In this document: in pieces, positions 1 to 62,158 of the stretch
Numbering within the stretch: the first letter of the stretch is position 1
Layout of the letters: every line of letters begins with the position of its first letter
NCBI GenBank assembly: GCA_005884455.1
Contig: VBCH01000208.1
Coordinates: forward strand, 1-62,158
DNA length: 62,158 nucleotides
Reading direction: 5' to 3'
Source of the DNA: Betaproteobacteria bacterium
Lineage (GTDB): Bacteria > Pseudomonadota > Gammaproteobacteria > Burkholderiales > SG8-39
Translations under genes and position numbers: made by a program
Notes under the pieces: model-generated
Told to the model about the DNA's origin: nothing
What the model saw: only the letters and a program-made list of their open reading frames with translations
Databases searched by the model: none

Positions 1-2
1 AG

Positions 3-2372
<2,370 letters not shown>

Positions 2373-2384
2373 TCGGAGACTGCA

Positions 2385-4916
2385 GTGTCCGGCCTATCGC
2401 AAGCCAACATTCTGGTGGTCGACGACGAGCGGCATGGCCTGCTTGCCATGCGGGAGCTCCTTTCCGGGCCCGACCGGAACGTGCTAGCGGCCGGGTCGGG
2501 GAAGGAGGCACTGAGACAGATTCTCAAAACCGACTTCGCGCTCATTCTGCTCGACATTCGCATGCCCGAAATGGACGGTTTCGAAACCGCCACGTTGATC
2601 CGCAAGCTCAAGCGTTCCCGTCACACCCCCATCATTTTCCTCACTGCTGTTCTCGAAGACGCTCAATCGGTCTTCAGAGGGTACGAAATCGGGGCGGTGG
2701 ACTACATTCTGAAGCCGGTAAATATCGACATCCTGAAGTCGAAGGTGGCGGTGTTCGTCGATCTGTACAGCAAGAGCGCGGAGCTCGAGACGCAGGTCAA
2801 CCAGCGCAAAATCGCGGAACGGGAATTGTCGAAGGTCAACGAGAGCCTTGAAACCAAGATACGGGAGCGCACTGCGAGTCTCATCGCCGCGAACGACCTG
2901 TTGCGGAAGGAAATCGAGATGCGCAAGCAGGCCGAGGAGGATCTGCACAAGGCGAAGCGGGCGGCCGAGACCGCGAACCTGGCGAAGTCGGAGTTTCTGG
3001 CTAACATGAGTCACGAAATCCGGACTCCGATGAATGCCATCATCGGGATGACCGAGCTCGCTTTGCAGACGGCTCTGACGCCGGAGCAGCGCGAGTACCT
3101 CGATCTCGTAAAGGCCTCGGGCGCCTCCCTCTTGACGGTCATCAACGATATTCTGGATTTCTCGAAGATCGAGGCGGGGCGGCTGCAAGTCGAGACCATC
3201 CCGTTCTCCCTGCGCGAGACCCTGGGCGACACCATGAAAACGCTGGCGCTCGGGGCCCACCGAAAGGGCCTCGAGCTCGCCTATGAAATCCGGCCCGACA
3301 CCCCCGATGCGCTGCTCGGCGACCCGGTGAGGTTGGGCCAGATCGTACTCAACCTGGTGGGCAATGCAATCAAGTTCACCGAGCGCGGCGAAGTGATGAT
3401 GCGCGTTCAACCCCAGTCGAGCGACGGTGGCGAGGTGAACTGTTATTTCACCGTGAGCGACACCGGAATCGGCATCGACCAGGAAAAACAGATCGCTATC
3501 TTCGCGCCGTTTCTGCAGGGCGATACCTCGACGACGCGCATCTACGGGGGCACGGGACTGGGGCTGACGGTCTCGGAGCGTCTGGTGGAAATGATGAACG
3601 GAAAGATCTGGGTCGAAAGCGAGCCGGGCAAGGGAAGCATTTTTCACTTCACGGTACGCTTCGGCCTGCAGACCGTGGCGCAAGGCGAACAGCGGGCGAT
3701 CGATTTCAAGGAGCTGCGGGCTCTGGTGGTGGAAGACCATGCGGTCAGCCGCCGCATCCTCGTGGACACGCTGAAACGATGGAACGTCGAGGCGCACGAA
3801 GCCGAGAGCTGCGAATCGGTGACGGAAATCCTGGCACAGGCGAAGCGGGCAAAGGCGCCGTTCCGAGTCGTGTTTCTGGATGACACTCTGCCGGACGTGG
3901 ACAGCTATGAACTCGCCGCGCAGATACGGAAGAACCCGCGCCTCGGGGTCCAATGTGTGATCGTGCTCGGTTCGGCGCTGCGACGCGAGGAAAAAAGAGA
4001 CCGCCTCGACGGCGAGGTGTTGTCCTGCCTCACCAAGCCGGTCAAGCAGTCGGAACTTCTGGATGCCGTCCGCGCCGTGTCCGGCATACCGACTCGCGGC
4101 GGAGCTCGGCGGGCACCGCAGGCGTCGGGGCGCTCGCAAAGAATCAAGCCGGCGCTGCACATCTTGCTGGTCGAGGACAATCCGGTAAACCGCAGACTCG
4201 CCCAGCACGTGCTCGAGAAAGAGGGTTACACAGTCGCCGCCGTGGACAACGGGGCCGCCGCGCTGAAGACGCTCGAACGTGAGCGCTTCGATCTTGTCCT
4301 CATGGACGTGCAGATGCCCAGAATGGACGGGATCGAAACCACCGCGGCAATTCGAAACCGGGAAAAGACTGCGGGGGGATATATTCCCATCGTCGCGTTG
4401 ACCGCGCATGCGATGGTGGGTGATCGCGAACGCTGCCTGAAGTCGGGGATGGACGGCTATTTGATCAAGCCTATCCAGCCGGCGACGCTGCTCGAAGCGA
4501 TCGAGCAACTGCATCTTGCTTCCGGCGGCCGGTCAAATTCTGCGCGCGCCGACAAGATCGTGCTCGATCGGGCAACGTTGCTCGATCGAGTCGACGGCGA
4601 CATGCAGTTGCTCGGCGAGATTACCAAACTGTTTCTGCAGGAGTGCGACCCGCTCATGGCGAGCGCCCGCGAGGCCATGAAAACCGGAAACGCCGGACGT
4701 TTTGCCTACGACATCCATACCCTGCGCGGGATGTTCCGCAGCCTCTCCGCTACTGCGGCGCAGGAAGCGGCGGGAAGACTGGAGGAACTCGATTTGGTTA
4801 AGAATCTGGAAAAAGTGCAAGTGGCCTACGCACTGCTCGAGCAGGAAGCGCAGGCGCTCAAGGCCGAGCTCGGGGGGATTATCGACAAGACGGTCGCTTC
4901 CTCGGGGGTGATGTGA
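2385..4916 (+). CDS. hybrid histidine kinase, REC-HisKA-HATPase-REC-REC-HPt architecture
   Basis: GTG start 12 nt after the upstream stop. N-terminal receiver ([19 protein letters not shown]). H-box [17 protein letters not shown]-boxes DTGIGI and GGTGLGLTV. Two further receivers (second: [16 protein letters not shown]). C-terminal HPt-like HTLRG. Confidence 0.9.
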
Positions 4917-4939
4917 GGGGTGAAACGGATCGCAGCTGT

Positions 4940-4965
4940 AAAAAAAACCCCGGCGAGCGCCGGGG
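4940..4965 (-). terminator. intrinsic-terminator-like hairpin oriented for the minus strand
   Basis: Plus strand reads A8 then CCCCGGCG-AG-CGCCGGGG. On the minus strand this is an 8-bp GC stem followed by U8. No T-run follows it on the plus strand. No annotated minus-strand gene lies upstream of it. Confidence 0.45.
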
Positions 4966-5362
4966 CCGCCTGCCCGCATCCGCACCGGGAGGGAGGGGAG
5001 GTGCTTTACAAGCAGGATTTCATCATAGCGAATTGGAATTCTGTCTGCTATAGCGCAACCGTTAATTTTTTGTGGTGAGCGAGCGACCGTAAGTAGCTGC
5101 CTCGCTACTTTTTGAGGGGAGCGTGGAAATCAAGTCTCCTTCGACGCAGGAAATCGAGGGACACGCCTATCAGGAAATACCTTACACACGTTGAAATCTG
5201 ATCCGTAGAGGCCATTCGCATCGTCACAATTCTTCATTTCCTTTTGCTACCAACTAATATTTTCTTGCGCACTGGTTTGCGAACCATAGCATCGGATTTT
5301 CCCGGTTACCCGAGACGGGAGGAGGCCCGGCGCCCGGTAGAGCAACAGGGCGCCCTTTAAAC

Positions 5363-5728
5363 ATGTTGTACAAAGTCACCATCGAGCCGGCGTATCTGAA
5401 GGCCGAGCTTTTCAATCGCGAGACGATGGAGGAGACGCGGGAGTTCTTGCAGATCGTGGCCAGCGCCGCGATGAGGCATCAGCGGTCGAGCGTGCTGATC
5501 TGCGTGCATTCCTCGAACCCGGTTTTCACGGTCGAGAGGTCTGGATTTCTCGCGTACTTCAGGAGACTCGCCACCGATCCGTCGCATAAGATCGCGCTGC
5601 TGGGAGACTCCGAGGAGCTGGGCATCTCCCATCAGTACATCGAATTGATAGGGCGCCAGCACGGCGTCAACGTACAGAGTTTTCGAGACGAAGCGTCTGC
5701 GCTTAAGTGGTTCAACGGCAGGAAATGA
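5363..5728 (+). CDS. hypothetical protein, possibly STAS/SpoIIAA-like fold
   Basis: 121-aa ORF with strong GC3 bias and no low-complexity sequence. It lies 68 nt upstream of the REC-GGDEF gene on the same strand. The fold assignment is a guess from length and pattern only. No obvious SD. Confidence 0.6.
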   Translation: MLYKVTIEPAYLKAELFNRETMEETREFLQIVASAAMRHQRSSVLICVHSSNPVFTVERSGFLAYFRRLATDPSHKIALLGDSEELGISHQYIELIGRQHGVNVQSFRDEASALKWFNGRK

Positions 5729-5796
5729 TGCTGCCGTAAGCGGAGCCGCTTCGCCGAGCCGGCATCGTTAGCCTGTCGTCCAATTTAGCACGCCGT

Positions 5797-6969
5797 TTGC
5801 CTGGGATGGACCGAAGGGCGCTCCTTGGGCATCGGATGAAATTCGGGGGGTGGGTGGCCACGGTTCTTGTCGTCGAGGACCGACCCGTCAATCTGCGGTT
5901 CGTTGCGACGCTGCTCCGGGACCGGGGGCATCGTTTGCTTGAAGCTCGGAGCGGCGAGGAAGCGCTGCGGATCGTTCGCGCCGAAAGCCCCGACCTGGTG
6001 ATCATCGACATACTCACGTCGGGCATGGACGGCTGTCAGTTCGTCCTCAATCTGCGCTCAGAGCCGAACTCGGTCCAGCCGCGGATCGTGTTTCGGGCCG
6101 CCGCTCACATCGCGGCCGAAGCCGAGGCATTGGCAACCACCTTTGGCGCGTCTTTCATTGCGAAGCCCGTCGACCCCGAGACGCTGCTAGCGGTCGTCGA
6201 CGCGGCTCTTTCCGGGCCGAGTGCACTCCCGATGGAGGCGCATTCACAGGATAAGTCCATCGACTCGTTCCTGCGCCCTATCGCCCGTAAGCTCCACCGG
6301 CATACGGCGAATCTCGAACGCCTCAACGCCCAGCTGGATCGTGGCATCGCCCAGCGCGACGCGCAGCTCGAAGTGGTGAGAGCGGCGCTGGACCAGGAGA
6401 TCAAGAAGCGGCTATTGGCGGAGCGGGAGCTGACGCAGGCAAACCTCCGCTTGAAAGACCAGGTCGTGCATGACGGGCTGACCGGCCTCCATAACCGCCG
6501 CTACCTCGAGGAATCGCTCGGTCGGGAAGAGAGCCGCGCCCGGCGCAGCGGCCTGCCCTTCGGCGTAATGATGATCGATATCGACAACTTCAAGCGCTTC
6601 AACGACACGCTCGGCCACGCCGCAGGAGATGCGGTGTTGCGTGCAATAGCCCAGTACATGCTGTCCGTTGCGCGGGGCGAGGATATCGTCTCCCGCTACG
6701 GCGGCGAAGAGTTCGTTCTGGTCATGGCTCCAGGCCTGCAGGGAACGGTCTCGGAGCGAGCTGAAAAGCTCCGCCGGGACGTGCAGGATCTCGAGATCGA
6801 GTACGAGGGCCGGCGAGTCGGACCCATCACGATATCCGTGGGCATCGCGATATTTCCCGACCACGGCGAGAGCGGGCAGGAGGTGCTGCGAGCCGCCGAC
6901 GCCGCCCTCTATCAAGCCAAGCGATCGGGGCGTAACTGCGTTGTGGTTGGGGACAAGGTGAAGGCTTGA
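5797..6969 (+). CDS. response-regulator diguanylate cyclase (REC-coiled coil-GGDEF)
   Basis: Receiver (VLVVEDRP, LVIIDILTSGMDG, AKP). GGDEF domain with the GGEEF active site. An RGED I-site-like RxxD lies 5 residues upstream. The ORF opens with TTG at 5797; in-frame ATGs at 5806 and 5836 are alternative starts. Confidence 0.88.
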   Translation: MPGMDRRALLGHRMKFGGWVATVLVVEDRPVNLRFVATLLRDRGHRLLEARSGEEALRIVRAESPDLVIIDILTSGMDGCQFVLNLRSEPNSVQPRIVFRAAAHIAAEAEALATTFGASFIAKPVDPETLLAVVDAALSGPSALPMEAHSQDKSIDSFLRPIARKLHRHTANLERLNAQLDRGIAQRDAQLEVVRAALDQEIKKRLLAERELTQANLRLKDQVVHDGLTGLHNRRYLEESLGREESRARRSGLPFGVMMIDIDNFKRFNDTLGHAAGDAVLRAIAQYMLSVARGEDIVSRYGGEEFVLVMAPGLQGTVSERAEKLRRDVQDLEIEYEGRRVGPITISVGIAIFPDHGESGQEVLRAADAALYQAKRSGRNCVVVGDKVKA

Positions 6970-6999
6970 TCGGCCGGCGCGAGGACGCGGCGCGCGAAG

Positions 7000-7500
7000 T
7001 CAGGCGCGGGGATCGTACGCGACGAAGTGGTAGCTGAAGCCTCCAACCTTGTCGAGAACGCGAGACTCGCGGGCGGCCTCGCGCCATTGTGAGCGGTCGA
7101 ACTCCGGAAAAAAAGCGTCGCCCTCGAAGTCGCGCTCGATCTCGGTCATATAGAGGCGGGAGGCGAGCGGAAGAGCGAGCGCGTAGATCTGCGCGCCGCC
7201 GATGACGAATGCGTCCTGAGGTTCGCGCACAGCTGCGATAGCGGCCTCGAGTGAATGGGCGGCGTGGCAGTCCGAGCGGGTCCAATCGGGGGAGCGGGTG
7301 ATCACGATGTTCTCTCGCCCCGCAAGGGGCCCGCCGATCGATTCAAATGTTCGGCGACCCATGATCACCGCGTGACCAAGCGTAAGTTGCCTGAAACGCC
7401 TCAAGTCCTCCGGGAGGTGCCAGGGCATGCGGTTGCGGTGGCCGATGACGCCGTTGCTCGCCACGGCGGCGATGATGACGACGCGCGACAAACCGGTCAT
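7000..7500 (-). CDS. folA: dihydrofolate reductase
   Basis: 166 aa. Contains VIGHRNRMPWHLPEDLRRFRQLTLGHAVIMGRRTFESIG, typical of type I DHFR. Confidence 0.93.
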   Translation of the reverse strand: MTGLSRVVIIAAVASNGVIGHRNRMPWHLPEDLRRFRQLTLGHAVIMGRRTFESIGGPLAGRENIVITRSPDWTRSDCHAAHSLEAAIAAVREPQDAFVIGGAQIYALALPLASRLYMTEIERDFEGDAFFPEFDRSQWREAARESRVLDKVGGFSYHFVAYDPRA

Positions 7501-7563
7501 TTCGGGTCGACAGGACGGGAGAGCAAGTTCACGATGCGCAAAACTGCGGCATTATAGCGGGCC

Positions 7564-9030
7564 ATGAAAATCGGGCTCGACTTCCCCCAGCGCTACTACC
7601 CGCGATCGTTTCTGAGCCTGCTGCTGCTCGCCTTCGCGCTCGTCGCTGCGCCGCTCGTCGTGGCTTTTTACAACGCTGCGGTGTATGTCGAGCAGCTTGC
7701 AGGTCAGAGCCAGACCGCGGTTTCTCAGGCGGCGCAAGCCTCCCGCGGCAGCCGGCTCCTGGTCGAACAAACCACGGCGCTCGAACGGGTGGTGCGCCAG
7801 TATCTCATCCTCGACGACGAGGAGCTCCTCAAGGATTACGCTCGGTTGAGAGCGAACTTCAAGGCGAACACCAGCGAGCTGTCCCTGCAGCCGCTCGACG
7901 AGCCGCAGCTGCAGGAGCTCAACAGCACGATCGACAAGGAGCAGGGGCTCTACGAACAGCTGCTCGGGAAACCGAAAACGACGGGCGAGAAGAAGGCGCT
8001 CGTGGAAGGCTACTTGGTGCTGTCGGGGCTGGCGCGGGACGTGCTCAATACGAGCAACGCCTTGATCGACCGCGAGGTGGAATCCATGCGACGCACCGGC
8101 GAACGCGCGCAGCGCATCCTCTGGCTGCAGCTCGCCGCAACGATCCCGCTCGGGATACTCCTTGCGGTCGGAGTCACGCTCCTCATCGCTAGACCGATCC
8201 GCCAGCTCGACCAAGCCATCCGGCGCCTCGGCGCCGGCGAGTTCGAGGGCGATATCCGGGTCGGCGGGCCGGCGGACCTGAAATACCTGGGGAGCCGGCT
8301 CGACTGGTTGCGACAACGGCTGATCGAACTCGAACAGCAAAAGCGCCTGTTCCTGCGCCACGTCTCACACGAGCTCAAGACGCCCCTGACGGCGCTTCGC
8401 GAAGGATCGGAGCTGCTGGTGGAGGGGACGGCCGGCTCGCTTTCGCCGGGCCAGCGCGAGATCGTCGAGATCCTCCGGCAAAAGAGCGTGCAATTGCAGC
8501 AGCTGATCGAGGGCCTTTTGAACTACCATCGAGCGCAGGAGAGCGTGGGGCGCCTGGAGGTGACGGCGGTGCGATTCGACCGGGTCGTGGAGCAGGTGCT
8601 CGACGATCACCGGCTCGCGGTCCAGGCTCGTGGCATCCGCGCCGACCTGCGGCTGGATCCAGTCATACTTCAGGCCGACGAGGAAAAATTGCGCGCAGTT
8701 GCGGCGAATCTGGTCTCCAATGCGATCAAATACTCGCCTGACGAGGGTATGATTTCGCTGGTGCTGCGAAGAGAGGGGGCTGAGGTAGTGTTCGACGTGA
8801 GAGACGCGGGTCCGGGAATTCCTCCCGAGGATCGCGACCGGATTTTCGACTGGTTCTATCAGGGCGAGGACATCCATCACGGCCGCGTGCGGGGCAGCGG
8901 TCTGGGGCTCGCGATCGCAAGGGAATTTGTGGTGGCTCACGACGGTCGCATCGAGGTCGTGAGCGATCGCGAAGGCGGCGCGCATTTCCGCGTCACGCTT
9001 GCGGCCGGGACTCCGGGTGCCGAGCCATGA
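7564..9030 (+). CDS. glrK: two-component sensor kinase, GlrK/QseE family
   Basis: Two TM segments, HAMP, H-box FLRHVSHELKTPLTALREGSELL, RQYLILDD periplasmic motif, and an HATPase C-terminus. These closely parallel E. coli GlrK as I recall it. The stop overlaps the next start (ATGA). Confidence 0.85.
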   Translation: MKIGLDFPQRYYPRSFLSLLLLAFALVAAPLVVAFYNAAVYVEQLAGQSQTAVSQAAQASRGSRLLVEQTTALERVVRQYLILDDEELLKDYARLRANFKANTSELSLQPLDEPQLQELNSTIDKEQGLYEQLLGKPKTTGEKKALVEGYLVLSGLARDVLNTSNALIDREVESMRRTGERAQRILWLQLAATIPLGILLAVGVTLLIARPIRQLDQAIRRLGAGEFEGDIRVGGPADLKYLGSRLDWLRQRLIELEQQKRLFLRHVSHELKTPLTALREGSELLVEGTAGSLSPGQREIVEILRQKSVQLQQLIEGLLNYHRAQESVGRLEVTAVRFDRVVEQVLDDHRLAVQARGIRADLRLDPVILQADEEKLRAVAANLVSNAIKYSPDEGMISLVLRREGAEVVFDVRDAGPGIPPEDRDRIFDWFYQGEDIHHGRVRGSGLGLAIAREFVVAHDGRIEVVSDREGGAHFRVTLAAGTPGAEP

Positions 9031-9533
9031 TCCGGATCGCCGCAATCCTCTGCAGCATCTCGCTCGCCGGGTGTGCCGCCTTATCCACTCCAGGTTCAGG
9101 TTCCGGAGGTTCGGGCGCCTCTTGGGCGCGCGAGAACCGGGAATCGCGGCAGGTCATCGAGCTGATCGCATACACCCAGAGAGTCGCGGCGCTGCAGGCG
9201 GATGAGCAGCAACGCGAATTGAACGCTTCGGCCCAGATGCTTTCCAAGGATCGCAGCGCCTACGGGCGGGTCCGGCTCGCGCTGCTGCTTGCGTTGCCTG
9301 GAACTGCGTTCAACGACGACACCCGGGCCGCGGGCCTGCTCGAGTCTCTCGCGGGCGCGGGAGCCTCCGAATCGGCGCCGGGCCCGATGCAGCAGTTTGC
9401 CGGACTGCTTTATGCCCAGATCAGCGAACGCTTGCGCGAGCAGCGCCGCACGGTCCAACTGAAGGAGCAGCTCGAGGCGCTGAAGGCGGTCGAGCGCAAT
9501 ATCATAGAGCGCGAGCAAGCGCGACCAAGATGA
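9027..9533 (+). CDS. lipoprotein, QseG/YfhG-like position and features
   Basis: Lipobox ISLAGC. Helical C-terminus (LKEQLEALKAVERNIIERE) resembling the YfhG tail. Sandwiched between the kinase and regulator genes with ATGA overlaps on both sides. Confidence 0.7.
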   Translation: MIRIAAILCSISLAGCAALSTPGSGSGGSGASWARENRESRQVIELIAYTQRVAALQADEQQRELNASAQMLSKDRSAYGRVRLALLLALPGTAFNDDTRAAGLLESLAGAGASESAPGPMQQFAGLLYAQISERLREQRRTVQLKEQLEALKAVERNIIEREQARPR

Positions 9534-10870
9534 GCACCATTCTCCTCGTCGACGACGATCCGGATATCCTGAAGCTCATTTCCCTGCGACTGACCGCCGC
9601 CGGCCACAGCGTCAAGGGCGCGGACAGCGGGGAGAAGGCGCTCGCCGTGCTCGCAGCTTCGCGACCTGAGCTCGTCATTACCGACCTCAAGATGGGCGGA
9701 ATGGACGGCTTGAGCTTGTTTGACGAGATCCGCAAGCAGGCGCCGACCCTTCCTGTCATCATCCTGACCGCGCATGGGACGATCCCCGAGGCGGTCGCCG
9801 CGACCCGCCGCGGGGTTTTCGGGTTTCAGTCCAAGCCGTTCGACGGGAAGCACCTGCTCGACCAGGTAGAACAGGCTCTGCGCCTTTCCGGAGTCGCACA
9901 GAGGGGGGGCGAGGAGGACTGGCGGCGCGACTTCGTGACGCAGAGCCCGAAAATGGAGAACGTGCTCCACCAGGCGCGCCTGGTTGCCCAGTCGGAGGCG
10001 AGCGTGTTCATCCAGGGCGCGAGCGGCACGGGAAAGGAGCTCCTCGCGCGCGCGATACACCGGGCAAGCCGCCGCTCGCAGGGACCCTTCGTGGCGGTCA
10101 ATTGCGCGGCGATCCCGGAAAATCTGCTCGAATCGGAATTGTTCGGCCACCGCAAGGGCTCGTTTACCGGGGCGACCTACGATCACAAGGGGCTCGTCCC
10201 CGCCGCCGACGGAGGGACGCTGTTCTTGGATGAAATCGGCGACATGCCTCTTGCTTTGCAGGCCAAGCTCCTGCGCGTGCTGCAGGACCGCGAAGTGCGT
10301 GCGGTCGGAGCGACTCAGGGAACGGCGGTCGACGTGCGCGTCATCTCTGCCACTCACCGCGACCTCGACGCGCAGATGAAAATGGGGCGGTTCCGCGAGG
10401 ATCTCTACTATCGACTGAACGTGGTCTCGCTCGCGCTCCCGCCCCTCTCCGAGCGGCGCGAAGACATCGTCCCTCTGGCGACCCATTACCTCAGAGTTAC
10501 CGCCGCGCGTTACCGAAAGGACGTCCAGGCAGTGGCTCCGGAGGGGCTTCAAACGCTCCTTGCGGCACCTTGGCCGGGCAACGTGCGGCAGCTTGTCAAC
10601 GTGATCGAACAGGCGGTTGCACTCTGCCCTTCGGGCGTCGTGCCGGCCTCGCTCATCCAGCAGGCGTTGAGGGAGGAGCCCGCGCAGCTTGCGTCGCTCG
10701 AGGAGGCGCGGGGAGCCTTCGAGCGCGAATACCTGGTTCGGATCCTGCGCATCACTGGCGGCAGCGTGACCCGGGCGGCGAAGCTCGCGCAGCGCAATCG
10801 CACCGAGTTCTACAAGCTGCTCGAGCGCCACAAGCTCGAGCCGAAGATGTTCAAGCCCGAAAAGGGCTGA
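9530..10870 (+). CDS. glrR: sigma-54-dependent response regulator, GlrR/QseF family
   Basis: Receiver ([30 protein letters not shown]). AAA+ domain with GASGTGKE, the GAFTGA-type loop (KGSFTGA) and ESELFGH. C-terminal HTH. The N-terminus closely matches E. coli GlrR as I recall it. Confidence 0.9.
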
Positions 10871-10904
10871 AACCCGACCGATCCACGCGCGGAATTCGTC
10901 GCGT

Positions 10905-10922
10905 TGTCGCTCCGGGGCGACA
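10905..10922 (+). promoter_or_regulatory. candidate enhancer (UAS) site, TGTC-N10-GACA palindrome
   Basis: TGTCGCTCCGGGGCGACA, with 7-bp arms TTGTCGC/GCGACAA spanning 10904-10923. About 165 nt upstream of the predicted sigma-54 start site. It matches the GlrR/QseF site consensus as I recall it. Confidence 0.6.
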
Positions 10923-10968
10923 ACAAATTCCCTTTCCCATCAGTTCGATTTTTGCCGCTCGCGGGAAA

Positions 10969-10988
10969 GCGTCGTTGACAAGCGACGC
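10969..10988 (+). promoter_or_regulatory. second candidate UAS, GCGTCG-N8-CGACGC palindrome (GTC-N10-GAC core)
   Basis: Perfect 6-bp inverted arms, about 100 nt upstream of the predicted sigma-54 start site. It matches only the inner GTC...GAC of the consensus. Confidence 0.45.
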
Positions 10989-11050
10989 ATTGAGAATCCT
11001 TGGGATCCTTGGTTCCCCTTAACTCGTTGAGTCAGCGCAAGAACTTATGT

Positions 11051-11066
11051 TGGCACGGGGATTGCA
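11051..11066 (+). promoter_or_regulatory. sigma-54 (-24/-12) promoter
   Basis: TGGCACGGGGATTGCA is an exact TGGCAC-N5-TTGCW. It is the only such match I found on either strand. It sits in a 274-nt intergenic region, about 80 nt before the ATG at 11145 and directly downstream of the sigma-54 activator gene. Confidence 0.8.
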
Positions 11067-11144
11067 CACATGCCAGCGATCCCGCCGCGATACGGGTGGC
11101 GGTAGAGACAATTTGCTGAAGCGAGCGCGCTCCAATACGGATAA

Positions 11145-11627
11145 ATGCGGATCGATACTCTCTTCGCAGGACGGGCGGTTCCGGTCCTGATTGCGGGTCT
11201 GATCGGCGTCGCAGCCGTCACGGGCTGGTTGCACAGCGGGTTCTCGCCCCATCAGGGCGACGCGCAGTCGGCAGACGCCGGGCGCAAACCCGTCCCGGCA
11301 AATGGCTGTGCCTTGTGCGGGACGGTCGAGTCCATCCGGACCGTCGAGGTGCGCGATGAAGCGGGCGGTGCCGGAGCGGCGGCAGGCGGACCCGGCGGCG
11401 CCGGCGACCAGGCGCCAGGGGGAGGGAGCGCCGCAGTCACGCTCTTCGGGACAGGAGGCGCGATCGCCGGGAGCGAGATCGAGAAGAACATGAAGAAGCG
11501 CTATGCATATCGAGTGACGGTGCGCATGGACGACGGCTCCTTTCGCACCATTTCTTTGTCGAGCCCGCCCACATTCGCGGTAGGCGAGAAGGTCCGGGTG
11601 GTAGAAGGCAAGCTCGTGCGCACGTGA
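11145..11627 (+). CDS. membrane-anchored glycine-zipper (SlyB/17-kDa-antigen-like) protein
   Basis: N-terminal TM segment, CALCGTVESI motif, Gly-rich zipper region, then EIEKNMKKRYAYRVTVRMDDGSFRT. This pattern is typical of glycine-zipper 2TM envelope proteins of Betaproteobacteria. Weak SD. Confidence 0.72.
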   Translation: MRIDTLFAGRAVPVLIAGLIGVAAVTGWLHSGFSPHQGDAQSADAGRKPVPANGCALCGTVESIRTVEVRDEAGGAGAAAGGPGGAGDQAPGGGSAAVTLFGTGGAIAGSEIEKNMKKRYAYRVTVRMDDGSFRTISLSSPPTFAVGEKVRVVEGKLVRT

Positions 11628-11676
11628 AAAGGCAGGTATAAGAAAACACTACTTGTTCAAGTGAGGAGAAAAGAAA

Positions 11677-12084
11677 ATGCCAAGCCTTAAGCGGACCGTC
11701 GCACGCGCTCTTGTCGTCAGCTTGTGCGCCCTAGGTCTGCCGATTCCAGCCGTGCAAGCCGAGCTGGTCGCGACCGATCGAGTCGAGGCGACCCGCCAGG
11801 GCGGGTCTTCGGGGCGCGAGTTCCTGCGCTCGCTTTTTGAGCGGGCCGACGTCCGGGCCGCGCTCGAACGGCAGGGCGTGAGCGCCGACGAAGCGAAAGC
11901 CCGCGTCAACGCCATGAGCGATGACGAAGTCGAGCAGCTCGCTGTGCGGTTCGACTCGTTTCCCGCTGCGGGCAACGGGTTCGAGAGCGCGCTGTGGTTT
12001 GGGTTTCTGGTGTTCATCATCCTTCTCGTAACGGATATTCTGGGCTTCACCAAGGTTTTCAGCTTCACCCGGCCGGCCAAGTGA
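11677..12084 (+). CDS. PA2779-family protein (secreted, C-terminal TM anchor)
   Basis: Signal peptide ...AVQA. Motifs ALERQGVSADEAKARVNAMSDDEVEQLA. C-terminal TM FLVFIILLVTDILGFTKVF. SD GAGGAG upstream. Paired with the following peptidase, as in the PA2778/PA2779 families. Confidence 0.8.
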   Translation: MPSLKRTVARALVVSLCALGLPIPAVQAELVATDRVEATRQGGSSGREFLRSLFERADVRAALERQGVSADEAKARVNAMSDDEVEQLAVRFDSFPAAGNGFESALWFGFLVFIILLVTDILGFTKVFSFTRPAK

Positions 12085-13070
12085 TCCTCCCCTCTCGACC
12101 GCGCCGGCGTGTCGCCCGCCGCCTTACGGCGGCGGGCATCTTTCTTCTCGGGCTTGCGGGCTGCGCCACGCCGCAGCTGCAGGCCCTGGTGGGGAGCCGT
12201 TCCGCTGGGATTCCGCAGCGCGCGGAGCTCGACGCCGTCCCGTTCTTTTCACAGGAGGACTATCAATGCGGTCCGGCCGCTCTTGCGATGGTGCTCAGCG
12301 CGGGAGGCAAGGCGATCGAGCCGGAGGCGCTGCGGCCGCAGGTCTATCTTCCCGATCGGCACGGGAGCCTGCAGATCGAGATGATCGCGGCGGCACGTCG
12401 CAACGGTTTTGTCGCAATCGAGCTCGCTCCGAACCTCTCGGATCTCCTGGCCGAGATCGCCGCAGGAAATCCAGTGGTCGTGCTGCAGAACCTCGCCGTG
12501 GACTGGTATCCGGCTTGGCATTACGCTGTGGCGATCGGCTATGACCTCAAGGCCCAGCGCATCACTCTGCGCTCGGGCACGGAGCGGCGCCTCCAGATGC
12601 CGCTCGATACCTTCGAGCATACCTGGCGGCGCAGCGGCTATTGGGCGATGCTCGCCCTGCCGCCGCGGCGCCTGCCGGCGAGCGTGGCTGCGGGCGACTA
12701 TCTGAGCGCGGTGGCTCGGCTCGAAAAAACCGGCCGGGCCGCGTCGGCGCGGGACGCCTACGAAAGAGCGCTCGAGCGCTGGCCCGACGATCTTACGGCG
12801 CTCATAGGGTTGGGAAACGCGGCCCATCGCGACGGCGACTTGGAAGCGGCGGAACAGGCGTTCCGGCGGGCCACTCTGGCTCATCCGCAGTCGGCCGCCG
12901 CGCACAACAATCTGGCCCAAACGCTCGAGGAACTCGACCGTCATGACGAAGCATTGGCCGAAGCGCGTGCGGCGGTCGGGCTCGGCGGGCCGCTCGAGGA
13001 CGTCTCGATGCGCACGCTGGACGCCATCGTCTCGCACGCTGGCCGGGGCGAGCAGGAATGGAACCGATGA
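12081..13070 (+). CDS. PA2778-family C39-like cysteine peptidase lipoprotein with TPR repeats
   Basis: GTG at 12081 overlaps the upstream stop (GTGA). Lipobox LLGLAGC. C39-type QEDYQCGPAALAMVL (catalytic Cys) and WHYAVAIGYD (His). C-terminal TPR-like repeats. The listed ORF start at 11994 is probably an over-extension. Confidence 0.8.
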   Translation: MILPSRPRRRVARRLTAAGIFLLGLAGCATPQLQALVGSRSAGIPQRAELDAVPFFSQEDYQCGPAALAMVLSAGGKAIEPEALRPQVYLPDRHGSLQIEMIAAARRNGFVAIELAPNLSDLLAEIAAGNPVVVLQNLAVDWYPAWHYAVAIGYDLKAQRITLRSGTERRLQMPLDTFEHTWRRSGYWAMLALPPRRLPASVAAGDYLSAVARLEKTGRAASARDAYERALERWPDDLTALIGLGNAAHRDGDLEAAEQAFRRATLAHPQSAAAHNNLAQTLEELDRHDEALAEARAAVGLGGPLEDVSMRTLDAIVSHAGRGEQEWNR

Positions 13071-13094
13071 TCCGGGCGACGCCGAGGTGAGTAC

Positions 13095-14102
13095 GTGCGA
13101 ACTCTCATGGCCATGCATCGTGGGACACCCACGCACAGCCTCTGGAGCGGCCTGCGGCAGATCTTCACGCACGGCATTATCACCGCGCTCGCCGTCGCCA
13201 TCGCGTTTTCGCTCCCGGGTATCGCGAACTACATCCTCAACGAATGGTGGCCCGAGGTCGAGAGCAATGCCAATCTCCTGCTCGCGACCGAGATCGCCCT
13301 GGCGTCAGTCCTCGCGCTCGCGTTCAATCTGGCCAAGATCGCCTGGGACAGCAGACAGGGCGTCCGCACCGCACGCCTCGCGTCCCTGATCTATGCGCGC
13401 AGCGCCGGCGCCGGCTGGTGGTCGCGGCGGCGCGAGCGCGCCCTGATAAGGCAGCTTCCGGCCCCGCGCGACGCTTTCGTCCTGACCCTCACCGGATACG
13501 ACACCTTCGTCGCCGACGACAGCTTGTTGCGGGGCGTAATCGGAAAGGCGTACGAGATCCGCGTGATGCTGGTCAACCCGGTCGGAAAAGCGCTGCGGGA
13601 GCGGGCGGAATCCCTGCCGCCCGAGATCACGGTGCTCACGCTGCACACCGAGATCGAAGCGGCAATCGGGTATCTCTCGGCGCTGCGCAAGTTCGGCAAG
13701 ATGGTGAAGCTCAAGTTCTACGACGAGGAGCCGTTCTGGAAGCTGATCGTGCTCGGCGACTACGTCTGGGTGCAGCATTGCCACAGCGGTTTCGCGGTCA
13801 AGCAGCAGCCCGAATTCGTGTTCGCCCTGCAGCAGCGCGAGCCTCGCCACGGCCTCTTCGTGCCCTTCTACATGGTTTTCCTCAATCAGTGGAATGATCC
13901 GCGTCATCCCGAGTACGATTTCGACACGAACGAGCTGGTCTACCGCGACGCTTCCGGAAGGGAGACCGGGCGGACCGCTCTCGGCGTGCCGATCAACGGC
14001 GCAACGATGCCGCTGCCCTCGCCCCGGGTGCCCGGCGCGGCGGCTGACTCCCTTGCGGCGCTGCTGCGCCGCCCCGAACCCGAGCGCACGGCAGCACTCT
14101 AG
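13095..14102 (+). CDS. hypothetical 2TM membrane protein with uncharacterised cytoplasmic domain
   Basis: GTG start 5-7 nt after SD GAGGTGAG. Two clear TM helices, then a ~230-aa domain (EIRVMLVNP..., [24 protein letters not shown]..., FLNQWNDP). The pattern vaguely resembles non-catalytic PLD-like/DUF5919-type domains. It starts 24 nt after the peptidase gene. Confidence 0.65.
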
Positions 14103-14893
14103 ACTGCGATCGGGGCCTTGATCGCGGGGTGCGGGTCGTACGCCTCGAGGGTGAAATCCTCGTAGCGGAAACCGAAAACGTCCCTTATCGCCGGATTGAG
14201 CCGCATGCGCGGCAGGGGCCGCGGCGCGCGCGCGAGCTGCTCTCTCGCCTGCTCCAGGTGGTTGAGGTAGAGGTGCGCATCGCCGAAGGTATGCACGAAT
14301 TCGCCCGGTTTCAGGTTGCAGACCTGAGACACCATCAGCGTGAGCAGCGCATACGAGGCGATGTTGAACGGCACGCCGAGGAAAATGTCGGCGCTGCGCT
14401 GATACATCTGGCAGGAAAGGCGTTCGTCCGCCACATAGAACTGAAACAATACGTGGCACGGGGGCAGCTTCATCTTGTCGATCTCGGCGGGATTCCAGGC
14501 AGTCACGATGTGGCGGCGCGAATCCGGCCGCGTCTTGATCGAATTCACGACTTGCGCGATTTGATCGATCGCAGCCCCTTCAGGCGAGGGCCAGCTGCGC
14601 CATTGCGAGCCGTACACCGGCCCGAGCTCGCCGTTCGCGTCGGCCCACTCGTCCCAGATGGTGACGCCGCGCTCCCGCAGCCAGCGGACGTTGGTATCGC
14701 CTCTGAGAAACCAGAGCAGCTCGTAGATGATCGATTTGAGATGGACTTTCTTGGTGGTCAGCAGCGGAAAGCCGGCCGCCAGGTCGAATCGCATCTGCCA
14801 GCCGAACGCGGACAGCGTGCCGGTGCCCGTCCGGTCGGTCTTTCTGTGACCGTGTTCGAGCACGTGGCGCATGAGATCAAGGTATGGCTTCAT
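14099..14893 (-). CDS. thyA: thymidylate synthase
   Basis: 264 aa from [15 protein letters not shown]. Motifs [38 protein letters not shown]. The longer listed ORF (to 15082) is an upstream over-extension. Confidence 0.95.
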
Positions 14894-14903
14894 CGAGGCG
14901 AAA

Positions 14904-15302
14904 TCATAGCGCGTTACCCGGGCGAGTTGAACGCGCGCGCGGCGGGATCGCGCGCCAAGCCCACACGACCGCCAGGGTAAACGCGCAATACGCGATCGCG
15001 AACACCCACTCGGGAAGATTATAGTAGAGCAGCCACGCCAGCCAGCGGCCGATAAAGCTGCGCTCCTCGCGCCCGGTCGCACGCAGTGTGTCCTCCCAGC
15101 TCGTCAGCGGACAGGTGACACCGAGCAGGGCCTCGGCGGTGACAAACACGATCGCGGCGACATGCGTGATACGAAACGTGCGGTTGCGCACCCAGCCCCA
15201 TCGGCTCGCTCCGGCGAGAATCAGGGCAAACCCGCCGACCACGAACAACACGAACAAGACATGCACGACGAGAACTGCGTCGGCGAGCCATGTGGAATGC
15301 AT
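14904..15302 (-). CDS. DUF2784-family membrane protein
   Basis: 132 aa, four TM segments, CPLTSWE motif typical of DUF2784. Tightly packed between the sulfurtransferase gene and thyA. Confidence 0.75.
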
Positions 15303-15308
15303 CGGGCC

Positions 15309-16172
15309 TCAGCGCTCCCGTGCCTTCGGCTCTCCCGATTCGACTCGCCGCGAGGGATCGGCGCACCATTCGCTCCAGGAACCGGGATAGAGGCGCGACC
15401 CGCGCAGGCCGGCGACCTCCATGGCGAGGAGGTTGTGGCAGGCGGACACGCCCGAACCGCAGTAGCTCACGACTTCTTGCGGGTCGTTGGCGCCGAGCAC
15501 GGCGCGGAACTCCCGTTGGAGTTCTTCGGGTGATTTGAAACGGCCGCTTGCGTCGAGGTTGTCGCGGAAATACCGGTTGCGCGCGCCGGGGATGCGGCCT
15601 CCGACGGGATCCAGGGTTTCATTCTGTCCTCGATACCGGTCGGGCGCTCGAGCATCGAGTAGCACCGCGCCTTCGTCGTCGAGGTGCGAGCCGACAAAAT
15701 CTGCATTTACCCAGTTGCTTCCCGGCCTTCCGGAAAAACTCGCGGATTGCGGTTGTGGAATCTCGGCGCTCTGCGGACGTCCTTCCGCGATCCACTGGGG
15801 CCAGCCACCGTCGAGCACGGCAACGGGCAGATGACCCAGCCAGCGCAGCAGCCACCAGAGCCTCGCCGCGACCATGCCCCCTTGAGCGTCGTACGCGATG
15901 ACCTGCCTTCTCGAATCGACGCCCGCCCGCCCCAGCTTCTCCATGAGCGCATCCGGATCGGGAAGCGGATGCCGGCCGTTGGTTCCGGTCTTCGGAGCGG
16001 AGAGATCCTCGTTCAGATGCAGGAAGCGCGCGCCCGGGATATGCGACGCTGCGTACTCGGCGCGTCCTCGCACCGGATCCGCGAGATCGTGGCGGCAGTC
16101 GAATACGACCCAATCGGGATCGTCGAGATGTTGCGCGAGGATTTCGGTGCCGACGAGCGCGGTGAGAATCAT
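15309..16172 (-). CDS. tandem-rhodanese sulfurtransferase (3-mercaptopyruvate/thiosulfate type)
   Basis: Two rhodanese modules. HIPGA motif. Active-site loop YCGSGVSACH. Confidence 0.88.
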   Translation of the reverse strand: MILTALVGTEILAQHLDDPDWVVFDCRHDLADPVRGRAEYAASHIPGARFLHLNEDLSAPKTGTNGRHPLPDPDALMEKLGRAGVDSRRQVIAYDAQGGMVAARLWWLLRWLGHLPVAVLDGGWPQWIAEGRPQSAEIPQPQSASFSGRPGSNWVNADFVGSHLDDEGAVLLDARAPDRYRGQNETLDPVGGRIPGARNRYFRDNLDASGRFKSPEELQREFRAVLGANDPQEVVSYCGSGVSACHNLLAMEVAGLRGSRLYPGSWSEWCADPSRRVESGEPKARER

Positions 16173-16207
16173 GCCGCTATCTTACTCGCGGCTGGTGCCG
16201 AGAAACT

Positions 16208-17311
16208 CTAGGGGTGCCCGGCCAGCCCGCGCTTGATGTGCTCGTGGAAGTGCATCATCCCGTCTTCCATCGGCGACTGGTAAGGGCCGGCTTCGTTCTC
16301 GCCGCGCTCCCACAGGGCGCGCCGTCCACGGTCCATGCGCCTGGCGATCTCGTCGTCCTCGATCGCGGTTTCCCGGTAGGCGGCCTGCTCGGCCTCGACG
16401 AATTCGCGCTCGAACAAGACGATGTCCTCGGGATAGTAGAACTCGACGACGTTCGTGGTGTGCGTCGGTGAGCGCGGCAGCAGCGTGCTCACCACGAGCA
16501 CATGCGGATACCACTCGAGCATGACGTTCGGGTAATAGAGGAACCAGATCGCGCCCTGCTTGGCCGTTTTTCCGCCCATGTAGCGGGTGAGAGCCTCGTG
16601 CCACTTGGCGTAAGTCGGCGTCCCCGGCTTCGCGAACCCGTCCTTCACGCCCACTACCTGTGCCGAATAGGTTTCGGCGATGTCCCACTTGAGATCGTCG
16701 CAAGTGACGAAGTTGCCCAGACCCGGAGGGTAGGGGACCACATGGTAGTCCTCGAGGTACACCTCGATGAAGGTCTTCCAGTTCTGTTCGAACTCCATGA
16801 TCTCGACGCGGTCGAGCATGTAGCCGGAAAAATCGAAGTCATCGGCGCTCGCGAATCCGGCGAGGTCCTTTGCCACGTCGCGCTTGCCCGCGAACAGCAT
16901 TCCGCGCCAGTTCTGCAGCGGAGTCTTGCCGAGGTTGAGGCAGGGATTTTCGGGGAAGTGCGGCGCGCCGAGCAGCTCGCCCTTCATGTCGTAAGTCCAG
17001 CGGTGCAGCGGGCAGACGATGTTCTGCGCGTTGCCGCGGCCTTCCAGCAGGATCGACTGCCTGTGGCGGCAGACGTTCGACAGGAGCTCGATGCCGTTCG
17101 CGTTCCTGACCAGGACCTTGCCGTGGTCCATCCAGGCGAGCGTATGGTAATCGCCCGCGTTCGGGACCATCAGCTCGTGCCCGACGTAATCGGGACCGTT
17201 TGCGAAGAGCAGCTTTTGCTCCAGCTCGAAGACCTGCGGGTCGAAGTACCAGGAAACGGGAAGCTGCGATGCGTTGGGTTTGAGTCTTCGCGAACTGGGC
17301 AAGTCGGACAT
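16208..17311 (-). CDS. Rieske [2Fe-2S] non-heme-iron oxygenase, alpha-subunit-like
   Basis: Rieske motif CRHR-x16-CPLHRW. The C-terminal catalytic domain has EDYH-type iron ligands. No partner reductase or ferredoxin gene is adjacent. Confidence 0.85.
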   Translation of the reverse strand: MSDLPSSRRLKPNASQLPVSWYFDPQVFELEQKLLFANGPDYVGHELMVPNAGDYHTLAWMDHGKVLVRNANGIELLSNVCRHRQSILLEGRGNAQNIVCPLHRWTYDMKGELLGAPHFPENPCLNLGKTPLQNWRGMLFAGKRDVAKDLAGFASADDFDFSGYMLDRVEIMEFEQNWKTFIEVYLEDYHVVPYPPGLGNFVTCDDLKWDIAETYSAQVVGVKDGFAKPGTPTYAKWHEALTRYMGGKTAKQGAIWFLYYPNVMLEWYPHVLVVSTLLPRSPTHTTNVVEFYYPEDIVLFEREFVEAEQAAYRETAIEDDEIARRMDRGRRALWERGENEAGPYQSPMEDGMMHFHEHIKRGLAGHP

Positions 17312-17517
17312 ACGGCCGGAGGGCTTCCTTTCCTGAATCGTAAAATGGGCGCGATTCTAGACCTTTTTCCCGGGAGGCACCAGGGTTTTTCGCGTACTCG
17401 CATCCTATATCCCCGGGGCGACACAGTTCGCGAGAGGACTTCATTTGACCGTCCTTTCCTCATGGGCTATTTTGCCGTTTCCTGACAGAACAGCGCCTGC
17501 CGCCCGGCCTCTCCTCC

Positions 17518-17760
17518 ATGTCAAAACCCGCCAAGACCGATCAACCCGAGAGCTTCGAGGCCGCCTTGGCCGAGCTGGAGAAGATCGTGGCCAGCATGGA
17601 GTCCGGGAAGCTGACTCTGGAGCAGTCCCTTGCCGCGCACAAGCGGGGCCTCGAGTTGGCTCAGTACTGTCAGGGCGTGCTCGCGCGCGCGCAGCAGCAG
17701 GTCAAGGTGCTCGAAGAAAACACGCTGAAAAACTTCCCCGGTGCCGACGACGACGAGTGA
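17518..17760 (+). CDS. xseB: exodeoxyribonuclease VII small subunit
   Basis: 80 aa. FEAALAELEKIVASMESGKLTLEQSL is typical of XseB. Conserved xseB-ispA-dxs order. Confidence 0.9.
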   Translation: MSKPAKTDQPESFEAALAELEKIVASMESGKLTLEQSLAAHKRGLELAQYCQGVLARAQQQVKVLEENTLKNFPGADDDE

Positions 17761-18658
17761 ATTCACCGCCTGGATGGCGAGAGTCCAGGCTCGGGTCGAA
17801 GCGGCGCTCGAGCGTTTTCTCCCGTCGGAAGGAATCGCGCCGCAGCGCCTGCATGACGCCATGCGCTATGCGGTGCTCGGTGGAGGCAAGCGCATACGGC
17901 CCTTGCTCGCGTTTGCAGCGGGGGAGGCCTCCGTCGGCGAACCGATCAGCGCCGACCCGGCGCGCCTGGAAATCGCGGCCTGCGCCGTAGAGTGCATTCA
18001 CGCCTACTCGCTCGTGCACGATGATCTGCCCTGCATGGACGACGACGTGCTTCGCCGCGGCAAGCCGGCTTGCCACGTCGAATTCGACGAGGCGACCGCG
18101 CTTCTCGTGGGCGATAGTCTGCAATCGCTCGCATTTCAGCTCCTCTCCGAGCACCGTCTCTCCGACAATCCGGCGGTTCAGGTCGAAATGGTGAAGATCC
18201 TCGCCGCCGCCTGCGGCAGCCGCGGCATGGCGGGCGGGCAGGCGATCGATCTGGCGAGCGTAGGCCAGCCCCTGACCGTGCCGGAGCTCGAATACATGCA
18301 CATCCACAAGACCGGAGCTCTGATCCGCGCGTCGGTGGCACTCGGCGCGCGCTGCTCGAACGCGCTCGCGCCGGGGCAACTTGCGCGCCTCGATCACTAT
18401 GCAAAATGCGTCGGGCTCGCTTTCCAGGTGGTCGACGACGTTCTCGACCAGGAGTCCTCGACCGCGACGCTCGGCAAGACCGTCGGCAAGGACGCGGCGA
18501 ACAACAAGCCGACCTACGTCTCGGCGCTCGGGCTCGCGCGCGCGAGGGCGCTCGCCGAGGAACTGCGCGAAGAGGCGCAGGCCGCGCTATCGGAGCTGCA
18601 CGGCGGAGCGCGAAGGCTCTCGGAGCTGGCGGACTTCATCGTGCTGCGCAAGTTCTAG
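17741..18658 (+). CDS. ispA: farnesyl diphosphate synthase
   Basis: Asp-rich motifs HDDLPCMDDDVLRRGKP and FQVVDDVLD. GTG at 17741 overlaps xseB; ATG at 17774 is an alternative start. Confidence 0.9.
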   Translation: MPTTTSEFTAWMARVQARVEAALERFLPSEGIAPQRLHDAMRYAVLGGGKRIRPLLAFAAGEASVGEPISADPARLEIAACAVECIHAYSLVHDDLPCMDDDVLRRGKPACHVEFDEATALLVGDSLQSLAFQLLSEHRLSDNPAVQVEMVKILAAACGSRGMAGGQAIDLASVGQPLTVPELEYMHIHKTGALIRASVALGARCSNALAPGQLARLDHYAKCVGLAFQVVDDVLDQESSTATLGKTVGKDAANNKPTYVSALGLARARALAEELREEAQAALSELHGGARRLSELADFIVLRKF

Positions 18659-18718
18659 GGGCGGAAAAACCGCGTTCGCCTCGGACAAGCTTCCCTGTTT
18701 GCGGGATAATTCGCTTCT

Positions 18719-20689
18719 ATGAGTGCGATCGGAAAAGCGGATCTTCCCGGCAGCAAGCCCCAGGTCGGATCGACCGAATACGATCCGGCTGCGTACGAGC
18801 TGCTGAAAACCATCGACGATCCGTCGGTGCTGCGTGCCCTGGACCGGCGCGGGCTGCAGCGGCTCGCCGAGGAGCTGCGCACCTATATCCTGGAATCGGT
18901 CAGCCAGACCGGCGGCCACCTGTCCTCCAACCTGGGGACGGTCGAGCTGACCATCGCCCTGCACTACGTCTTCAGCACGCCCCACGATCGCATCGTCTGG
19001 GACGTGGGACACCAGACCTATCCGCACAAGATTCTCACCGGCCGGCGTGAAGCGATGAGCCGCATACGCATGAGCGGGGGAATCTCGGGCTTCCCGCGCC
19101 GCAGCGAGAGCGAGTACGACACTTTCGGCACCGCCCATTCGAGCACCTCGGTGAGCGCCGCGCTCGGCATGGCCCAGGGCGCGAAGCTGAAGGGCGATAC
19201 CGGCGAAAAGAAGCGCCACGTCGTGGCGGTGATCGGCGACGGCGCCATGTCGGCGGGCATGGCTTTCGAGGCCCTCAACAACGCCGGCGTGATGGACACC
19301 GACCTGCTCGTGATCCTGAACGACAACGACATGTCGATTTCCCCAGCAGTGGGCGCGTTGAACCGCTATCTCGCGCGGCTCATGTCGGGGCGCTTCTACG
19401 CCGCGGCGAGGAAAGCGGGCGAAAAGGTCCTCGCCGGCGTGCCGCCGCTGTGGAATCTGGCGAAAAAGATGGAAGAGCACGCCAAGGGCCTGGTCGTGCC
19501 CTCGACCTTGTTCGAGGAATTCGGATTCAACTACGTGGGCCCGATCGACGGCCACGATCTCGACTCGCTCATCCCGACGCTGAAGAACATCAAGGAGCTG
19601 AAAGGCCCGCAGTTCCTGCACGTCGTCACCAAGAAAGGTCAGGGTTACAAGCTCGCCGAGGCCGATCCGGTGCTCTATCACGGTCCGGGCAAGTTCGATC
19701 CCGCGCAGGGCATCAAGAGAGCGAGCGGCGGCAAGCCGACCTACACGCAGGTGTTCGGCGAGTGGCTGTGCGACATGGCGCGGCTCGATTCGCGTCTCGT
19801 CGGCATCACCCCGGCGATGCGGGAAGGCTCGGGGCTGGTGCGCTTCGCGGAGGAATTTCCCGACCGGTATTTCGACGTGGGCATCGCGGAGCAGCACGCG
19901 GTCACGTTCGCCGCGGGGCTGGCCTGCGAGGGGCTGAAACCCGTGCTCGCGATCTACTCGACGTTTCTGCAGCGCGGCTACGATCAGCTCATCCATGACG
20001 TCTGCATCCAGAACCTTCCGATCGTGTTCGCGCTCGACCGGGCGGGCCTCGTGGGCGGCGACGGTGCCACGCACAACGGCGCGTTCGACCTGACCTATCT
20101 GCGCTGCGTTCCCAACATGGTGGTGATGACGCCGAGCGACGAGAACGAATGCCGCCAGATGCTCGCCACCGCGTTCTCGCTCGATCAGCCCGCCGCGGTG
20201 CGCTATCCCCGCGGCAGCGGCCCGGGTGCGGAGATCGTGAAGGAAATGAACCCGCTGCCCCTCGGCAAGGGGGTCGTACGCCGGCGCGGTCCCGGCGGGG
20301 AAGGCTGCGTCGCGATTCTCGCGTTCGGCAGCCTGCTCAAGCCCGCGCTCGAGGCGGGCGCTGACCTCGATGCCACCGTCGTCGACATGCGCTTCGTGAA
20401 GCCGGTGGACGCGGATCTCGCAGCCGAGCTCGCGGGGACCCACGCGTTCCTCGTCACCATCGAGGAGAACGCGGTCCTGGGCGGCGCGGGAAGCGGCGTC
20501 GCCGAGGCGCTCGCCGCGCGCGCCATCGTCACCCCGCTCCTCCAACTGGGGCTTCCCGACCGCTTCGTCGATCACGGCGACCAGGCGCACTTGCTCGCTT
20601 CCGTGGGCCTAGACAAGGCGGGAATCGTCGCCGCCGTCCGCGCGCGTCTTGAAAAAGTGGGGAACGGAACGCATGTTAAAATCCTCTAA
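18719..20689 (+). CDS. dxs: 1-deoxy-D-xylulose-5-phosphate synthase
   Basis: [34 protein letters not shown], and TPP motif [15 protein letters not shown]. Confidence 0.95.
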
Positions 20690-20718
20690 CACTGAGCCAA
20701 GGTGACGAAAGGCTGTTC

Positions 20719-21522
20719 ATGAATATCCGCGATCCGCTTGTCATTCCCGACGTCCAGGGCTCCGAGGACAAGCGCAAGCTCGCCATCGACCAGGTCGGCA
20801 TCAAGGCCATCCGCCATCCCATCCGCGTCGCCGAGCGCTCGGGCGAAGTGCAGCACACCGTCGCGACCTTCGACATGTACGTCGGCCTGCCGCACCAGTT
20901 CAAGGGCACGCACATGTCGCGCTTCGTCGAGATCCTGAACGCGCACGAGCGCGAGATCTCCGTGGAGACATTCAAGCTGATGCTGGACGAGATGGTCGAG
21001 CGCCTAGAGGCCCAGTCCGGGCACATCGAGATGACGTTTCCGTATTTCGTCAACAAGGCGGCGCCGATCTCGAAGGTCAGGAGCGTGATGGACTACGAAG
21101 TGACTTTCGTCGGAGAGATCGACAAGGGCGAGAAGTGCTTCAAGATGAAGGTCGTCGTGCCGGTGACGAGCCTTTGCCCGTGCTCCAAGAGAATCTCCGA
21201 TTACGGAGCGCACAATCAGCGCTCACACGTCACGATCACCGCGCGTACCAAGGGATTCGTGTGGATCGAGGAGCTGGTCGATTACGCCGAGAAGCACGCC
21301 TCGAGCGAGCTCTACGGGCTGCTGAAGCGCCCCGACGAGAAGTTCGTCACCGAGCGCGCCTACGACAATCCCAAGTTCGTCGAAGACATGGTGCGCGACA
21401 TCGCCGCGGAGCTGAACCGCGACAAGCGCATCGAGTGGTACCGGGTGGAATCCGAGAACTTCGAGTCCATCCACAACCACTCTGCCTACGCGCTCATAGA
21501 AAAAGACAAAACCAACAAGTAG
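20719..21522 (+). CDS. folE2: GTP cyclohydrolase IB (FolE2 type)
   Basis: 267 aa. [22 protein letters not shown] and [12 protein letters not shown] are typical of FolE2/MptA. Confidence 0.9.
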
Positions 21523-21528
21523 CGAACG

Positions 21529-21605
21529 GGGGAACCCTACGGTTCCCCTTGGGCTCCGCCCAAGGGCCCATGAAACGAACGGGGAAACCCTACGGTTTCC
21601 CCGTT
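21529..21605. repeat. two copies of a ~20-nt hairpin element plus a third hairpin in a convergent intergenic region
   Basis: GGGGAACC-CTAC-GGTTCCCC (21529-21548) and AACGGGGAAACC-CTAC-GGTTTCCCCGTT (21578-21605). CTTGGG-CTCCG-CCCAAG (21548-21564) lies between them. The region separates the convergent folE2 and protease genes. No T-runs. Confidence 0.7.
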
Positions 21606-21639
21606 ACCCCTTCCCCAACCGGAAACCAGATAGACCGAG

Positions 21640-22281
21640 CTAGAACCGGCGGATCAGCACCATCGTCTGGCCGTCGCGCTTCATTTCCATGCGGTTCAGG
21701 AAGCTCATTCCGAGCAGCGCGAACGGCATCGGGTTGCCTTCGAGGACGGCCCCATCGACGTTGTTGATGAGGATGTCGCCGACGCGCACCGTATCCAGCT
21801 TCACCCGGTAGACCACCACGGTGCCGTTGGCGGTGCCCATCAATCCGGGCTGCCCTTTGCGGTAGTCGATTCCGAGCCGCGTCGCGTCCACCGAAGAGAG
21901 CGAGATCGCCGTGGCGCCCGTGTCGACCAGAAAGCGCACGGCGCCGCCGTTGACCTGCCCGTCCACGACGAAATGTCCGCGCGGGTCGGCGGTGAGCGTG
22001 ACGTTCTGGCTCGCGGACGCTGGAGCCGCAACCGCCTGATGCTGTCCGATCCTCAGGGTCTTTTTCTGACCATCGATGACCAGGGTTGCGGACTCCCGGT
22101 CGGTCGAGATGAGCGTGACGCCCTCCACGGGTTTCTGGCCCACCGAAAGAACGCGCGGCGCGCCGCCGTCGATCACCACCACGGCCTTGCCGGGGAAGAG
22201 GCCGATCACGTTCACCTCGGCGGCCCAGCCGGCAGAGGACAACAGGAGGAGGAGCGACGCTACAATACGGGGCTTGACCAC
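21640..22281 (-). CDS. retropepsin-like (clan AA) aspartic protease, secreted or membrane-anchored
   Basis: DTG active site in FLVDTGATAISLS. N-terminal hydrophobic signal IVASLLLLLSSAGWA. GTG start chosen at 22281. An ATG at 22326 would overlap the divergent gene, so the start is uncertain. Confidence 0.75.
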   Translation of the reverse strand: MVKPRIVASLLLLLSSAGWAAEVNVIGLFPGKAVVVIDGGAPRVLSVGQKPVEGVTLISTDRESATLVIDGQKKTLRIGQHQAVAAPASASQNVTLTADPRGHFVVDGQVNGGAVRFLVDTGATAISLSSVDATRLGIDYRKGQPGLMGTANGTVVVYRVKLDTVRVGDILINNVDGAVLEGNPMPFALLGMSFLNRMEMKRDGQTMVLIRRF

Positions 22282-22299
22282 GTTGGCCTCGTTTCGCGC

Positions 22300-23004
22300 A
22301 TGAAGCCAGTTGCGATTTTCAGACATAGCCAGACCGAGGGGCCGGGCTATTTTGCCACATTCCTCGACGCGCACCGCATTCCGTGGCGGCTCGTCAAGGT
22401 GGACGCGGGCGAGCGAGTCCCGGCCGATCCGCGCGAATTCTCCGGTCTTGCATTCATGGGCGGACCGATGAGCGTGAACGACGAGCTGCCGTGGATCCCT
22501 CCGGTGCTCGGGCTCGTGAACAAGGCGGTAGCCGCCGATGTTCCGGTGCTCGGCCACTGTCTCGGCGGACAGCTGATGGCAAAGGCTCTGGGCGGGAGAG
22601 TCACGCGCAACGGCGTCAAGGAAATCGGCTGGGGCCCGGTCGCTATCGAGGAAAACCCCCGCGCGCGCGAGTGGTTCGGCGCAACGCGGGAGTTCTGCGG
22701 CTTTCACTGGCACGGCGAGACTTTCACCATCCCGCCGAAAGCAACGCGGATCGCCGGGAGCCCGTATTGCCCGAACCAGGCGTTCGTGCTGGGCAAGCAC
22801 CTCGGCATGCAATGCCATGTCGAGATGACCCCCGAGCTGATCCGCGCCTGGTGCGAGGATTGGGAAAAGGAGCTGGTTGCAAAAGCCGGGCCGTCGGTGC
22901 AAACCCCGCAGCAGATGTTCGAGCGGCTCGACGAGCGCGTGCATTTGCTCAACGCGATCGCCGCGGGCCTCTACGGTCGCTGGATCGAAGGACTGAAAAA
23001 ATAG
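22300..23004 (+). CDS. class I glutamine amidotransferase-like protein
   Basis: 234 aa from MKPVAIFRHS. Nucleophile elbow VLGHCLGGQLMA. The HVE triad is near the C-terminus. Confidence 0.8.
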   Translation: MKPVAIFRHSQTEGPGYFATFLDAHRIPWRLVKVDAGERVPADPREFSGLAFMGGPMSVNDELPWIPPVLGLVNKAVAADVPVLGHCLGGQLMAKALGGRVTRNGVKEIGWGPVAIEENPRAREWFGATREFCGFHWHGETFTIPPKATRIAGSPYCPNQAFVLGKHLGMQCHVEMTPELIRAWCEDWEKELVAKAGPSVQTPQQMFERLDERVHLLNAIAAGLYGRWIEGLKK

Positions 23005-23015
23005 AGAGGTTGCTT

Positions 23016-24185
23016 ATGCCGAAAGCCAAGCCCGCGAAGGGAACCCCGCGTCCCGCTTCGGGACCGGTGACCCTGCTGGTCGGAACGCGCAAGGGCGTGT
23101 TCCTCATGAAGTCGGACCGCGCGCGCAAGAGCTGGGCGCTCGCAGGGCCGCATTTTCTCGGCAACATCGTCAACCATCTCGTGCTCGACCCTCGCGACGG
23201 CAGGACGCTGCTCTGCGCCGTGCGAGCGGGGCATCTCGGGCCGACCGTATTCCGCTCGACCGACTTCGGCCGCACGTGGAAGGAGGCGGAGCGCCCGCCC
23301 GCGTTCCCGAAGGCAGCTCCCGGTGAGAAGGGCCTCGCGGTGGAACACGTGTTCTGGCTTACGCCGGGGCATTCTTCGGAGCCCGGCGCCTGGTACGCCG
23401 GCGTCTCACCACCGGGATTGTTCCGCTCCGACGACGGGGGCGTCACATGGGAAGGCGTCGCCGGCTTCAATGCCAACCCCATGCGCATCGTCTGGATCGG
23501 CGGCGAGCAGGAGCAGGGGCCGCCCGGCGGCGCTACCCTGCACTCGATCAACGTCGATCCGCGCGATCCCCGGCATCTCTACATCGGCATCTCGGCGGGC
23601 GGCGCGTTCGAGAGCTCGGACCGCGGAGAGACCTGGCGGCCGCTCAACCAGGGCGTCGCGGCCGATTTTCTTCCCGTCAAGGATCCGGAGTACGGCCACG
23701 ACGTGCACTGCATGCGGCTGCATCCGCTCGCGCCCGACCGTCTGTACCAGCAGAATCACTGCGGGATCTACCGCCTGGATCGCCCCGCGGAGCGCTGGGA
23801 CCGGATCGGCAACGCGATGCCGAAGGCGATCGGCGACATCGGTTTTCCGCTCGTGCTGCATCCGCGCGATCCCGACATGCTGTGGGTGTTCCCGATGGAC
23901 GGCGGCACCGTGTGGCCGCGCGTTTCCCCGGGCGGCAAGCCCGCGGCCTACGTTTCGCGCGACGGCGGCCGGACCTGGCGCCGCCAGGACGAGGGCCTCC
24001 CAGCCAAGCAGGGCTGGTTCACCGTGAAGCGCCAAGCGATGTGCGCCGACGCGCGCGATCCGGTGGGCGTGTACTTCGGCACGACGAGCGGCGAGGTCTG
24101 GATGAGCGCGAGCGAAGGCGACCGCTGGACCCCGATCGCACGCCACCTTCCGGAAATCTATTCGGTCGAGGCAGCCGGCGGCTGA
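23016..24185 (+). CDS. BNR/Asp-box repeat beta-propeller protein (sialidase-like fold, function unknown)
   Basis: SD GAGAGG precedes the ATG at 23016. Four canonical Asp-boxes: STDFGRTW, SDDGGVTW, SSDRGETW, SRDGGRTW. No signal peptide is evident. Confidence 0.82.
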   Translation: MPKAKPAKGTPRPASGPVTLLVGTRKGVFLMKSDRARKSWALAGPHFLGNIVNHLVLDPRDGRTLLCAVRAGHLGPTVFRSTDFGRTWKEAERPPAFPKAAPGEKGLAVEHVFWLTPGHSSEPGAWYAGVSPPGLFRSDDGGVTWEGVAGFNANPMRIVWIGGEQEQGPPGGATLHSINVDPRDPRHLYIGISAGGAFESSDRGETWRPLNQGVAADFLPVKDPEYGHDVHCMRLHPLAPDRLYQQNHCGIYRLDRPAERWDRIGNAMPKAIGDIGFPLVLHPRDPDMLWVFPMDGGTVWPRVSPGGKPAAYVSRDGGRTWRRQDEGLPAKQGWFTVKRQAMCADARDPVGVYFGTTSGEVWMSASEGDRWTPIARHLPEIYSVEAAGG

Positions 24186-24190
24186 AGGAG

Positions 24191-24451
24191 ATGAACGTCC
24201 TCATCCCCTCGCAGCTTCGCGACTACACCGGGGGGCGCGCGCACGTGGAAGCGCGCGGCGCGACGCTCGCTGCGCTGCTCGCCGACCTCGAGCGCCGCTT
24301 TCCTGGGATCCGTTTCCGCATGATCGACGAGCAGGACGCGATCCGGCGCCACATCAAGATCTTCGTCAACCAGCAGCAGGCGCGGGACCTCGGTGCCGCG
24401 CTTGCCACGAACGACGAAGTCGTCATCGTCGGCGCGCTGAGTGGGGGCTAG
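24191..24451 (+). CDS. MoaD/ThiS-family ubiquitin-fold protein with C-terminal Gly-Gly
   Basis: 86 aa ending ...VVIVGALSGG-stop. SD AGGAG. Starts 5 nt after the BNR gene stop. Confidence 0.8.
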   Translation: MNVLIPSQLRDYTGGRAHVEARGATLAALLADLERRFPGIRFRMIDEQDAIRRHIKIFVNQQQARDLGAALATNDEVVIVGALSGG

Positions 24452-24457
24452 TGCCGT

Positions 24458-24940
24458 TCAATCGCGGAAATTCTGGAACTGCAGCGGAATATCGGTGACG
24501 GACTTGCGCACCAGCGCAATCGCGGCCTGGAGATCGTCCTTCTTCCCTCCCGAGACGCGCACCGCGGTCCCCTGGATGCTCGCCTGGACCTTCATCTTCG
24601 AGTCCTTGAGTAGCTTGACGATGCTCTTCGCCTTCTCCTGCTCGATGCCGGCCTTGACGTGGATCGGCTGTTTCACCTTGGTGCCGATCTTCTCGACCGC
24701 CTTCGTGTCGAACATCCGGGCGTCCACCCCGCGCTTCGCGGATTTCGTCAGCAGGACGTCGGTCACCTGCTTCAGCTTGAAATCGTCGTCCGCGTAGAGC
24801 GTCAGCACCAGCTCCGTCTGCTCAATGCGCGCGTCCGAGCCCTTGAAGTCGAAGCGGTTCGCAATCTCTTTGTTCGCCTGGTCGACGGCGTTCTTCAGCT
24901 CGACCTTGTTGACTTCGGAGACGATGTCGAAAGACGGCAT
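24458..24940 (-). CDS. yajQ: YajQ-family (UPF0234) nucleotide / c-di-GMP-binding protein
   Basis: 160 aa. [34 protein letters not shown] is diagnostic of YajQ. Confidence 0.92.
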
Positions 24941-24994
24941 GGCCCGCGATTATACCGAACGCCCGGTGCAATCCCTTATGGTAGTCTGACAACA

Positions 24995-25921
24995 ATGGAA
25001 TCCACCGCCATCTACCGCAAACCGAAGAAGTGGATTGCGGCCGTGCTCGGGCTGCTGATCCCGCCTGCGGGAATGCTGTACGTCGCCCGGCCTCGCTGGG
25101 CTGCGGCGTATTTTGCCCTTGCGCTGATCATCGCACTGGGCAGCATGTTTGTACTTCGCGACAGGGAGTGGGCTGGCAACGTTATTGCGCTGCTCGTTGC
25201 GATAATCTGCGCGATCCATGCGTCTCGCCTCGCCGGAGATTCCAGGGAGATCAGACGCCCCTGGTACAGCCGCTGGTACGGCTTGGTTGCAATAGGTGTT
25301 GCGTTTGCAGCGCTGGCGTTCGGGGTTCGCGCTTTCCTTTTCGAACCGTTCCGCTTCCCGTCGGAATCGATGGCTCCATCGATTGAGCCTCGCGCCCATC
25401 TGATTGTTCGGAAGTGGGGGTATGGCAATTACGGAACGTACGGAATTCACCTCATGAGGACCGGCATGTCATCCGAGGTGCGAAGAGGAGACATAATCGT
25501 CTTCGAGTATCCTGAAGATACAGCCTTGAGCTTCGCCAAACGGGTAATCGGCCTTCCACGTGACAGAATTTCGTACCACAACAAGCGACTCAAGGTCAAC
25601 GATGAAGAGATACCCATCCGGCGAATCGGTGATTACGTTCACAGGGATCGCGTTGCCCCCTCCCTCCAATATTTGGAACGCCTCGGCGACCGTGAGTACG
25701 CTATCCGCATCGAACCCGAGGCGCCTGCTGCCGCACCGATTGTGAGGGCGTTTCCACTCAAGGAAAATTGCGCTTACACGGCGGAGGGCCTCTCTTGCCG
25801 GGTACCCGATGGCCACTACTTTGTCTTGGGGGATAATCGCGACAACAGCAGCGACAGCCGGACCTGGGGATTTGTCGCCGCGAGAAACATCATCGGCAAG
25901 GTTCAGTACATAGTCCAGTGA
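24995..25921 (+). CDS. S26-family signal peptidase I paralogue with extended multi-TM N-terminus
   Basis: Catalytic boxes SESMAPSI (Ser), GDIIVFEYP, FAKRVIGLPRD (Lys) and GDNRDNSSDSR. About 130 aa with about 4 hydrophobic segments precede the catalytic domain. It is not in the lepA-lepB-rnc context. Confidence 0.85.
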   Translation: MESTAIYRKPKKWIAAVLGLLIPPAGMLYVARPRWAAAYFALALIIALGSMFVLRDREWAGNVIALLVAIICAIHASRLAGDSREIRRPWYSRWYGLVAIGVAFAALAFGVRAFLFEPFRFPSESMAPSIEPRAHLIVRKWGYGNYGTYGIHLMRTGMSSEVRRGDIIVFEYPEDTALSFAKRVIGLPRDRISYHNKRLKVNDEEIPIRRIGDYVHRDRVAPSLQYLERLGDREYAIRIEPEAPAAAPIVRAFPLKENCAYTAEGLSCRVPDGHYFVLGDNRDNSSDSRTWGFVAARNIIGKVQYIVQ

Positions 25922-26121
25922 AAAGATTCTTCTTGTTCTTATTCTTCGCATTCGTATCGACAGCGTCCTCGGCCTGCACGGCGGAGGGCATTTACGAGGG
26001 CAGCAGGGCCTACAACAAGGCCATCAAATCGACGCCCATGGAAAAATCCAAGGAAGAGCTCCCGGGTTACGATCAGTACGAAAAGGAGCGTCGGGGCGCC
26101 GCCAAGGAGAGCAAGGAATGA
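25918..26121 (+). CDS. small putative lipoprotein (hypothetical)
   Basis: 67 aa. GTG overlaps the upstream stop. Signal peptide FFLFLFFAFVSTASSAC, then a charged Lys/Glu-rich tail. Lower GC than the surroundings. Confidence 0.55.
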   Translation: MKRFFLFLFFAFVSTASSACTAEGIYEGSRAYNKAIKSTPMEKSKEELPGYDQYEKERRGAAKESKE

Positions 26122-26411
26122 AGTTCGCGAGCTCCGTGTCGATCGTCCCCGGAGTCGTTCTGCTGCTATCGCTTTCATCCGGTTGCGCGACGTACAGGAC
26201 GATCTCGACAGCCGAGCAAGGGAGCTCGAAGGTATTCAGCGGTACGCGCCTTAACGTGAGCGCAATCTTGGGCGATGAGGTCGCGTTGCGAAAATTCAAA
26301 GCCGATCCGCCGAGGTATCCCCTGGTCGATCTTCCCTTGAGTGTCGGCTTTGATATGGCAATCCTTCCTTTGACGGTTCCCATCGCAACAGGTGAGCTAC
26401 TTTTCAAATAA
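26118..26411 (+). CDS. YceK/YidQ-family lipoprotein
   Basis: 97 aa. ATGA overlap with the upstream ORF. Lipobox LSLSSGC. FSGTR and PLVDLPLSVGFDMAILPLT motifs are typical of the family. Confidence 0.75.
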   Translation: MKFASSVSIVPGVVLLLSLSSGCATYRTISTAEQGSSKVFSGTRLNVSAILGDEVALRKFKADPPRYPLVDLPLSVGFDMAILPLTVPIATGELLFK

Positions 26412-27195
26412 TTTTCGCTTTACGCCGAACTCTGTTTTGGTCATGCTCGCGTGTGCTTTGCTACTGCCTGCCGGCGGGCCCGCCGCGGTGACGTACTCCT
26501 TCGACTGGTACTGCTCGGGCTGCGCGAAGATCGGGATGGGAAGCAACGGCAGGGAAGGGCCTTTCGGGTCGGATTCTGCTTGCCAGTCGGCGCGCGCTTC
26601 GTTGAGCGGGAGCCTTTCCGCGCGCGGCTGCGCCTCGCGCTGTTTCAACCCGCAGCCTTGCGTTTCAGCGGGCCAGCCGGATCCGCCTCCTCCTCCGCCT
26701 GCGGCTTCCGCGCCAGTGAGAATCCAGCCCGACACCGCACGCGCCGCGCCCGCCTTCGATCCTTGGCCCGAGCGTGTGCGCCGGGCCGATGAGGTGAGGA
26801 GCGGGAAGGAAAAGGGCGCGCCGCACGGGCCGGACCTGTCGGGCAGTTGGCGCAACAGCTTCAGCCGCTACGAAGCGCGTTCGTCGAAGGACGCTGTCGA
26901 GATCGTGCTCGTGGAAACCTGCCGCACCCCCGATTGCATCCGCAGGGAGTACCCGAATCGGCTAGTGTTTCGCGGCAGGCTCGAGAGTGGCCGATTGGTC
27001 GGAGTCCTGCCCATGCGCAGCGCGATCGAATCGGAGCAAGACGGCCGGCACTGCACGACTCCAGCGGGTGAATTCCGTGTCGAGGGCAGCTTGTCCGGCG
27101 ACGGGAACATCATAGTCTGGAGGCCTGCGCAGCTTCCGGTCGGAGAGGGCTGCGCCCCCGTATCGATTTCGCTCGGCACCTGGCGCCGCGGCTGA
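26392..27195 (+). CDS. hypothetical exported Cys-rich / poly-Pro protein
   Basis: Hydrophobic N-terminus (VLVMLACALLLPAGG), Cys-rich module, PPPPPPP linker, and a second Cys-containing domain. The start is uncertain (GTG 26392 or ATG 26443). Confidence 0.6.
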   Translation: MSYFSNNFRFTPNSVLVMLACALLLPAGGPAAVTYSFDWYCSGCAKIGMGSNGREGPFGSDSACQSARASLSGSLSARGCASRCFNPQPCVSAGQPDPPPPPPAASAPVRIQPDTARAAPAFDPWPERVRRADEVRSGKEKGAPHGPDLSGSWRNSFSRYEARSSKDAVEIVLVETCRTPDCIRREYPNRLVFRGRLESGRLVGVLPMRSAIESEQDGRHCTTPAGEFRVEGSLSGDGNIIVWRPAQLPVGEGCAPVSISLGTWRRG

Positions 27196-27198
27196 AGC

Positions 27199-27933
27199 TC
27201 AGATCTCCACGGTCAGGTCGGGCCTGAACCCCGTCGCTTCGCCCGGATAGCCGCGCGGGTTGCAAATCACCCTCGAGCCACCCGCGCGGTAGTCGAAGAA
27301 GGTGTGCGTGTGTCCGTGGATCCACAGCGCCGCGCTCCCCATCGTTTCCTCGAGATCCACAACGAACCCTGGGTTGGCGCGATGGCCCACATACCCGGGC
27401 GCGATCGAGCGCGGGTGCGGCGCGAAGTGGGTGACGACGACGGTTTTTCCCGGGAACGGCGCGGCGAGGGCCGCGACCAGCCAGGCGCGGTGCCGGGCGC
27501 AGAGCGCGATCGCGTCCTCCGGCGCGAAGGCGAGGGAGCCGTAGCGGATCAGTTGAAAATCTGGATTCAGCTTGCGTGCGCTTTCGATCACGGCGGGGCG
27601 TTCTTCTTGCGGCGCAAGCGAGTAATCGGTCCACAGGGTGCACCCGAGAAAGCGAACACCGTCGAGGACGGCTCCGCTGCAATCGAGGAGCTCGATCGAG
27701 CACTTGCGCGCCGCCGCTCCCATGGCCTCCTGCACCGCTTCGAACTCGCCCTCGTAATACTCGTGGTTGCCGGCGAGATAGAGCACGGGCTTGCCAAAAG
27801 CTTCTCTGGCCCACTCGATTCCGGCGGCGCCGTTGTCGATGTCCCCCGCGAGCACGATCACGTCGGCGTCGCTTGGCGGCGGCACGAAGGGCGCGAATTC
27901 CAGGTGAAGGTCGGAATAGATTCGGATGCGCAC
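27199..27933 (-). CDS. calcineurin-like metallophosphoesterase
   Basis: SDLHLE, LAGDI, GNHEY and GHTH motifs in canonical order. Confidence 0.88.
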   Translation of the reverse strand: MRIRIYSDLHLEFAPFVPPPSDADVIVLAGDIDNGAAGIEWAREAFGKPVLYLAGNHEYYEGEFEAVQEAMGAAARKCSIELLDCSGAVLDGVRFLGCTLWTDYSLAPQEERPAVIESARKLNPDFQLIRYGSLAFAPEDAIALCARHRAWLVAALAAPFPGKTVVVTHFAPHPRSIAPGYVGHRANPGFVVDLEETMGSAALWIHGHTHTFFDYRAGGSRVICNPRGYPGEATGFRPDLTVEI

Positions 27934-28060
27934 GTGAAGGCTAAGGGAATAACTGGGTTTTATTCGAGGGAAGCCCCGGAATCCGTTATGATCGCGCGTC
28001 TCCGGGCGAAACGCGGAGCCGGAAAGCGGCTTGCCGGCCCGTACGACTCAAGGAGGTTTC

Positions 28061-28828
28061 ATGGCCAAGTGGGTACGCGTCGCCTATCAGGGACGGGAAT
28101 ACTTCGGAAAGCTCGAAGGCGACAACGTCCGCGTTCACTCGGGCAGCATGTTCGCGGGCCCGGAGGCGACCTCCCAGGCGATCCCTCTCGCCGGCGCGAA
28201 GCTCCTCACGCCGAGCGTGCCGGGCAAGATCGTTGCGCTGATCGACAACTATCACGAGCTCCTCGCGAAGCTCGACCATGCGGTCCCGTCCGAGCCCCTG
28301 TATTTTCTCAAGGGCAACAACTCGCTCCTCGCGCACGGCGAGACGATCCGCGGGCCCAAATCCTACAGCGGAAAGGTGGTGTACGAGGGCGAGCTCGGCA
28401 TCGTCATCGGCAAGCGCACGAGCGGCGTGCCCGAGAGCGAGGCGGCCCGGCACATTTTCGGCTACACCTGCGTCAACGACGTCACGGCGATCGAGATCAT
28501 CGCGAAAGACCCCGTCTTCGCCCAATGGACGCGCGCGAAGAGCTTCGACACCTTCGGGGTGTTCGGTCCCTGCATCGAGACCGAGATCGAGCCAGCCAAG
28601 CTCACGGTCAAGACCATCCTCAACGGCCACGAGCGGCAGAACTATTCCCTTTCCGATATCGTCTTTTCCCCCGAGAGGCTGGTGAGCCTGATCTCCCAGG
28701 ACATGACGCTCGAGGCGGGCGACGTGATCGCCTGCGGCAGCTCCGTGGGCGTCGGGGCGATGACGCCCGGCAGCACGGTGAGCATCTTGATCGAGGGCAT
28801 CGGCACGCTCACCAACAAGTTCGAATAG
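28061..28828 (+). CDS. fumarylacetoacetate hydrolase-family protein
   Basis: SD AAGGAGG precedes the ATG at 28061. YEGELGIVIGK, NDVTA and KSFDTF are typical FAH-family motifs. Confidence 0.88.
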   Translation: MAKWVRVAYQGREYFGKLEGDNVRVHSGSMFAGPEATSQAIPLAGAKLLTPSVPGKIVALIDNYHELLAKLDHAVPSEPLYFLKGNNSLLAHGETIRGPKSYSGKVVYEGELGIVIGKRTSGVPESEAARHIFGYTCVNDVTAIEIIAKDPVFAQWTRAKSFDTFGVFGPCIETEIEPAKLTVKTILNGHERQNYSLSDIVFSPERLVSLISQDMTLEAGDVIACGSSVGVGAMTPGSTVSILIEGIGTLTNKFE

Positions 28829-28831
28829 GGC

Positions 28832-30057
<1,226 letters not shown>

Positions 30058-30061
<4 letters not shown>

Positions 30062-31011
30062 CTTTTCCCCTTTCTCCCTTTCTTGACCTTGCCGAGCAGC
30101 AGAAATTCCATCAGCGCCTTCTGCGTATGCAATCGGTTCTCCGCCTCCTCCCAGACCACGCTCTGCGGCCCGTCGATCACTTCGCCGGCGACTTCCTCGC
30201 CGCGGTGCGCAGGCAGGCAGTGCATGAACAGCGCGTCCTTCTTCGCCTCGCGCATCATGTCCGCGTCCACCTGCCAGTTCTCGAAATCGCGCCCGCGCTC
30301 CTCCTTCTCCGACTCGAAGCCCATGCTGGTCCACACGTCGGTGGTGACGAGGTCCGCGCCGCGCGCGGCGTCCATCGGGTCGGCGAAGCTCTCGTAGTTT
30401 GCGTCGTCGTAGATCCCGGCGCGCTCGGGCTCCACCTCGTAGCCCGGCGGGGTCGAGACGTGCACGTTGAAATCGAAGATCGTCGCCGCCTGAAGCCAGG
30501 TATTGCACACGTTGTTCGAGTCTCCGATCCACGCCACAGTCCTGCCCCGGATCGACCCGCGGCGCTCGACGTAGGTGTAGATGTCGGCGAGCACCTGGCA
30601 GGGGTGGTACTCGTTGGTGAGGCCGTTGATCACGGGGACGCGCGAGTTCGCCGCAAAGCGCGACAGTATCTCCTGCTGGAAGGTGCGGATCATCACCAGA
30701 TCGCACATCCGCGAGATCACTTGCCCGGCGTCCTCGACCGGCTCTCCCCGCCCGAGCTGCGAGTCCCGCGTGTACAGGTAGATCGCCGCGCCGCCGAGCT
30801 GGTGCATGCCCGCTTCGAACGAAAGGCGCGTGCGCGTCGAGGGCTTCTCGAAGATCATGGCGAGGGTGCGGTCTTCGAGAGGCCAGTAACGCTCGTAGCG
30901 CTTGAACTTGTCCTTGATCCAGCGCGTGCGCGCGAACAGGTGCTCGTATTCCTCGCGCGAGAAGTCCTTGAACTGCAGGTAGTGCCGCAGCCGGGCCTGC
31001 CCCTTTTTCAT
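30058..31011 (-). CDS. argF: ornithine carbamoyltransferase
   Basis: 317 aa. STRTR, HPCQ and HCLP motifs. 4-nt overlaps with argD and argG. Confidence 0.93.
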
Positions 31012-32207
31012 GCGCGCGCGGGCATCGCGGGGGCGGGCTGCGCGAGGAACGAGCGCACCAGCGGAACGAGGATGGAAAGCACCTGGCGGGCCTCGCTTTC
31101 GTTCATCACTAGAGGCGGCAGCAGCCGGATCACCTTTTCCATGGTGACGTTGATGAGCAGGCCCGCCTCCAGGGCCTGCCCGACCAGATCTCCGCAGGGC
31201 CAGTCGAGCTCGACGCCGATCATCAGGCCGTGACCGCGTACCTCGGTCACGCCCGGACGTCCCGCGAGCGCCTCGCGGAGCCCGGCGAGGAGCACTCCGC
31301 CGATGCGCTCGGCGTTCTTCATGAGGCCTTCTTCCTCGATGGCGGCGAGCGTCGCGAGGGCTGCCGCGCAGGCGAGCGGATTGCCGCCGAAGGTGGAGCC
31401 GTGAGTTCCCGGTTTGAAGACCGCGGCCGCGGCTCCGCGGGCGAGGCAGGCTCCGATCGGCACGCCCGAGGCGAGGCCCTTGGCGAGCAGCACGACGTCG
31501 GGCTGGATCCCGGCGTGCTGATAAACGAACCACTTGCCCGTGCGGCCCAGACCGCACTGGACTTCGTCCACCATGAGCAACCATCCCTGGCTGTCGCAGA
31601 GCCCGCGCAGATCGCGCAGGTACTGCATCGAGGAGACATTGATTCCGCCTTCGCCCTGGATCGGCTCGACCAGCACCGCGACGACGCTCTTGTCGTGGGA
31701 CGCGGCCTGGCGCACCGACTCGATGTCGTTGAACGGCACGCGCACGAAGCCCGGCACCAGGGGCTCGAATCCCTGCTGCACCTTGCGGTTGCCGGTGGCC
31801 GAGAGCGTCGCGAGCGTTCTGCCGTGGAAAGCCTTGTCCATGACCACGATCCCGGGGCTCTCCACCCCCTTGCCGTGGCCGTACAGGCGCGCGAGCTTGA
31901 TCGCCGCCTCGTTGGCCTCGCAGCCCGAGTTGCAGAAGAACACGCCGTCCATGCCGCTTATCGCCGCCAGCTTGTCCGCGAGCCTTTCCTGCTCGGCGAT
32001 GCGGTAGAGGTTGGAGGTGTGGATCAGGCGCGAGCTCTGCTCCGCGATCGCCCGGGTCAGTTTCGCGTGGCCGTGGCCGAGCGTGTTGACCGCGATCCCC
32101 GCGAGCGCATCGAGGTATTTCTTGCCGGATTCGTCCCACACCCAGACGCGCTCGCCGCGGGTAAAGGCAACGGGAATCCGGCTGTATGTGTTCATCGAAT
32201 GAGACAT
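31008..32207 (-). CDS. argD: acetylornithine aminotransferase (class III PLP aminotransferase)
   Basis: [16 protein letters not shown] and [12 protein letters not shown] motifs. ATG at 32207 preferred over TTG at 32222. Confidence 0.9.
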
Positions 32208-32443
32208 GAAATCACCCGTCAACGTTTACGGCGCAGCGAAACGCTTGCGCCAAAATCTCTTTGGAGCGCGCCGCGAGGCGCGTGAGATGCGCTATCGCCG
32301 CGCTCGGCGTCGTCGGGTGTCGGGCCGAATGGGCGAAGCCGTGGCGCCTGCGTGACGCGCTAGCCGGATAGAAGTCATCTCGTCGCCCTGTGCGATAATC
32401 GAATTGCTCTGAAGGGCGAATAGCTTAGCACAACGAATTCGGC

Positions 32444-33211
32444 ATGGGAACGCGCCTGACGGTATTCAATCAGAAGGGCGGGGTCGGCAAGACGACGACC
32501 GTGCTCAACTTGGGCGCGGCGCTCGCGCGGCGGGGAGGGGTGCCGCTGCTCGTCGACCTCGACGCGCAGTCGCATCTCAGCTCGATCCTCAACCCGGGAG
32601 CCTCAAGCGGGGAAAGTCTGTTCGCGTACTTCAACGCAGGCAGGCCGCTCAAGGAAGTTGCCCGGCCGGTTCGCTTCGGCGGCGAGCTCATCCCGGCGCA
32701 TATGGAGCTGGTCAAGGTGGATTCGCTGTTCGGCAGGGGGCCGGACATTCTGAACAAGCTCAAGCGGGGACTGGATGCGGGCTGGGACGGCAGGCGCCTG
32801 GTGCTAATCGACTGCTGCCCGATGCTGGGCGTGCTGTCTCTCTCGGGGATTTTCGCCTCGGAACGGGTTCTGATCCCGGTCTCGACCGACTACCTCGCCC
32901 TGAGGGCCGCGCTCGCGCTCGAAAATACCTTGCGGGCGCTCGAGCACGTGCTGAAGCGGCGCGTCGAGCGTCGCTACCTTTTGACGCGGTTCGATTCGCG
33001 CCGGCGCATGTCGCACGACATCGCCGGACAGCTCGCCTCCCGGTTCGGGGCGGAATTGTGCCAGACGCGCATCGCCGAAACCGTGAGCATCGCGGAGAGC
33101 CCCGCACTCGGCAGGGACATTTTCAGCCATGCGCCCGATAGCCGCGGGGCGCAGGACTACGCGGGCCTGCTGGAGGAATTGCTGTCCTCGGGATTTCTCG
33201 AGGCGTCGTGA
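32444..33211 (+). CDS. ParA/MinD-family ATPase (orphan)
   Basis: Deviant Walker A NQKGGVGKTT with the signature Lys. Walker B LVLIDCCP. No parB-like partner or adaptor gene is adjacent. Confidence 0.85.
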   Translation: MGTRLTVFNQKGGVGKTTTVLNLGAALARRGGVPLLVDLDAQSHLSSILNPGASSGESLFAYFNAGRPLKEVARPVRFGGELIPAHMELVKVDSLFGRGPDILNKLKRGLDAGWDGRRLVLIDCCPMLGVLSLSGIFASERVLIPVSTDYLALRAALALENTLRALEHVLKRRVERRYLLTRFDSRRRMSHDIAGQLASRFGAELCQTRIAETVSIAESPALGRDIFSHAPDSRGAQDYAGLLEELLSSGFLEAS

Positions 33212-33221
33212 TCGCCCGGCG

Positions 33222-33476
33222 CTACTTGCTGATCAGGGAAACGATCTCTTCGAAGCTCGTTCCGTCCTGAGCGGCCGGAGCCGGCACCAAGGTCGGCTGC
33301 ATCACCGCGGGCTGCATGACGCTGCGTTCCAGGATCTCGCAGTGCGGGTACATCTGCCGGAGCTTTCTTTCGGCGTCGGCTTCGTTGCGGCCGTGAATCA
33401 TCAGGTGCTCGATGACCAGGCCCTGCCGCGTGCGGATGCGAAAGCCGAATTTCGTCGTGTTCAATGACGGCGGCAT
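33222..33476 (-). CDS. hypothetical small protein
   Basis: 84 aa (MPPSLNTTKFGFRIRTRQGLVIEHLMIHGRNEADAERKLRQMYPHCEILE...). Lies 74 nt downstream of the decarboxylase gene on the same strand. The upstream part of the listed 178-aa ORF overlaps that gene and looks spurious. Confidence 0.5.
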   Translation of the reverse strand: MPPSLNTTKFGFRIRTRQGLVIEHLMIHGRNEADAERKLRQMYPHCEILERSVMQPAVMQPTLVPAPAAQDGTSFEEIVSLISK

Positions 33477-33550
33477 AATTTTCTCGGAAACGCCTGTATA
33501 ACATACCGATTTTCCTGTTGCAAGCTGAAGCCCGGTGGCGGGCCCGGCCC

Positions 33551-35518
33551 CTAACCGATCCGGCGCAGGCCGCGCTCCTCGGCCGGCTTCAGGACCCGCA
33601 AGCAGGGCAGATACCCGTCGTAGACGATCCCGTGGAGCTCGACGCGCTTCTGGGAGCGCAGCAAGCCGACCAGATAGTGGACGATTTCCCGTGTGATCAC
33701 CTGCCCCGGAACGAGCACGGGGATGCCCGGGGGATAGGGGACGATCTGGTCGGCGCACGCCCGGTCGAGCAGGTCCCGCCTGATGTTGTCTTTCTCGTCG
33801 ACCAGGGGCACCAGCTCCCCGCCGCAGTAGAAGGCGTCGCGCGGCAGGTAGCGAAGGCGTGTGAATCCCGGGATTTCCGGGAACCTGTACAGGCGGCGCG
33901 GCGCCCGGCCCTCGCGCGCGATGCGCATCAGCGCATCGTAAAGTCGCGAGACCTTGCTGCGCGTGGTGCCGATCGTCAGCAGCAGGGTCAGCGTATTGAA
34001 CGTGGATTTCTCGACCTGGATGTTGTAGCGGTCGAAGAGCTCCCGCTGCAGATCCTCCACCGTATAGCCGCAGCTCGAGATATCGACGGTCACTTTGGTC
34101 GGATCCAGGCGGATGTTGTCCCGCCTGACCTCCTCCGGAATGAGCTGGTCGAGCTCGAGCACCCGGAACACGCCGGTCGAGTTGATCTGGGCGCGCAATT
34201 CCTGCGAAAGCGCGAGCGTGCGCGACAGGAGCTTGTAGCCTTCCATCACCGCCTGCTTCCGCGCCACGTCCAGGCTCGCGATCATGCTGTACTGCGGGCT
34301 GGTGGACGTGTGCATGTTGAAGTTCTCCCGGAACAGGTGCTCGTTGAATCCGGGATCGTTGACGTGAATCATCGAGGCCTGGGAGAAGGCCGAGAGCACC
34401 TTGTGCGTGCTCTGCGTGGCGTAATCCGCCCCCGCCTCAAGCGCCGTGGGCCGGAACGCCGGATGGAAGCGCGCGAACCCGTACCAGGCCTCGTCCACGA
34501 TGACCTTGATGCCTTTCGCGTGCGCCGCCTCGACGATGGGCGCGAGGTCGTAGCGCAGCCCGTCGTAGGTGCAAGAGGTGAGAATGATCGCCTGGGCGTC
34601 GGGGTGCCTGCGGATCGCCGAAAGGATGGTCTTCTTCGGCACCGGACCGTACAAACTGTACTTGGCGTTGATCGATGAATCGAGATAGATCGGATGGCCG
34701 CCCGAGAGCACCACCCCGTGGTGCACCGACTTGTGGCAGTTGCGGTCGAGCAGCAGCTTTTCGCCCGGCGCGAGCAGCGTCTGGAAAATCACCTTGTTCG
34801 AGGTCGAGGTGCCGTTGGTTGCGAAGAAGGTGCGGCGCGCGCCGAAGGCCTTGGCCGCGATGGTCTGCGCCTCGGCGATCACGCCGGTGGGCTCCATCAG
34901 CGAGTCGAGCATTTTCACCGACACCGAGAGATCGGCGTCGAAGACATGTTCGCCCATGAAATCGCAGAAATCGTTGACCCAGGGGCTGCCGCGCAGCGAC
35001 TCGCCCGACGAGTGGCCCGGAGTGTGCCAGGAGTCCTTCGCCATCCAGACGTAGTTCTTGAGCTGGTCGTAGAACGGCGTGCGCGACCGCTCCTGGACCT
35101 GCGCGTTGAGTATCCGGTACATGCCGCGGTAATCGCGCTCCTCGCGGTAGAAGTAGCCGTCGACTGCCTCCGCGAAGAGGGCATCGACGATCTCGTCCTC
35201 GTGCTCCTGTGCGATGAGGATGTAGACGTCGAGCTCGGGCCGAAAGCGTGTGACGCGCTGGACGAGCTCCAGCGCCGACATCTCCTTCTTGGGGCTCTTC
35301 TGGTTGAGGGTGTAGAGCTTGTCGTCGACGACCACGGCCTGGAGATCGCCGTCCTCTTCGATCGCGGCGAGCGCCTCGCGCGCCGTGGTGACTCCGGAAA
35401 ACGTGATGCCGAGCGGATTGTCGAGCGAGCGTGCGGCCGCGTTCAGCCCTTTGACGAATTCCTTCAGCACCAACGGTTCATCATTGATGATAAGGACCCG
35501 GCTGACCGGCTTCTTCAT
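33551..35518 (-). CDS. Orn/Lys/Arg decarboxylase (fold-type I PLP) with CheY-like N-terminal wing domain
   Basis: 655 aa. PLP-lysine motif QSTHKVLSAFSQASMIH. TPGHS substrate motif. The N-terminal ~130 aa are receiver-like but lack the canonical DD pair. Confidence 0.88.
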   Translation of the reverse strand: MKKPVSRVLIINDEPLVLKEFVKGLNAAARSLDNPLGITFSGVTTAREALAAIEEDGDLQAVVVDDKLYTLNQKSPKKEMSALELVQRVTRFRPELDVYILIAQEHEDEIVDALFAEAVDGYFYREERDYRGMYRILNAQVQERSRTPFYDQLKNYVWMAKDSWHTPGHSSGESLRGSPWVNDFCDFMGEHVFDADLSVSVKMLDSLMEPTGVIAEAQTIAAKAFGARRTFFATNGTSTSNKVIFQTLLAPGEKLLLDRNCHKSVHHGVVLSGGHPIYLDSSINAKYSLYGPVPKKTILSAIRRHPDAQAIILTSCTYDGLRYDLAPIVEAAHAKGIKVIVDEAWYGFARFHPAFRPTALEAGADYATQSTHKVLSAFSQASMIHVNDPGFNEHLFRENFNMHTSTSPQYSMIASLDVARKQAVMEGYKLLSRTLALSQELRAQINSTGVFRVLELDQLIPEEVRRDNIRLDPTKVTVDISSCGYTVEDLQRELFDRYNIQVEKSTFNTLTLLLTIGTTRSKVSRLYDALMRIAREGRAPRRLYRFPEIPGFTRLRYLPRDAFYCGGELVPLVDEKDNIRRDLLDRACADQIVPYPPGIPVLVPGQVITREIVHYLVGLLRSQKRVELHGIVYDGYLPCLRVLKPAEERGLRRIG

Positions 35519-35645
35519 GGGGCGGCGTGCAAAAGAGAAACCGGATTGTTGCGGGAAACCGCGGGTGAGCGCAAGGAGAGGCTATACTCTGCGCCCTCGT
35601 GAACCCGGACATGCCTCACTCTTCGACGCGTGCGCTCGAGTCGGC

Positions 35646-35969
35646 ATGAGCCCGCGCACCGACGAATTCCTGATCAAGGGCGTGACGATCGGCGGAGAGC
35701 CGTTCCGGCCGAGCGACTGGGCGGAGCGTTTGTGCGGGGTGATGTCGGCGTTCGGCTCGGACGGACGCATGCGGTACTCGCCCTACGTGCGTCCGATCAC
35801 GTCGGCAGGAATGAAGTGCGTCGTCGTGGACGTCAGGCTGAAGGAGGTCGAACCGATGGCCTACGGTTTCTTGCTGAATTTCGCGAAGGACAACGAGCTG
35901 CAGGTCAGGCCGGGTCGCGGAGAGAAGCGGCCCGACGAAGGGCCTGGGGCTATCCCGGCATCGCCTTGA
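35646..35969 (+). CDS. DUF3579-family protein
   Basis: 107 aa from ATG 35646. [30 protein letters not shown]...MRYSPYV is typical of DUF3579. The 3' end overlaps the convergent rpsT by 20 nt. Confidence 0.7.
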
Positions 35970-36216
35970 GTCGCGCGGCAAGGCGGCTCTTGTGCCGCGC
36001 TGCCTCGTTCTTGTGGACGACGTTCTTATCGGCGATGCGATCCATGGTTCCCGAGGCTTCGCTGAAAATCTTCCGCGCCGCGGCCTTGTCGCCGGCGGCG
36101 ATCGCCTTGGTGACGCTTTTGATCGCGCTGGTCAGAGCCGAGCGCAGGCTGGCGTTGTGCTTGCGCCGCTTCTCGGCCTGGCGGGCCGCCTTGCGCGCGC
36201 CCTTGGTATTCGCCAT
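35950..36216 (-). CDS. rpsT: 30S ribosomal protein S20
   Basis: 88 aa. [26 protein letters not shown]... Confidence 0.95.
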
Positions 36217-36302
36217 GCTGAACCCCGAACGAAAGGGCGCAATTGTAGTCGTAGTCGCAGGCCCGCGCAAGGTTTTCCGTCCGTGAAAGCTATAATTCCC
36301 GC

Positions 36303-37838
36303 ATGAATTTGCTCAAAACGCTCGCGACCGTGAGCAGCATGACGCTCGTGTCGCGAGTTCTGGGTTTGGTACGGGACGCTCTGATCGCAACCTTGTTCAA
36401 AACGGGACTGGCGACCGACGCGTTCTTCGTCGCTTTCCGGATCTCCAATCTTCTGCGGCGCCTGTTCGCCGAGGGCGCGTTTTCGCAGGCTTTCGTTCCG
36501 GTGCTCTCGGAATACCGGACCCGGCGGGGCGATGAGGAAACCAAGCTTCTCGTAGACCGCACCGCGAGTCTGTTGACCGTTGCGCTCCTTGCTGCAACGG
36601 CGCTCGGCGTTGCTGTGGCGCCGGTCATCATCTACGTGAGCGCACCGGGGTTCGCCGCAACGCCCGCGAAGTTCGACCTCACCGTGGCGATGCTGCGCAT
36701 CACCTTCCCCTACATTCTCTTCATCTCGCTCGTTTCGCTCGCCGGCGGCATCCTCAACACCTGGAGCCGCTTCGCGATACCGGCGCTGACCCCGGCGCTG
36801 CTCAATCTCGCCTTCATTTTCGGAGCCTTGTTTTTCGCGCCCTATTTCAAGCCGCCAGTGATGGTGCTCGCCTGGGCGGTATTCGTCGGCGGGGCGCTGC
36901 AGCTCGCGCTGCAAGTCCCGGCGCTGGCGAAAATCGGGATGCTGCCGCGACCGAGACTATCTTTCTCAGACCCGGGGGTTCGGCGAATTCTGCTGCTGAT
37001 GGGGCCTGCCGTGCTCGGCGTATCCGTCGGCCAGATCAGCCTCCTTATCAACACCATATTCGCCTCGTATCTCGAGGACGGCAGCGTTTCCTGGCTCTAC
37101 TATGCGGACCGGCTGATGGAATTCCCCACCGGGCTGCTTGGCGTGGCGCTCGGAACGATCCTGCTTCCAAGCTTGTCCAAGTATCACTCCGCTTCGGACG
37201 AAAGCGAGTATTCGAATCTTCTCGACTGGGGTCTGCGTCTGACGCTCATCCTCGCGGCGCCTGCGGCTGTCGCGCTGGCCTTGCTCTCGGTGCCGCTCGT
37301 CACGACCTTGTTTCACTACGGGCAATTCGGGGAGCGCGACGTCTGGATGACGCGCCAGGCGCTCATGGCCTACAGCGCGGGGCTCCTCGGGCTCATCCTC
37401 GTCAAAGTGCTGGCGCCGGGCTTTTATGCGCGGCAGAATATTGCGACGCCGGTCCGAATCGCCATCGTAACCCTGGTCGCCACCCAGCTCATGAACGTCG
37501 CGTTGATCGTTCCCCTCAAGCACGCGGGACTTGCGCTCGCGATCGGGCTCGGCGCCTGTCTCAACGCCGGCTTGCTTTACCGCAAGCTCCGTGAGTACGG
37601 TATTTATCATCCGCAAGCGGGATGGGGGATGTTCACGCTGAAGGTAGCGGCCGCTCTGGCGACAATGGCGGTCGTGTTATGGCTTGCGATGGGACCTGAG
37701 CGCTGGTGGCTCGGCGCTCCCGGAGCGACGCGGGCGGCCGCGATCGCGGGTCTCGTGCTCCTCGGAGGAGCGTCGTATTTCAGCGCTCTTTGGATTCTCG
37801 GATTCCGGCTGAGGGACTTTTCGAGACGCGCGGCGTGA
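36303..37838 (+). CDS. murJ: lipid II flippase MurJ
   Basis: 511 aa, multi-TM. N-terminus [52 protein letters not shown]. Divergent from rpsT, as in many Proteobacteria. Confidence 0.93.
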
Positions 37839-38668
37839 ACTCCCGGCTCGAGCATTTCGCGCAAATCGTTTCGCGGGATCAGTTCAATCTCGCCGAGGCG
37901 AGCCTCATGCTTGCCCAGGACATTTATCCGGAACTGGACATCTCCGAGTACCTATCCAAGCTCGACGGTATCGCGATCGCCATCAAGAAGCGCATCGCAG
38001 ACGACGCCTTTTCCGAGCAGAGGGTGCTCGCGCTGAACTACTACCTGTTCAACGAAATGCGCTTCTCGGGCAACCTTGTCGATTACTACGATCCGCGCAA
38101 CAGCTATCTGAACGAGGTCATGGAGCGCCGCACGGGGATTCCCATCACCCTGTCCATTCTCTATCTGGAAGTCGGGAAACGCCTCGGCCTCAACCTGAAA
38201 GGCGTTTCCTTCCCCGGGCATTTCCTCGTCAAGCTCGCGGTCAAGCGCGGTCAGCTCGTGCTCGACCCGTTCACCGGAGGAGAGGCGCAGTCGGAGTCCG
38301 ATCTGCGCCAGCGCCTCGCGCAAGTTCTGCCCTCGGGGAAGGCGGAGCAGGCGCAGCTCGACCAGTATCTGGAGCCGGCGACCCCGCGCCAGATCATCGC
38401 GAGGGTTCTGCGCAATCTGAAGAACATCTATACGCAGACCGGAAGGCTCGAACACGCGCTCGCGGTCATGCACAGGATGCTGCTCGTGATGCCGGAGTCG
38501 GCCGAGGAACTTCGGGACCGGGGGCTGGTGTACCAGCAGCTCGAGTGCTTCCGGCCGGCGCTGTCCGACCTGCAGAACTACCTGCGGCGGCGCCCGCAGG
38601 CGCCGGACGCGGCGGAAATCCACGAAAGGATCATGGAGCTCAAACAGGCCGCCACGCGCCTGAACTAA
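37835..38668 (+). CDS. SirB1/YchA-family transglutaminase-like + TPR protein
   Basis: GTG overlaps the murJ stop (GTGA). [22 protein letters not shown] and FPGHFLV motifs plus a C-terminal TPR. Confidence 0.78.
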
Positions 38669-39150
38669 CCGGCCAGTCTCTCCTCGATTTTTCTCTGGAT
38701 GTCGCGCTTCAAGCCGAGCGCGAAGAAGACCTCGGCCACGAGGAAGATCGGCGCGATGAATATCTGGAACAGATTGTCCGAGAGCGCGGGCCTGCGGCCT
38801 TCGAACACGTGGCCTACGAGCTGGAAGACCCAGCCTCCGACGAAGAATGCGCCGAACCAGATCCAACCCGATGTCATGCCGGTCCCGGCCGCCAGTTTCG
38901 CGGCAAGAAAGAGCGCGCCGACCGCGACTGCCGTGACGAGGGCGAGCGGCGCGTCGAGGAGGAAGTAATACGCGAGAACCGCGCCCAGGAACAGGTGCGC
39001 GAGGCTCACGCCGTCGCCCAGCGAAACCCAGCTCATCGGGATCAGGATCGCGAAAATGATCGCGGGGACGCCGATGAAGTGGGTGAGCCTGTTCCAGCGA
39101 TTGCGATGGTAGGCGGCATAGACCGCCATCTGTTCCTCGATAGTTTTCAC
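38665..39150 (-). CDS. DUF962 (Mpo1-like) membrane protein
   Basis: 161 aa. YHRNRWNRLTHFIGVP motif and four TM segments. Confidence 0.75.
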   Translation of the reverse strand: MKTIEEQMAVYAAYHRNRWNRLTHFIGVPAIIFAILIPMSWVSLGDGVSLAHLFLGAVLAYYFLLDAPLALVTAVAVGALFLAAKLAAGTGMTSGWIWFGAFFVGGWVFQLVGHVFEGRRPALSDNLFQIFIAPIFLVAEVFFALGLKRDIQRKIEERLAG

Positions 39151-39292
39151 GCTGCCCCCGGTTCGGTGATGAGCATCTTAATCCCTGCACGGCTCGGCGC
39201 CCGGCTCCGATTCGGCGTTCGCGCCGGCGCTCGGATTCCAGTCCGTCAAAAGCCGCTATAATTCAAAACTTTGCGTTTAATCCTGGCGCTTC

Positions 39293-40228
39293 ATGCTGCT
39301 TACCCACGGCAGTTCCGATGCGGTGCTGCCTGCGGTCGCGCTGACCGTCGGCAACTTCGACGGTATCCATCGCGGACACCAGACGATGCTGCAGCGCCTC
39401 CGCGCCGGCGCGCGCGAGCGCGGCGTGGCGAGTTGCGTGCTTACGTTCGAGCCGCATCCGCGCGAGTTCTTCTCGCCGCGGGGGGCGCCTACGCGCCTGA
39501 CCTCGCTGCGCGAAAAACTCGAGTTGCTCGCGGCGCACGGAGTGGAGCGCGTGCACGTTCAGCGTTTCAGCCGCTCGTTCGCGGCGCTCGCGCCGGAAGC
39601 GTTCGTCGGGGAGGTGCTCGCGAAACAGCTCAGGGCGCGCTGGCTCCTGATCGGCGAGGACTTTCGCTTCGGTGCGAAGCGCGCAGGCGATCTCGCTTTG
39701 CTGAAGACTCTGGGCCAGCGCCACGGATACCAAGTCGAAACCATGCCGACGGTGATGCACGCCGGCTCGCGGGTATCGAGCTCCGCCGTGCGCGCCGCCC
39801 TCGCCGCGGGCGACCTCGCGGCTGCCGAGACGCTGCTCGCGCGGACCTACAGCATCAGCGGGCGCGTGATCCACGGACGAAAGCTCGGGCGCGAGCTGGG
39901 GTTCGCCACGGCCAACGTGCAACTGAAGCACAATCGCCCCCCGCTCACCGGCATCTACGCGGTGAAGGTGCACGGCATCGGGGCCGTCGCCCGTCCTGCG
40001 GTCGCGAGCCTCGGCGTCCGGCCCACCATCACGGCGAGCGGGCGCGCGGTGCTGGAGGTGCACCTGTTCGATTTCTCGGGGGATCTCTACGCCGCCCACG
40101 TGCGTGTCGAATTTCTGCATAAGATCCGCGACGAGGAGAAGTATCCCGATCTCGAGACCTTGAAGACCCAGATCGCGCGCGACTGTGAAGCCGCCAAGAG
40201 CTTCCTCATGGATCACCGCAATGCCTGA
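39293..40228 (+). CDS. ribF: bifunctional riboflavin kinase / FAD synthetase
   Basis: [11 protein letters not shown]. The C-terminal kinase domain contains [14 protein letters not shown]. Confidence 0.94.
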
Positions 40229-43061
40229 AAACAAGACCGACTACAAGAAAACGCTGAATCTTCCGGATACGCCCTTTCCCATGCGCGGTGATCTCGCCAG
40301 GCGGGAGCCGGAGTGGGTCAAGGAATGGCAGGAGAAGAAAATCTACGAAAAGATCCGCGAGGCGAGCCGTGGAAGGCCGAAGTTCGTGCTGCACGACGGG
40401 CCGCCGTACGCGAACGGCGACATCCACATCGGCCAGGCGGTCAACAAGATCCTCAAGGACGTCGTCGTCAAGTCGCGCAACATGGCGGGCTTCGACGCGG
40501 TCTACGTCCCCGGGTGGGACTGCCACGGCATGCCGATCGAGGTGCAGATCGAGAAGACCTACGGCAAGAACATTGCCGTTGAAAAGACCTTGAGCCTTGC
40601 CCGCGCGTACGCGACCGAGCAGATCGAACGGCAGAAAAAGGACTTCCAGCGCCTGGGCGTACTCGGCGACTGGGACAACTTCTACACCACGATGGCGTTC
40701 AAGAGCGAGGCTGACGAGATCCGCACGCTCGGCAAGGTGCTGGAGAAAGGCTATATCTATCGCGGCCTGAAACCGGTGAACTGGTGCTTCGACTGCGGCT
40801 CGGCGCTCGCCGAGGCCGAGGTCGAATACATGGACCGCATCGATCTTGCGGTCGACGTGGGGTTTCCGCTCGCCGACGACCAACGCGGAAAACTGGCACG
40901 CGCGTTCGCGCTCGATGAACTGCCAAAAGGGCCGGTCTATGCGGTGATTTGGACAACCACACCCTGGACGATTCCCGCCAACCAGGCGTTGAATGTGCAC
41001 CCGGACTACCTGTATTCGCTTGTTGAAACCGAGAAGGGGAGTTTGATACTCGCAAATGATCTCAAGGAGGCCTGTTTATCGCGCTTCGGACTGAGGCGGA
41101 GACCTCAATCGAGTGCGTTCGATCACAGCGCTCCGGGAAAGGCTCTTGAGCTGATCAATTTCAAGCACCCTTTCTACGAAAGACTTTCCCCCGTCTACCT
41201 CGGCGAGTACGTAACGTTGGAGCAGGGCACCGGCATCGTCCACAGCGCCCCGGCCTACGGCGTCGATGACTTCGTTTCCTGCCGCCGCTACGGCATGAAG
41301 GACGAGCAGATCCTCGCTCCGGTCATGGGCGACGGAAAATATGCTTCGTCGCTCCCGTTTTTCGGCGGACTGGACATCTGGACGGCGAATTCCAGGATCG
41401 TCGAGAAGATCCGCGAAGCGGGCGCCCTGTTTCACTCGGAAAAGCACCCGCACAGCTACATGCACTGCTGGCGCCACAGGACCCCGATCATCTACCGCGC
41501 CACGACCCAGTGGTTTGCGGGCATGGACGAGGTGCCCGGATACAACGGCACGAAACCCGCGGAGACCTTGCGCGCCACCGCGCTGCGGGGCGTGGAAGCG
41601 ACCCGCTTCTATCCCTCCTGGGGACAGGCGCGCCTGCACGGCATGATCGCCAATCGCCCCGACTGGACGCTGTCGCGCCAGCGCCAGTGGGGCGTGCCGA
41701 TGCCCTTCTTCATCCACAGGGAGACCGGAGCCCTGCACCCGCGAGCCCTGCAACTGCTGGAAGCCGTTGCGAAGAAAGTGGAGCAGGGCGGCATCGAGGC
41801 CTGGCAGCGCATCGATGCAAGGGAATTGCTCGGCCCCGAGTCCGCGCAGTACGAAAAAGTGAAGGACACCCTCGACGTCTGGTTCGATTCAGGCTCGACG
41901 CACCAGACCGTTTTGAAAGGCTCGCACGCGAGGGAGCTGAAGTTTCCCGCGGATCTTTACCTCGAGGGCTCGGATCAGCATCGCGGCTGGTTCCATTCCT
42001 CGCTCCTCGTGTCCTGCATGTTGAACGGCCGGGCGCCTTACGACGCCTTGCTCACGCACGGCTTCGTCGTCGACGGCGAAGGCCGCAAGATGTCGAAGTC
42101 GCTCGGCAACGTGATCGCTCCGCGGAAAGTCTCCGAGACGCTGGGCGCGGAGATCCTGCGCCTGTGGGTGGCGGCGACCGACTACTCGGGCGAGCTTTTC
42201 ATCTCCGACGAGATCCTGAAGGGAGTGGTCGAGTCCTACCGCCGCATCCGCAATACGCTCAGGTTCCTCCTCGCCAACACGTCCGATTTTGATCCGAAGC
42301 GGAATGCAATGGCGGTGGCGGACTGGGTGGAGATCGACCGCTATGCCGTGGCGCTGACGCACGAGCTGCAGAAGAGCGTCCTCGAGGACTACGATCGCTA
42401 TGAATTTCACCCGGCTGCGGCGAAGCTGCAGAAGTTTTGCTCCGAGGACCTGAGCGCGTTCTATCTGGACGTGCTCAAGGATCGACTGTATACCTGCGGA
42501 AAGGATTCGCGGGCGCGTCGCTCGGCCCAGAATGCTCTTTACCACGTCACGCAAAGCCTGTTGCGGCTGATAGCCCCTGTTCTGAGCTTCACGGCCGAGG
42601 AGGCCTGGAAGATTTTCCAACCGGGCGAGGAAACGATATTCGCGCATACCTACTATCGTCTGCCGGAACTGCCGGGAGGGGAGAGCCTGATCGAGAAGTG
42701 GCGAGCTCTGCGCGAGACACGCTCGGAGGTGCAGAAGGTCCTTGAGCTATTGCGGGCGGCAGGTCAGATCGGCTCTTCCTTGCAGGCCGAGGTGACGATA
42801 GCAGCCGACGGGGACAAGCTGCGGCTATTGCAGAGCCTCCAGGACGAGCTGCGCTTCGTGTTCATCACCTCGCGAGCGTCGGTGACCGAGGCGGGGAGCG
42901 CGGGCGAAGCGCCAATCCACGCAGGGCCCAGCCCGCACCCGAAATGCGAGCGCTGCTGGCACTATCGTTCGGACGTTGACTCGGACTCGGCCCACCCGGG
43001 AATCTGCGGGCGCTGCGTGCAGAATCTCTACGGGTCCGGCGAGCCCCGGAGATTCGCGTGA
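40221..43061 (+). CDS. ileS: isoleucine--tRNA ligase
   Basis: 946 aa from ATG 40221 (overlaps the ribF stop). [13 protein letters not shown] (HIGH-type) and KMSKSLGN motifs. C-terminal Zn finger CERCWHY...CGRC. Confidence 0.96.
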
Positions 43062-43552
43062 TCCCGGCGAGCCTGAAACGCATCGCCCCGTGGCTCGCAC
43101 TCGCCCTGCTCATCGCGCTTGCGGACCAGGCGAGCAAGTACGCCATCAGCTCGAACCTGCGCTTCGGCGAGGTGCGCGAGATCGCGCCGTTCTTCAACCT
43201 GGTGCTCGCACACAACCGCGGCGCCGCCTTCAGCTTCCTCGCCGACGCGGGCGGCTGGCAACGGGCGCTGTTCATCGGGATAGCCGTCGCCGCGACCGGC
43301 GCCATCGTGTTTCTCCTCGCCAGGCATTCGAGCGAGCGCCTTTTCTCGACGGGACTTGCCTTGGTGCTCGGAGGAGCGCTCGGCAATCTCTGGGATCGGA
43401 TCGCCCTCGGCCACGTGGTGGATTTTCTCGACTTTCACGCCTTCGGCTGGCATTTCTGGGCTTTCAATCTCGCCGACTCGGCGATCACCGTAGGCGCGGG
43501 ACTGCTGATCCTCGACGGGCTGCGTTCGGCCGGCGCGGCGCAAAAGCCCTAA
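43058..43552 (+). CDS. lspA: lipoprotein signal peptidase II
   Basis: GTG overlaps the ileS stop. [15 protein letters not shown] and FNLADSAI motifs. Confidence 0.93.
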
Positions 43553-43563
43553 AATAGGCCGGC

Positions 43564-44502
43564 ATGGAAGTACTGCTCGCAAATCCACGCGGTTTTTGCG
43601 CCGGTGTCGAGCGCGCGATCAGCATAGTCGAGCGTGCGCTAACGATCCACGGCGCGCCGATCTACGTCCGCCACGAGGTCGTGCACAACAAGTACGTCGT
43701 CGAGGACCTGAAGAGCAAAGGCGCCGTGTTCGTCGAGGCGTTGGCCGAGGTTCCTCCGGGCAGCACGGTGATCTTCAGCGCCCACGGCGTCTCGAAGGCG
43801 GTGCGCGGCGAGGCCAAGGCGCGGGGACTGCGCGTATTCGACGCGACCTGTCCGCTCGTCACCAAGGTGCACGTCGAAGTCGCGAAGATGCGCGCGGCGT
43901 GCCGCGAAATAGTCATGATCGGCCACCGCGGCCATCCGGAGGTCGAGGGGACAATGGGCCAGGCGGCCGAAGGCATGTACTTCGTGGAAACCACCGCCGA
44001 CGTTGCGCTTCTGGACGTGCGCGATCCCGGAAAGCTCTCCTACGTGACTCAGACGACCCTCTCGGTCGATGACGCCGCGGCGGTCGTGGAGGCGCTGAAA
44101 GCGCGCTTTCCCGCGATCACGGGTCCGAAGAGGGACGACATCTGCTACGCGACGCAGAACCGGCAGGATGCGGTCAAGGTCATGGCGCCGCAATGCGACG
44201 TCGTGATCGTGGTCGGCTCGCCCAACAGCTCGAACTCCAACCGGCTGCGCGAGGTCGCCAAAAGCCGCGGCATCGAGGCCTACATGGTGGACAGCGCGGC
44301 CCAGCTGAAGGCCGAGTGGGTCGCGGGAAGGCGCCGGGTCGGCGTGACGGCCGGAGCCTCCGCTCCGGAAGTGCTGGTGAACGAGCTGATCGCGCGGCTC
44401 AAGGCGCTCGGCGCGGGCAGCGTGCGCCAGCTCGACGGCGTGAACGAGGGCGTGGTGTTCACACTGCCGCGCGAACTCGCTTTGCGCGCCGCGCCGCGCT
44501 GA
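43564..44502 (+). CDS. ispH: 4-hydroxy-3-methylbut-2-enyl diphosphate reductase
   Basis: [26 protein letters not shown] and SSNSNRL motifs. Confidence 0.95.
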
Positions 44503-44535
44503 GCGCTTTTTCGGCGCCCGGCGCGGGATTTCTGC

Positions 44536-47500
44536 TCAGCGCTCGCGGTAGGAGAAGCGCGAGATCCCCTTGGGCTTGTTGCCGATGTTGACGCTGCCGG
44601 TTCCCAGGCCGCCGGAAGAATCCGTGTTGACCGTGCGGATCGACCCGTCGGTCGTCTGGATCGGCGTGAAGCCTACCAGGAACGCGCCCTGCCTCACCCC
44701 GGCGGTATTGCTCGCGGCTCCGGGAACGTAGCTTCCGGTCGTGAAATCCAGGTTGTAGACGAAGGAGTCTCCCCCGGGCGTGCACCCCCCCACGATGGGA
44801 ACATTGCTCGCGAAGACCAGAGTTCCGAGCTCAAGGCGCGGGTCGAGCACGATGCGCTCGCCGGGACTGTCATTTCCCGGATTGAGGTCGATGACGAAGC
44901 CGTCCTGGGTGCTCCAGTTGACGGCATTGTTCGTGATCGTTCTGGTCGATCCGGCGGTGAGCGTCTGCGTCACCAGGTTCGCGCTGCGGATGTTCGTTCC
45001 GTAGTCGGCGTTCTTGTCCTTGAATCCGTAAATGGACTGCTGCGAGGTGTCCGACGGATCGGTGGAGGCGAGGTAGCGCCCGGTCCCGACGTAGTAGATG
45101 CGGTTGGTGCCGAGATTGGTCACCACCGGCCGCACGGTGATCGGTTGCGGGTTGCCTGCGCCGTCCTTCAGCGTGGCCATGTGCATCAGCGCCGGCGGCG
45201 AAGTCGACATGTCGATCCGCCAGACGTTGCCTTGCAGATCGCCGCCGTATACGAAGTCCATCTTGGCATCGACCAGCCCGGCCTTGAAGAACCCGCCTTG
45301 CCTCATCAGGCCCGACGGCGTGATCGTGGTGCCCGCACCGGTGCTCACCTTGTCCAGCACCTGCCCGGTGATCGCATCGAGCACGTAGAAGAAACCCACG
45401 CCGGTCCCCGGGCTGACGTTGTTCAGACCGGAGGTCAGGACCACGACCCATTTCCCGTCGAGCGCGCGCTTGCCCATCACCGCGTTGCCGTAGCTGAAGC
45501 CCAGGTCGCTGTCGCTGTGGCTGACCGCGCCGACCGCCGGGCACAGCGTCGAATCGGAGCAGAACTCCCACAGGCCCTTGGGGTTCTTCGGATCGGTGAT
45601 GTCGAGCGCATAGAAGCCGCGGGCGCCGCCGTTGGCGCCGCCGACGATGATCGTCTTCCAGATGCCGGCCGTGACGTCGAACACGTCGCCGATCTCCGGG
45701 CTACCGTCGAGCATGAAACGGTGCGCGTTCGCGTAACCCGTATCCGCTATCTGGTAGATGCCGGGCATGACGAACTTCGGCATGTAGGCCCAGTTCTCCG
45801 TTCCTGCCGAGGACAGCGTGTTCCCGTTGGCGTCCGTGCTGTTGTCGAAGGAGTGAAGGTATCCGTCGTTTGCCGCGACGTAGAGCGCCCCGGGGCGGTT
45901 GTTGTTCGCGCTCACGAAGCTGCTGTAGCCGATGTCGGTGTAGCTGAACTCCGGAAGGCGGATGTACGCCGGGGTCGCATCGACGATGTCGCCGAGCACG
46001 GTTTGCAGCGTCACACCGGTCACCGGATCGGTCTCTACCCGGTCGCGGAAGAGCACCGCCTCGTTGCCGGTCTGCCCGCGCAGGAACCCGACGAGCGCGG
46101 TGCCGGCGTTGACCACGGCCTTCTGGGGCAGGCTCAGCAGCGCGCACTGGGTCATGGAGGCGCACTTGTTCATGAAGAAGGCCTGCTCGGCGGGCGTCAT
46201 GCCCAGGAACTGGAACGCCTTGAGCTTGTTCGGCGCGGTGGTGTCGAGCATCCAGATGTTGCGCGCATCGCCGTTCGCGCTCACCTGGGTGAGGAGCTGG
46301 GTGTCGGCTTCCCACAGGATGATCGGTCTGCCCTGGGCGTCCTTCAGCACCGCGCCGGTGGTTGCGTCGAGTCGGTTCGCCTTGACGATCCCGGACCAGG
46401 TGTTGGTCTGATAGGTGGTGCTGAACGCGAAATTGTCCTTCGGCGTGATGTTCGGGCTCGAAGTGGCCGCAGCCGCCGCTGAAGCCGTCCGCCCTGCAAT
46501 GTTGCTCAAGGCGTTCTGGAGCGACGTCGCGAGCGTTCGGGGATTCGTCGCCTGGAAGAAGCTTCCTCGCCCGTTGACGGCGGCGTGCCACAGGTCGTCG
46601 AGCGCGGTCTGCTGGTCCTGCTGAGGCGCCGGCCAGTTGCACACGCCGGCGGCCCAGAGGCACACGTTGGCCACCCCGTTCTTGATGTTCGCGAAATCTC
46701 CGGTTGCGGCCGTTTCATAGTCGGGCTGGAATCTCATCACTCCTTCGGCCAGGCCCAGGGTAAAAGTGACCATGTGCTGGTGTTGCGCAAAGTCCTTGTT
46801 CCCCGCCTTGCTCGGGATGTTGTTCACGGACACGTCGCCGTTCGGCGGCGTGGTATTGGGACTGGTCGAAGGACCGGTCGGCTTGTTGTTCCGGTCGACT
46901 CCTCCGCGCAGGTCGGTCATGTAGTAGTACAAGGCCACGTCGGCGAGCGTTCCGGAGCCGCCGGGACTGGTCCCGGCTACCGTGCCCGGCAGTATGTTTC
47001 CGTCGTAGGTGCCGGTGGGCCGGCTCGACACCGGATCCGTGTAGGCGGGAGTGACCCCGGCGGGCGTGTAGAGGTTATTGTCGATATTGTCCCAGTTTCC
47101 CATCGCGGCGCCGGCGATGTCCTGCCCCGCGCCCTGGTTCCAGAACCCGTCGGTCGTGAGCAGCGTGTAATTCTTCTGGCAGGACGACTGCACCGGGTCG
47201 TCGGCACCTGGAATGCCGTTCGTCAACCCGGTATTGAGCTTGCCCGCGAAGATCCATCCGGCGCGCGAAAGCGCCTCGCGCAGGGGCGTGGCGTTCCCGG
47301 GAACCTGCTGGTAGAACTTGGTGTAGAAGTTGTTCGCCTGCGTCGTGTTGAAATTGGTGATCTTCAGGTACTGGTTCGTGTCTATGCTGCCGCTGTCCTC
47401 GGCGTGGAGCGTGATGAAGCCCACGCGCAGGCTGTCGGGCTTGGGCGGGGTGCCCGTCGGATTGGAGATGAACCCGCGGAACGAGATTCCCGCCGAGGTC

Positions 47501-49050
47501 TTCATCATCTGCATGCGCGTGCGGTAGTAGGCGTACCACTTCGCGTAGTTCTGGATTTCCTCGGTGTAGGTGCAGGTCGGCGGGGCTGCGCAATCGACCC
47601 GGAAGGGCCGCCCGCTGTACGAGGCGACCGTGGACGCAATGGTGTCGCGGAGGAACCAACCGTAGCGGGGAAACTGGTAGGTCTGCAGCCCCGGCACGTT
47701 CAGGTACTTCAGCTGGCACCGGTTGGTCTGCGGCGTGGTCGCGATGAAGGTGACTGCGCCGTGGGCGAGGGCTTCTTCCTGGGTCCGGCAGAAGCGCACG
47801 AACGCCGGGAACGGATGATCGGAGGGCGGCGCGGCCGGCGGCATGACCTCGATGCAGTCGCTGAGGTTGGGGTCGGCGCACCATTCGGCCGGGTAGATGC
47901 GGTAGGCGAGTGCCGGGCCGTTGACGTTGCTCGTGACGTTATAAAGCCCGCTGCGCACCCAGAACCCTGCCGTGGCAGGGATCGTGCCCGAGGCGCCGGG
48001 GTAAGTGAACGTCGTTGTGGAAACGCCGCTCACAACCACGTTGCTCACACTCATCGCGTTGTTGGTGGGAATGAAGGTCGTGATGACGTCGCCGTTGACT
48101 AGCCCGTGGGCGGCAGCGGTGCTGACGTTGATGTTGCCGCTGGACCCGGGCCGCTGGAAGCTTCCGCTCGCGCACTTGCGGTAGGAAGCGCTGGTCGCGG
48201 CTATCGTGCCCGAGCTCCCCGAGGTATAGGTGAAGGTATTGGCATTGGCGGTCGACGTCACCGCGACGCAGGTGACGGCCAGGCCCCCGGTGCCGCTGGT
48301 GACGAAAACCTTGTCGGAGGTGGTCAGGCCGTGCGCTTCGACGGTGGTCGCGGTCACGGTGCTCCCAGCTCGACGGAAGCTTCCGATCGGCATCATCTCG
48401 GGCAGGCCGAAGATCACCGTGCTCGAATTGGATGCATTGGTGCGGTAGGGGGACATGCCTGCCCCCAGAGCGCGGCCGGCGTCGTCGACGAGCCCTGCCG
48501 GCAACACGGTGCCGGTGTCGTCCGCGCCGTTGCGCTTGCACAAGTTGTTGGAATTGCAATACCGCCTGTCCCGAACGGCGGTTGTGAGGTCGCTGTTGCT
48601 GCTGAATTGAACGCCCCAGGCGTCGTTCGGGGTGTTGGTAACGGTGAGCGTTCCGCTCGGCGGATTGACGTGCGGCTGCCCGTTCGCATCGATCCCGGCC
48701 AGATAGCTGAAGTTCGGATCGTAGGCAACTCCGTTCGAGCCGAACTGGCCGCCCGCGGTATAAGGCGGGTCGCCCGCCACGCACAGGTTGCTGCCGGCGC
48801 TGTTGGTCATGCAGGGATTGTTCGGCATGCCGGACGTGGCGGGATTCACGTAGTCGGGGATGAAATCCCAGTTCATGCTCCCCGAGTTGTCGAGCGTGAA
48901 GAGAAGGTTCGGCAGAATGTTGTTGCCGCCCGCGGAGGCGAGCGGCAGCTGGGAAATGGTGACTTGGGCAAACGCCGGCTGCACCGCCAGATTGGCGGCG
49001 AGCCCGCAGGCGAGGAGGCGCTTGATCAGGACGATGTGGTTGCGTTTCAT
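44536..49050 (-). CDS. pilY1: PilY1-family type IV pilus tip-associated protein (1504 aa)
   Basis: Signal peptide. N-terminal ISQLPL...LLFTLDNSGSMNWDF (vWA/MIDAS-like DxSxS). C-terminal propeller with the hallmark YGGDLQGNVWRIDMS. Start taken at ATG 49050 (MKRNHIV); the listed ORF extends further upstream. Confidence 0.9.
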   Translation of the reverse strand: MKRNHIVLIKRLLACGLAANLAVQPAFAQVTISQLPLASAGGNNILPNLLFTLDNSGSMNWDFIPDYVNPATSGMPNNPCMTNSAGSNLCVAGDPPYTAGGQFGSNGVAYDPNFSYLAGIDANGQPHVNPPSGTLTVTNTPNDAWGVQFSSNSDLTTAVRDRRYCNSNNLCKRNGADDTGTVLPAGLVDDAGRALGAGMSPYRTNASNSSTVIFGLPEMMPIGSFRRAGSTVTATTVEAHGLTTSDKVFVTSGTGGLAVTCVAVTSTANANTFTYTSGSSGTIAATSASYRKCASGSFQRPGSSGNINVSTAAAHGLVNGDVITTFIPTNNAMSVSNVVVSGVSTTTFTYPGASGTIPATAGFWVRSGLYNVTSNVNGPALAYRIYPAEWCADPNLSDCIEVMPPAAPPSDHPFPAFVRFCRTQEEALAHGAVTFIATTPQTNRCQLKYLNVPGLQTYQFPRYGWFLRDTIASTVASYSGRPFRVDCAAPPTCTYTEEIQNYAKWYAYYRTRMQMMKTSAGISFRGFISNPTGTPPKPDSLRVGFITLHAEDSGSIDTNQYLKITNFNTTQANNFYTKFYQQVPGNATPLREALSRAGWIFAGKLNTGLTNGIPGADDPVQSSCQKNYTLLTTDGFWNQGAGQDIAGAAMGNWDNIDNNLYTPAGVTPAYTDPVSSRPTGTYDGNILPGTVAGTSPGGSGTLADVALYYYMTDLRGGVDRNNKPTGPSTSPNTTPPNGDVSVNNIPSKAGNKDFAQHQHMVTFTLGLAEGVMRFQPDYETAATGDFANIKNGVANVCLWAAGVCNWPAPQQDQQTALDDLWHAAVNGRGSFFQATNPRTLATSLQNALSNIAGRTASAAAAATSSPNITPKDNFAFSTTYQTNTWSGIVKANRLDATTGAVLKDAQGRPIILWEADTQLLTQVSANGDARNIWMLDTTAPNKLKAFQFLGMTPAEQAFFMNKCASMTQCALLSLPQKAVVNAGTALVGFLRGQTGNEAVLFRDRVETDPVTGVTLQTVLGDIVDATPAYIRLPEFSYTDIGYSSFVSANNNRPGALYVAANDGYLHSFDNSTDANGNTLSSAGTENWAYMPKFVMPGIYQIADTGYANAHRFMLDGSPEIGDVFDVTAGIWKTIIVGGANGGARGFYALDITDPKNPKGLWEFCSDSTLCPAVGAVSHSDSDLGFSYGNAVMGKRALDGKWVVVLTSGLNNVSPGTGVGFFYVLDAITGQVLDKVSTGAGTTITPSGLMRQGGFFKAGLVDAKMDFVYGGDLQGNVWRIDMSTSPPALMHMATLKDGAGNPQPITVRPVVTNLGTNRIYYVGTGRYLASTDPSDTSQQSIYGFKDKNADYGTNIRSANLVTQTLTAGSTRTITNNAVNWSTQDGFVIDLNPGNDSPGERIVLDPRLELGTLVFASNVPIVGGCTPGGDSFVYNLDFTTGSYVPGAASNTAGVRQGAFLVGFTPIQTTDGSIRTVNTDSSGGLGTGSVNIGNKPKGISRFSYRER

Positions 49051-49079
49051 GGTTTTGCTCCCTCTTGGGCGAGTGCGCT

Positions 49080-49730
49080 CTAGTTGAACGCCCTCACCAA
49101 GGATTGAACGATCGAGATCGAATTGCGCGGTCCCACGGCCTTCGCCGTGATGCGGTAATGGATGGACGGCGCCGAGCTGTGGGCGTCTGTCGGCCGGGTC
49201 TGGTCGGAGCCTTCCCCGGCCAGGGCCGACGTGAGGATGGTCGACGCGCAGAGGTTGGGGGGGTTGCCACCGCAGGTCGCGCTGGTGTCGCAATTGGGTA
49301 CGGGGCACAGGCGGTGGATCAGGAAGAACACCACGTTGCCGCCGGCGTCGGGGTTGCCGTTGTTCAACTGCCCCGCCTCGTTCCAGTTGAGCGGATCGTA
49401 CCAGTCGGGGTCATTCGCGGGGACGCTGGAAAAGTAACCAATCGAGGCCGTCCCGGGCTGGTGGTTGTCGTTGATGAGGGTCGGGCCGAGATTCGCGGTG
49501 AGCCAGCTGACGCCGGCCTGGAGTCCCTGGTCGGCTGCATTGACCGAAGCCTGCCGCAGCCCGATGTTGCCGGCCGTGATGGTCGCGGTATCCACCGAGC
49601 GCATCGTCGCGATGCCGGCGAGGGTCATTGCGACCAGCACGATGAGCGCGATGATCAGGATCGTGCCGCGCTGACGGGTCTGCAGCCGCGGAGCGCGCGC
49701 GCTCCGGAAGAACGAACGGGGAGTCTTCAT
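49080..49730 (-). CDS. pilX: PilX-like minor pilin / pilus assembly protein
   Basis: 216 aa. QRGTILIIALIVLVAMTLAGIATM N-terminal PilX-type segment. Positioned between pilW and pilY1. Confidence 0.8.
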   Translation of the reverse strand: MKTPRSFFRSARAPRLQTRQRGTILIIALIVLVAMTLAGIATMRSVDTATITAGNIGLRQASVNAADQGLQAGVSWLTANLGPTLINDNHQPGTASIGYFSSVPANDPDWYDPLNWNEAGQLNNGNPDAGGNVVFFLIHRLCPVPNCDTSATCGGNPPNLCASTILTSALAGEGSDQTRPTDAHSSAPSIHYRITAKAVGPRNSISIVQSLVRAFN

Positions 49731-49731
49731 G

Positions 49732-50997
49732 TCAGCTCGCCTTCCATATCCAGTTGCGCAGGGGAATCGTCGTCTCGAACACGCGATACCGGTAGCATTT
49801 CCAGTCATCCGGCGCCGCCACGACCGAACTTACATCGAGTCGCGTTTTGTAATTGAGCCCAGCCCCCGCCCACGGGGTGCCCGTCCACTGAGGCTCCGAG
49901 AGGGTCGCATCGCACGGATCGCTAAGCTTTCCGGAGGAAGGCTTCTCGGGCAGCGCGCTGCGCGAGACCACGGCGATGCGCACGGCGATGAGGTTGGCCC
50001 AGGGAACGGGGGCCAACGCATTGAAGGTGGCGGCATCCACGTAGCGGTCGACGATGCCGTCGCCCTTTACCGGGGCACCGACGTTGTACGTCACCGTCAC
50101 GCCGTCGTTGACTCCGTCGTCCAGCCCGTAGAGAGCGCGCATGTGCACGATGTTGTCCGCGATCGAGGTAACGGTCGGCTGGCCGTTGTTGTCGATCACG
50201 AATTGGGACGTCACCGTCAAGCTGCCGTTCGCGAGGGCGTAGAAGTTGTAGACAGGCAAATAGACGGGCGCGGTTCCGCCGGGGGGCGTGGTGTAGAGGT
50301 TGCCCAGGTTGAATACGCGCGACACGTTGAGCGTGCCGACTCCGGCGTAGAAAACGCCTAGCCCGCCGGGCGCGTTGAATCTGGGAGTGCGTGCGGTCCC
50401 TGCGCTCAGGTACGTAGTGTTGTCGTGTTTGAGCTGATTCGAAGTCAGGCCTAGGCGGTTGAACTCCATGATCGAGCAGTTCTTCCCCGAGTTGGGTTCG
50501 ACCAGGACGAGCAGGTCGCCGAACTTGTACCCGAACGGGTTGGTGACGAACAGGTCGTCGGTGGGGGTCGCCATGTTCGCGGAAAGGGGGACGCTGGCTG
50601 CGGCCTGGGGTTGCGAGCCGTAGAGCACGCTTATCTGGTCCGGTGCCGTGGTTGCAACCCCGGAGGTGATGAACACCGGAGTGAGCTGCATGGTGACTCC
50701 GGCCGCCGGGAAATTCGGAGTCGCGCGCTTGTTGTCGTATCCGACGATATTGCAGCCGGCGAAGGCGGTGTCGTTGAATCCCATTCCCGCGTTCTTGAAA
50801 TCGCGCTCCATGCTATAGAGCGCGATCACGCCGTTTTGCTGCGCGTCACCGCCGCTCGTCGTGGAGCGCTTGATGCCCTCGGACACCTCGAACACCTGAA
50901 AGATGATGATCATGCCGATGAGCCCGATCAGCATGGCCACCAGCAGCTCTACCATGCTGAAGCCGCGCTCGGAAACACGATGTCGGGAGGCGCGCAT
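49732..50997 (-). CDS. pilW: PilW-like type IV minor pilin
   Basis: Prepilin motif ERG/FSMVELLVAMLIGLIG. 421 aa. Confidence 0.85.
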   Translation of the reverse strand: MRASRHRVSERGFSMVELLVAMLIGLIGMIIIFQVFEVSEGIKRSTTSGGDAQQNGVIALYSMERDFKNAGMGFNDTAFAGCNIVGYDNKRATPNFPAAGVTMQLTPVFITSGVATTAPDQISVLYGSQPQAAASVPLSANMATPTDDLFVTNPFGYKFGDLLVLVEPNSGKNCSIMEFNRLGLTSNQLKHDNTTYLSAGTARTPRFNAPGGLGVFYAGVGTLNVSRVFNLGNLYTTPPGGTAPVYLPVYNFYALANGSLTVTSQFVIDNNGQPTVTSIADNIVHMRALYGLDDGVNDGVTVTYNVGAPVKGDGIVDRYVDAATFNALAPVPWANLIAVRIAVVSRSALPEKPSSGKLSDPCDATLSEPQWTGTPWAGAGLNYKTRLDVSSVVAAPDDWKCYRYRVFETTIPLRNWIWKAS

Positions 50998-51000
50998 GGC

Positions 51001-51483
51001 TCAGGTCGAGCTCGGATAGACGTAGGCGATCACCGTGTGGCTGTGCGCAGGAAGGTTCTGCGTCGCCTCTTCGGGCAGGCGCCATTTGACTGTGATCTGC
51101 ACGGTTGCCCCGGTCGGCGCCGCCGGCGCAGCCGGGACGGGATTGGTCAGCGTCACGATCGGAAGCTGGTTTGCCCCGTCGGGAAGCCGGGTTTGCACCT
51201 TGTTGACCCAGGCCTGGATTTTGGCGGGAGGCGCTCCCGCTCCGGGGAAAGCGTAAGTGCTGATATTCCCGTTGTCGGTCCACATTTGCGCGAGCAGCTC
51301 CTGCGCGAGGAAAGCCGCCTCGCTGCGATACTTGGCGCTGGTCACGTCCTTGATCGCGACGGCCTGCATTCCCACCACGGCGAGGATTCCGATCGAGAAA
51401 ATGAGGATCGCGACCAGGGCCTCGATCAGCATCACGCCGCGCTCGTTGCCCGGCGCCGGAAATCGCGTGCCTGCGCGCATCAT
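51001..51483 (-). CDS. pilV: PilV-like type IV minor pilin
   Basis: ERG/VMLIEALVAILIFSIGILAVVGMQ is typical of PilV. SD AAAGGA. Start at the ATG pair 51478-51483. Confidence 0.85.
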   Translation of the reverse strand: MMRAGTRFPAPGNERGVMLIEALVAILIFSIGILAVVGMQAVAIKDVTSAKYRSEAAFLAQELLAQMWTDNGNISTYAFPGAGAPPAKIQAWVNKVQTRLPDGANQLPIVTLTNPVPAAPAAPTGATVQITVKWRLPEEATQNLPAHSHTVIAYVYPSST

Positions 51484-51494
51484 CGTCTGTCCTT

Positions 51495-52163
51495 TCACGG
51501 GAACGCCGGGCAGCCGCGCGGCTCGGGGGGCGCCAGGGCGGGATCGCACATGCGGATGCTTCCCCCGGGATTGACGATGAGGCGCAGAGCCCGCATCGCG
51601 CTGGGAGAGACATTGGGATTGGTCACGTCGACCTTGACGATGCTCGGCGTGGCGTCGGCGTTCGCGATGACGTTACCCAGCGCCGCGAAAGTCACGGTGC
51701 TCGCGGCCTGCGCCGCGGGCGCGGCGGGCGGGGACGGCACGAACACCGACGTCGCCACGGCGTTGGGGGAACCCTCGGCGCTGGTGCGTTTCTGGAGAAT
51801 TCGCACGGCTGGCGGGGGAGTCTCCTCGTGGTACGTAGGTCTGTCGCACGCGCCGCTGGGATCGTCGAGGCTCACGATCCAGGTGACCGAGACCGGCGCA
51901 GTGACGGAGGCACTCGCCAAGACGCAAGTCGAGGTCAAGTCGGAAACGAGCTGGAAGCGCACCGGGGTGTTGCGGCGCACCGCCTCCGCGCGCGCCACCT
52001 GCAGGCCGTTGAGCGTTGCCTCGGCGGCGGCGCGGATCTGCTGGTTCTGCAGCCATTCGATGAAGCCCGGAGCGCCCAGCGCGAGCAGCACGCCGAGGAC
52101 CACCAGCGAGATCATGACCTCGATGATGGTGAAGCCGCGCTGCGAGCTATGCGCGCTCAGCAT
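51495..52163 (-). CDS. fimT: GspH/FimT/FimU-family pseudopilin
   Basis: QRG/FTIIEVMISLVVLGVLLALGAPGF...ARAEAVRRN is typical of the GspH domain. I cannot separate fimT from fimU by eye. Confidence 0.8.
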   Translation of the reverse strand: MLSAHSSQRGFTIIEVMISLVVLGVLLALGAPGFIEWLQNQQIRAAAEATLNGLQVARAEAVRRNTPVRFQLVSDLTSTCVLASASVTAPVSVTWIVSLDDPSGACDRPTYHEETPPPAVRILQKRTSAEGSPNAVATSVFVPSPPAAPAAQAASTVTFAALGNVIANADATPSIVKVDVTNPNVSPSAMRALRLIVNPGGSIRMCDPALAPPEPRGCPAFP

Positions 52164-52621
52164 TGGCCGCCCTTTCTGATGGTCCAGCAGTTCAAATTGT
52201 TGGTGTATCCGGCTTGATCCATCGGCGAGCCCGGAGCCACCGCCGTGGCACGACCGTTGCCTTCGTTGATCGTGTAAGTGATGCCCACCAAGGTGGCGTC
52301 GGTGCCGTCGGCCTGGATCGTGTACTGGGTGGCCGTGAGCACCGGGCAAGTGATGGTGAAGTACTTAAGGGCGGGGATCGGGACGCTGGAGCCCGCGATG
52401 CACGGAGCGAGCACGGGGGCGCCGGGGGTGGTGTACGAGCGGTTGTCCTGGAAGTACTGCTCCATCTTCGTCCTCATGGCGAGCAGATTGGAGGTCGCTT
52501 CCTGGAGCTTGCCGCGCCTCACATAGTCGGAATAGTTCGGGATGGCGATCGCCGCCAGGATCGCAATGATCGCGACCGTGACCATCAATTCAATCAGGGT
52601 GAAACCGTTTGGGCGCTGCAT
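52157..52621 (-). CDS. pilE: PilE-like type IV pilin (first gene of the cluster)
   Basis: NG/FTLIELMVTVAIIAILAAIAIPNYSDYVRRGKLQEA...MEQYFQD, with a C-terminal Cys pair (CWTIRKGGQC). SD AAGGGGG. The stop overlaps the fimT-like start. Confidence 0.8.
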   Translation of the reverse strand: MQRPNGFTLIELMVTVAIIAILAAIAIPNYSDYVRRGKLQEATSNLLAMRTKMEQYFQDNRSYTTPGAPVLAPCIAGSSVPIPALKYFTITCPVLTATQYTIQADGTDATLVGITYTINEGNGRATAVAPGSPMDQAGYTNNLNCWTIRKGGQC

Positions 52622-52813
52622 GGGGACCCCCTTCTTTTGCGGCTCAATGATAGGGAACTCGGGGAGTCCGCCGCAAACCTTCCCGACGAGTGGCCGAAAT
52701 CGGCGTACGTACGGCACCAGCGCGGGAATTCTAGCGGAATTAGTTCACGTTTCCGGAGCGCGGTTCCCGGGGCCGGGAGCCCGAATTAGACAAGGTCCAA
52801 ATGCTCGTTTAGA

Positions 52814-53245
52814 ATGGTTTTCGTGAGAAAAGCGCAGAAGCGGAATCGCGAAAATATCGCTCAGCTGCTGCGTCGGCATGGCATCACGCCGACGCACCAG
52901 CGCATGGAGATCGCCCACGTTCTGTTCACGCGGCGCGAGCACCTCTCGGCCGATCAGATCCTGAAATGGGTCAACTCCCGCTACGCCGAAACATCGAAGG
53001 CGACCGTCTACAACACGCTGAAGCTGTTCCTGGAAAGGAAGTTGATCCGGGAGCTGGTCGTGGATCCGGCCAAAATCGTCTACGACCCGAACACCGAACC
53101 GCATCATCACCTCTATGATGTCGTGACGGGACGGCTCACCGACGTCCCCGCCGACAATATCCGCGTCGTCGGCCTGCCGGCTTTGCCGCCGGGCACGGTC
53201 GCCGACGGGGTGGACATCATCATCCGCACGCGCCCGCAATCCTGA
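52814..53245 (+). CDS. Fur-family transcriptional regulator, Irr-like
   Basis: 143 aa. TPTHQRMEI and SKATVYNTL HTH region. NTEPHHHLY triple-His motif. No CxxC pairs. The C-terminal half parallels rhizobial Irr as I recall it. Confidence 0.8.
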   Translation: MVFVRKAQKRNRENIAQLLRRHGITPTHQRMEIAHVLFTRREHLSADQILKWVNSRYAETSKATVYNTLKLFLERKLIRELVVDPAKIVYDPNTEPHHHLYDVVTGRLTDVPADNIRVVGLPALPPGTVADGVDIIIRTRPQS

Positions 53246-53304
53246 GAAAGGACAGCAGGGGCCGCTGATATAATGCGGGCTCACCCTTCGTGCGCGGGAC
53301 GCAG

Positions 53305-53380
<76 letters not shown>

Positions 53381-53444
53381 TCGGAGGGCTACGAACAGAC
53401 CCGCGCCGATTCTTCCTCCGGCAGCGCACGAGACGGAGAGAGGC

Positions 53445-54980
53445 ATGATGAAGCTGTTCGGAGGAGGCGCGTCCGATCATCCCATGGCCGAGGTGAAGGG
53501 GGCCCGGGCGATCCTCGACGCCATTCCCGCAAGCGATCCGTTCAAGGCGCTGGAAGATCTGAATCACTGGCTGGAATCGGTGCGTACTTGGCCTGGCTTC
53601 AAACCCGAGCACCGCGCGCAGATCGTGCAGATGGTGGACGACGCCGCGCAGATTCACCTTCGCAAACTCCAGCGGGAGTACCTCTCCTCGCAGCGCCTGA
53701 CCAAGTTCCAGGAAAACCGGCTGTGGTCGCTGATACGCCAATGGTATGGGCAATCCGCACTCGCGTTCGCGATCTGCATCGAAGCCTACGCGACCGGCCA
53801 GAAGGGCTGGGAGGACCTGAAACAGAGCGTGCCCCTGCTCACCGTGCGTGCGTTGCGTGCGTACGCCGCGCAGATGAAATGGCAGCACATGCGCTACGGC
53901 CCTGCGGAGAATTCCCTGTGGGAAGTGGTCGCAAAGATCTACGCGCTCTCCGAAAACCGCAAGTACTCGCAGTCCAAGGTGGTCGCCTACGCAGGCTTGC
54001 CGGGGGAGACTTCGCCCGAGCAGGAATTTCTCAAAGCAGTGATGTTTGCGGCATCGTCGCCCGACAGCCTGCTTCCAGTCGAGATCGAGCTGGTCGAGCG
54101 GCTGATCGCGCATCTCGCCGGCTCGTTCAAGCTCACGACCAGCCTCCAGCCCGATATCGTCTACTGCTTCGATCTGGCCAATCACGAGCCTCCGGTGCGT
54201 GCCGCGCATCTGCCGCACCGCGCACCGACGCTCAGGTTCTTTGCCGCGGGCGGCGCCGTGAAGGAAATCGAGAAGCTCGCTCAGGCGGTGAAATCGACCG
54301 GTGCGGTGCCTTCGAGCATCGCGCTCGGCGGTGACTACGAAACCGAGATCGTGCTGGACGTTCTCGAGCACCTCGCTCTTCACTGGGCGCCCAAGCCGCC
54401 GGAGAGGAGAGCGCAGCGTCACAGGGTCAAATCGCGGCTCACCGTCACCTATGGTTTCGACGGAGTGCGCGCCGCGCTCGACCCTACCGGGGAGGTGCAG
54501 TTCGATCCGAGCAAGGTCGAGAGCTGGATTGTCGAGAACGTCAGTGCCGGAGGATTCGGAGCGAGCGTGCCGCAAATCAAAGGCGAGTGGCTGAAAATCG
54601 GCTGCCTGCTCGGGCTGCAGCCCGAAGGCGGCTCGAACTGGCTGGTCGGCGTGATTCGCCGTTTGACGCGCGAATCCGCGAAGCAGGGAACCGTGGGAAT
54701 CCAGACCCTGGGGCGTGCGGCGCTGCCCGTGCGGGTGAAGCTGCGGAGCGGGCAGATGGGAACCAGCGGGGACTCGGAAACGGCGATCCTGCTCAATCCG
54801 GTCGATTCCGCTCCCGAGGCGCAGCTGTTGCTCCGCGCCAATGTTCTGCTTGCCGGCCAGAATCTGGAGCTCGAGCGAAACGGGAAGGCCTACCTGCTGC
54901 TGCCTACGGGTGATATGGAACGCGGCGACGACTACGCGCTGGTGCGTTGCCGCCAGATGGTCCGCGATATAGGCGAGTAG
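53445..54980 (+). CDS. PilZ-domain protein with large uncharacterised N-terminal domain
   Basis: 511 aa. The C-terminal third carries RRAQR (RxxxR) and ENVSAGG (D/NxSxxG) at PilZ spacing. I could assign no family to the N-terminal ~330 aa. Confidence 0.8.
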   Translation: MMKLFGGGASDHPMAEVKGARAILDAIPASDPFKALEDLNHWLESVRTWPGFKPEHRAQIVQMVDDAAQIHLRKLQREYLSSQRLTKFQENRLWSLIRQWYGQSALAFAICIEAYATGQKGWEDLKQSVPLLTVRALRAYAAQMKWQHMRYGPAENSLWEVVAKIYALSENRKYSQSKVVAYAGLPGETSPEQEFLKAVMFAASSPDSLLPVEIELVERLIAHLAGSFKLTTSLQPDIVYCFDLANHEPPVRAAHLPHRAPTLRFFAAGGAVKEIEKLAQAVKSTGAVPSSIALGGDYETEIVLDVLEHLALHWAPKPPERRAQRHRVKSRLTVTYGFDGVRAALDPTGEVQFDPSKVESWIVENVSAGGFGASVPQIKGEWLKIGCLLGLQPEGGSNWLVGVIRRLTRESAKQGTVGIQTLGRAALPVRVKLRSGQMGTSGDSETAILLNPVDSAPEAQLLLRANVLLAGQNLELERNGKAYLLLPTGDMERGDDYALVRCRQMVRDIGE

Positions 54981-54989
54981 GACTGGCCT

Positions 54990-55661
54990 TCAGGCCTTGC
55001 AACCGAGCATCTTTCCCAGCCACGCGCCGATATCGGCGAGCTCCTCCGGGCAGACCGAGTGCGGCATCGGGTATTCGCGCCATTCCACGGGGTAGCCGAG
55101 CGATTGCAAAAGCCCGCGAGACTGTTCGGCCCGGTCGCGCGGGATGATCGGATCATACGTCCCGTGCGCCATAAAGATCGGGACATCGCGATTGGCGGCG
55201 CTCGCCTCGGCAAGGAGCTTTTCCCCGACCGGTACGTAGGTGGACAAGGCCATGATTCCGGCGATGCGCTCAGAATGGCGCAAGCCGGTGTGCAGCGCGA
55301 TCGCGCCGCCCTGCGAGAATCCCGCCAGCACCAGCTGCTCTGCCTTCGTGCCGCGCTTTTTTTCCCTGCCGATCAGGGTTTCGATGGATGCCTGCGAGGC
55401 GCGCACGCCGCGCTCGTCCTCGCGCCGGTTCGCGCCGTCCGCGATGTCGTACCATGCGCGCATGCGCATGCCGCCGTTGATCGTCACCGGCCGCACCGGC
55501 GCATGCGGAAATACGAAGCGGATCGCCGTCCTGGGGAGTCGAAGCTCGGGCACGATCGGTGCGAAGTCGTTGCCGTCCGCACCCAGGCCATGCAGCCAGA
55601 TGACGCTCGCCGTGGGGTTCCTTCCAGTTTCCATTTCGATGGCGTCGAGCAGATCGGGCAT
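54990..55661 (-). CDS. phospholipase/carboxylesterase-family alpha/beta hydrolase
   Basis: 223 aa. WLHGLGADG, nucleophile elbow GFSQGG, and HG..D...P in the C-terminal part. Confidence 0.88.
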   Translation of the reverse strand: MPDLLDAIEMETGRNPTASVIWLHGLGADGNDFAPIVPELRLPRTAIRFVFPHAPVRPVTINGGMRMRAWYDIADGANRREDERGVRASQASIETLIGREKKRGTKAEQLVLAGFSQGGAIALHTGLRHSERIAGIMALSTYVPVGEKLLAEASAANRDVPIFMAHGTYDPIIPRDRAEQSRGLLQSLGYPVEWREYPMPHSVCPEELADIGAWLGKMLGCKA

Positions 55662-55664
55662 GAG

Positions 55665-56261
55665 TCAGCTCGCTTTCGGGCGGATCGCCGACTTGGGCCG
55701 GAAGGCCTTCACCACTTCCTCGCGAGTCTCGATGTAGGGCCCGCCGATAAGGTCGATGCAGTAGGGGACAGCTGCGAAGATGCCCGCGACGACCGGCTTG
55801 CCGTCTTGGCTTTTCAGGCCTTCGAGCGTTTCGCGGATCGATTTGGGCTGGCCGGGCAGGTTGATGATGAGCGAGCCCTTGCGCACGACCGCAACCTGCC
55901 GCGAGAGAATCGCTGTGGGAACGAACTCGAGGCTGATCCTGCGCATCTGCTCGCCGAATCCGGGCATGAGCTTGTCGGCTATCGCGAGCGTGGCCTCGGG
56001 CGTGACGTCCCGGGGAGCGGGGCCGGTGCCGCCGGTGGTAAGCACGAGGTGGCAACCGCGCCGGTCGACGAGTTCGACGAGCGTCGCCTCGATCGCGGGT
56101 CGCTCGTCGGGAATAAGCCGCGTTTCAGTCCGCCAGGGCGTCGCGAGCGCGCGCGCGAACCATTCCTCGAGCGCCGGTATGCCTTCATCCTTGTAGACGC
56201 CGCTCGAGGCGCGGTCGCTGATCGAAACGAGTCCGATCAGCAGCTCGTCATTCGCCGTCAT
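55665..56261 (-). CDS. mogA: molybdopterin adenylyltransferase
   Basis: 198 aa from ATG 56261. TTGGTGPAPRD and NLPGQPKS motifs. The listed 734-aa ORF is an over-extension. Confidence 0.9.
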   Translation of the reverse strand: MTANDELLIGLVSISDRASSGVYKDEGIPALEEWFARALATPWRTETRLIPDERPAIEATLVELVDRRGCHLVLTTGGTGPAPRDVTPEATLAIADKLMPGFGEQMRRISLEFVPTAILSRQVAVVRKGSLIINLPGQPKSIRETLEGLKSQDGKPVVAGIFAAVPYCIDLIGGPYIETREEVVKAFRPKSAIRPKAS

Positions 56262-56763
56262 CTTCGGGCACCGGTTGCCAATCCGCGATGATATCGCGCA
56301 GCGTGCGGAACAGCTCGCGATAGGCTCGCGGCGGCCGCCCTGTGGCGCGCTCCTCGCGCGCGTTGCGCACCAGCGCGCGCAGGCGCTGGGTGTCGATGCG
56401 AGGATGGGCGTGGACCAGCGCGCCGATCGCGCCGTCGTTCTCCAGCAACTTCTCGCGCCAGCGCTCGATGCGGTGAACTCGCGCGGTCTCTTCGGTCGAG
56501 ACCCCGTCCCAGACCTTGAGCTTCTCGCGGATCGGTTCCGGGTCGACCGTGCGCATGAGCCTGCCGATGTATTGCAGTTGCCGGCGCCGCGCCTCGTGCT
56601 TGGTGATGCGCCGCGCCCGCTCGATCGCGTCCTGCAAGTCTTCGGGCAGCGCGATCGCGGCGAGCTGCTCCGAGTTGAGCCCGACCAGGCGCTCGCCAAG
56701 GCTCTGCAGTTCGTGCATGGCGCGTTTGCGCGCGGTCTTGCTGGGCTTTTCTTCGGCCTGCAC
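56248..56763 (-). CDS. yjgA: YjgA/DarP-family ribosome-associated protein (DUF615)
   Basis: Parallels E. coli YjgA (RRRQLQYIGRLMR, LRALVRNAREE). Divergent from pmbA, as in E. coli. The start is uncertain: GTG 56763 or TTG 56778. Confidence 0.78.
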   Translation of the reverse strand: MQAEEKPSKTARKRAMHELQSLGERLVGLNSEQLAAIALPEDLQDAIERARRITKHEARRRQLQYIGRLMRTVDPEPIREKLKVWDGVSTEETARVHRIERWREKLLENDGAIGALVHAHPRIDTQRLRALVRNAREERATGRPPRAYRELFRTLRDIIADWQPVPEDDGE

Positions 56764-56819
56764 GTTCCGGGGAAGCAATGATGAGCTGATATCATAGCGT
56801 CTTTCCCGCCGGTCCCCGC

Positions 56820-58160
56820 ATGGCTCCAAGCCGCTTCGCCCATGATCTCGACGCGTTGAAGACCATCGCCTCTGATGCCTTGGCGTACGCCCTTGAGAAA
56901 GGCGCGAGCGCCTGTGAAACCGAAAGCTCCGACGGCTACGGTCAGACGGTGACGGTACGCAAGGGCGAGGTCGAGACCATCGAATACAACCGCGACAAGA
57001 GCCTCGCGGTGACGGTGTACGTCGGCAGGAGGAAAGGGCACGCGAGCACCGCGGATTTCGCCCCACGCGCAATGCGCGACACGGTGGAGGCGGCCTTGAC
57101 GATCGCGCGCTTCACTGCCGAGGACGAGTGCGCGGGGCTCCCGGACCCCGAGGAGCTGGCGCGCGAACCGGGGGACCTCGACCTCTTCCATCCCTGGGAT
57201 CTGCCCGTCGAGCGGGCGATCGGGATCGCGAAGGCCTGCGAGGCCGCCGCTTTCCGCCTGGACAAGCGCGTGGTGAACTCCGAGGGCGCCAGCGTTTCCT
57301 GCCAGCAGTGGCATTTCGCGCTCGCCAACAACCACGGCTTCCTCGACGGTTTTCCCACGTCGCGGCACACGATCTCCTGCGCGGTGATCGCCGCCGAGGA
57401 CGGCAGGATGCAGCGCGACGACTGGTATGTGTCGCAGCGTTCCCCGCAGGACTTGGCCGAGCCCGAAGCCGTCGGCGACTACGCCGGGAGGCGCGCCCTC
57501 GCACGACTCAGAAGCCGCAAGATCGGGACGGTCCAGGCGCCGGTGCTGTTCGAGGCGCCGGTGGCGAACGACTTGCTCGCGACCTTCGTCTCGGCGGTGA
57601 GCGGGGGAAACCTCTACCGCAAGGCGTCGTTTCTGCTCGACAGCCTGGGCAAGCAAGTCTTCGCGCCTATGGTCACGCTCCTCGAGCGGCCACACCTGCC
57701 GCGCGCACCGGCGAGCTCCTGGTACGACGACGAGGGCGTCGCGACGCGCGACCGCGACGTGGTGAAGGAGGGCGTCCTGCGCGGCTATTTTCTCGGCAGC
57801 TATTCCGCGCGCAAGCTCGGGATGAAGACCACCGGCAGCGCGGGCGGCAATCACAACCTGATCCTGCAAGGCGGCGACCTCGATCTTGCCGGACTCATCA
57901 GGAAGATGGGTCGCGGGCTGCTGGTCACCGAGCTGATCGGGTTCGGGGTGAATCTCGTCACCGGCGACTACTCGCGCGGCGCGGCGGGCTACTGGGTGGA
58001 GGGCGGCGAGATCCGCTACCCCGTGGAGGAAATCACCATCGCCGGCAACCTGCGCGACATGTTCCGCGCGGTCGCGGCGATCGGAGCCGACGCGCTCACT
58101 CGCGGCTCGCGCACCACCGGCTCGATTCTCATCGAGAAAATGACTATTGCCGGAAACTGA
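56820..58160 (+). CDS. pmbA: metalloprotease PmbA (TldE)
   Basis: 446 aa. N-terminal ...ETESSDGYGQTVTVRKGEVETIEYNRDKSLAVTVY and a C-terminal GDYSRGAAGYWVEGGEI motif. Confidence 0.92.
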   Translation: MAPSRFAHDLDALKTIASDALAYALEKGASACETESSDGYGQTVTVRKGEVETIEYNRDKSLAVTVYVGRRKGHASTADFAPRAMRDTVEAALTIARFTAEDECAGLPDPEELAREPGDLDLFHPWDLPVERAIGIAKACEAAAFRLDKRVVNSEGASVSCQQWHFALANNHGFLDGFPTSRHTISCAVIAAEDGRMQRDDWYVSQRSPQDLAEPEAVGDYAGRRALARLRSRKIGTVQAPVLFEAPVANDLLATFVSAVSGGNLYRKASFLLDSLGKQVFAPMVTLLERPHLPRAPASSWYDDEGVATRDRDVVKEGVLRGYFLGSYSARKLGMKTTGSAGGNHNLILQGGDLDLAGLIRKMGRGLLVTELIGFGVNLVTGDYSRGAAGYWVEGGEIRYPVEEITIAGNLRDMFRAVAAIGADALTRGSRTTGSILIEKMTIAGN

Positions 58161-58222
58161 ACTCCGCGCCTGGCAACCGGAGTTATAATCGGCGCGCTTT
58201 CCATCCTAGGAGGGGATCACCC

Positions 58223-59347
58223 ATGAGAAGACGCGAATTCCTGAAGAACGCCGGGCTGGGCGCGGCGGCGGGCTCCGCATTGCTGGCGACGCAGGCCGGC
58301 GCGCAAACGGGCGGTCTTCCTGCCGTCAACTGGCGCATGGCGGCGAGCTGGCCGAAGAGCCTTGACACGCTTTACGGCGGCGCCGATCTGATCGGCAAGC
58401 GTGTCGGGGCGGCGACCGGAGGCAAGTTCAACATCAAGGTTTTCGCCGCCGGCGAGATCGTGGGCGGGCTGCAGGTTCTAGACGCCGTGCAGAACGGCAC
58501 CGTGGAGTGCGGCCATACTGCTACCTATTACTATTTCGGCAAGGATCCGACATTCGCGTTTTCCTGCGCCATTCCGTTCGGCATGAACGCCCGCCAGCAG
58601 AACGCCTGGATGTATCACGGCGGCGGCCTCGAGCTGATGCGCGAGTTCTTCAAAGAGTACAACATCATTCAGTTCCCCGCCGGCAACACCGGCTGCCAGA
58701 TGGGCGGCTGGTTCAGAAAGCCGATCAACAAGGTCGCGGACTTGAAAGGCCTCAAGATGCGCATCGGCGGAACCGGCGGTCTTCCGCTCACCAAGCTCGG
58801 CGTCGTGCCGCAGCAGATCGCCGGCGGCGACATCTACCCGGCGCTCGAAAAGGGCACGGTCGACGCGGCCGAATGGGTCGGCCCTTACGACGACGAGAAA
58901 CTCGGCTTCGCCAAGGTGGCGAAGTACTACTACTACCCGGGCTGGTGGGAAGGCGGTCCGGAGCTCGACCTGCTCGTCAACATCAAGGCCTGGGAATCGC
59001 TGCCGGCCGAGTACAAGGCGATCCTCGAGTCCGCGTGCGCGGAGGCCAACGTGTGGATGGTGGCGAAATACGACGCGCTCAACCCGGATGCTCTGAAGCG
59101 CCTGCTCGCGTCCGGCGTGAAGCTGCAGCCGTTCTCCAACGAGATCATGGCCGCCTGCTACAAGGCCTCCGCCGAAGTGTACGACGAGTTTGCGACGAAG
59201 AATGCGAAGTTCAAGAAGGTCTACGACTCCTGGAAGAAATTCCGCAACGAGCAGAACCAGTGGTTTGCTGTCGCCGAGAGCCGCTTCGACAACTTCATGA
59301 TTGCCGCCGAACGCCTGACCCAGCGAGGGCCCGGGAAGAAAGGTTAG
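58223..59347 (+). CDS. TRAP transporter substrate-binding protein with Tat signal
   Basis: SD AGGAGGGG. MRRREFLKNAGLGAAAGSALLATQAGA twin-arginine signal. DctP-like body of the COG4663 type. Confidence 0.88.
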   Translation: MRRREFLKNAGLGAAAGSALLATQAGAQTGGLPAVNWRMAASWPKSLDTLYGGADLIGKRVGAATGGKFNIKVFAAGEIVGGLQVLDAVQNGTVECGHTATYYYFGKDPTFAFSCAIPFGMNARQQNAWMYHGGGLELMREFFKEYNIIQFPAGNTGCQMGGWFRKPINKVADLKGLKMRIGGTGGLPLTKLGVVPQQIAGGDIYPALEKGTVDAAEWVGPYDDEKLGFAKVAKYYYYPGWWEGGPELDLLVNIKAWESLPAEYKAILESACAEANVWMVAKYDALNPDALKRLLASGVKLQPFSNEIMAACYKASAEVYDEFATKNAKFKKVYDSWKKFRNEQNQWFAVAESRFDNFMIAAERLTQRGPGKKG

Positions 59348-59380
59348 GGAACGAGAAGATCCCGGAAGCAGGAAGGAGAT

Positions 59381-59406
59381 AGCCCCGCCTGAAGCGGGGC
59401 TTTTTT
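59381..59406 (+). terminator. rho-independent terminator of the TRAP binding-protein gene
   Basis: AGCCCCGC-CTGAA-GCGGGGCT followed by T6 (the first T is shared with the stem), 34 nt after the stop codon. Confidence 0.85.
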
Positions 59407-59433
59407 ATTCCGCGAGATCTTCTGTTGCCGCTG

Positions 59434-61182
59434 CTACTTTTTTGCCGGCTTCTCGGGGCTGCCACCCAGTGCGCGCTCGAGTGCTTTTTCCGCCTGTTCC
59501 TGCTCGGAGCCCTGGTCGGCGCCGCCGGGCTGATCCGAGGCGCCCGGTGCCCCAGGCGCCTCCCGTTCCTCGGCCGGCACCTCGATCTGGATATTCCTGA
59601 TGTCCAACGCCTGCTTCTTCGCGATCCCGCCCGTCACGATGCCCGGGAACGTGATGATGAGCGCCACCATGATGATCTGGATCAGCACGAACGGAACCGC
59701 GCCCCAGTAGATTTGCCCGGTCGTGACCCGCGCGGTCAGCCTGCCGGTGAGCTTATCCGTGAAATCCCTGGCGGGTGCCACGCTGCGCAAGTAGAAGAGC
59801 GCGAATCCGAAAGGCGGGTGCATGAACGAGGTCTGCATGTTGACCCCGTAGAGCACGCCGAGCCAGATGAGATCGATGCCGAGCTTCTCGGCGACCGGCC
59901 CCAGCAGGGGAATGACGATGAACGACAGCTCGAAGAAATCCAGGAAGAACGCGAGCACGAAGATGAGGATGTTGGTGACGATCAGGAAGCCCAGTTGGCC
60001 GCCGGGAAGGTTGGTGAGCAGGCTTTCCACCCAGAGGTGTCCGTCCACGCCGTAGAAGGTGAGGCTGAACACTCGCGCGCCAACCAGGATGAACACGACG
60101 AAGGCGGTCAGTTTGGCGGTCGTGTCCATCGCCTGTTTCAGCAATTTGACGGAGAGCCGGCGGCGCGCGAGCGCCATGGCGAGCGCGCCGGAGGCGCCCA
60201 TCGCGCCGCCCTCGGTCGGCGTCGCCACGCCGAGGAAAATCGTTCCGAGCACGAGGAAAATCAGCGCGAGCGGCGGGATCAGCACGAAAGTCACGCGCTC
60301 CGCTATGCGGGACAGCAGGCCGAGCTTCGCGAAATGATTGATCACCGACGCCGCGAATGCCACACCGACACCGACCGCGGTGGACACCACCAGCATCTCG
60401 TCGGTGGGCCCGTCCGGCCCGTACTTGTATTTCGCGAAACCGATCGCGGCGGCCGTGGCGACGAGAACCAGCACGACCAGCGAGCGCGTGCCGCCCGATC
60501 CGTCGGGCTCGCGCAGGGTGCGTGCCTCCGCCGGCAGCGCCGGCGCCCACGCCGGCTTCACCAGCGTGATCCCTAGCGCGTACACGGCATACAGGCCGGC
60601 GAGCGTCAGCCCGGGAATGAAGGCGCCTTCGTACATGTCGCCGACCGAGCGGCCGAGCTGGTCGGCCATGATGATGAGCACGAGCGAGGGCGGGATGATC
60701 TGCGCGAGCGTGCCCGAAGCGGCGATCACGCCGGTGGCGAAGCGGCGGTCGTAGCCGTAGCGCAGCATGATCGGCAGCGAAATCAGTCCCATCGAAATCA
60801 CCGAAGCCGCCACCACGCCGGTCGTAGCGGCAAGCAACGCGCCGACGAAGATCACGGCGAACGCGAGTCCGCCGCGCAGCGGTCCGAACACCTGGCCGAT
60901 GGTGTCGAGCAGGTCCTCGGCCATGCCGCTGCGCTCGAGGATGAGCCCCATGAAGGTGAAGAACGGCACAGCGAGCAGGGTGTCGTTCGACATGACCGCC
61001 CAGATGCGCTGCGGCAGCGCCTGGAACAGCGTCGGCTGCAGCAGCCCCAGCTCGATTCCCCCCAGCCCGAAGAAGATGCCGATCGCGGCGAGGGAGAAGG
61101 CGACCGGATAGCCGATCAGCAAGAAGATGACGAGCGCCACGAACATAAGGGGCGCCATGTTGTGGGAGAGGAACTCGATCAT
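59434..61182 (-). CDS. TRAP transporter large permease (DctM-like) with charged C-terminal tail
   Basis: 582 aa, multi-TM. N-terminal FVALVIFLLIGYPVAFSLA...PFFTFMGLILERSGMAEDL. The last ~60 aa are hydrophilic and Pro/Glu/Gly-rich. Confidence 0.9.
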   Translation of the reverse strand: MIEFLSHNMAPLMFVALVIFLLIGYPVAFSLAAIGIFFGLGGIELGLLQPTLFQALPQRIWAVMSNDTLLAVPFFTFMGLILERSGMAEDLLDTIGQVFGPLRGGLAFAVIFVGALLAATTGVVAASVISMGLISLPIMLRYGYDRRFATGVIAASGTLAQIIPPSLVLIIMADQLGRSVGDMYEGAFIPGLTLAGLYAVYALGITLVKPAWAPALPAEARTLREPDGSGGTRSLVVLVLVATAAAIGFAKYKYGPDGPTDEMLVVSTAVGVGVAFAASVINHFAKLGLLSRIAERVTFVLIPPLALIFLVLGTIFLGVATPTEGGAMGASGALAMALARRRLSVKLLKQAMDTTAKLTAFVVFILVGARVFSLTFYGVDGHLWVESLLTNLPGGQLGFLIVTNILIFVLAFFLDFFELSFIVIPLLGPVAEKLGIDLIWLGVLYGVNMQTSFMHPPFGFALFYLRSVAPARDFTDKLTGRLTARVTTGQIYWGAVPFVLIQIIMVALIITFPGIVTGGIAKKQALDIRNIQIEVPAEEREAPGAPGASDQPGGADQGSEQEQAEKALERALGGSPEKPAKK

Positions 61183-61769
61183 GCCGATGCTTCCCGCTGC
61201 TTGCGGAGCTCTTCGGCAAGCTGCTCCTCAAGGCTCGGGCCTTCGTCTTTGTCGGTCGGATCGGGAATCAAGCCGCGCAGATACGCGATTCGCTTGATCA
61301 GCTCGGAGATCCCCTGCGCCACAAGCAGGAAGAAGCCGACCGGAACCATGAGCCGCGCCGGCCAGACGGTCAAGCCACCCGCATTGGTCGAGATTTCGTG
61401 GCTCCTGTAGGCATCGACGAACACGGGCCAGGATAGCCACATGATCGTAATCGCCATCGGCAAAAGAAACAGCAGCGTGCCGAACACGTCGATCCACGCC
61501 TGGGCCCGCTTCGACAGGCGCCCGGCGATGACGTCGATGCGCACGTGCTGGTTGTGCAGGAGCGTATAGCCCGCGCAGAACAGGAACACCGCGGAGAACA
61601 AGTACCACTGGATCTCCAGCCAGGCGTTCGAGCTGCGATTGAACGCGTAGCGGACGATCGCGTTTCCGGCGCTCACCAGCACGGCGACCAGGATCAACCA
61701 GTAGATCGCCCGCCCGATGCGCTCGTTCAGCGCATCGATGAGGCGCGAAACCGACAGCAGGAAGTTCAT
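61179..61769 (-). CDS. TRAP transporter small permease (DctQ-like)
   Basis: 196 aa, four TM segments. 4-nt overlap with the large permease gene. Confidence 0.85.
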   Translation of the reverse strand: MNFLLSVSRLIDALNERIGRAIYWLILVAVLVSAGNAIVRYAFNRSSNAWLEIQWYLFSAVFLFCAGYTLLHNQHVRIDVIAGRLSKRAQAWIDVFGTLLFLLPMAITIMWLSWPVFVDAYRSHEISTNAGGLTVWPARLMVPVGFFLLVAQGISELIKRIAYLRGLIPDPTDKDEGPSLEEQLAEELRKQREASA

Positions 61770-61981
61770 TTTCCCTCCCCAGTGGCGTGCGATTGTCCCC
61801 TATTGCCCCCGGGTTTGGCAAAAACGAAGCGGCGGCGCCGACGGCTCACGGGATACAGGCAAGATAGTGCATTCTCGGGTCTTGCGTCCGCGGCGCCTCC
61901 GTATGGACTTCCTCCGGGGGCCGGAATAAGATCAAAAACCAGCCAGCAAACTCATTCAGTCGTCCACCTAGGAGATTTTTC

Positions 61982-62158
61982 ATGGTTTCCCTCGTTATCA
62001 ACGGCAAGACCCGCGAGGTCGGCGCCGCGCCCGGCACGCCCCTCTTGTGGGTGCTGCGCGACTCGCTGCGCATGACTGGCACGAAGTTCGGCTGCGGCAT
62101 CGCTCAGTGCGGTGCCTGCACCGTGCACCTCGACGGGGTGCCCGTGCGCTCCTGCGTT
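61982..62158 (+). CDS. (2Fe-2S)-binding subunit of a molybdenum hydroxylase (IorA/CoxS-like), 3' end outside window
   Basis: SD AGGAG precedes the ATG at 61982. [13 protein letters not shown]...[32 protein letters not shown] carries the plant-ferredoxin-like Cys cluster. The frame is open to the window edge. Confidence 0.85.

Follow-up and report, generated by a model that had tools for sequence, protein, structure and literature searches.

A candidate GlrR/QseF-dependent sigma-54 promoter region ahead of an envelope-protein operon in an uncultured soil Burkholderiales lineage

QseE/QseF is treated as a system of the Enterobacteriaceae, with few known direct targets, namely rpoE, glmY, and, depending on the species, glmZ, and with a physiological stimulus that is stated to be unknown (PMC6075780). 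Transcription of the sRNA genes glmY, found in all Enterobacteriaceae, and glmZ, found in a subset of them, is driven by GlrR/QseF-dependent sigma-54 promoters, at which GlrR recognizes sites with the consensus TGTCN10GACA, with the help of IHF (PMC3045617). A protein-coding target of GlrR/QseF is not unprecedented either, given the P2 promoter of E. coli rpoE, a QseF-dependent sigma-54 promoter whose activation requires QseG (PMC6075780). Another system of relevance here is that of slyB, which in Enterobacteriaceae is controlled by PhoPQ and whose product is represented by structures 7ojf and 7ojg (bioRxiv 10.64898/2026.06.08.730324).

The stretch of DNA analysed here (hereafter the window, 62,158 nt in full) encodes three adjoining genes with overlapping stop and start codons, in the kinase-lipoprotein-regulator order that is found in qseEGF and in the glmY/glmZ systems:

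7564-9030, + strand: GlrK/QseE-like sensor histidine kinase, 488 aa, with HAMP, HisKA, and HATPase domains (Pfam)
9027-9533, + strand: QseG-like lipoprotein, 168 aa, with lipobox LAGC and a C-terminal LEALKAVERNIIER motif
9530-10870, + strand: GlrR/QseF-like sigma-54 enhancer-binding response regulator, 446 aa, assigned by NCBIfam, identity, and HTH helix

The kinase can be aligned from end to end with enterobacterial GlrK (32-33% identity, E ~1e-60). Identity between the regulator and enterobacterial GlrR amounts to 56-58%, and the phospho-acceptor Asp52 and the G-x-FTGA loop are invariant in their alignment. Pfam recognizes Response_reg, Sigma54_activat, and AAA_lid_14 domains in the regulator, whose best NCBIfam match is GlrR (NF011695) with 605.4 bits, a score below the equivalog cutoff of 763 bits, the next match being NtrC with 415.6 bits; it is also the only GAFTGA-type protein, i.e., sigma-54 activator, encoded in the window. 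The 12-residue recognition helix of its C-terminal HTH is identical in the window, in betaproteobacterial relatives, and in the GlrR proteins of Proteus, Kluyvera, and Yersinia, so that the same TGTC-N10-GACA specificity is to be expected. As for the lipoprotein, it matches no Pfam or NCBIfam family, and a tblastn search with it against the enterobacterial loci returned nothing; its relation to QseG is visible only profile-to-profile (hhalign probability of 94.9%, E = 4e-8). These alignments bear out an earlier note on this DNA, which had recognized a GlrK/lipoprotein/GlrR-like module, and, judged from them, the three genes are the true counterpart of qseE-qseG-qseF.

The target of this module is where the locus departs from the enterobacterial one. 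In Enterobacteriaceae, glmY lies directly upstream of the kinase gene, and this synteny is missing in the window, where the kinase gene is separated by 63 nt (7501-7563) from a divergent DHFR-type gene upstream. Unlike in Enterobacteriaceae, no GlmY, GlmZ, or comparable RNA was detected: Rfam searches returned neither GlmY nor GlmZ in the window or in the scanned betaproteobacterial relatives, while the same search detected GlmY in a Proteus locus that served as positive control, and permissive thresholds gave only chance-level matches between 6900 and 13200. Instead of an sRNA gene upstream of the kinase gene, the predicted target in the window is a protein operon of four genes downstream of the regulator gene, from which it is separated by a 274-nt gap with the following features:

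10905-10922, unstranded: predicted distal enhancer site UAS1, TGTCGCTCCGGGGCGACA, matching TGTC-N10-GACA exactly, with its centre at ~-163.5
10970-10987, unstranded: predicted proximal enhancer site UAS2, CGTCGTTGACAAGCGACG, a GTC-N10-GAC centred at ~-98.5
11020-11032, unstranded: TAAC-N4-TTGA block, TAACTCGTTGAGT, centred at ~-51, possibly an IHF bending site
11051-11066, + strand: predicted sigma-54 -24/-12 promoter, TGGCACGGGGATTGCA, from exact consensus and conservation, with a predicted start at ~11077
11077-11144, + strand: predicted 5' leader of 68 nt, not conserved

The promoter is composed of TGGCAC (11051-11056), a GGGGA spacer, TTGC (11062-11065), and A 11066, with its GG and GC dinucleotides 10 nt apart; it is intergenic, aimed at the operon, and located 79 nt before the ATG at 11145. 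The start site was placed 12 nt past the GC of the -12 element. No sigma-70-like promoter was found between 10700 and this ATG, and hence none that overlaps the sigma-54 promoter, unlike at enterobacterial glmY and glmZ. No terminator-like site was found in the same interval, so that read-through from the regulator gene could add to operon expression. A search for an RpoN-box motif was negative in the 62-kb window, in which rpoN is not encoded.

Several observations of the earlier note are recovered here, i.e., the exact -24/-12 consensus at this place, the leader of ~70 nt, and palindromes ~165 and ~100 nt upstream of the start. Its statement that this was the only TGGCAC-N5-TTGC in the 62 kb has to be corrected, as a second exact copy is present at 52246-52260 on the + strand, antisense within a minus-strand ORF (52157-52717) and with no palindrome upstream. 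This second motif is clearly intragenic, and intragenic, non-productive sigma-54 sites are described as common in E. coli (PMC4591121); moreover, a lone TGTC-N10-GACA is not significant, with 0.75 occurrences expected at random. The motif cluster could therefore be fortuitous or decayed, without present function, and the operon be expressed from a promoter that escaped recognition or by transcription continuing from the kinase operon. However, when the window was simulated 1500 times under a first-order Markov model, the expected number of exact promoter motifs was 0.108 and that of promoter motifs with one GTC-N10-GAC located 40-200 nt upstream was 0.005, and the composite arrangement with two such palindromes arose in none of the 1500. 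The recurrence of the same geometry in relatives and a motif-specific pattern of conservation, both described below, also argue against a chance origin, which we regard as very improbable.

In their long forms, UAS1 reads TTGTCGC-N6-GCGACAA (10904-10923, with the core TGTCGC-N6-GCGACA at 10905-10922) and UAS2 reads GCGTCG-N8-CGACGC (10969-10988, with the core CGTCG-N8-CGACG at 10970-10987), the latter without the outer T and A of the TGTC-N10-GACA consensus. Both inverted repeats fall within the range of ~80-200 nt upstream where sigma-54 activator sites are located, and, at a distance of 65 bp, they form the sole such palindrome pair in the 62 kb. NifA-type sites follow the pattern TGT-N10-ACA; the spacing at this locus corresponds to TGT-N12-ACA, and NifA was set aside as a candidate. 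The region has much in common with the glmY and glmZ promoters: the TGTC-N10-GACA pattern, the TGGCAC-N5-TTGC form of the promoter, a possible IHF block, two sites 63-67 bp apart, and a homologous regulator with an identical recognition helix. The same layout was seen in the Enterobacterales glmY promoters examined, in which 63 bp separate the two sites nearest the promoter. The number and position of the sites nevertheless differ, since there are two in the window, at ~-98 and ~-163, and three in enterobacteria, at ~-124 to -142, -187 to -205, and -220 to -237; the extra enterobacterial site at 32-bp spacing is the one without equivalent in the window. Regarding the TAAC-N4-TTGA block, its reverse complement, ACTCAACGAGTTA, shows one mismatch to the IHF consensus WATCARXXXXTTR (consensus from PMC3045617), and its identity is 0.75 versus 0.51 for the background (alignments A1 and A5), with other lineages matching it only loosely.

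Outside of the window, the module, defined as a -24/-12 element combined with two palindromes separated by 56-67 bp, recurs at 19 promoters, which are spread over 16 related metagenomic loci whose regulators, where measured, are 62-98% identical to that of the window. In the comparison of related genomes that the earlier note had suggested, the palindromes and the -24/-12 element are kept in all ten syntenic relatives, with a UAS1-UAS2 distance fixed at 65 bp, as well as in the more distant L001, L002, L083, L084, and L085 and in L098-L101 (regulators 81-87% identical, by protein search). Some of the distant loci carry two or three such promoters beside the regulator gene. Over 16 related promoters, conservation reaches 0.93 in the arms of UAS1 and 0.90 in those of UAS2, versus 0.57 and 0.59 in their respective spacers, and 1.0 in TGGCAC and 0.98 in TTGC versus 0.61 in the 5-nt spacer between them, the other aligned columns being at 0.51.

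These comparisons also bear on which protein acts at the promoter. UAS1 is able to fold as a 9-bp RNA hairpin directly after the stop codon of the regulator gene, and one may thus envisage that a real sigma-54 promoter is fired by another enhancer-binding protein, encoded elsewhere, while the palindromes bind a different factor or UAS1 is a terminating hairpin. Yet this hairpin has no U-tract, the terminator scan does not call it, and its arms are conserved while loop and spacer vary, with no compensatory stem changes required. Furthermore, the palindromes agree with the published consensus for GlrR, perfectly in the case of UAS1, and the recognition helix is that of GlrR; L083 and L084 have the same sites ahead of other genes, on both strands; and in L100, where an IS1595 insertion parts the regulator gene from the operon by ~2.8 kb, the module remains beside the operon. 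Because of this last configuration, the module belongs, as far as its sequence context tells, to the operon and not to the regulator gene; together with the negative terminator scan, it also led to the rejection of regulator-gene termination as the main role of UAS1. Control by another activator is accordingly an improbable alternative, even if less so than a chance origin of the motifs.

The reading that we favour, with a probability of about 0.8, is that the 274-nt gap is a GlrR/QseF-dependent sigma-54 promoter region driving an envelope operon. From the motifs and their conservation, we infer activator binding, sigma-54 dependence, a start site, and a role for IHF along the following lines. 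The kinase, aided by the QseG-like lipoprotein, would phosphorylate the adjacent GlrR-like activator, which would then bind TGTCGC-N6-GCGACA (~-163) and CGTCG-N8-CGACG (~-98), 65 bp apart. A bend in the DNA, probably at the conserved TAAC-N4-TTGA block near -51, would loop the activator onto sigma-54 RNA polymerase at TGGCAC-N5-TTGC, and ATP hydrolysis by the activator would open the promoter and allow transcription from ~11077. The resulting transcript is predicted to encode a SlyB-like protein, a DUF6627/PA2779 protein, a PA2778 lipoprotein peptidase, and the membrane protein of the last gene, i.e., four envelope proteins, so that the system would act directly on envelope genes and not via GlmY, which is absent. 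The corresponding genes are:

11145-11627, + strand: first gene, SlyB-like glycine-zipper envelope protein, 160 aa, from a weak PDB match and homologues
11677-12084, + strand: PA2779-family/DUF6627 protein, 135 aa (NCBIfam NF033919, 107.7 bits for a cutoff of 40; Pfam PF20332)
12081-13070, + strand: PA2778-family C39-like cysteine peptidase with TPR repeats (NCBIfam NF033920, 337 bits for a cutoff of 150)
13095-14102, + strand: last gene, membrane protein, 335 aa, no family match

The product of the first gene has an N-terminal membrane helix, a CxxCG motif, and a Gly/Ala-rich region. It shows no Pfam hit, PF05433 included, and no canonical lipobox, and it weakly matches the SlyB entry 7ojf of the PDB (E = 0.002, residues 15-151); homologues at 49-68% identity, among them that of L083 (49%), do match PF05433 (glycine-zipper 2TM), and some sources name such homologues SlyB or glycine zipper 2TM. 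The PA2779/DUF6627 protein has a signal peptide and a C-terminal membrane helix, while the PA2778 protein is a lipoprotein (lipobox LAGC) with Peptidase_C39_2 and TPR families in Pfam. The start of its gene was moved to GTG 12081, so that this start codon and the stop codon before it overlap (GTGA), the relatives being called at 329 aa. The last gene, whose product has no Pfam, NCBIfam, or PDB match, is found in the syntenic relatives and in L083 and L084, but L098 and L099 lack it. The 3' end of this gene faces that of a convergent thymidylate synthase gene, and the operon, which had previously been ended at 13070, extends to 14102. In relatives, the target operons add genes for BON/EF-hand proteins, bactofilin, and small lipoproteins.

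Since the enterobacterial counterpart of the regulator drives sRNA genes (PMC3045617) and the leader holds a short GC hairpin, the promoter might instead chiefly produce a short leader RNA, as a functional analogue of GlmY, with the downstream genes expressed by read-through only. Several data make this highly unlikely: no terminator-like site precedes the ATG, the leader folds no better than shuffled sequence (z = 0.03), and no Rfam match was obtained even at permissive thresholds. In addition, L089 and L090, where the start site would lie ~3 nt before the ATG, have lost most of the leader and L095 a part of it, with promoter and ATG retained. The folding result and these deletions likewise led to the rejection of the leader as a riboswitch or small RNA. 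Direct control of the protein operon by the GlrR-like activator is thus the preferred reading, in line with the earlier note, according to which there was no room for a GlmY-like sRNA, the promoter fed a protein operon and not a terminator, and the module was wired to a protein-coding target: the 63-nt gap and the Rfam results agree with the first point, and the predicted module precedes the same first gene in relatives.

Like the window operon, rpoE P2 is a protein-coding target of this regulator family that is tied to cell-envelope homeostasis. The rpoE gene, however, encodes a regulator (sigma-24) and is part of a regulatory cascade, whereas the predicted targets in the window are envelope proteins themselves, encoded next to the regulator gene. 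A similar parallel exists with PhoPQ and slyB, as in both cases an envelope-stress two-component system would induce a glycine-zipper SlyB-type protein; the differences are that the sensors belong to different families, that PhoPQ acts with sigma-70 and the QseEGF-like system of the window would act with sigma-54, and that the resemblance of the window protein to SlyB is no more than distant (E = 0.002), with no canonical lipobox.

A search of the literature found no description of this regulon, which the earlier note did not know to be described either, nor of the regulation of PA2778 or PA2779. The locus may represent a re-wired variant of the known QseE/QseG/QseF system in an uncultured soil Burkholderiales lineage: a counterpart in abundant soil Burkholderiales would keep the enhancer grammar and point it at envelope proteins, with several operons in some relatives. 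It would show how the connection of a single sensing module can change between direct effector genes and a regulatory-RNA output, in either direction, and would provide both a first regulatory context for the uncharacterised families PA2778 (C39-like peptidase) and PA2779/DUF6627 and a co-regulated gene set from which the signal might be guessed. We tentatively raise a further possibility, itself rather doubtful, that QseE/QseG/QseF was ancestrally a direct response to envelope damage, with a core output made up of a SlyB-type glycine-zipper protein and further periplasmic and outer-membrane proteins, namely BON/EF-hand proteins, bactofilin, and the C39-like lipoprotein peptidase along with its partner DUF6627, the GlmY/GlmZ and rpoE outputs being later additions. 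If so, the content of the betaproteobacterial regulon would point to perturbation of the outer membrane or of divalent cations as the QseE stimulus. As E. coli GlrR has the same recognition helix, the predicted promoter is testable in E. coli without a culture of the source organism.

All relatives used here are metagenome-assembled, and the useful ones were supplied by exact-protein look-ups; long assemblies with this locus include GCA_936409875.1, GCA_964430565.1, and GCA_016853205.1. A metagenome scan with the first operon gene gave at least 8 loci and was dominated by a low-complexity Gly-rich pattern, and a genome scan with the regulator, whose peptide patterns occur in all sigma-54 activators, gave, among the matches listed, at least two betaproteobacterial relatives, the rest being enterobacterial GlrR or unrelated activators. 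In the non-enterobacterial gammaproteobacterial loci L010, L017, L018, L020, and L025, among which L010, L017, L018, and L025 represent lineages that lack GlmY, no clear module was found; the region ahead of the kinase gene of L017 contains two palindromes together with a weak -24/-12 element.

All elements of the putative promoter lie within the 274 nt that separate the end of the 446-aa regulator gene (9530-10870) from the start codon ATG at 11145, where the following features were read from the sequence:

10904-10923, distal palindrome UAS1, TTGTCGC-N6-GCGACAA (core TGTC-N10-GACA, 10905-10922)
10969-10988, proximal palindrome UAS2, GCGTCG-N8-CGACGC
11051-11066, + strand, sigma-54 -24/-12 element, consisting of TGGCAC (11051-11056), GGGGA, TTGC (11062-11065) and A (11066)

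The three motifs read exactly as in the earlier note, which had also presented TGGCAC-N5-TTGC as the sole copy in the window; this second point was mistaken, as another exact copy occurs at 52246-52260 (+; TGGCACGACCGTTGC), antisense within a minus-strand ORF (52157-52717). No palindrome was found upstream of this copy, which is therefore probably a non-productive intragenic site. The ORF itself is part of a cluster, and its neighbour begins with a pilin-like N-terminus (MLSAHSSQRGFTIIEVMI...). Assuming that transcription begins 12 nt past the GC of the -12 element, the start site is predicted at ~11077, with palindrome centres at -163.5 and -98.5 and a leader of 68 nt. A single TGTC-N10-GACA is unremarkable (0.75 expected by chance). 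Markov simulations (n = 1500) gave an expectation of 0.108 exact promoter motifs per window, and of 0.005 when one GTC-N10-GAC had to lie 40-200 nt ahead of the motif; not a single simulation produced the motif with two palindromes of this kind. The pair with 65-bp spacing is also the only one of its kind within the 62-kb window.

By sequence comparison, the genes at 7564-10870 are a counterpart of qseE-qseG-qseF (glrK-yfhG-glrR), in agreement with the GlrK/lipoprotein/GlrR-like module proposed earlier. The regulator has receiver, sigma-54 AAA+ and lid domains, and GlrR is by far its top NCBIfam family (605 bits, versus 416 for NtrC), at a score under the GlrR equivalog cutoff of 763 bits; these betaproteobacterial regulators are already labelled GlrR by JGI pipelines. 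Its identity to GlrR from Proteus, Kluyvera, Yersinia and further Enterobacterales is 56-58%. Since the phospho-acceptor Asp, the G-x-FTGA loop and the entire C-terminal recognition helix are invariant in the alignment, the same DNA specificity as that of enterobacterial GlrR is expected. The kinase (product of 7564-9030) aligns over its full length to enterobacterial GlrK, with 32-33% identity. Between the two genes, 9027-9533 encodes a small lipoprotein (lipobox LAGC) that gave no family match and no tblastn match to QseG; an alignment of this protein and its relatives matches an alignment of QseG proteins from gammaproteobacterial loci with an hhalign probability of 94.9% (E = 4e-8), and the match takes in a shared C-terminal motif (LEALKAVER in the lipoprotein, LENLTDIERQL in QseG). 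In the related locus L101 (3512-6320), whose regulator is 81% identical to that of the window, the kinase and regulator genes directly overlap, without a QseG-like gene between them. Apart from the regulator of the window, the 62 kb encode no GAFTGA-type protein, nor do they contain rpoN.

Downstream of the promoter, four genes form the candidate target operon:

11145-11627, first gene, product with an N-terminal membrane helix, a CxxCG motif, a Gly/Ala-rich stretch and a conserved C-terminal domain
11677-12084, second gene, PA2779 family / DUF6627
from GTG 12081, third gene, PA2778-family C39-like cysteine peptidase with TPR repeats
13095-14102, fourth gene, 335-aa membrane protein

The first product gives a full-length but weak match to the SlyB entry 7ojf (E = 0.002); its homologues are named SlyB or glycine zipper 2TM by some sources, and one that is 49% identical, in locus L083, passes Pfam PF05433. 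The start of the third gene was placed at GTG 12081, in agreement with gene calls in relatives; this codon shares bases with the stop codon before it and provides the product with a lipoprotein signal that ends in LAGC. The fourth product matched no family and no PDB entry; its gene is present in most relatives and absent from loci L098 and L099. The operon, previously delimited as 11145-13070, extends to 14102, where it converges on a thymidylate synthase gene. A perfect 10-bp GC hairpin (GCCCGCCGCC-TTAC-GGCGGCGGGC, then ATCTTTCTTC) lies at 12114-12137 (+), 30 nt past the DUF6627 stop codon and just within the signal-peptide coding region of the peptidase gene; it could be an internal attenuator setting the ratio of the first two to the last two gene products.

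Homologues of the first gene number 617, nearly all from soil metagenomes or MAGs labelled Burkholderiales or Betaproteobacteria. Ten syntenic loci (given as L081, L082 and L089-L097) were compared, and wherever the contig is long enough the gene order is the same: DHFR-type gene (-), kinase, lipoprotein, regulator, first gene, DUF6627 gene, C39/TPR gene, 335-aa gene and thymidylate synthase gene (-). TGGCACG(G/A)GGATTGC(A/G), TGTCGC-N6-(G/A)CGACA and CGTCG-N8-CGACG are found in every one of them. The palindromes are always 65 bp apart, the proximal one lies 81-83 bp from the promoter, and the distance from this module to the start codon varies. The UAS arms are invariant, and the inner six bases of UAS1 vary (TCCGGG, CCTTAG, CCAGTG). 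Across 16 aligned promoters, mean column identity is 0.90-0.93 for the UAS arms and 0.57-0.59 for their spacers, 1.0 and 0.98 for the -24 and -12 elements and 0.61 for the promoter spacer, 0.75 for a TAAC-N4-TTGA block near -51, and 0.51 for all other columns. Such motif-specific conservation conflicts with a non-functional arrangement of motifs, which we consider highly improbable.

We consider equally implausible that the leader gives rise to a small RNA. Neither a terminator-like site nor a sigma-70-like promoter was found in 10700-11145, in line with the earlier description of a ~70-nt leader running into a protein operon, and shuffled sequence folds as well as the leader does (z = 0.03). 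Moreover, parts of the leader are missing in L089/L090 and L095; ~60 nt are missing in L089 (5972-6003) and L090, so that the predicted start falls ~3 nt before the conserved ATG and the mRNA would be nearly leaderless. A somewhat less remote alternative, though still very unlikely, is that another activator is at work and UAS1 is a terminator. The missing terminator-like site conflicts with it, as does locus L100 (6459-9188), where ~2.8 kb of DNA, an IS1595-family transposase gene among it, lie between regulator gene and target operon; the module is directly before the operon (sigma-54 element at 9124) and not beside the regulator gene. The palindromes are therefore part of the downstream promoter and not a 3' feature of the regulator gene.

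The best explanation is enhancer-dependent activation: a GlrK-like kinase and a QseG-like lipoprotein would control the adjacent GlrR-like regulator, which would activate the sigma-54 promoter in the classical mode, with a set of envelope proteins as direct output. Since all beyond the sequence features is inference, we give it a probability of about 0.8. More distant loci suggest a wider output. L001, L002 and L085 keep the module and carry alongside an extra gene for a small lipoprotein of ~80-90 aa (7374-7784, 7300-7678 and 466-705, respectively), absent from the window, with a G(W)RDG(F/Y)D(Y/I)C motif and no Pfam family; in L001 this gene has its own CGGCAC-N5-TTGCA element and palindrome. 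L083 has two modules, at 3315(+) and 5852(+), ahead of a gene for a 723-aa FN3-repeat protein and of a glycine-zipper gene. In L084, three modules in both orientations (974(-), 4655(+) and 9104(-)) surround the regulator gene; one precedes a BON/EF-hand gene and the glycine-zipper gene behind it, the others a bactofilin gene and a 174-aa ORF. This clustering points to a putative multi-operon envelope regulon. L098-L101 have one module each, with regulators 81-87% identical to that of the window.

In the literature searched, QseE/QseF is described as conserved in Enterobacteriaceae, with glmY, glmZ (in some species) and rpoE as direct targets and an unknown stimulus (PMC6075780, PMC3045617). 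In the glmY promoters of the Enterobacterales loci fetched for comparison, a -24/-12 element is accompanied by at most three TGTC-N10-GACA sites with centres near -124 to -142, -187 to -205 and -220 to -237; 63 bp separate the two that are nearest the promoter. This layout agrees with the published TGTCN10GACA consensus and three activator sites, of which the two proximal are most important, with a requirement for IHF (PMC3045617). The betaproteobacterial promoters follow this grammar in a different layout: as a rule they carry two sites, separated by 56-67 bp and lying ~25-40 bp nearer the promoter, with the extended consensus TGTCGC-N6-GCGACA, and lack the extra site at 32-bp spacing.

A KEGG-based survey lists orthologues of GlrK/GlrR for betaproteobacteria, deltaproteobacteria and Nitrospira but gives no targets (PMC8895600), and a comparative sigma-54 study lists QseF-like activators (PMC3162934), with nothing on a betaproteobacterial regulon in the passages found. 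Nothing was found in the literature on the regulation of PA2778 or PA2779. The earlier note had proposed a different, protein-coding target; the operon does encode proteins, but such a target has a precedent in rpoE P2 of the same system, and the finding is a re-wired form of a known system and does not represent a new type. What makes it valuable is an envelope regulon that is conserved and spans several operons: it may offer a clue to the signal perceived by the sensor, and the identity of the recognition helix would allow a test in E. coli.

As the earlier note held, there is no room for GlmY upstream of the kinase gene, where the gap is 63 nt and is shared with the divergent DHFR-type gene. 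At gathering thresholds, the sole Rfam match in the window is a tRNA gene (53305-53377, +), and a permissive scan of 6900-13200 gave chance-level matches only. The same search detects GlmY in the Proteus locus, used as a control, and none in the scanned betaproteobacterial relatives or non-enterobacterial gammaproteobacterial loci. In L001, a Burkholderiales MAG locus, it reports a chrB-b cis-regulatory RNA (731-788, +; 38.6 bits, threshold 36.5), unrelated to the module. Finally, in L017 (3455-3726), from an Arsukibacterium MAG, a pair of GlrR-type palindromes spaced by 65 bp lies, together with a weak -24/-12 element (TGGTAACAATGTTGCG), ~270 nt ahead of the kinase gene, and Rfam gives no match to GlmY; the operon may be autoregulated, or the arrangement may reflect a divergent small RNA.

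Follow-up and report, generated by a model that had tools for sequence, protein, structure and literature searches.

In E. coli, the GlrK(QseE)–QseG–GlrR(QseF) system is encoded in the order kinase–lipoprotein–regulator and its target is the sRNA gene glmY upstream of glrK. [quoted passage not shown] C39 domains of PCATs, the bacteriocin/RiPP ABC exporters such as ComA and LahT, are cytoplasmic transporter domains that cut double-glycine leader peptides and have a papain-like fold and a Gln/Cys/His/Asp set; they are co-encoded with a small protein that carries a Gly-Gly, Gly-Ala or Ala-Gly motif after Ala and an amphipathic helix. In precursor-peptide operons, a hairpin after the precursor gene can set the precursor above the enzyme. 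In the C-terminal sorting systems sortase/LPXTG, rhombosortase/GlyGly-CTERM and exosortase/PEP-CTERM, a processing cysteine enzyme may be encoded beside its single target, which ends in a motif, a helix and a basic tail. Finally, P. aeruginosa carries the gene pair PA2779–PA2778, whose families have no assigned function in NCBIfam or Pfam and receive only passing mentions in the literature searched.

All of these systems have features in common with a locus of a soil betaproteobacterium. We analysed a stretch of 62,158 nt from Betaproteobacteria bacterium (SG8-39; contig VBCH01000208.1 of assembly GCA_005884455.1), called the window in the following. Four co-directional genes, g1 to g4, follow a sigma-54 promoter with intergenic spacings of 49, −4 and 24 nt, and g3 starts with a GTG inside a GTGA that overlaps the g2 stop (Table 1). 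These spacings agree exactly with those given in an earlier note on this DNA and bear out the operon-like packing proposed there; g1–g4 are probably read through as one operon. As in P. aeruginosa, the PA2779- and PA2778-family genes are adjacent and both products score well above curated cutoffs, but in the window two further genes share the GlrR/sigma-54 operon with the pair.

Table 1. Genes and sequence elements of the locus, with positions in the window
Feature	Position	Strand	Remarks
GlrK-like sensor histidine kinase	7564..9030	+	488 aa; HAMP, HisKA, HATPase_c domains
Lipoprotein, lipobox SLAGC	9027..9533	+	168 aa; at qseG position between kinase and regulator
GlrR-like sigma-54-dependent response regulator	9530..10870	+	446 aa
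Distal GlrR-type box TGTCGCTCCGGGGCGACA	10905..10922	.	fits GlrR consensus TGTCN10GACA
Proximal box CGTCGTTGACAAGCGACG	10970..10987	.	65 nt downstream of distal box
IHF-like site ACTCAACGAGTTA	11020..11032	-	consensus WATCAANNNNTTR, one mismatch
Sigma-54 (−24/−12) promoter TGGCACGGGGATTGCA	11051..11066	+	exact TGGCAC-N5-TTGCW
g1	11145-11627	+	160 aa; small membrane or periplasmic protein
g2	11677-12084	+	135 aa; PA2779-family protein
F-P-A-A-G codons of g2 (residues 95-99)	11959..11973	+	candidate cleavage site; family-wide form L-P-A-G-G
g3	12081-13070	+	329 aa; PA2778-family lipoprotein cysteine peptidase
Terminator-like element GCCCGCCGCC-TTAC-GGCGGCGGGC then ATCTTTCTTC	12114..12147	+	10-bp all-G/C stem, z = -3.2
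g4	13095-14102	+	335 aa; orphan protein, two TM helices

Sensor genes and promoter region

The three genes upstream of the operon stand in the E. coli order. Over its full length the kinase shares 33% identity with E. coli GlrK (E 2e-66), and the regulator is 57% identical to GlrR end to end, including an identical stretch of 10 residues in the recognition helix (HTH). Its top NCBIfam match is GlrR NF011695 with 605 bits, which falls below the equivalog cutoff of 763 bits, followed by NtrC with 416 bits. Judged by these comparisons, the sensor is a genuine relative of GlrK/GlrR. Comparison of the middle lipoprotein with E. coli QseG gave no similarity (E 9.8), Pfam and NCBIfam yielded no match, and the lipoprotein is kept in the close clade only. 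The earlier designation of a QseE/G/F-like sensor stands for kinase and regulator; for the lipoprotein, the likeness to QseG is limited to gene position and lipobox.

As at glmY, TGTCN10GACA-type boxes lie upstream of a −24/−12 promoter, and an IHF-like site is placed between boxes and promoter; however, E. coli has three boxes and the window two, and the apparent target is a protein operon downstream of the regulator gene instead of an sRNA gene upstream of the kinase gene. A search for GlmY or any other Rfam family in the window gave no match. The promoter is the sole exact TGGCAC-N5-TTGCW in the 62 kb (0.02 expected from shuffled sequences), and the distal box is the sole exact TGTC-N10-GACA in the window. 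Both boxes are of the TGTCG-N8-CGACA type and lie ∼145 bp (distal) and ∼80 bp (proximal) upstream of the promoter. In an alignment of 8 genomes the two boxes, the IHF-like site with its core bases and the promoter are the sole conserved blocks while the rest of the intergenic region has diverged; the distal box is kept in all 8 although its flanks differ. The regulator presumably binds the boxes, and the IHF-like site is likely to be functional. Control of the operon by the upstream sensor through sigma-54, as postulated before, agrees with this footprint and with the likeness of the regulator to GlrR, and we consider the regulatory part of our reading well supported.

Exact boxes occur 20 times in 1.21 Mb of collected loci, 15 of them within 800 nt upstream of PA2779. 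The same two-box spacing (65–66 nt) followed by a sigma-54 promoter was found in three further loci, ahead of PA2779–PA2778–g4 in L023 and ahead of lipoprotein–X–PA2779–PA2778–g4 in L018 and L024, with no sensor gene within ∼10 kb. A second clade, in which no sensor genes adjoin the operon, shows the architecture of boxes and sigma-54 promoter again. Most other clades carry no box, or only one next to a promoter of the sigma-70-like kind, on which a sigma-54 activator cannot act.

The genes surrounding the pair vary as well. Among 80 loci from different species PA2779 adjoins PA2778 in 77, and two of the three exceptions lie at contig edges, so that the pair is present in 77 of the 78 assessable loci; only PA2779–PA2778 is universal, and the other neighbours change from locus to locus. 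GlrK/GlrR adjacency and g1 are confined to one clade (L001–L010 if their contigs extend that far upstream, plus further contigs), so that the module proposed in the earlier note is not a general unit. This distribution allows another view, in which the four genes do not form one functional module, g1 is the real GlrR/sigma-54 target and PA2779–PA2778(–g4), flanked by folA and thyA, is an independent unit transcribed separately: g1 and the sensor are clade-specific while the pair occurs in many contexts, the 49-nt spacer between g1 and g2 is AT-rich and could hold a promoter, and in other clades sigma-70-like promoters drive the pair. However, L023, L018 and L024 have the two boxes and the sigma-54 promoter ahead of the pair without g1, which makes the pair itself a target of this architecture. 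Furthermore, we found neither a terminator-like site between g1 and g2 nor a sigma-70-like promoter in the region 7000–15500, and consider this view improbable.

The PA2778-family peptidase

The g3 product matches C39_PA2778_fam NF033920 with 337 bits (cutoff 150), Peptidase_C39_2 with 44.3 bits (cutoff 24) and Peptidase_C39 with 29.7 bits (cutoff 22), in line with its first assignment. It bears a lipobox LAGC (Cys28), a C39-like domain with Gln58, Cys63 (in QEDYQCGPAAL), His147 (in WHYAVAIGYD) and Asp155, three TPRs and a capping helix. The AF2 model reaches a pLDDT of 94.2, and its best fold match in the PDB is 3ERV, a C39-like peptidase. In a set of 150 representatives, found independently and collected without motif bias, the catalytic residues are kept as had been anticipated: Cys63 in 150/150, His147 in 151/151, Gln58 in 147/150 and Asp155 in 133/151 sequences. 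The lipobox Cys is present in 144/148, and the residue at position +2 is never Asp, so that PA2778 goes to the outer membrane by the E. coli rule; there it is predicted to lie far from a juxtamembrane site at the inner membrane. In contrast to the C39 domains of PCATs, whose fold and catalytic set it shares, PA2778 is not part of a transporter but a separate lipoprotein of the periplasm that also carries TPRs.

C39-like domains may also act on other substrates. An archaeal C39-like protein with a Q-C-H motif acts as a glycosidase but does not cleave double-glycine peptides (PMC13642728), 3ERV is itself uncharacterised, and the region around the Cys motif of g3 weakly matches an endolysin family in PHROGs (E 1e-3). 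Instead of cutting a protein, PA2778 could hydrolyse a peptidoglycan stem peptide, a glycan or another envelope substrate, with PA2779 being separate or regulatory. We think this has little probability, as the full Gln/Cys/His/Asp set is conserved, both Pfam C39 models score above their thresholds and this view does not explain why PA2778 is almost always paired with a protein that has a Gly-Gly-type motif.

A P. aeruginosa TraDIS preprint lists PA2778 among putative toxin candidates; the small genes downstream of these candidates had fewer transposon insertions when the T6SS was active, and the suggestion was not followed up there (10.1101/733030). A role of PA2778 as a secreted (type VI) toxin, with a small neighbouring protein as immunity factor, seems very improbable to us. 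The widely kept lipobox Cys implies Sec/Lol export to the producer's own envelope, unlike T6SS cargo, no T6SS genes were seen near the pair in the 80 loci, and PA2779 is encoded upstream of the peptidase gene, highly expressed and equipped with a conserved Gly-Gly-type motif.

PA2779 and its relation to the peptidase

The assignment of g2 to the PA2779 family is borne out by a score of 107.7 bits for NF033919 (cutoff 40); DUF6627 matches too. The protein consists of a signal peptide ending in AVQA, a periplasmic part of ∼65 residues, the tetrapeptide P-A-A-G, a TM helix and a basic tail. The earlier note had suggested cleavage at RQGG/SSG, but this stretch is variable and missing even in the closest relatives, which does not support it. 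Conserved instead is P-A-[GA]-[GA] directly before the TM helix: among 81 sequences the Pro is found in 81 and the Ala in 79, and the tetrapeptide is PAGG in 61, PAAG (as in the window) in 9, PAGA in 9 and PVGG in 2. Beyond the motif 22–38 residues follow, with ∼2 K/R among the last 8.

The motif places small residues at P1 and P2 and an Ala at P3, comparable to double-glycine sites (PMC6363468), and the helix ahead of it, L-[TS]-D-x-E-[VAI]-x-x-[LIV], is similar to the LSxxELxxIxGG consensus of leader peptides. However, position −4 is an invariant Pro, whereas characterised C39 domains need Val/Leu/Ile there (PMC6363468). PA2779 further differs from PCAT substrates in being Sec-exported and membrane-anchored, with the motif in front of a TM helix and ∼33 residues away from the C-terminus instead of ending an N-terminal leader. 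On inspection of the motif, its tripartite C-terminus of L-P-A-G-G, helix and basic tail resembles the targets of sorting systems. Yet PA2778 belongs to none of the sorting enzyme families, and the segment after the TM helix, TDILGFTKVFPFT, is strongly conserved on the cytoplasmic side, as is not typical of sorting signals, which suggests that PA2779 has a membrane function of its own.

A further likeness to PCAT-type systems is a terminator-like hairpin after the substrate-like gene. In the window it sits in the part of g3 that codes for the signal peptide, within the first 70 nt of the gene. Hairpins with a T-rich tail were found at the PA2779/PA2778 junction in 44/77 loci (57%) compared with 14/300 random control segments (4.7%); they amount to 39 different sequences, whose stems show CG/GC exchanges. 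This suggests that more partner protein than enzyme is made. In P. stutzeri, the PA2779-family gene is among the top 3% highest expressed genes under four conditions (PMC10155442). Three loci contain a duplicated PA2779 gene beside a single peptidase gene.

Instead of being the substrate, PA2779 could also be a membrane-anchored partner of PA2778, serving as adaptor, docking site or inhibitor, while the TPR arm selects other envelope proteins for cleavage. The quality-control proteases NlpI–Prc and BepA offer a model for such an arrangement. The linkage of the pair fits partner and substrate equally, and a Pro at −4 is not what known C39 domains recognise. Conservation of the tail and TM region suggests that PA2779 does more than provide a cleavable anchor. 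The TPR domain is conserved too, and the lipobox rule predicts outer-membrane anchoring of PA2778. On the other hand, the invariant P-A-[GA]-[GA] would be hard to understand if PA2779 were an anchor and nothing more, high PA2779 expression and a terminator that lowers PA2778 fit an excess of substrate better than a 1:1 complex, and in three loci two PA2779 copies face one peptidase. We regard a partner role as rather unlikely.

Accessory genes and the proposed role of the operon

Features of the g1 protein are a hydrophobic segment at the N-terminus, a CxxCG motif, a degenerate Gly-rich zipper region and a conserved C-terminal region; it has no lipobox and is limited to the close clade. No glycine-zipper HMM of Pfam or NCBIfam reaches threshold (PRK11280 gives E 0.011), but the homologues P0501 and P0505 (65–68% identity) pass PF05433 and are labelled SlyB or glycine zipper 2TM in their sources. 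The Gly-rich segment of g1 aligns with homologues of this type, whereas the hydrophobic N-terminus, the CxxCG, the conserved C-terminal region and the missing lipobox Cys set g1 apart from SlyB/YcfJ-type glycine-zipper 2TM proteins. By sequence, g1 is a sub-threshold relative of these proteins, and the former label "SlyB-like" is loose.

g4 encodes two N-terminal TM helices and an Arg-rich domain of ∼250 residues. Pfam and NCBIfam gave no match and PADLOC, PHROGs and PDB sequences nothing significant; none of 529 homologues has a Pfam domain or an informative name, and the AF2 model (pLDDT 39.7) is unusable. The gene follows the peptidase gene in 10 of the 80 loci, in two clades. Every envelope feature named before for the four products is present in the translations, but the operon is not "all-envelope", since the C-terminal domain of g4 is probably cytoplasmic from its charge distribution. 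g1 and the sensor are clade-specific, and g4 is accessory.

The reading we prefer, to which we give an even chance, is a GlrR/sigma-54-induced operon built around a peptidase of the periplasm and the membrane-anchored protein that serves as its dedicated substrate. The phosphorylated GlrR-like regulator would bind the two boxes and, with an IHF-like bend, activate g1–g2–g3–g4. PA2779 would be exported by its cleavable signal peptide and anchored in the inner membrane by its C-terminal helix, exposing ∼65 residues to the periplasm. PA2778, a periplasmic lipoprotein with an apparently intact C39-type site and a putative peptide-binding TPR arm, would act as dedicated processing peptidase of PA2779; a cut at P-A-[G/A]-[G/A] on the membrane surface would detach the periplasmic domain from its conserved stub in the membrane. 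With a leaky terminator in the PA2778 gene, the cell would contain far more substrate than enzyme, and g1 and g4 would be lineage-specific additions to the regulon. We infer both the enzyme–substrate relation and the cleavage position.

In favour of PA2779 as substrate we count the P-A-[GA]-[GA] motif, the leader-like helix, the duplications, the hairpin and the expression in P. stutzeri; against it we count the Pro at −4, the PAAG of the window, the outer-membrane lipobox rule, the tail TDILGFTKVFPFT and the C39-like protein devoid of peptidase activity (PMC13642728). The gene-level GlrK/GlrR linkage in one clade and the lack of usable boxes in most other clades count against the preferred reading as a whole.

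The PA2778–PA2779 pair is widespread and unstudied, and in this organism it apparently stands under a GlrK/GlrR-type envelope sensor; the operon may serve in envelope stress or remodelling.

Sensor genes, promoter elements and gene layout

The genes upstream of g1 were compared with the glrR–qseG–glrK–glmY region of E. coli K-12, taken by coordinates; a DNA-level search for glrR in E. coli had matched zraR instead. The regulator is 57% identical to E. coli GlrR over its full length, with a stretch of 10 identical residues in the HTH, and its best NCBIfam match is GlrR at 605 bits (equivalog cutoff 763). The kinase shares 33% identity with E. coli GlrK over 473 residues, periplasmic part included. 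The gene order is kinase–lipoprotein–regulator, and stop and start codons of all three genes overlap. The middle gene had been called QseG-like in an earlier note on this DNA, a homology that is not borne out: the lipoprotein has no detectable similarity to E. coli QseG (BLASTP E 9.8) and matches no Pfam or NCBIfam family.

The spacer between the regulator gene and g1 measures 275 nt and contains two inverted repeats of the TGTC-N10-GACA type (boxes), an IHF-like site and a sigma-54 promoter (see the table). This promoter, pointed out in the earlier note, is an exact -24/-12 consensus found once in the window, compared with 0.02 occurrences expected from dinucleotide shuffles; the g1 start codon follows 79 nt downstream. 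When the spacer is aligned with those of seven further species-level genomes, the two boxes, the IHF-like site and the -24/-12 promoter are essentially its sole conserved columns. A second sigma-54-like site in the window, TGGCACGACCGTTGCC at 52246-52261, has one mismatch to the consensus.

In enterobacteria, GlrR sites with the consensus TGTCN10GACA lie upstream of the IHF-dependent sigma-54 promoters of glmY and glmZ, in E. coli more than 100 bp upstream of glmY (PMC3045617). The spacer resembles this arrangement, with putative sites of the same type upstream of the sigma-54 promoter and an IHF-like site. In contrast to E. coli GlrK/GlrR, the predicted output here is a protein-coding envelope operon and not the small RNA glmY. 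In an Rfam scan of 6500-15500 neither GlmY nor any other family reached threshold; a sub-threshold match to the archaeal snoRNA family PyrR206 inside the TPR coding region (12847-12906; 30 bits, gathering score 46; E 0.041) is almost certainly due to chance. The regulatory half of the reading is well supported at the sequence level by the GlrR identity and by the conserved boxes and promoter: a GlrK/GlrR-type signal would act via the two boxes, IHF and sigma-54 on g1–g4. The earlier note had proposed a sigma-54-controlled module together with the upstream sensor.

The four co-directional ORFs agree with the layout described before, with gaps of 49, -4 and 24 nt between g1/g2, g2/g3 and g3/g4. 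Independent gene calls on near-identical public contigs also give a g3 product of 329 aa with a 4-nt overlap with the DUF6627 gene and, in the case of the homologous protein P0121, a g4 product of 335 aa. Alternatively, the stretch might consist of transcriptionally separate units; a scan yielded no sigma-70-like promoter in 7000-15500 and no terminator-like site within the intergenic gaps of the operon. The operon carries no transporter gene. The flanks (5797-7500 and 14099-17311) hold a response-regulator–GGDEF gene and folA, the latter on the minus strand, ahead of the locus; past it come genes for thyA, DUF2784, rhodanese and Rieske oxygenase, each on the minus strand. The operon is thus placed between folA and thyA, and public contigs from this clade have exactly this synteny. 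The genes g4 and convergent thyA share CTAG at 14099-14102, and since this sequence is palindromic their stop codons overlap.

Coordinates of features in the window and of duplicated PA2779-family genes in three related loci
Feature	Location	Coordinates	Strand	Sequence or remark
Distal box	window	10905-10922		TGTCGCTCCGGGGCGACA; sole exact TGTC-N10-GACA in the window
Second inverted repeat	window, regulator gene–g1 spacer	10970-10987		CGTCGTTGACAAGCGACG; 65 nt downstream of the distal box
IHF-like site	window, regulator gene–g1 spacer			one mismatch to consensus
Sigma-54 promoter	window	11051-11066	+	TGGCACGGGGATTGCA; sole exact consensus in 62 kb
g1	window	11145-11627	+	ORF
g2 (PA2779 family)	window	11677-12084	+	ORF
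g3 (PA2778 family)	window	12081-13070	+	ORF; GTG start, GTGA common to the g2 stop
g4	window	13095-14102	+	ORF
Terminator-like hairpin	window, within PA2778 signal-peptide codons	12114-12147		GCCCGCCGCC-TTAC-GGCGGCGGGC, then ATCTTTCTTC
Two PA2779-family copies	L060	9051-9497, 9545-9955		
Two PA2779-family copies	L062	9000-9446, 9599-9910		
Two PA2779-family copies	L043	1580-2743, 3705-4070		

Protein families and conservation of the PA2778/PA2779 pair

Profile searches agree with the family assignments made earlier for g2 and g3. The g2 product matches the PA2779 model NF033919 at 107.7 bits (cutoff 40) and PF20332 (DUF6627) at 82.5 bits (cutoff 27). The g3 product scores 337 bits with the PA2778 model NF033920 (cutoff 150), profile positions 1-252 of 255 being covered by residues 78-329 in the long ORF; both C39 models of Pfam (PF03412, Peptidase_C39, 29.7 bits, cutoff 22; PF13529, C39_2, 44.3 bits, cutoff 24) and several TPR models also pass, as expected for a C39/TPR lipoprotein peptidase. 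Pfam and NCBIfam detect neither ABC nor TM domains in the 329-aa protein. Its AF2 model (106 sequences, pLDDT 94.2, pTM 0.88) consists of a C39-like domain and, after residue 204, seven helices forming three TPRs and a cap. A fold search gave 3ERV, an uncharacterised C39-like peptidase, as best PDB match (E 5e-7), all other matches being TPR proteins; a PDB sequence search with the peptidase yielded TPR proteins only. NCBIfam and Pfam list both families, whereas the searched literature holds passing mentions only, with no reported function and no biochemical data on PA2778-family activity or substrate.

In order to survey the neighbourhood, one genome per species was scanned using the Cys and His motifs of the peptidase, which yielded at least 594 loci with a relative; the best 80 (L001-L080) were kept. 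In 77 of the 80 the peptidase gene is directly preceded by a PA2779-family gene, and two of the three exceptions fall at contig edges; the pairing described in the earlier note is indeed conserved. Three loci carry two PA2779 copies, in tandem or flanking, beside a single peptidase gene.

As these loci had been picked by the Cys/His motifs they could not be used to judge conservation of the active site, and a motif-independent search was carried out instead. It returned 907 clusters (50% identity) at E <= 1e-30, and the best 150 representatives were examined; they are 39-58% identical to the query apart from one fragment with 71% identity. The catalytic residues predicted before are retained: Cys63 in 150/150 and His147 in 151/151, with Gln58 in 147/150 and Asp155 in 133/151. 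The lipobox Cys (Cys28 column) is present in 144/148 relatives, and in none of the best 150 representatives is it followed by Asp. The idea that the pair acts as T6SS toxin plus immunity protein (10.1101/733030) was rejected, mainly because it is contradicted by this conserved lipobox.

The wider neighbourhood is less constant. In the closest clade (L001-L010, 67-90% peptidase identity) the folA…thyA synteny is as in the window. The kinase, middle lipoprotein and regulator genes were found only here, in the seven loci whose contigs extend that far upstream (L003, L004, L006-L010), and g1 only in these seven and in L001 and L002. The adjacency of the sensor genes is thus lineage-specific; a lack of co-occurrence in other genomes had been named in the earlier note as a finding that would count against its reading. 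The gene g4 occurs in 7/10 loci of this clade and directly downstream of the peptidase gene in three loci of a second clade (L018, L023 and L024, 57-59% identity). In L006, L007 and L010 thyA directly follows the peptidase gene, which identifies g4 as a presence/absence polymorphism. Greedy ORF clustering, noisy due to antisense ORFs in high-GC DNA, was used for one point only: apart from the pair, the remaining neighbours differ from clade to clade; by eye, representative ones look like housekeeping genes.

For g1 the label of a SlyB-like glycine-zipper protein is a loose one. Its homologues P0501 and P0505 (65-68% identity) reach PF05433 at 25.1 and 24.8 bits (threshold 24.2), and g1 homologues are named SlyB or glycine zipper 2TM by their sources. 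However, g1 itself reaches no glycine-zipper model and has no Pfam match at E <= 0.1, and a SlyB-type lipobox is absent from the N-terminus of g1 and of the aligned homologues. The protein also contains a CxxCG motif and a conserved C-terminal region. The g4 product has the two N-terminal TM helices noted before, followed by a domain of ∼250 residues that is Arg-rich on the membrane-proximal side and hence probably cytoplasmic. It belongs to a small orphan family of 529 proteins, none with a Pfam domain; profile and sequence searches of PDB, Pfam, NCBIfam, PADLOC and PHROGs gave nothing significant, and an AF2 model from 37 homologues failed (pLDDT 39.7).

Promoters and a terminator-like element at the pair in other clades

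Boxes similar to those of the window recur upstream of the pair in more distant loci. L023 carries TGTCGCCTGCCGGCGACA and CGTCGTCACACGGCGACA, 65 nt apart, followed by the sigma-54 promoter TGGCACGCTCGTTGC directly upstream of PA2779, an arrangement that was looked for in other clades and found in this locus only. L018 and L024 likewise have the two boxes and a sigma-54 promoter, exact or nearly so, ahead of genes for a DUF3568-like lipoprotein and a secreted protein, after which come PA2779–PA2778–g4. The two extra genes take the place of g1 (8276-9524 in L018, from 8284 in L024); the lipoprotein falls just under the Pfam threshold for DUF3568 and the secreted protein has no family match. Taken with the window's own clade, the loci with two boxes and sigma-54 support the view that in two clades a GlrR-type activator would control the pair directly.

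Across 1.21 Mb of loci, 15 of the 20 exact TGTCG-N8-CGACA boxes lie within 800 nt upstream of PA2779, and the core GTCG-N8-CGAC occurs within 300 nt upstream in 16/72 loci (background 0.0185 per 300 nt). The putative cis-regulatory signature extends further than the adjacency of the sensor genes. In a third clade (L025, L028, L030, L034, L038, L039, L043, L045, L057, L059) a single exact box is located 55-80 nt before the PA2779 start and adjoins a sigma-70-like TTGACG -35 hexamer; a fourth clade (L063, L068, L075, L078, L080) has AGTCG-N8-CGACC in a similar position, likewise next to a sigma-70-like -35 hexamer. Neither clade has a sigma-54 promoter at this site, and for the third a sigma-54 reading was rejected on inspection of the spacing. 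The single-box cases do not fit a sigma-54 activator, since proteins of this kind do not work on sigma-70 promoters. Sequences resembling GGAAC-N16-CGTC between box and PA2779 start in L034, L057 and L038 look by eye like ECF (sigma-E-type) promoters, which would also fit an envelope-stress regulon.

A terminator-like hairpin lies within the signal-peptide codons of the PA2778 gene in the window (-33.7 kcal/mol, z = -3.2). When hairpins with a folding energy of at most -12 kcal/mol and no fewer than four T in the next 9 nt were counted, the PA2779/PA2778 junction contained one in 44/77 loci, compared with 14/300 random 125-nt control segments of the same loci. The 5′ end lies 1-39 nt past the PA2779 stop codon. 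The junction hairpins comprise 39 distinct sequences and 40 have at least nine uninterrupted basepairs; most stem positions show compensatory CG/GC swaps, and different clades encode different peptides here. Several hairpins have the textbook form of an intrinsic terminator, such as AAAACGCCCGCGCAATCGCGGGCGTTTTTTTTC in the fourth-clade locus L080. We read the hairpin as a putative leaky terminator or attenuator that would set PA2779 well above PA2778. Independent support for this order comes from P. stutzeri, where the PA2779-family gene is one of 39 that rank within the top 3% by expression under each of the four conditions tested (PMC10155442). This conserved putative terminator, embedded in signal-peptide codons, leads us to expect that the two genes are expressed at different levels.

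PA2779 as a candidate substrate of PA2778

An alignment of 81 PA2779 sequences starts with a signal peptide, usually ending in A-x-A, a conserved mature N-terminus [E/G]-[L/M]-[V/I]-x-T-[D/E] and a variable stretch. Next come a conserved helix, R-V-x-A-[L/M]-[T/S]-D-x-E-[V/A/I]-x-x-[L/I/V]-A-G-[K/R]-[L/I]-D-x-L, and the motif P-A-[G/A]-[G/A], in which P is found in 81/81 and A in 79/81 sequences (PAGG 61, PAAG 9 including the window, PAGA 9, PVGG 2). The final 22-38 residues form a hydrophobic helix, often with a conserved TDILGFTKVFPFT segment, and finish with roughly two Lys/Arg. Two subtypes can be distinguished by the last ∼15 residues: in the long one the hydrophobic core is followed by TDILGFTKVFPFT[RK], which is strongly conserved, and the short one has a W-rich end (...VWWIWFRR). 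PDB sequence searches with PA2779 gave chance-level matches only.

The RQGG/SSG cleavage site proposed in the earlier note was rejected: it falls in the variable stretch, which differs even at 90% peptidase identity (RQDFSG in L001). The best candidate for cleavage appears to be P-A-[GA]-[GA], predicted at the membrane surface. Characterised C39 domains cleave GG, GA and GS and also need hydrophobic residues at -4, -7 and -12 (PMC6363468). The PA2779 motif shares the small residues at -1/-2, with Ala at -3, but has the invariant Pro at -4 and hydrophobic positions at -5, -8, -12 and -15. L-[TS]-x-x-E-[VAI]-x-x-[LIV]-x-[GA] in PA2779 resembles the leader consensus LSxxELxxIxGG, yet it ends nine residues before P-A-G-G, and in contrast to double-glycine leaders, which are N-terminal, the motif lies near the C-terminus.

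We favour a core in which PA2778 would be an enzyme and PA2779 its dedicated substrate, because of the near-obligate linkage, the intact active site, the invariant Gly-Gly-type motif, the duplicated partner genes beside a single peptidase gene and the expression of the partner in excess. Against this stand the Pro at -4, the conserved PA2779 tail, and the enzyme's predicted location at the outer membrane as opposed to a cleavage site at the inner membrane. Judging from its conservation, the long tail may have an interaction of its own, in the membrane or on the cytoplasmic side. PA2779 might instead serve as adaptor or inhibitor for a protease whose targets are other envelope proteins, or the C39-like domain of PA2778 might have a non-protease activity, for which there is precedent (PMC13642728).

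The tripartite PA2779 C-terminus of motif, helix and basic tail recalls sortase-type sorting signals, a likeness that we treat as a lead only. L-P-A-G-G, TM helix and basic tail would then constitute a new kind of sorting signal and PA2778 a dedicated sortase-like cysteine transpeptidase; after Gly-Gly-type cleavage the abundant helical domain of 65 residues, instead of simply being set free, would become covalently linked to a component of the envelope, for example peptidoglycan or lipid. We consider this reading very improbable; if true, many beta- and gammaproteobacteria, Pseudomonas among them, would possess an envelope tether or coat that GlrK/GlrR can induce.

The enzyme–substrate relation that we favour would differ from the PCAT-type C39 peptidases (MEROPS), which are cytoplasmic and fused to ABC exporters, whereas PA2778 is predicted to be periplasmic, lipoprotein-anchored and TPR-fused, with a Sec-exported and membrane-anchored partner. 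If it holds, double-glycine-type processing would be extended from the cytoplasmic domains of ABC exporters to a lipoprotein of the periplasm whose substrate is anchored in the membrane. The pair is widespread, with a relative in at least 594 species-level genomes and P. aeruginosa among the carriers, and belongs to families without known function. The window offers three handles on it: putative GlrK/GlrR-type signalling through sigma-54, a conserved, mutable candidate cleavage motif P-A-G-G before the TM helix, and the putative terminator among the signal-peptide codons. The operon would be, in the searched literature, the first candidate protein-coding target of the GlrK/GlrR sensor family beyond the enterobacterial glmY paradigm, and the locus suggests inexpensive, targeted experiments on a family that spans hundreds of species, P. 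aeruginosa among them.
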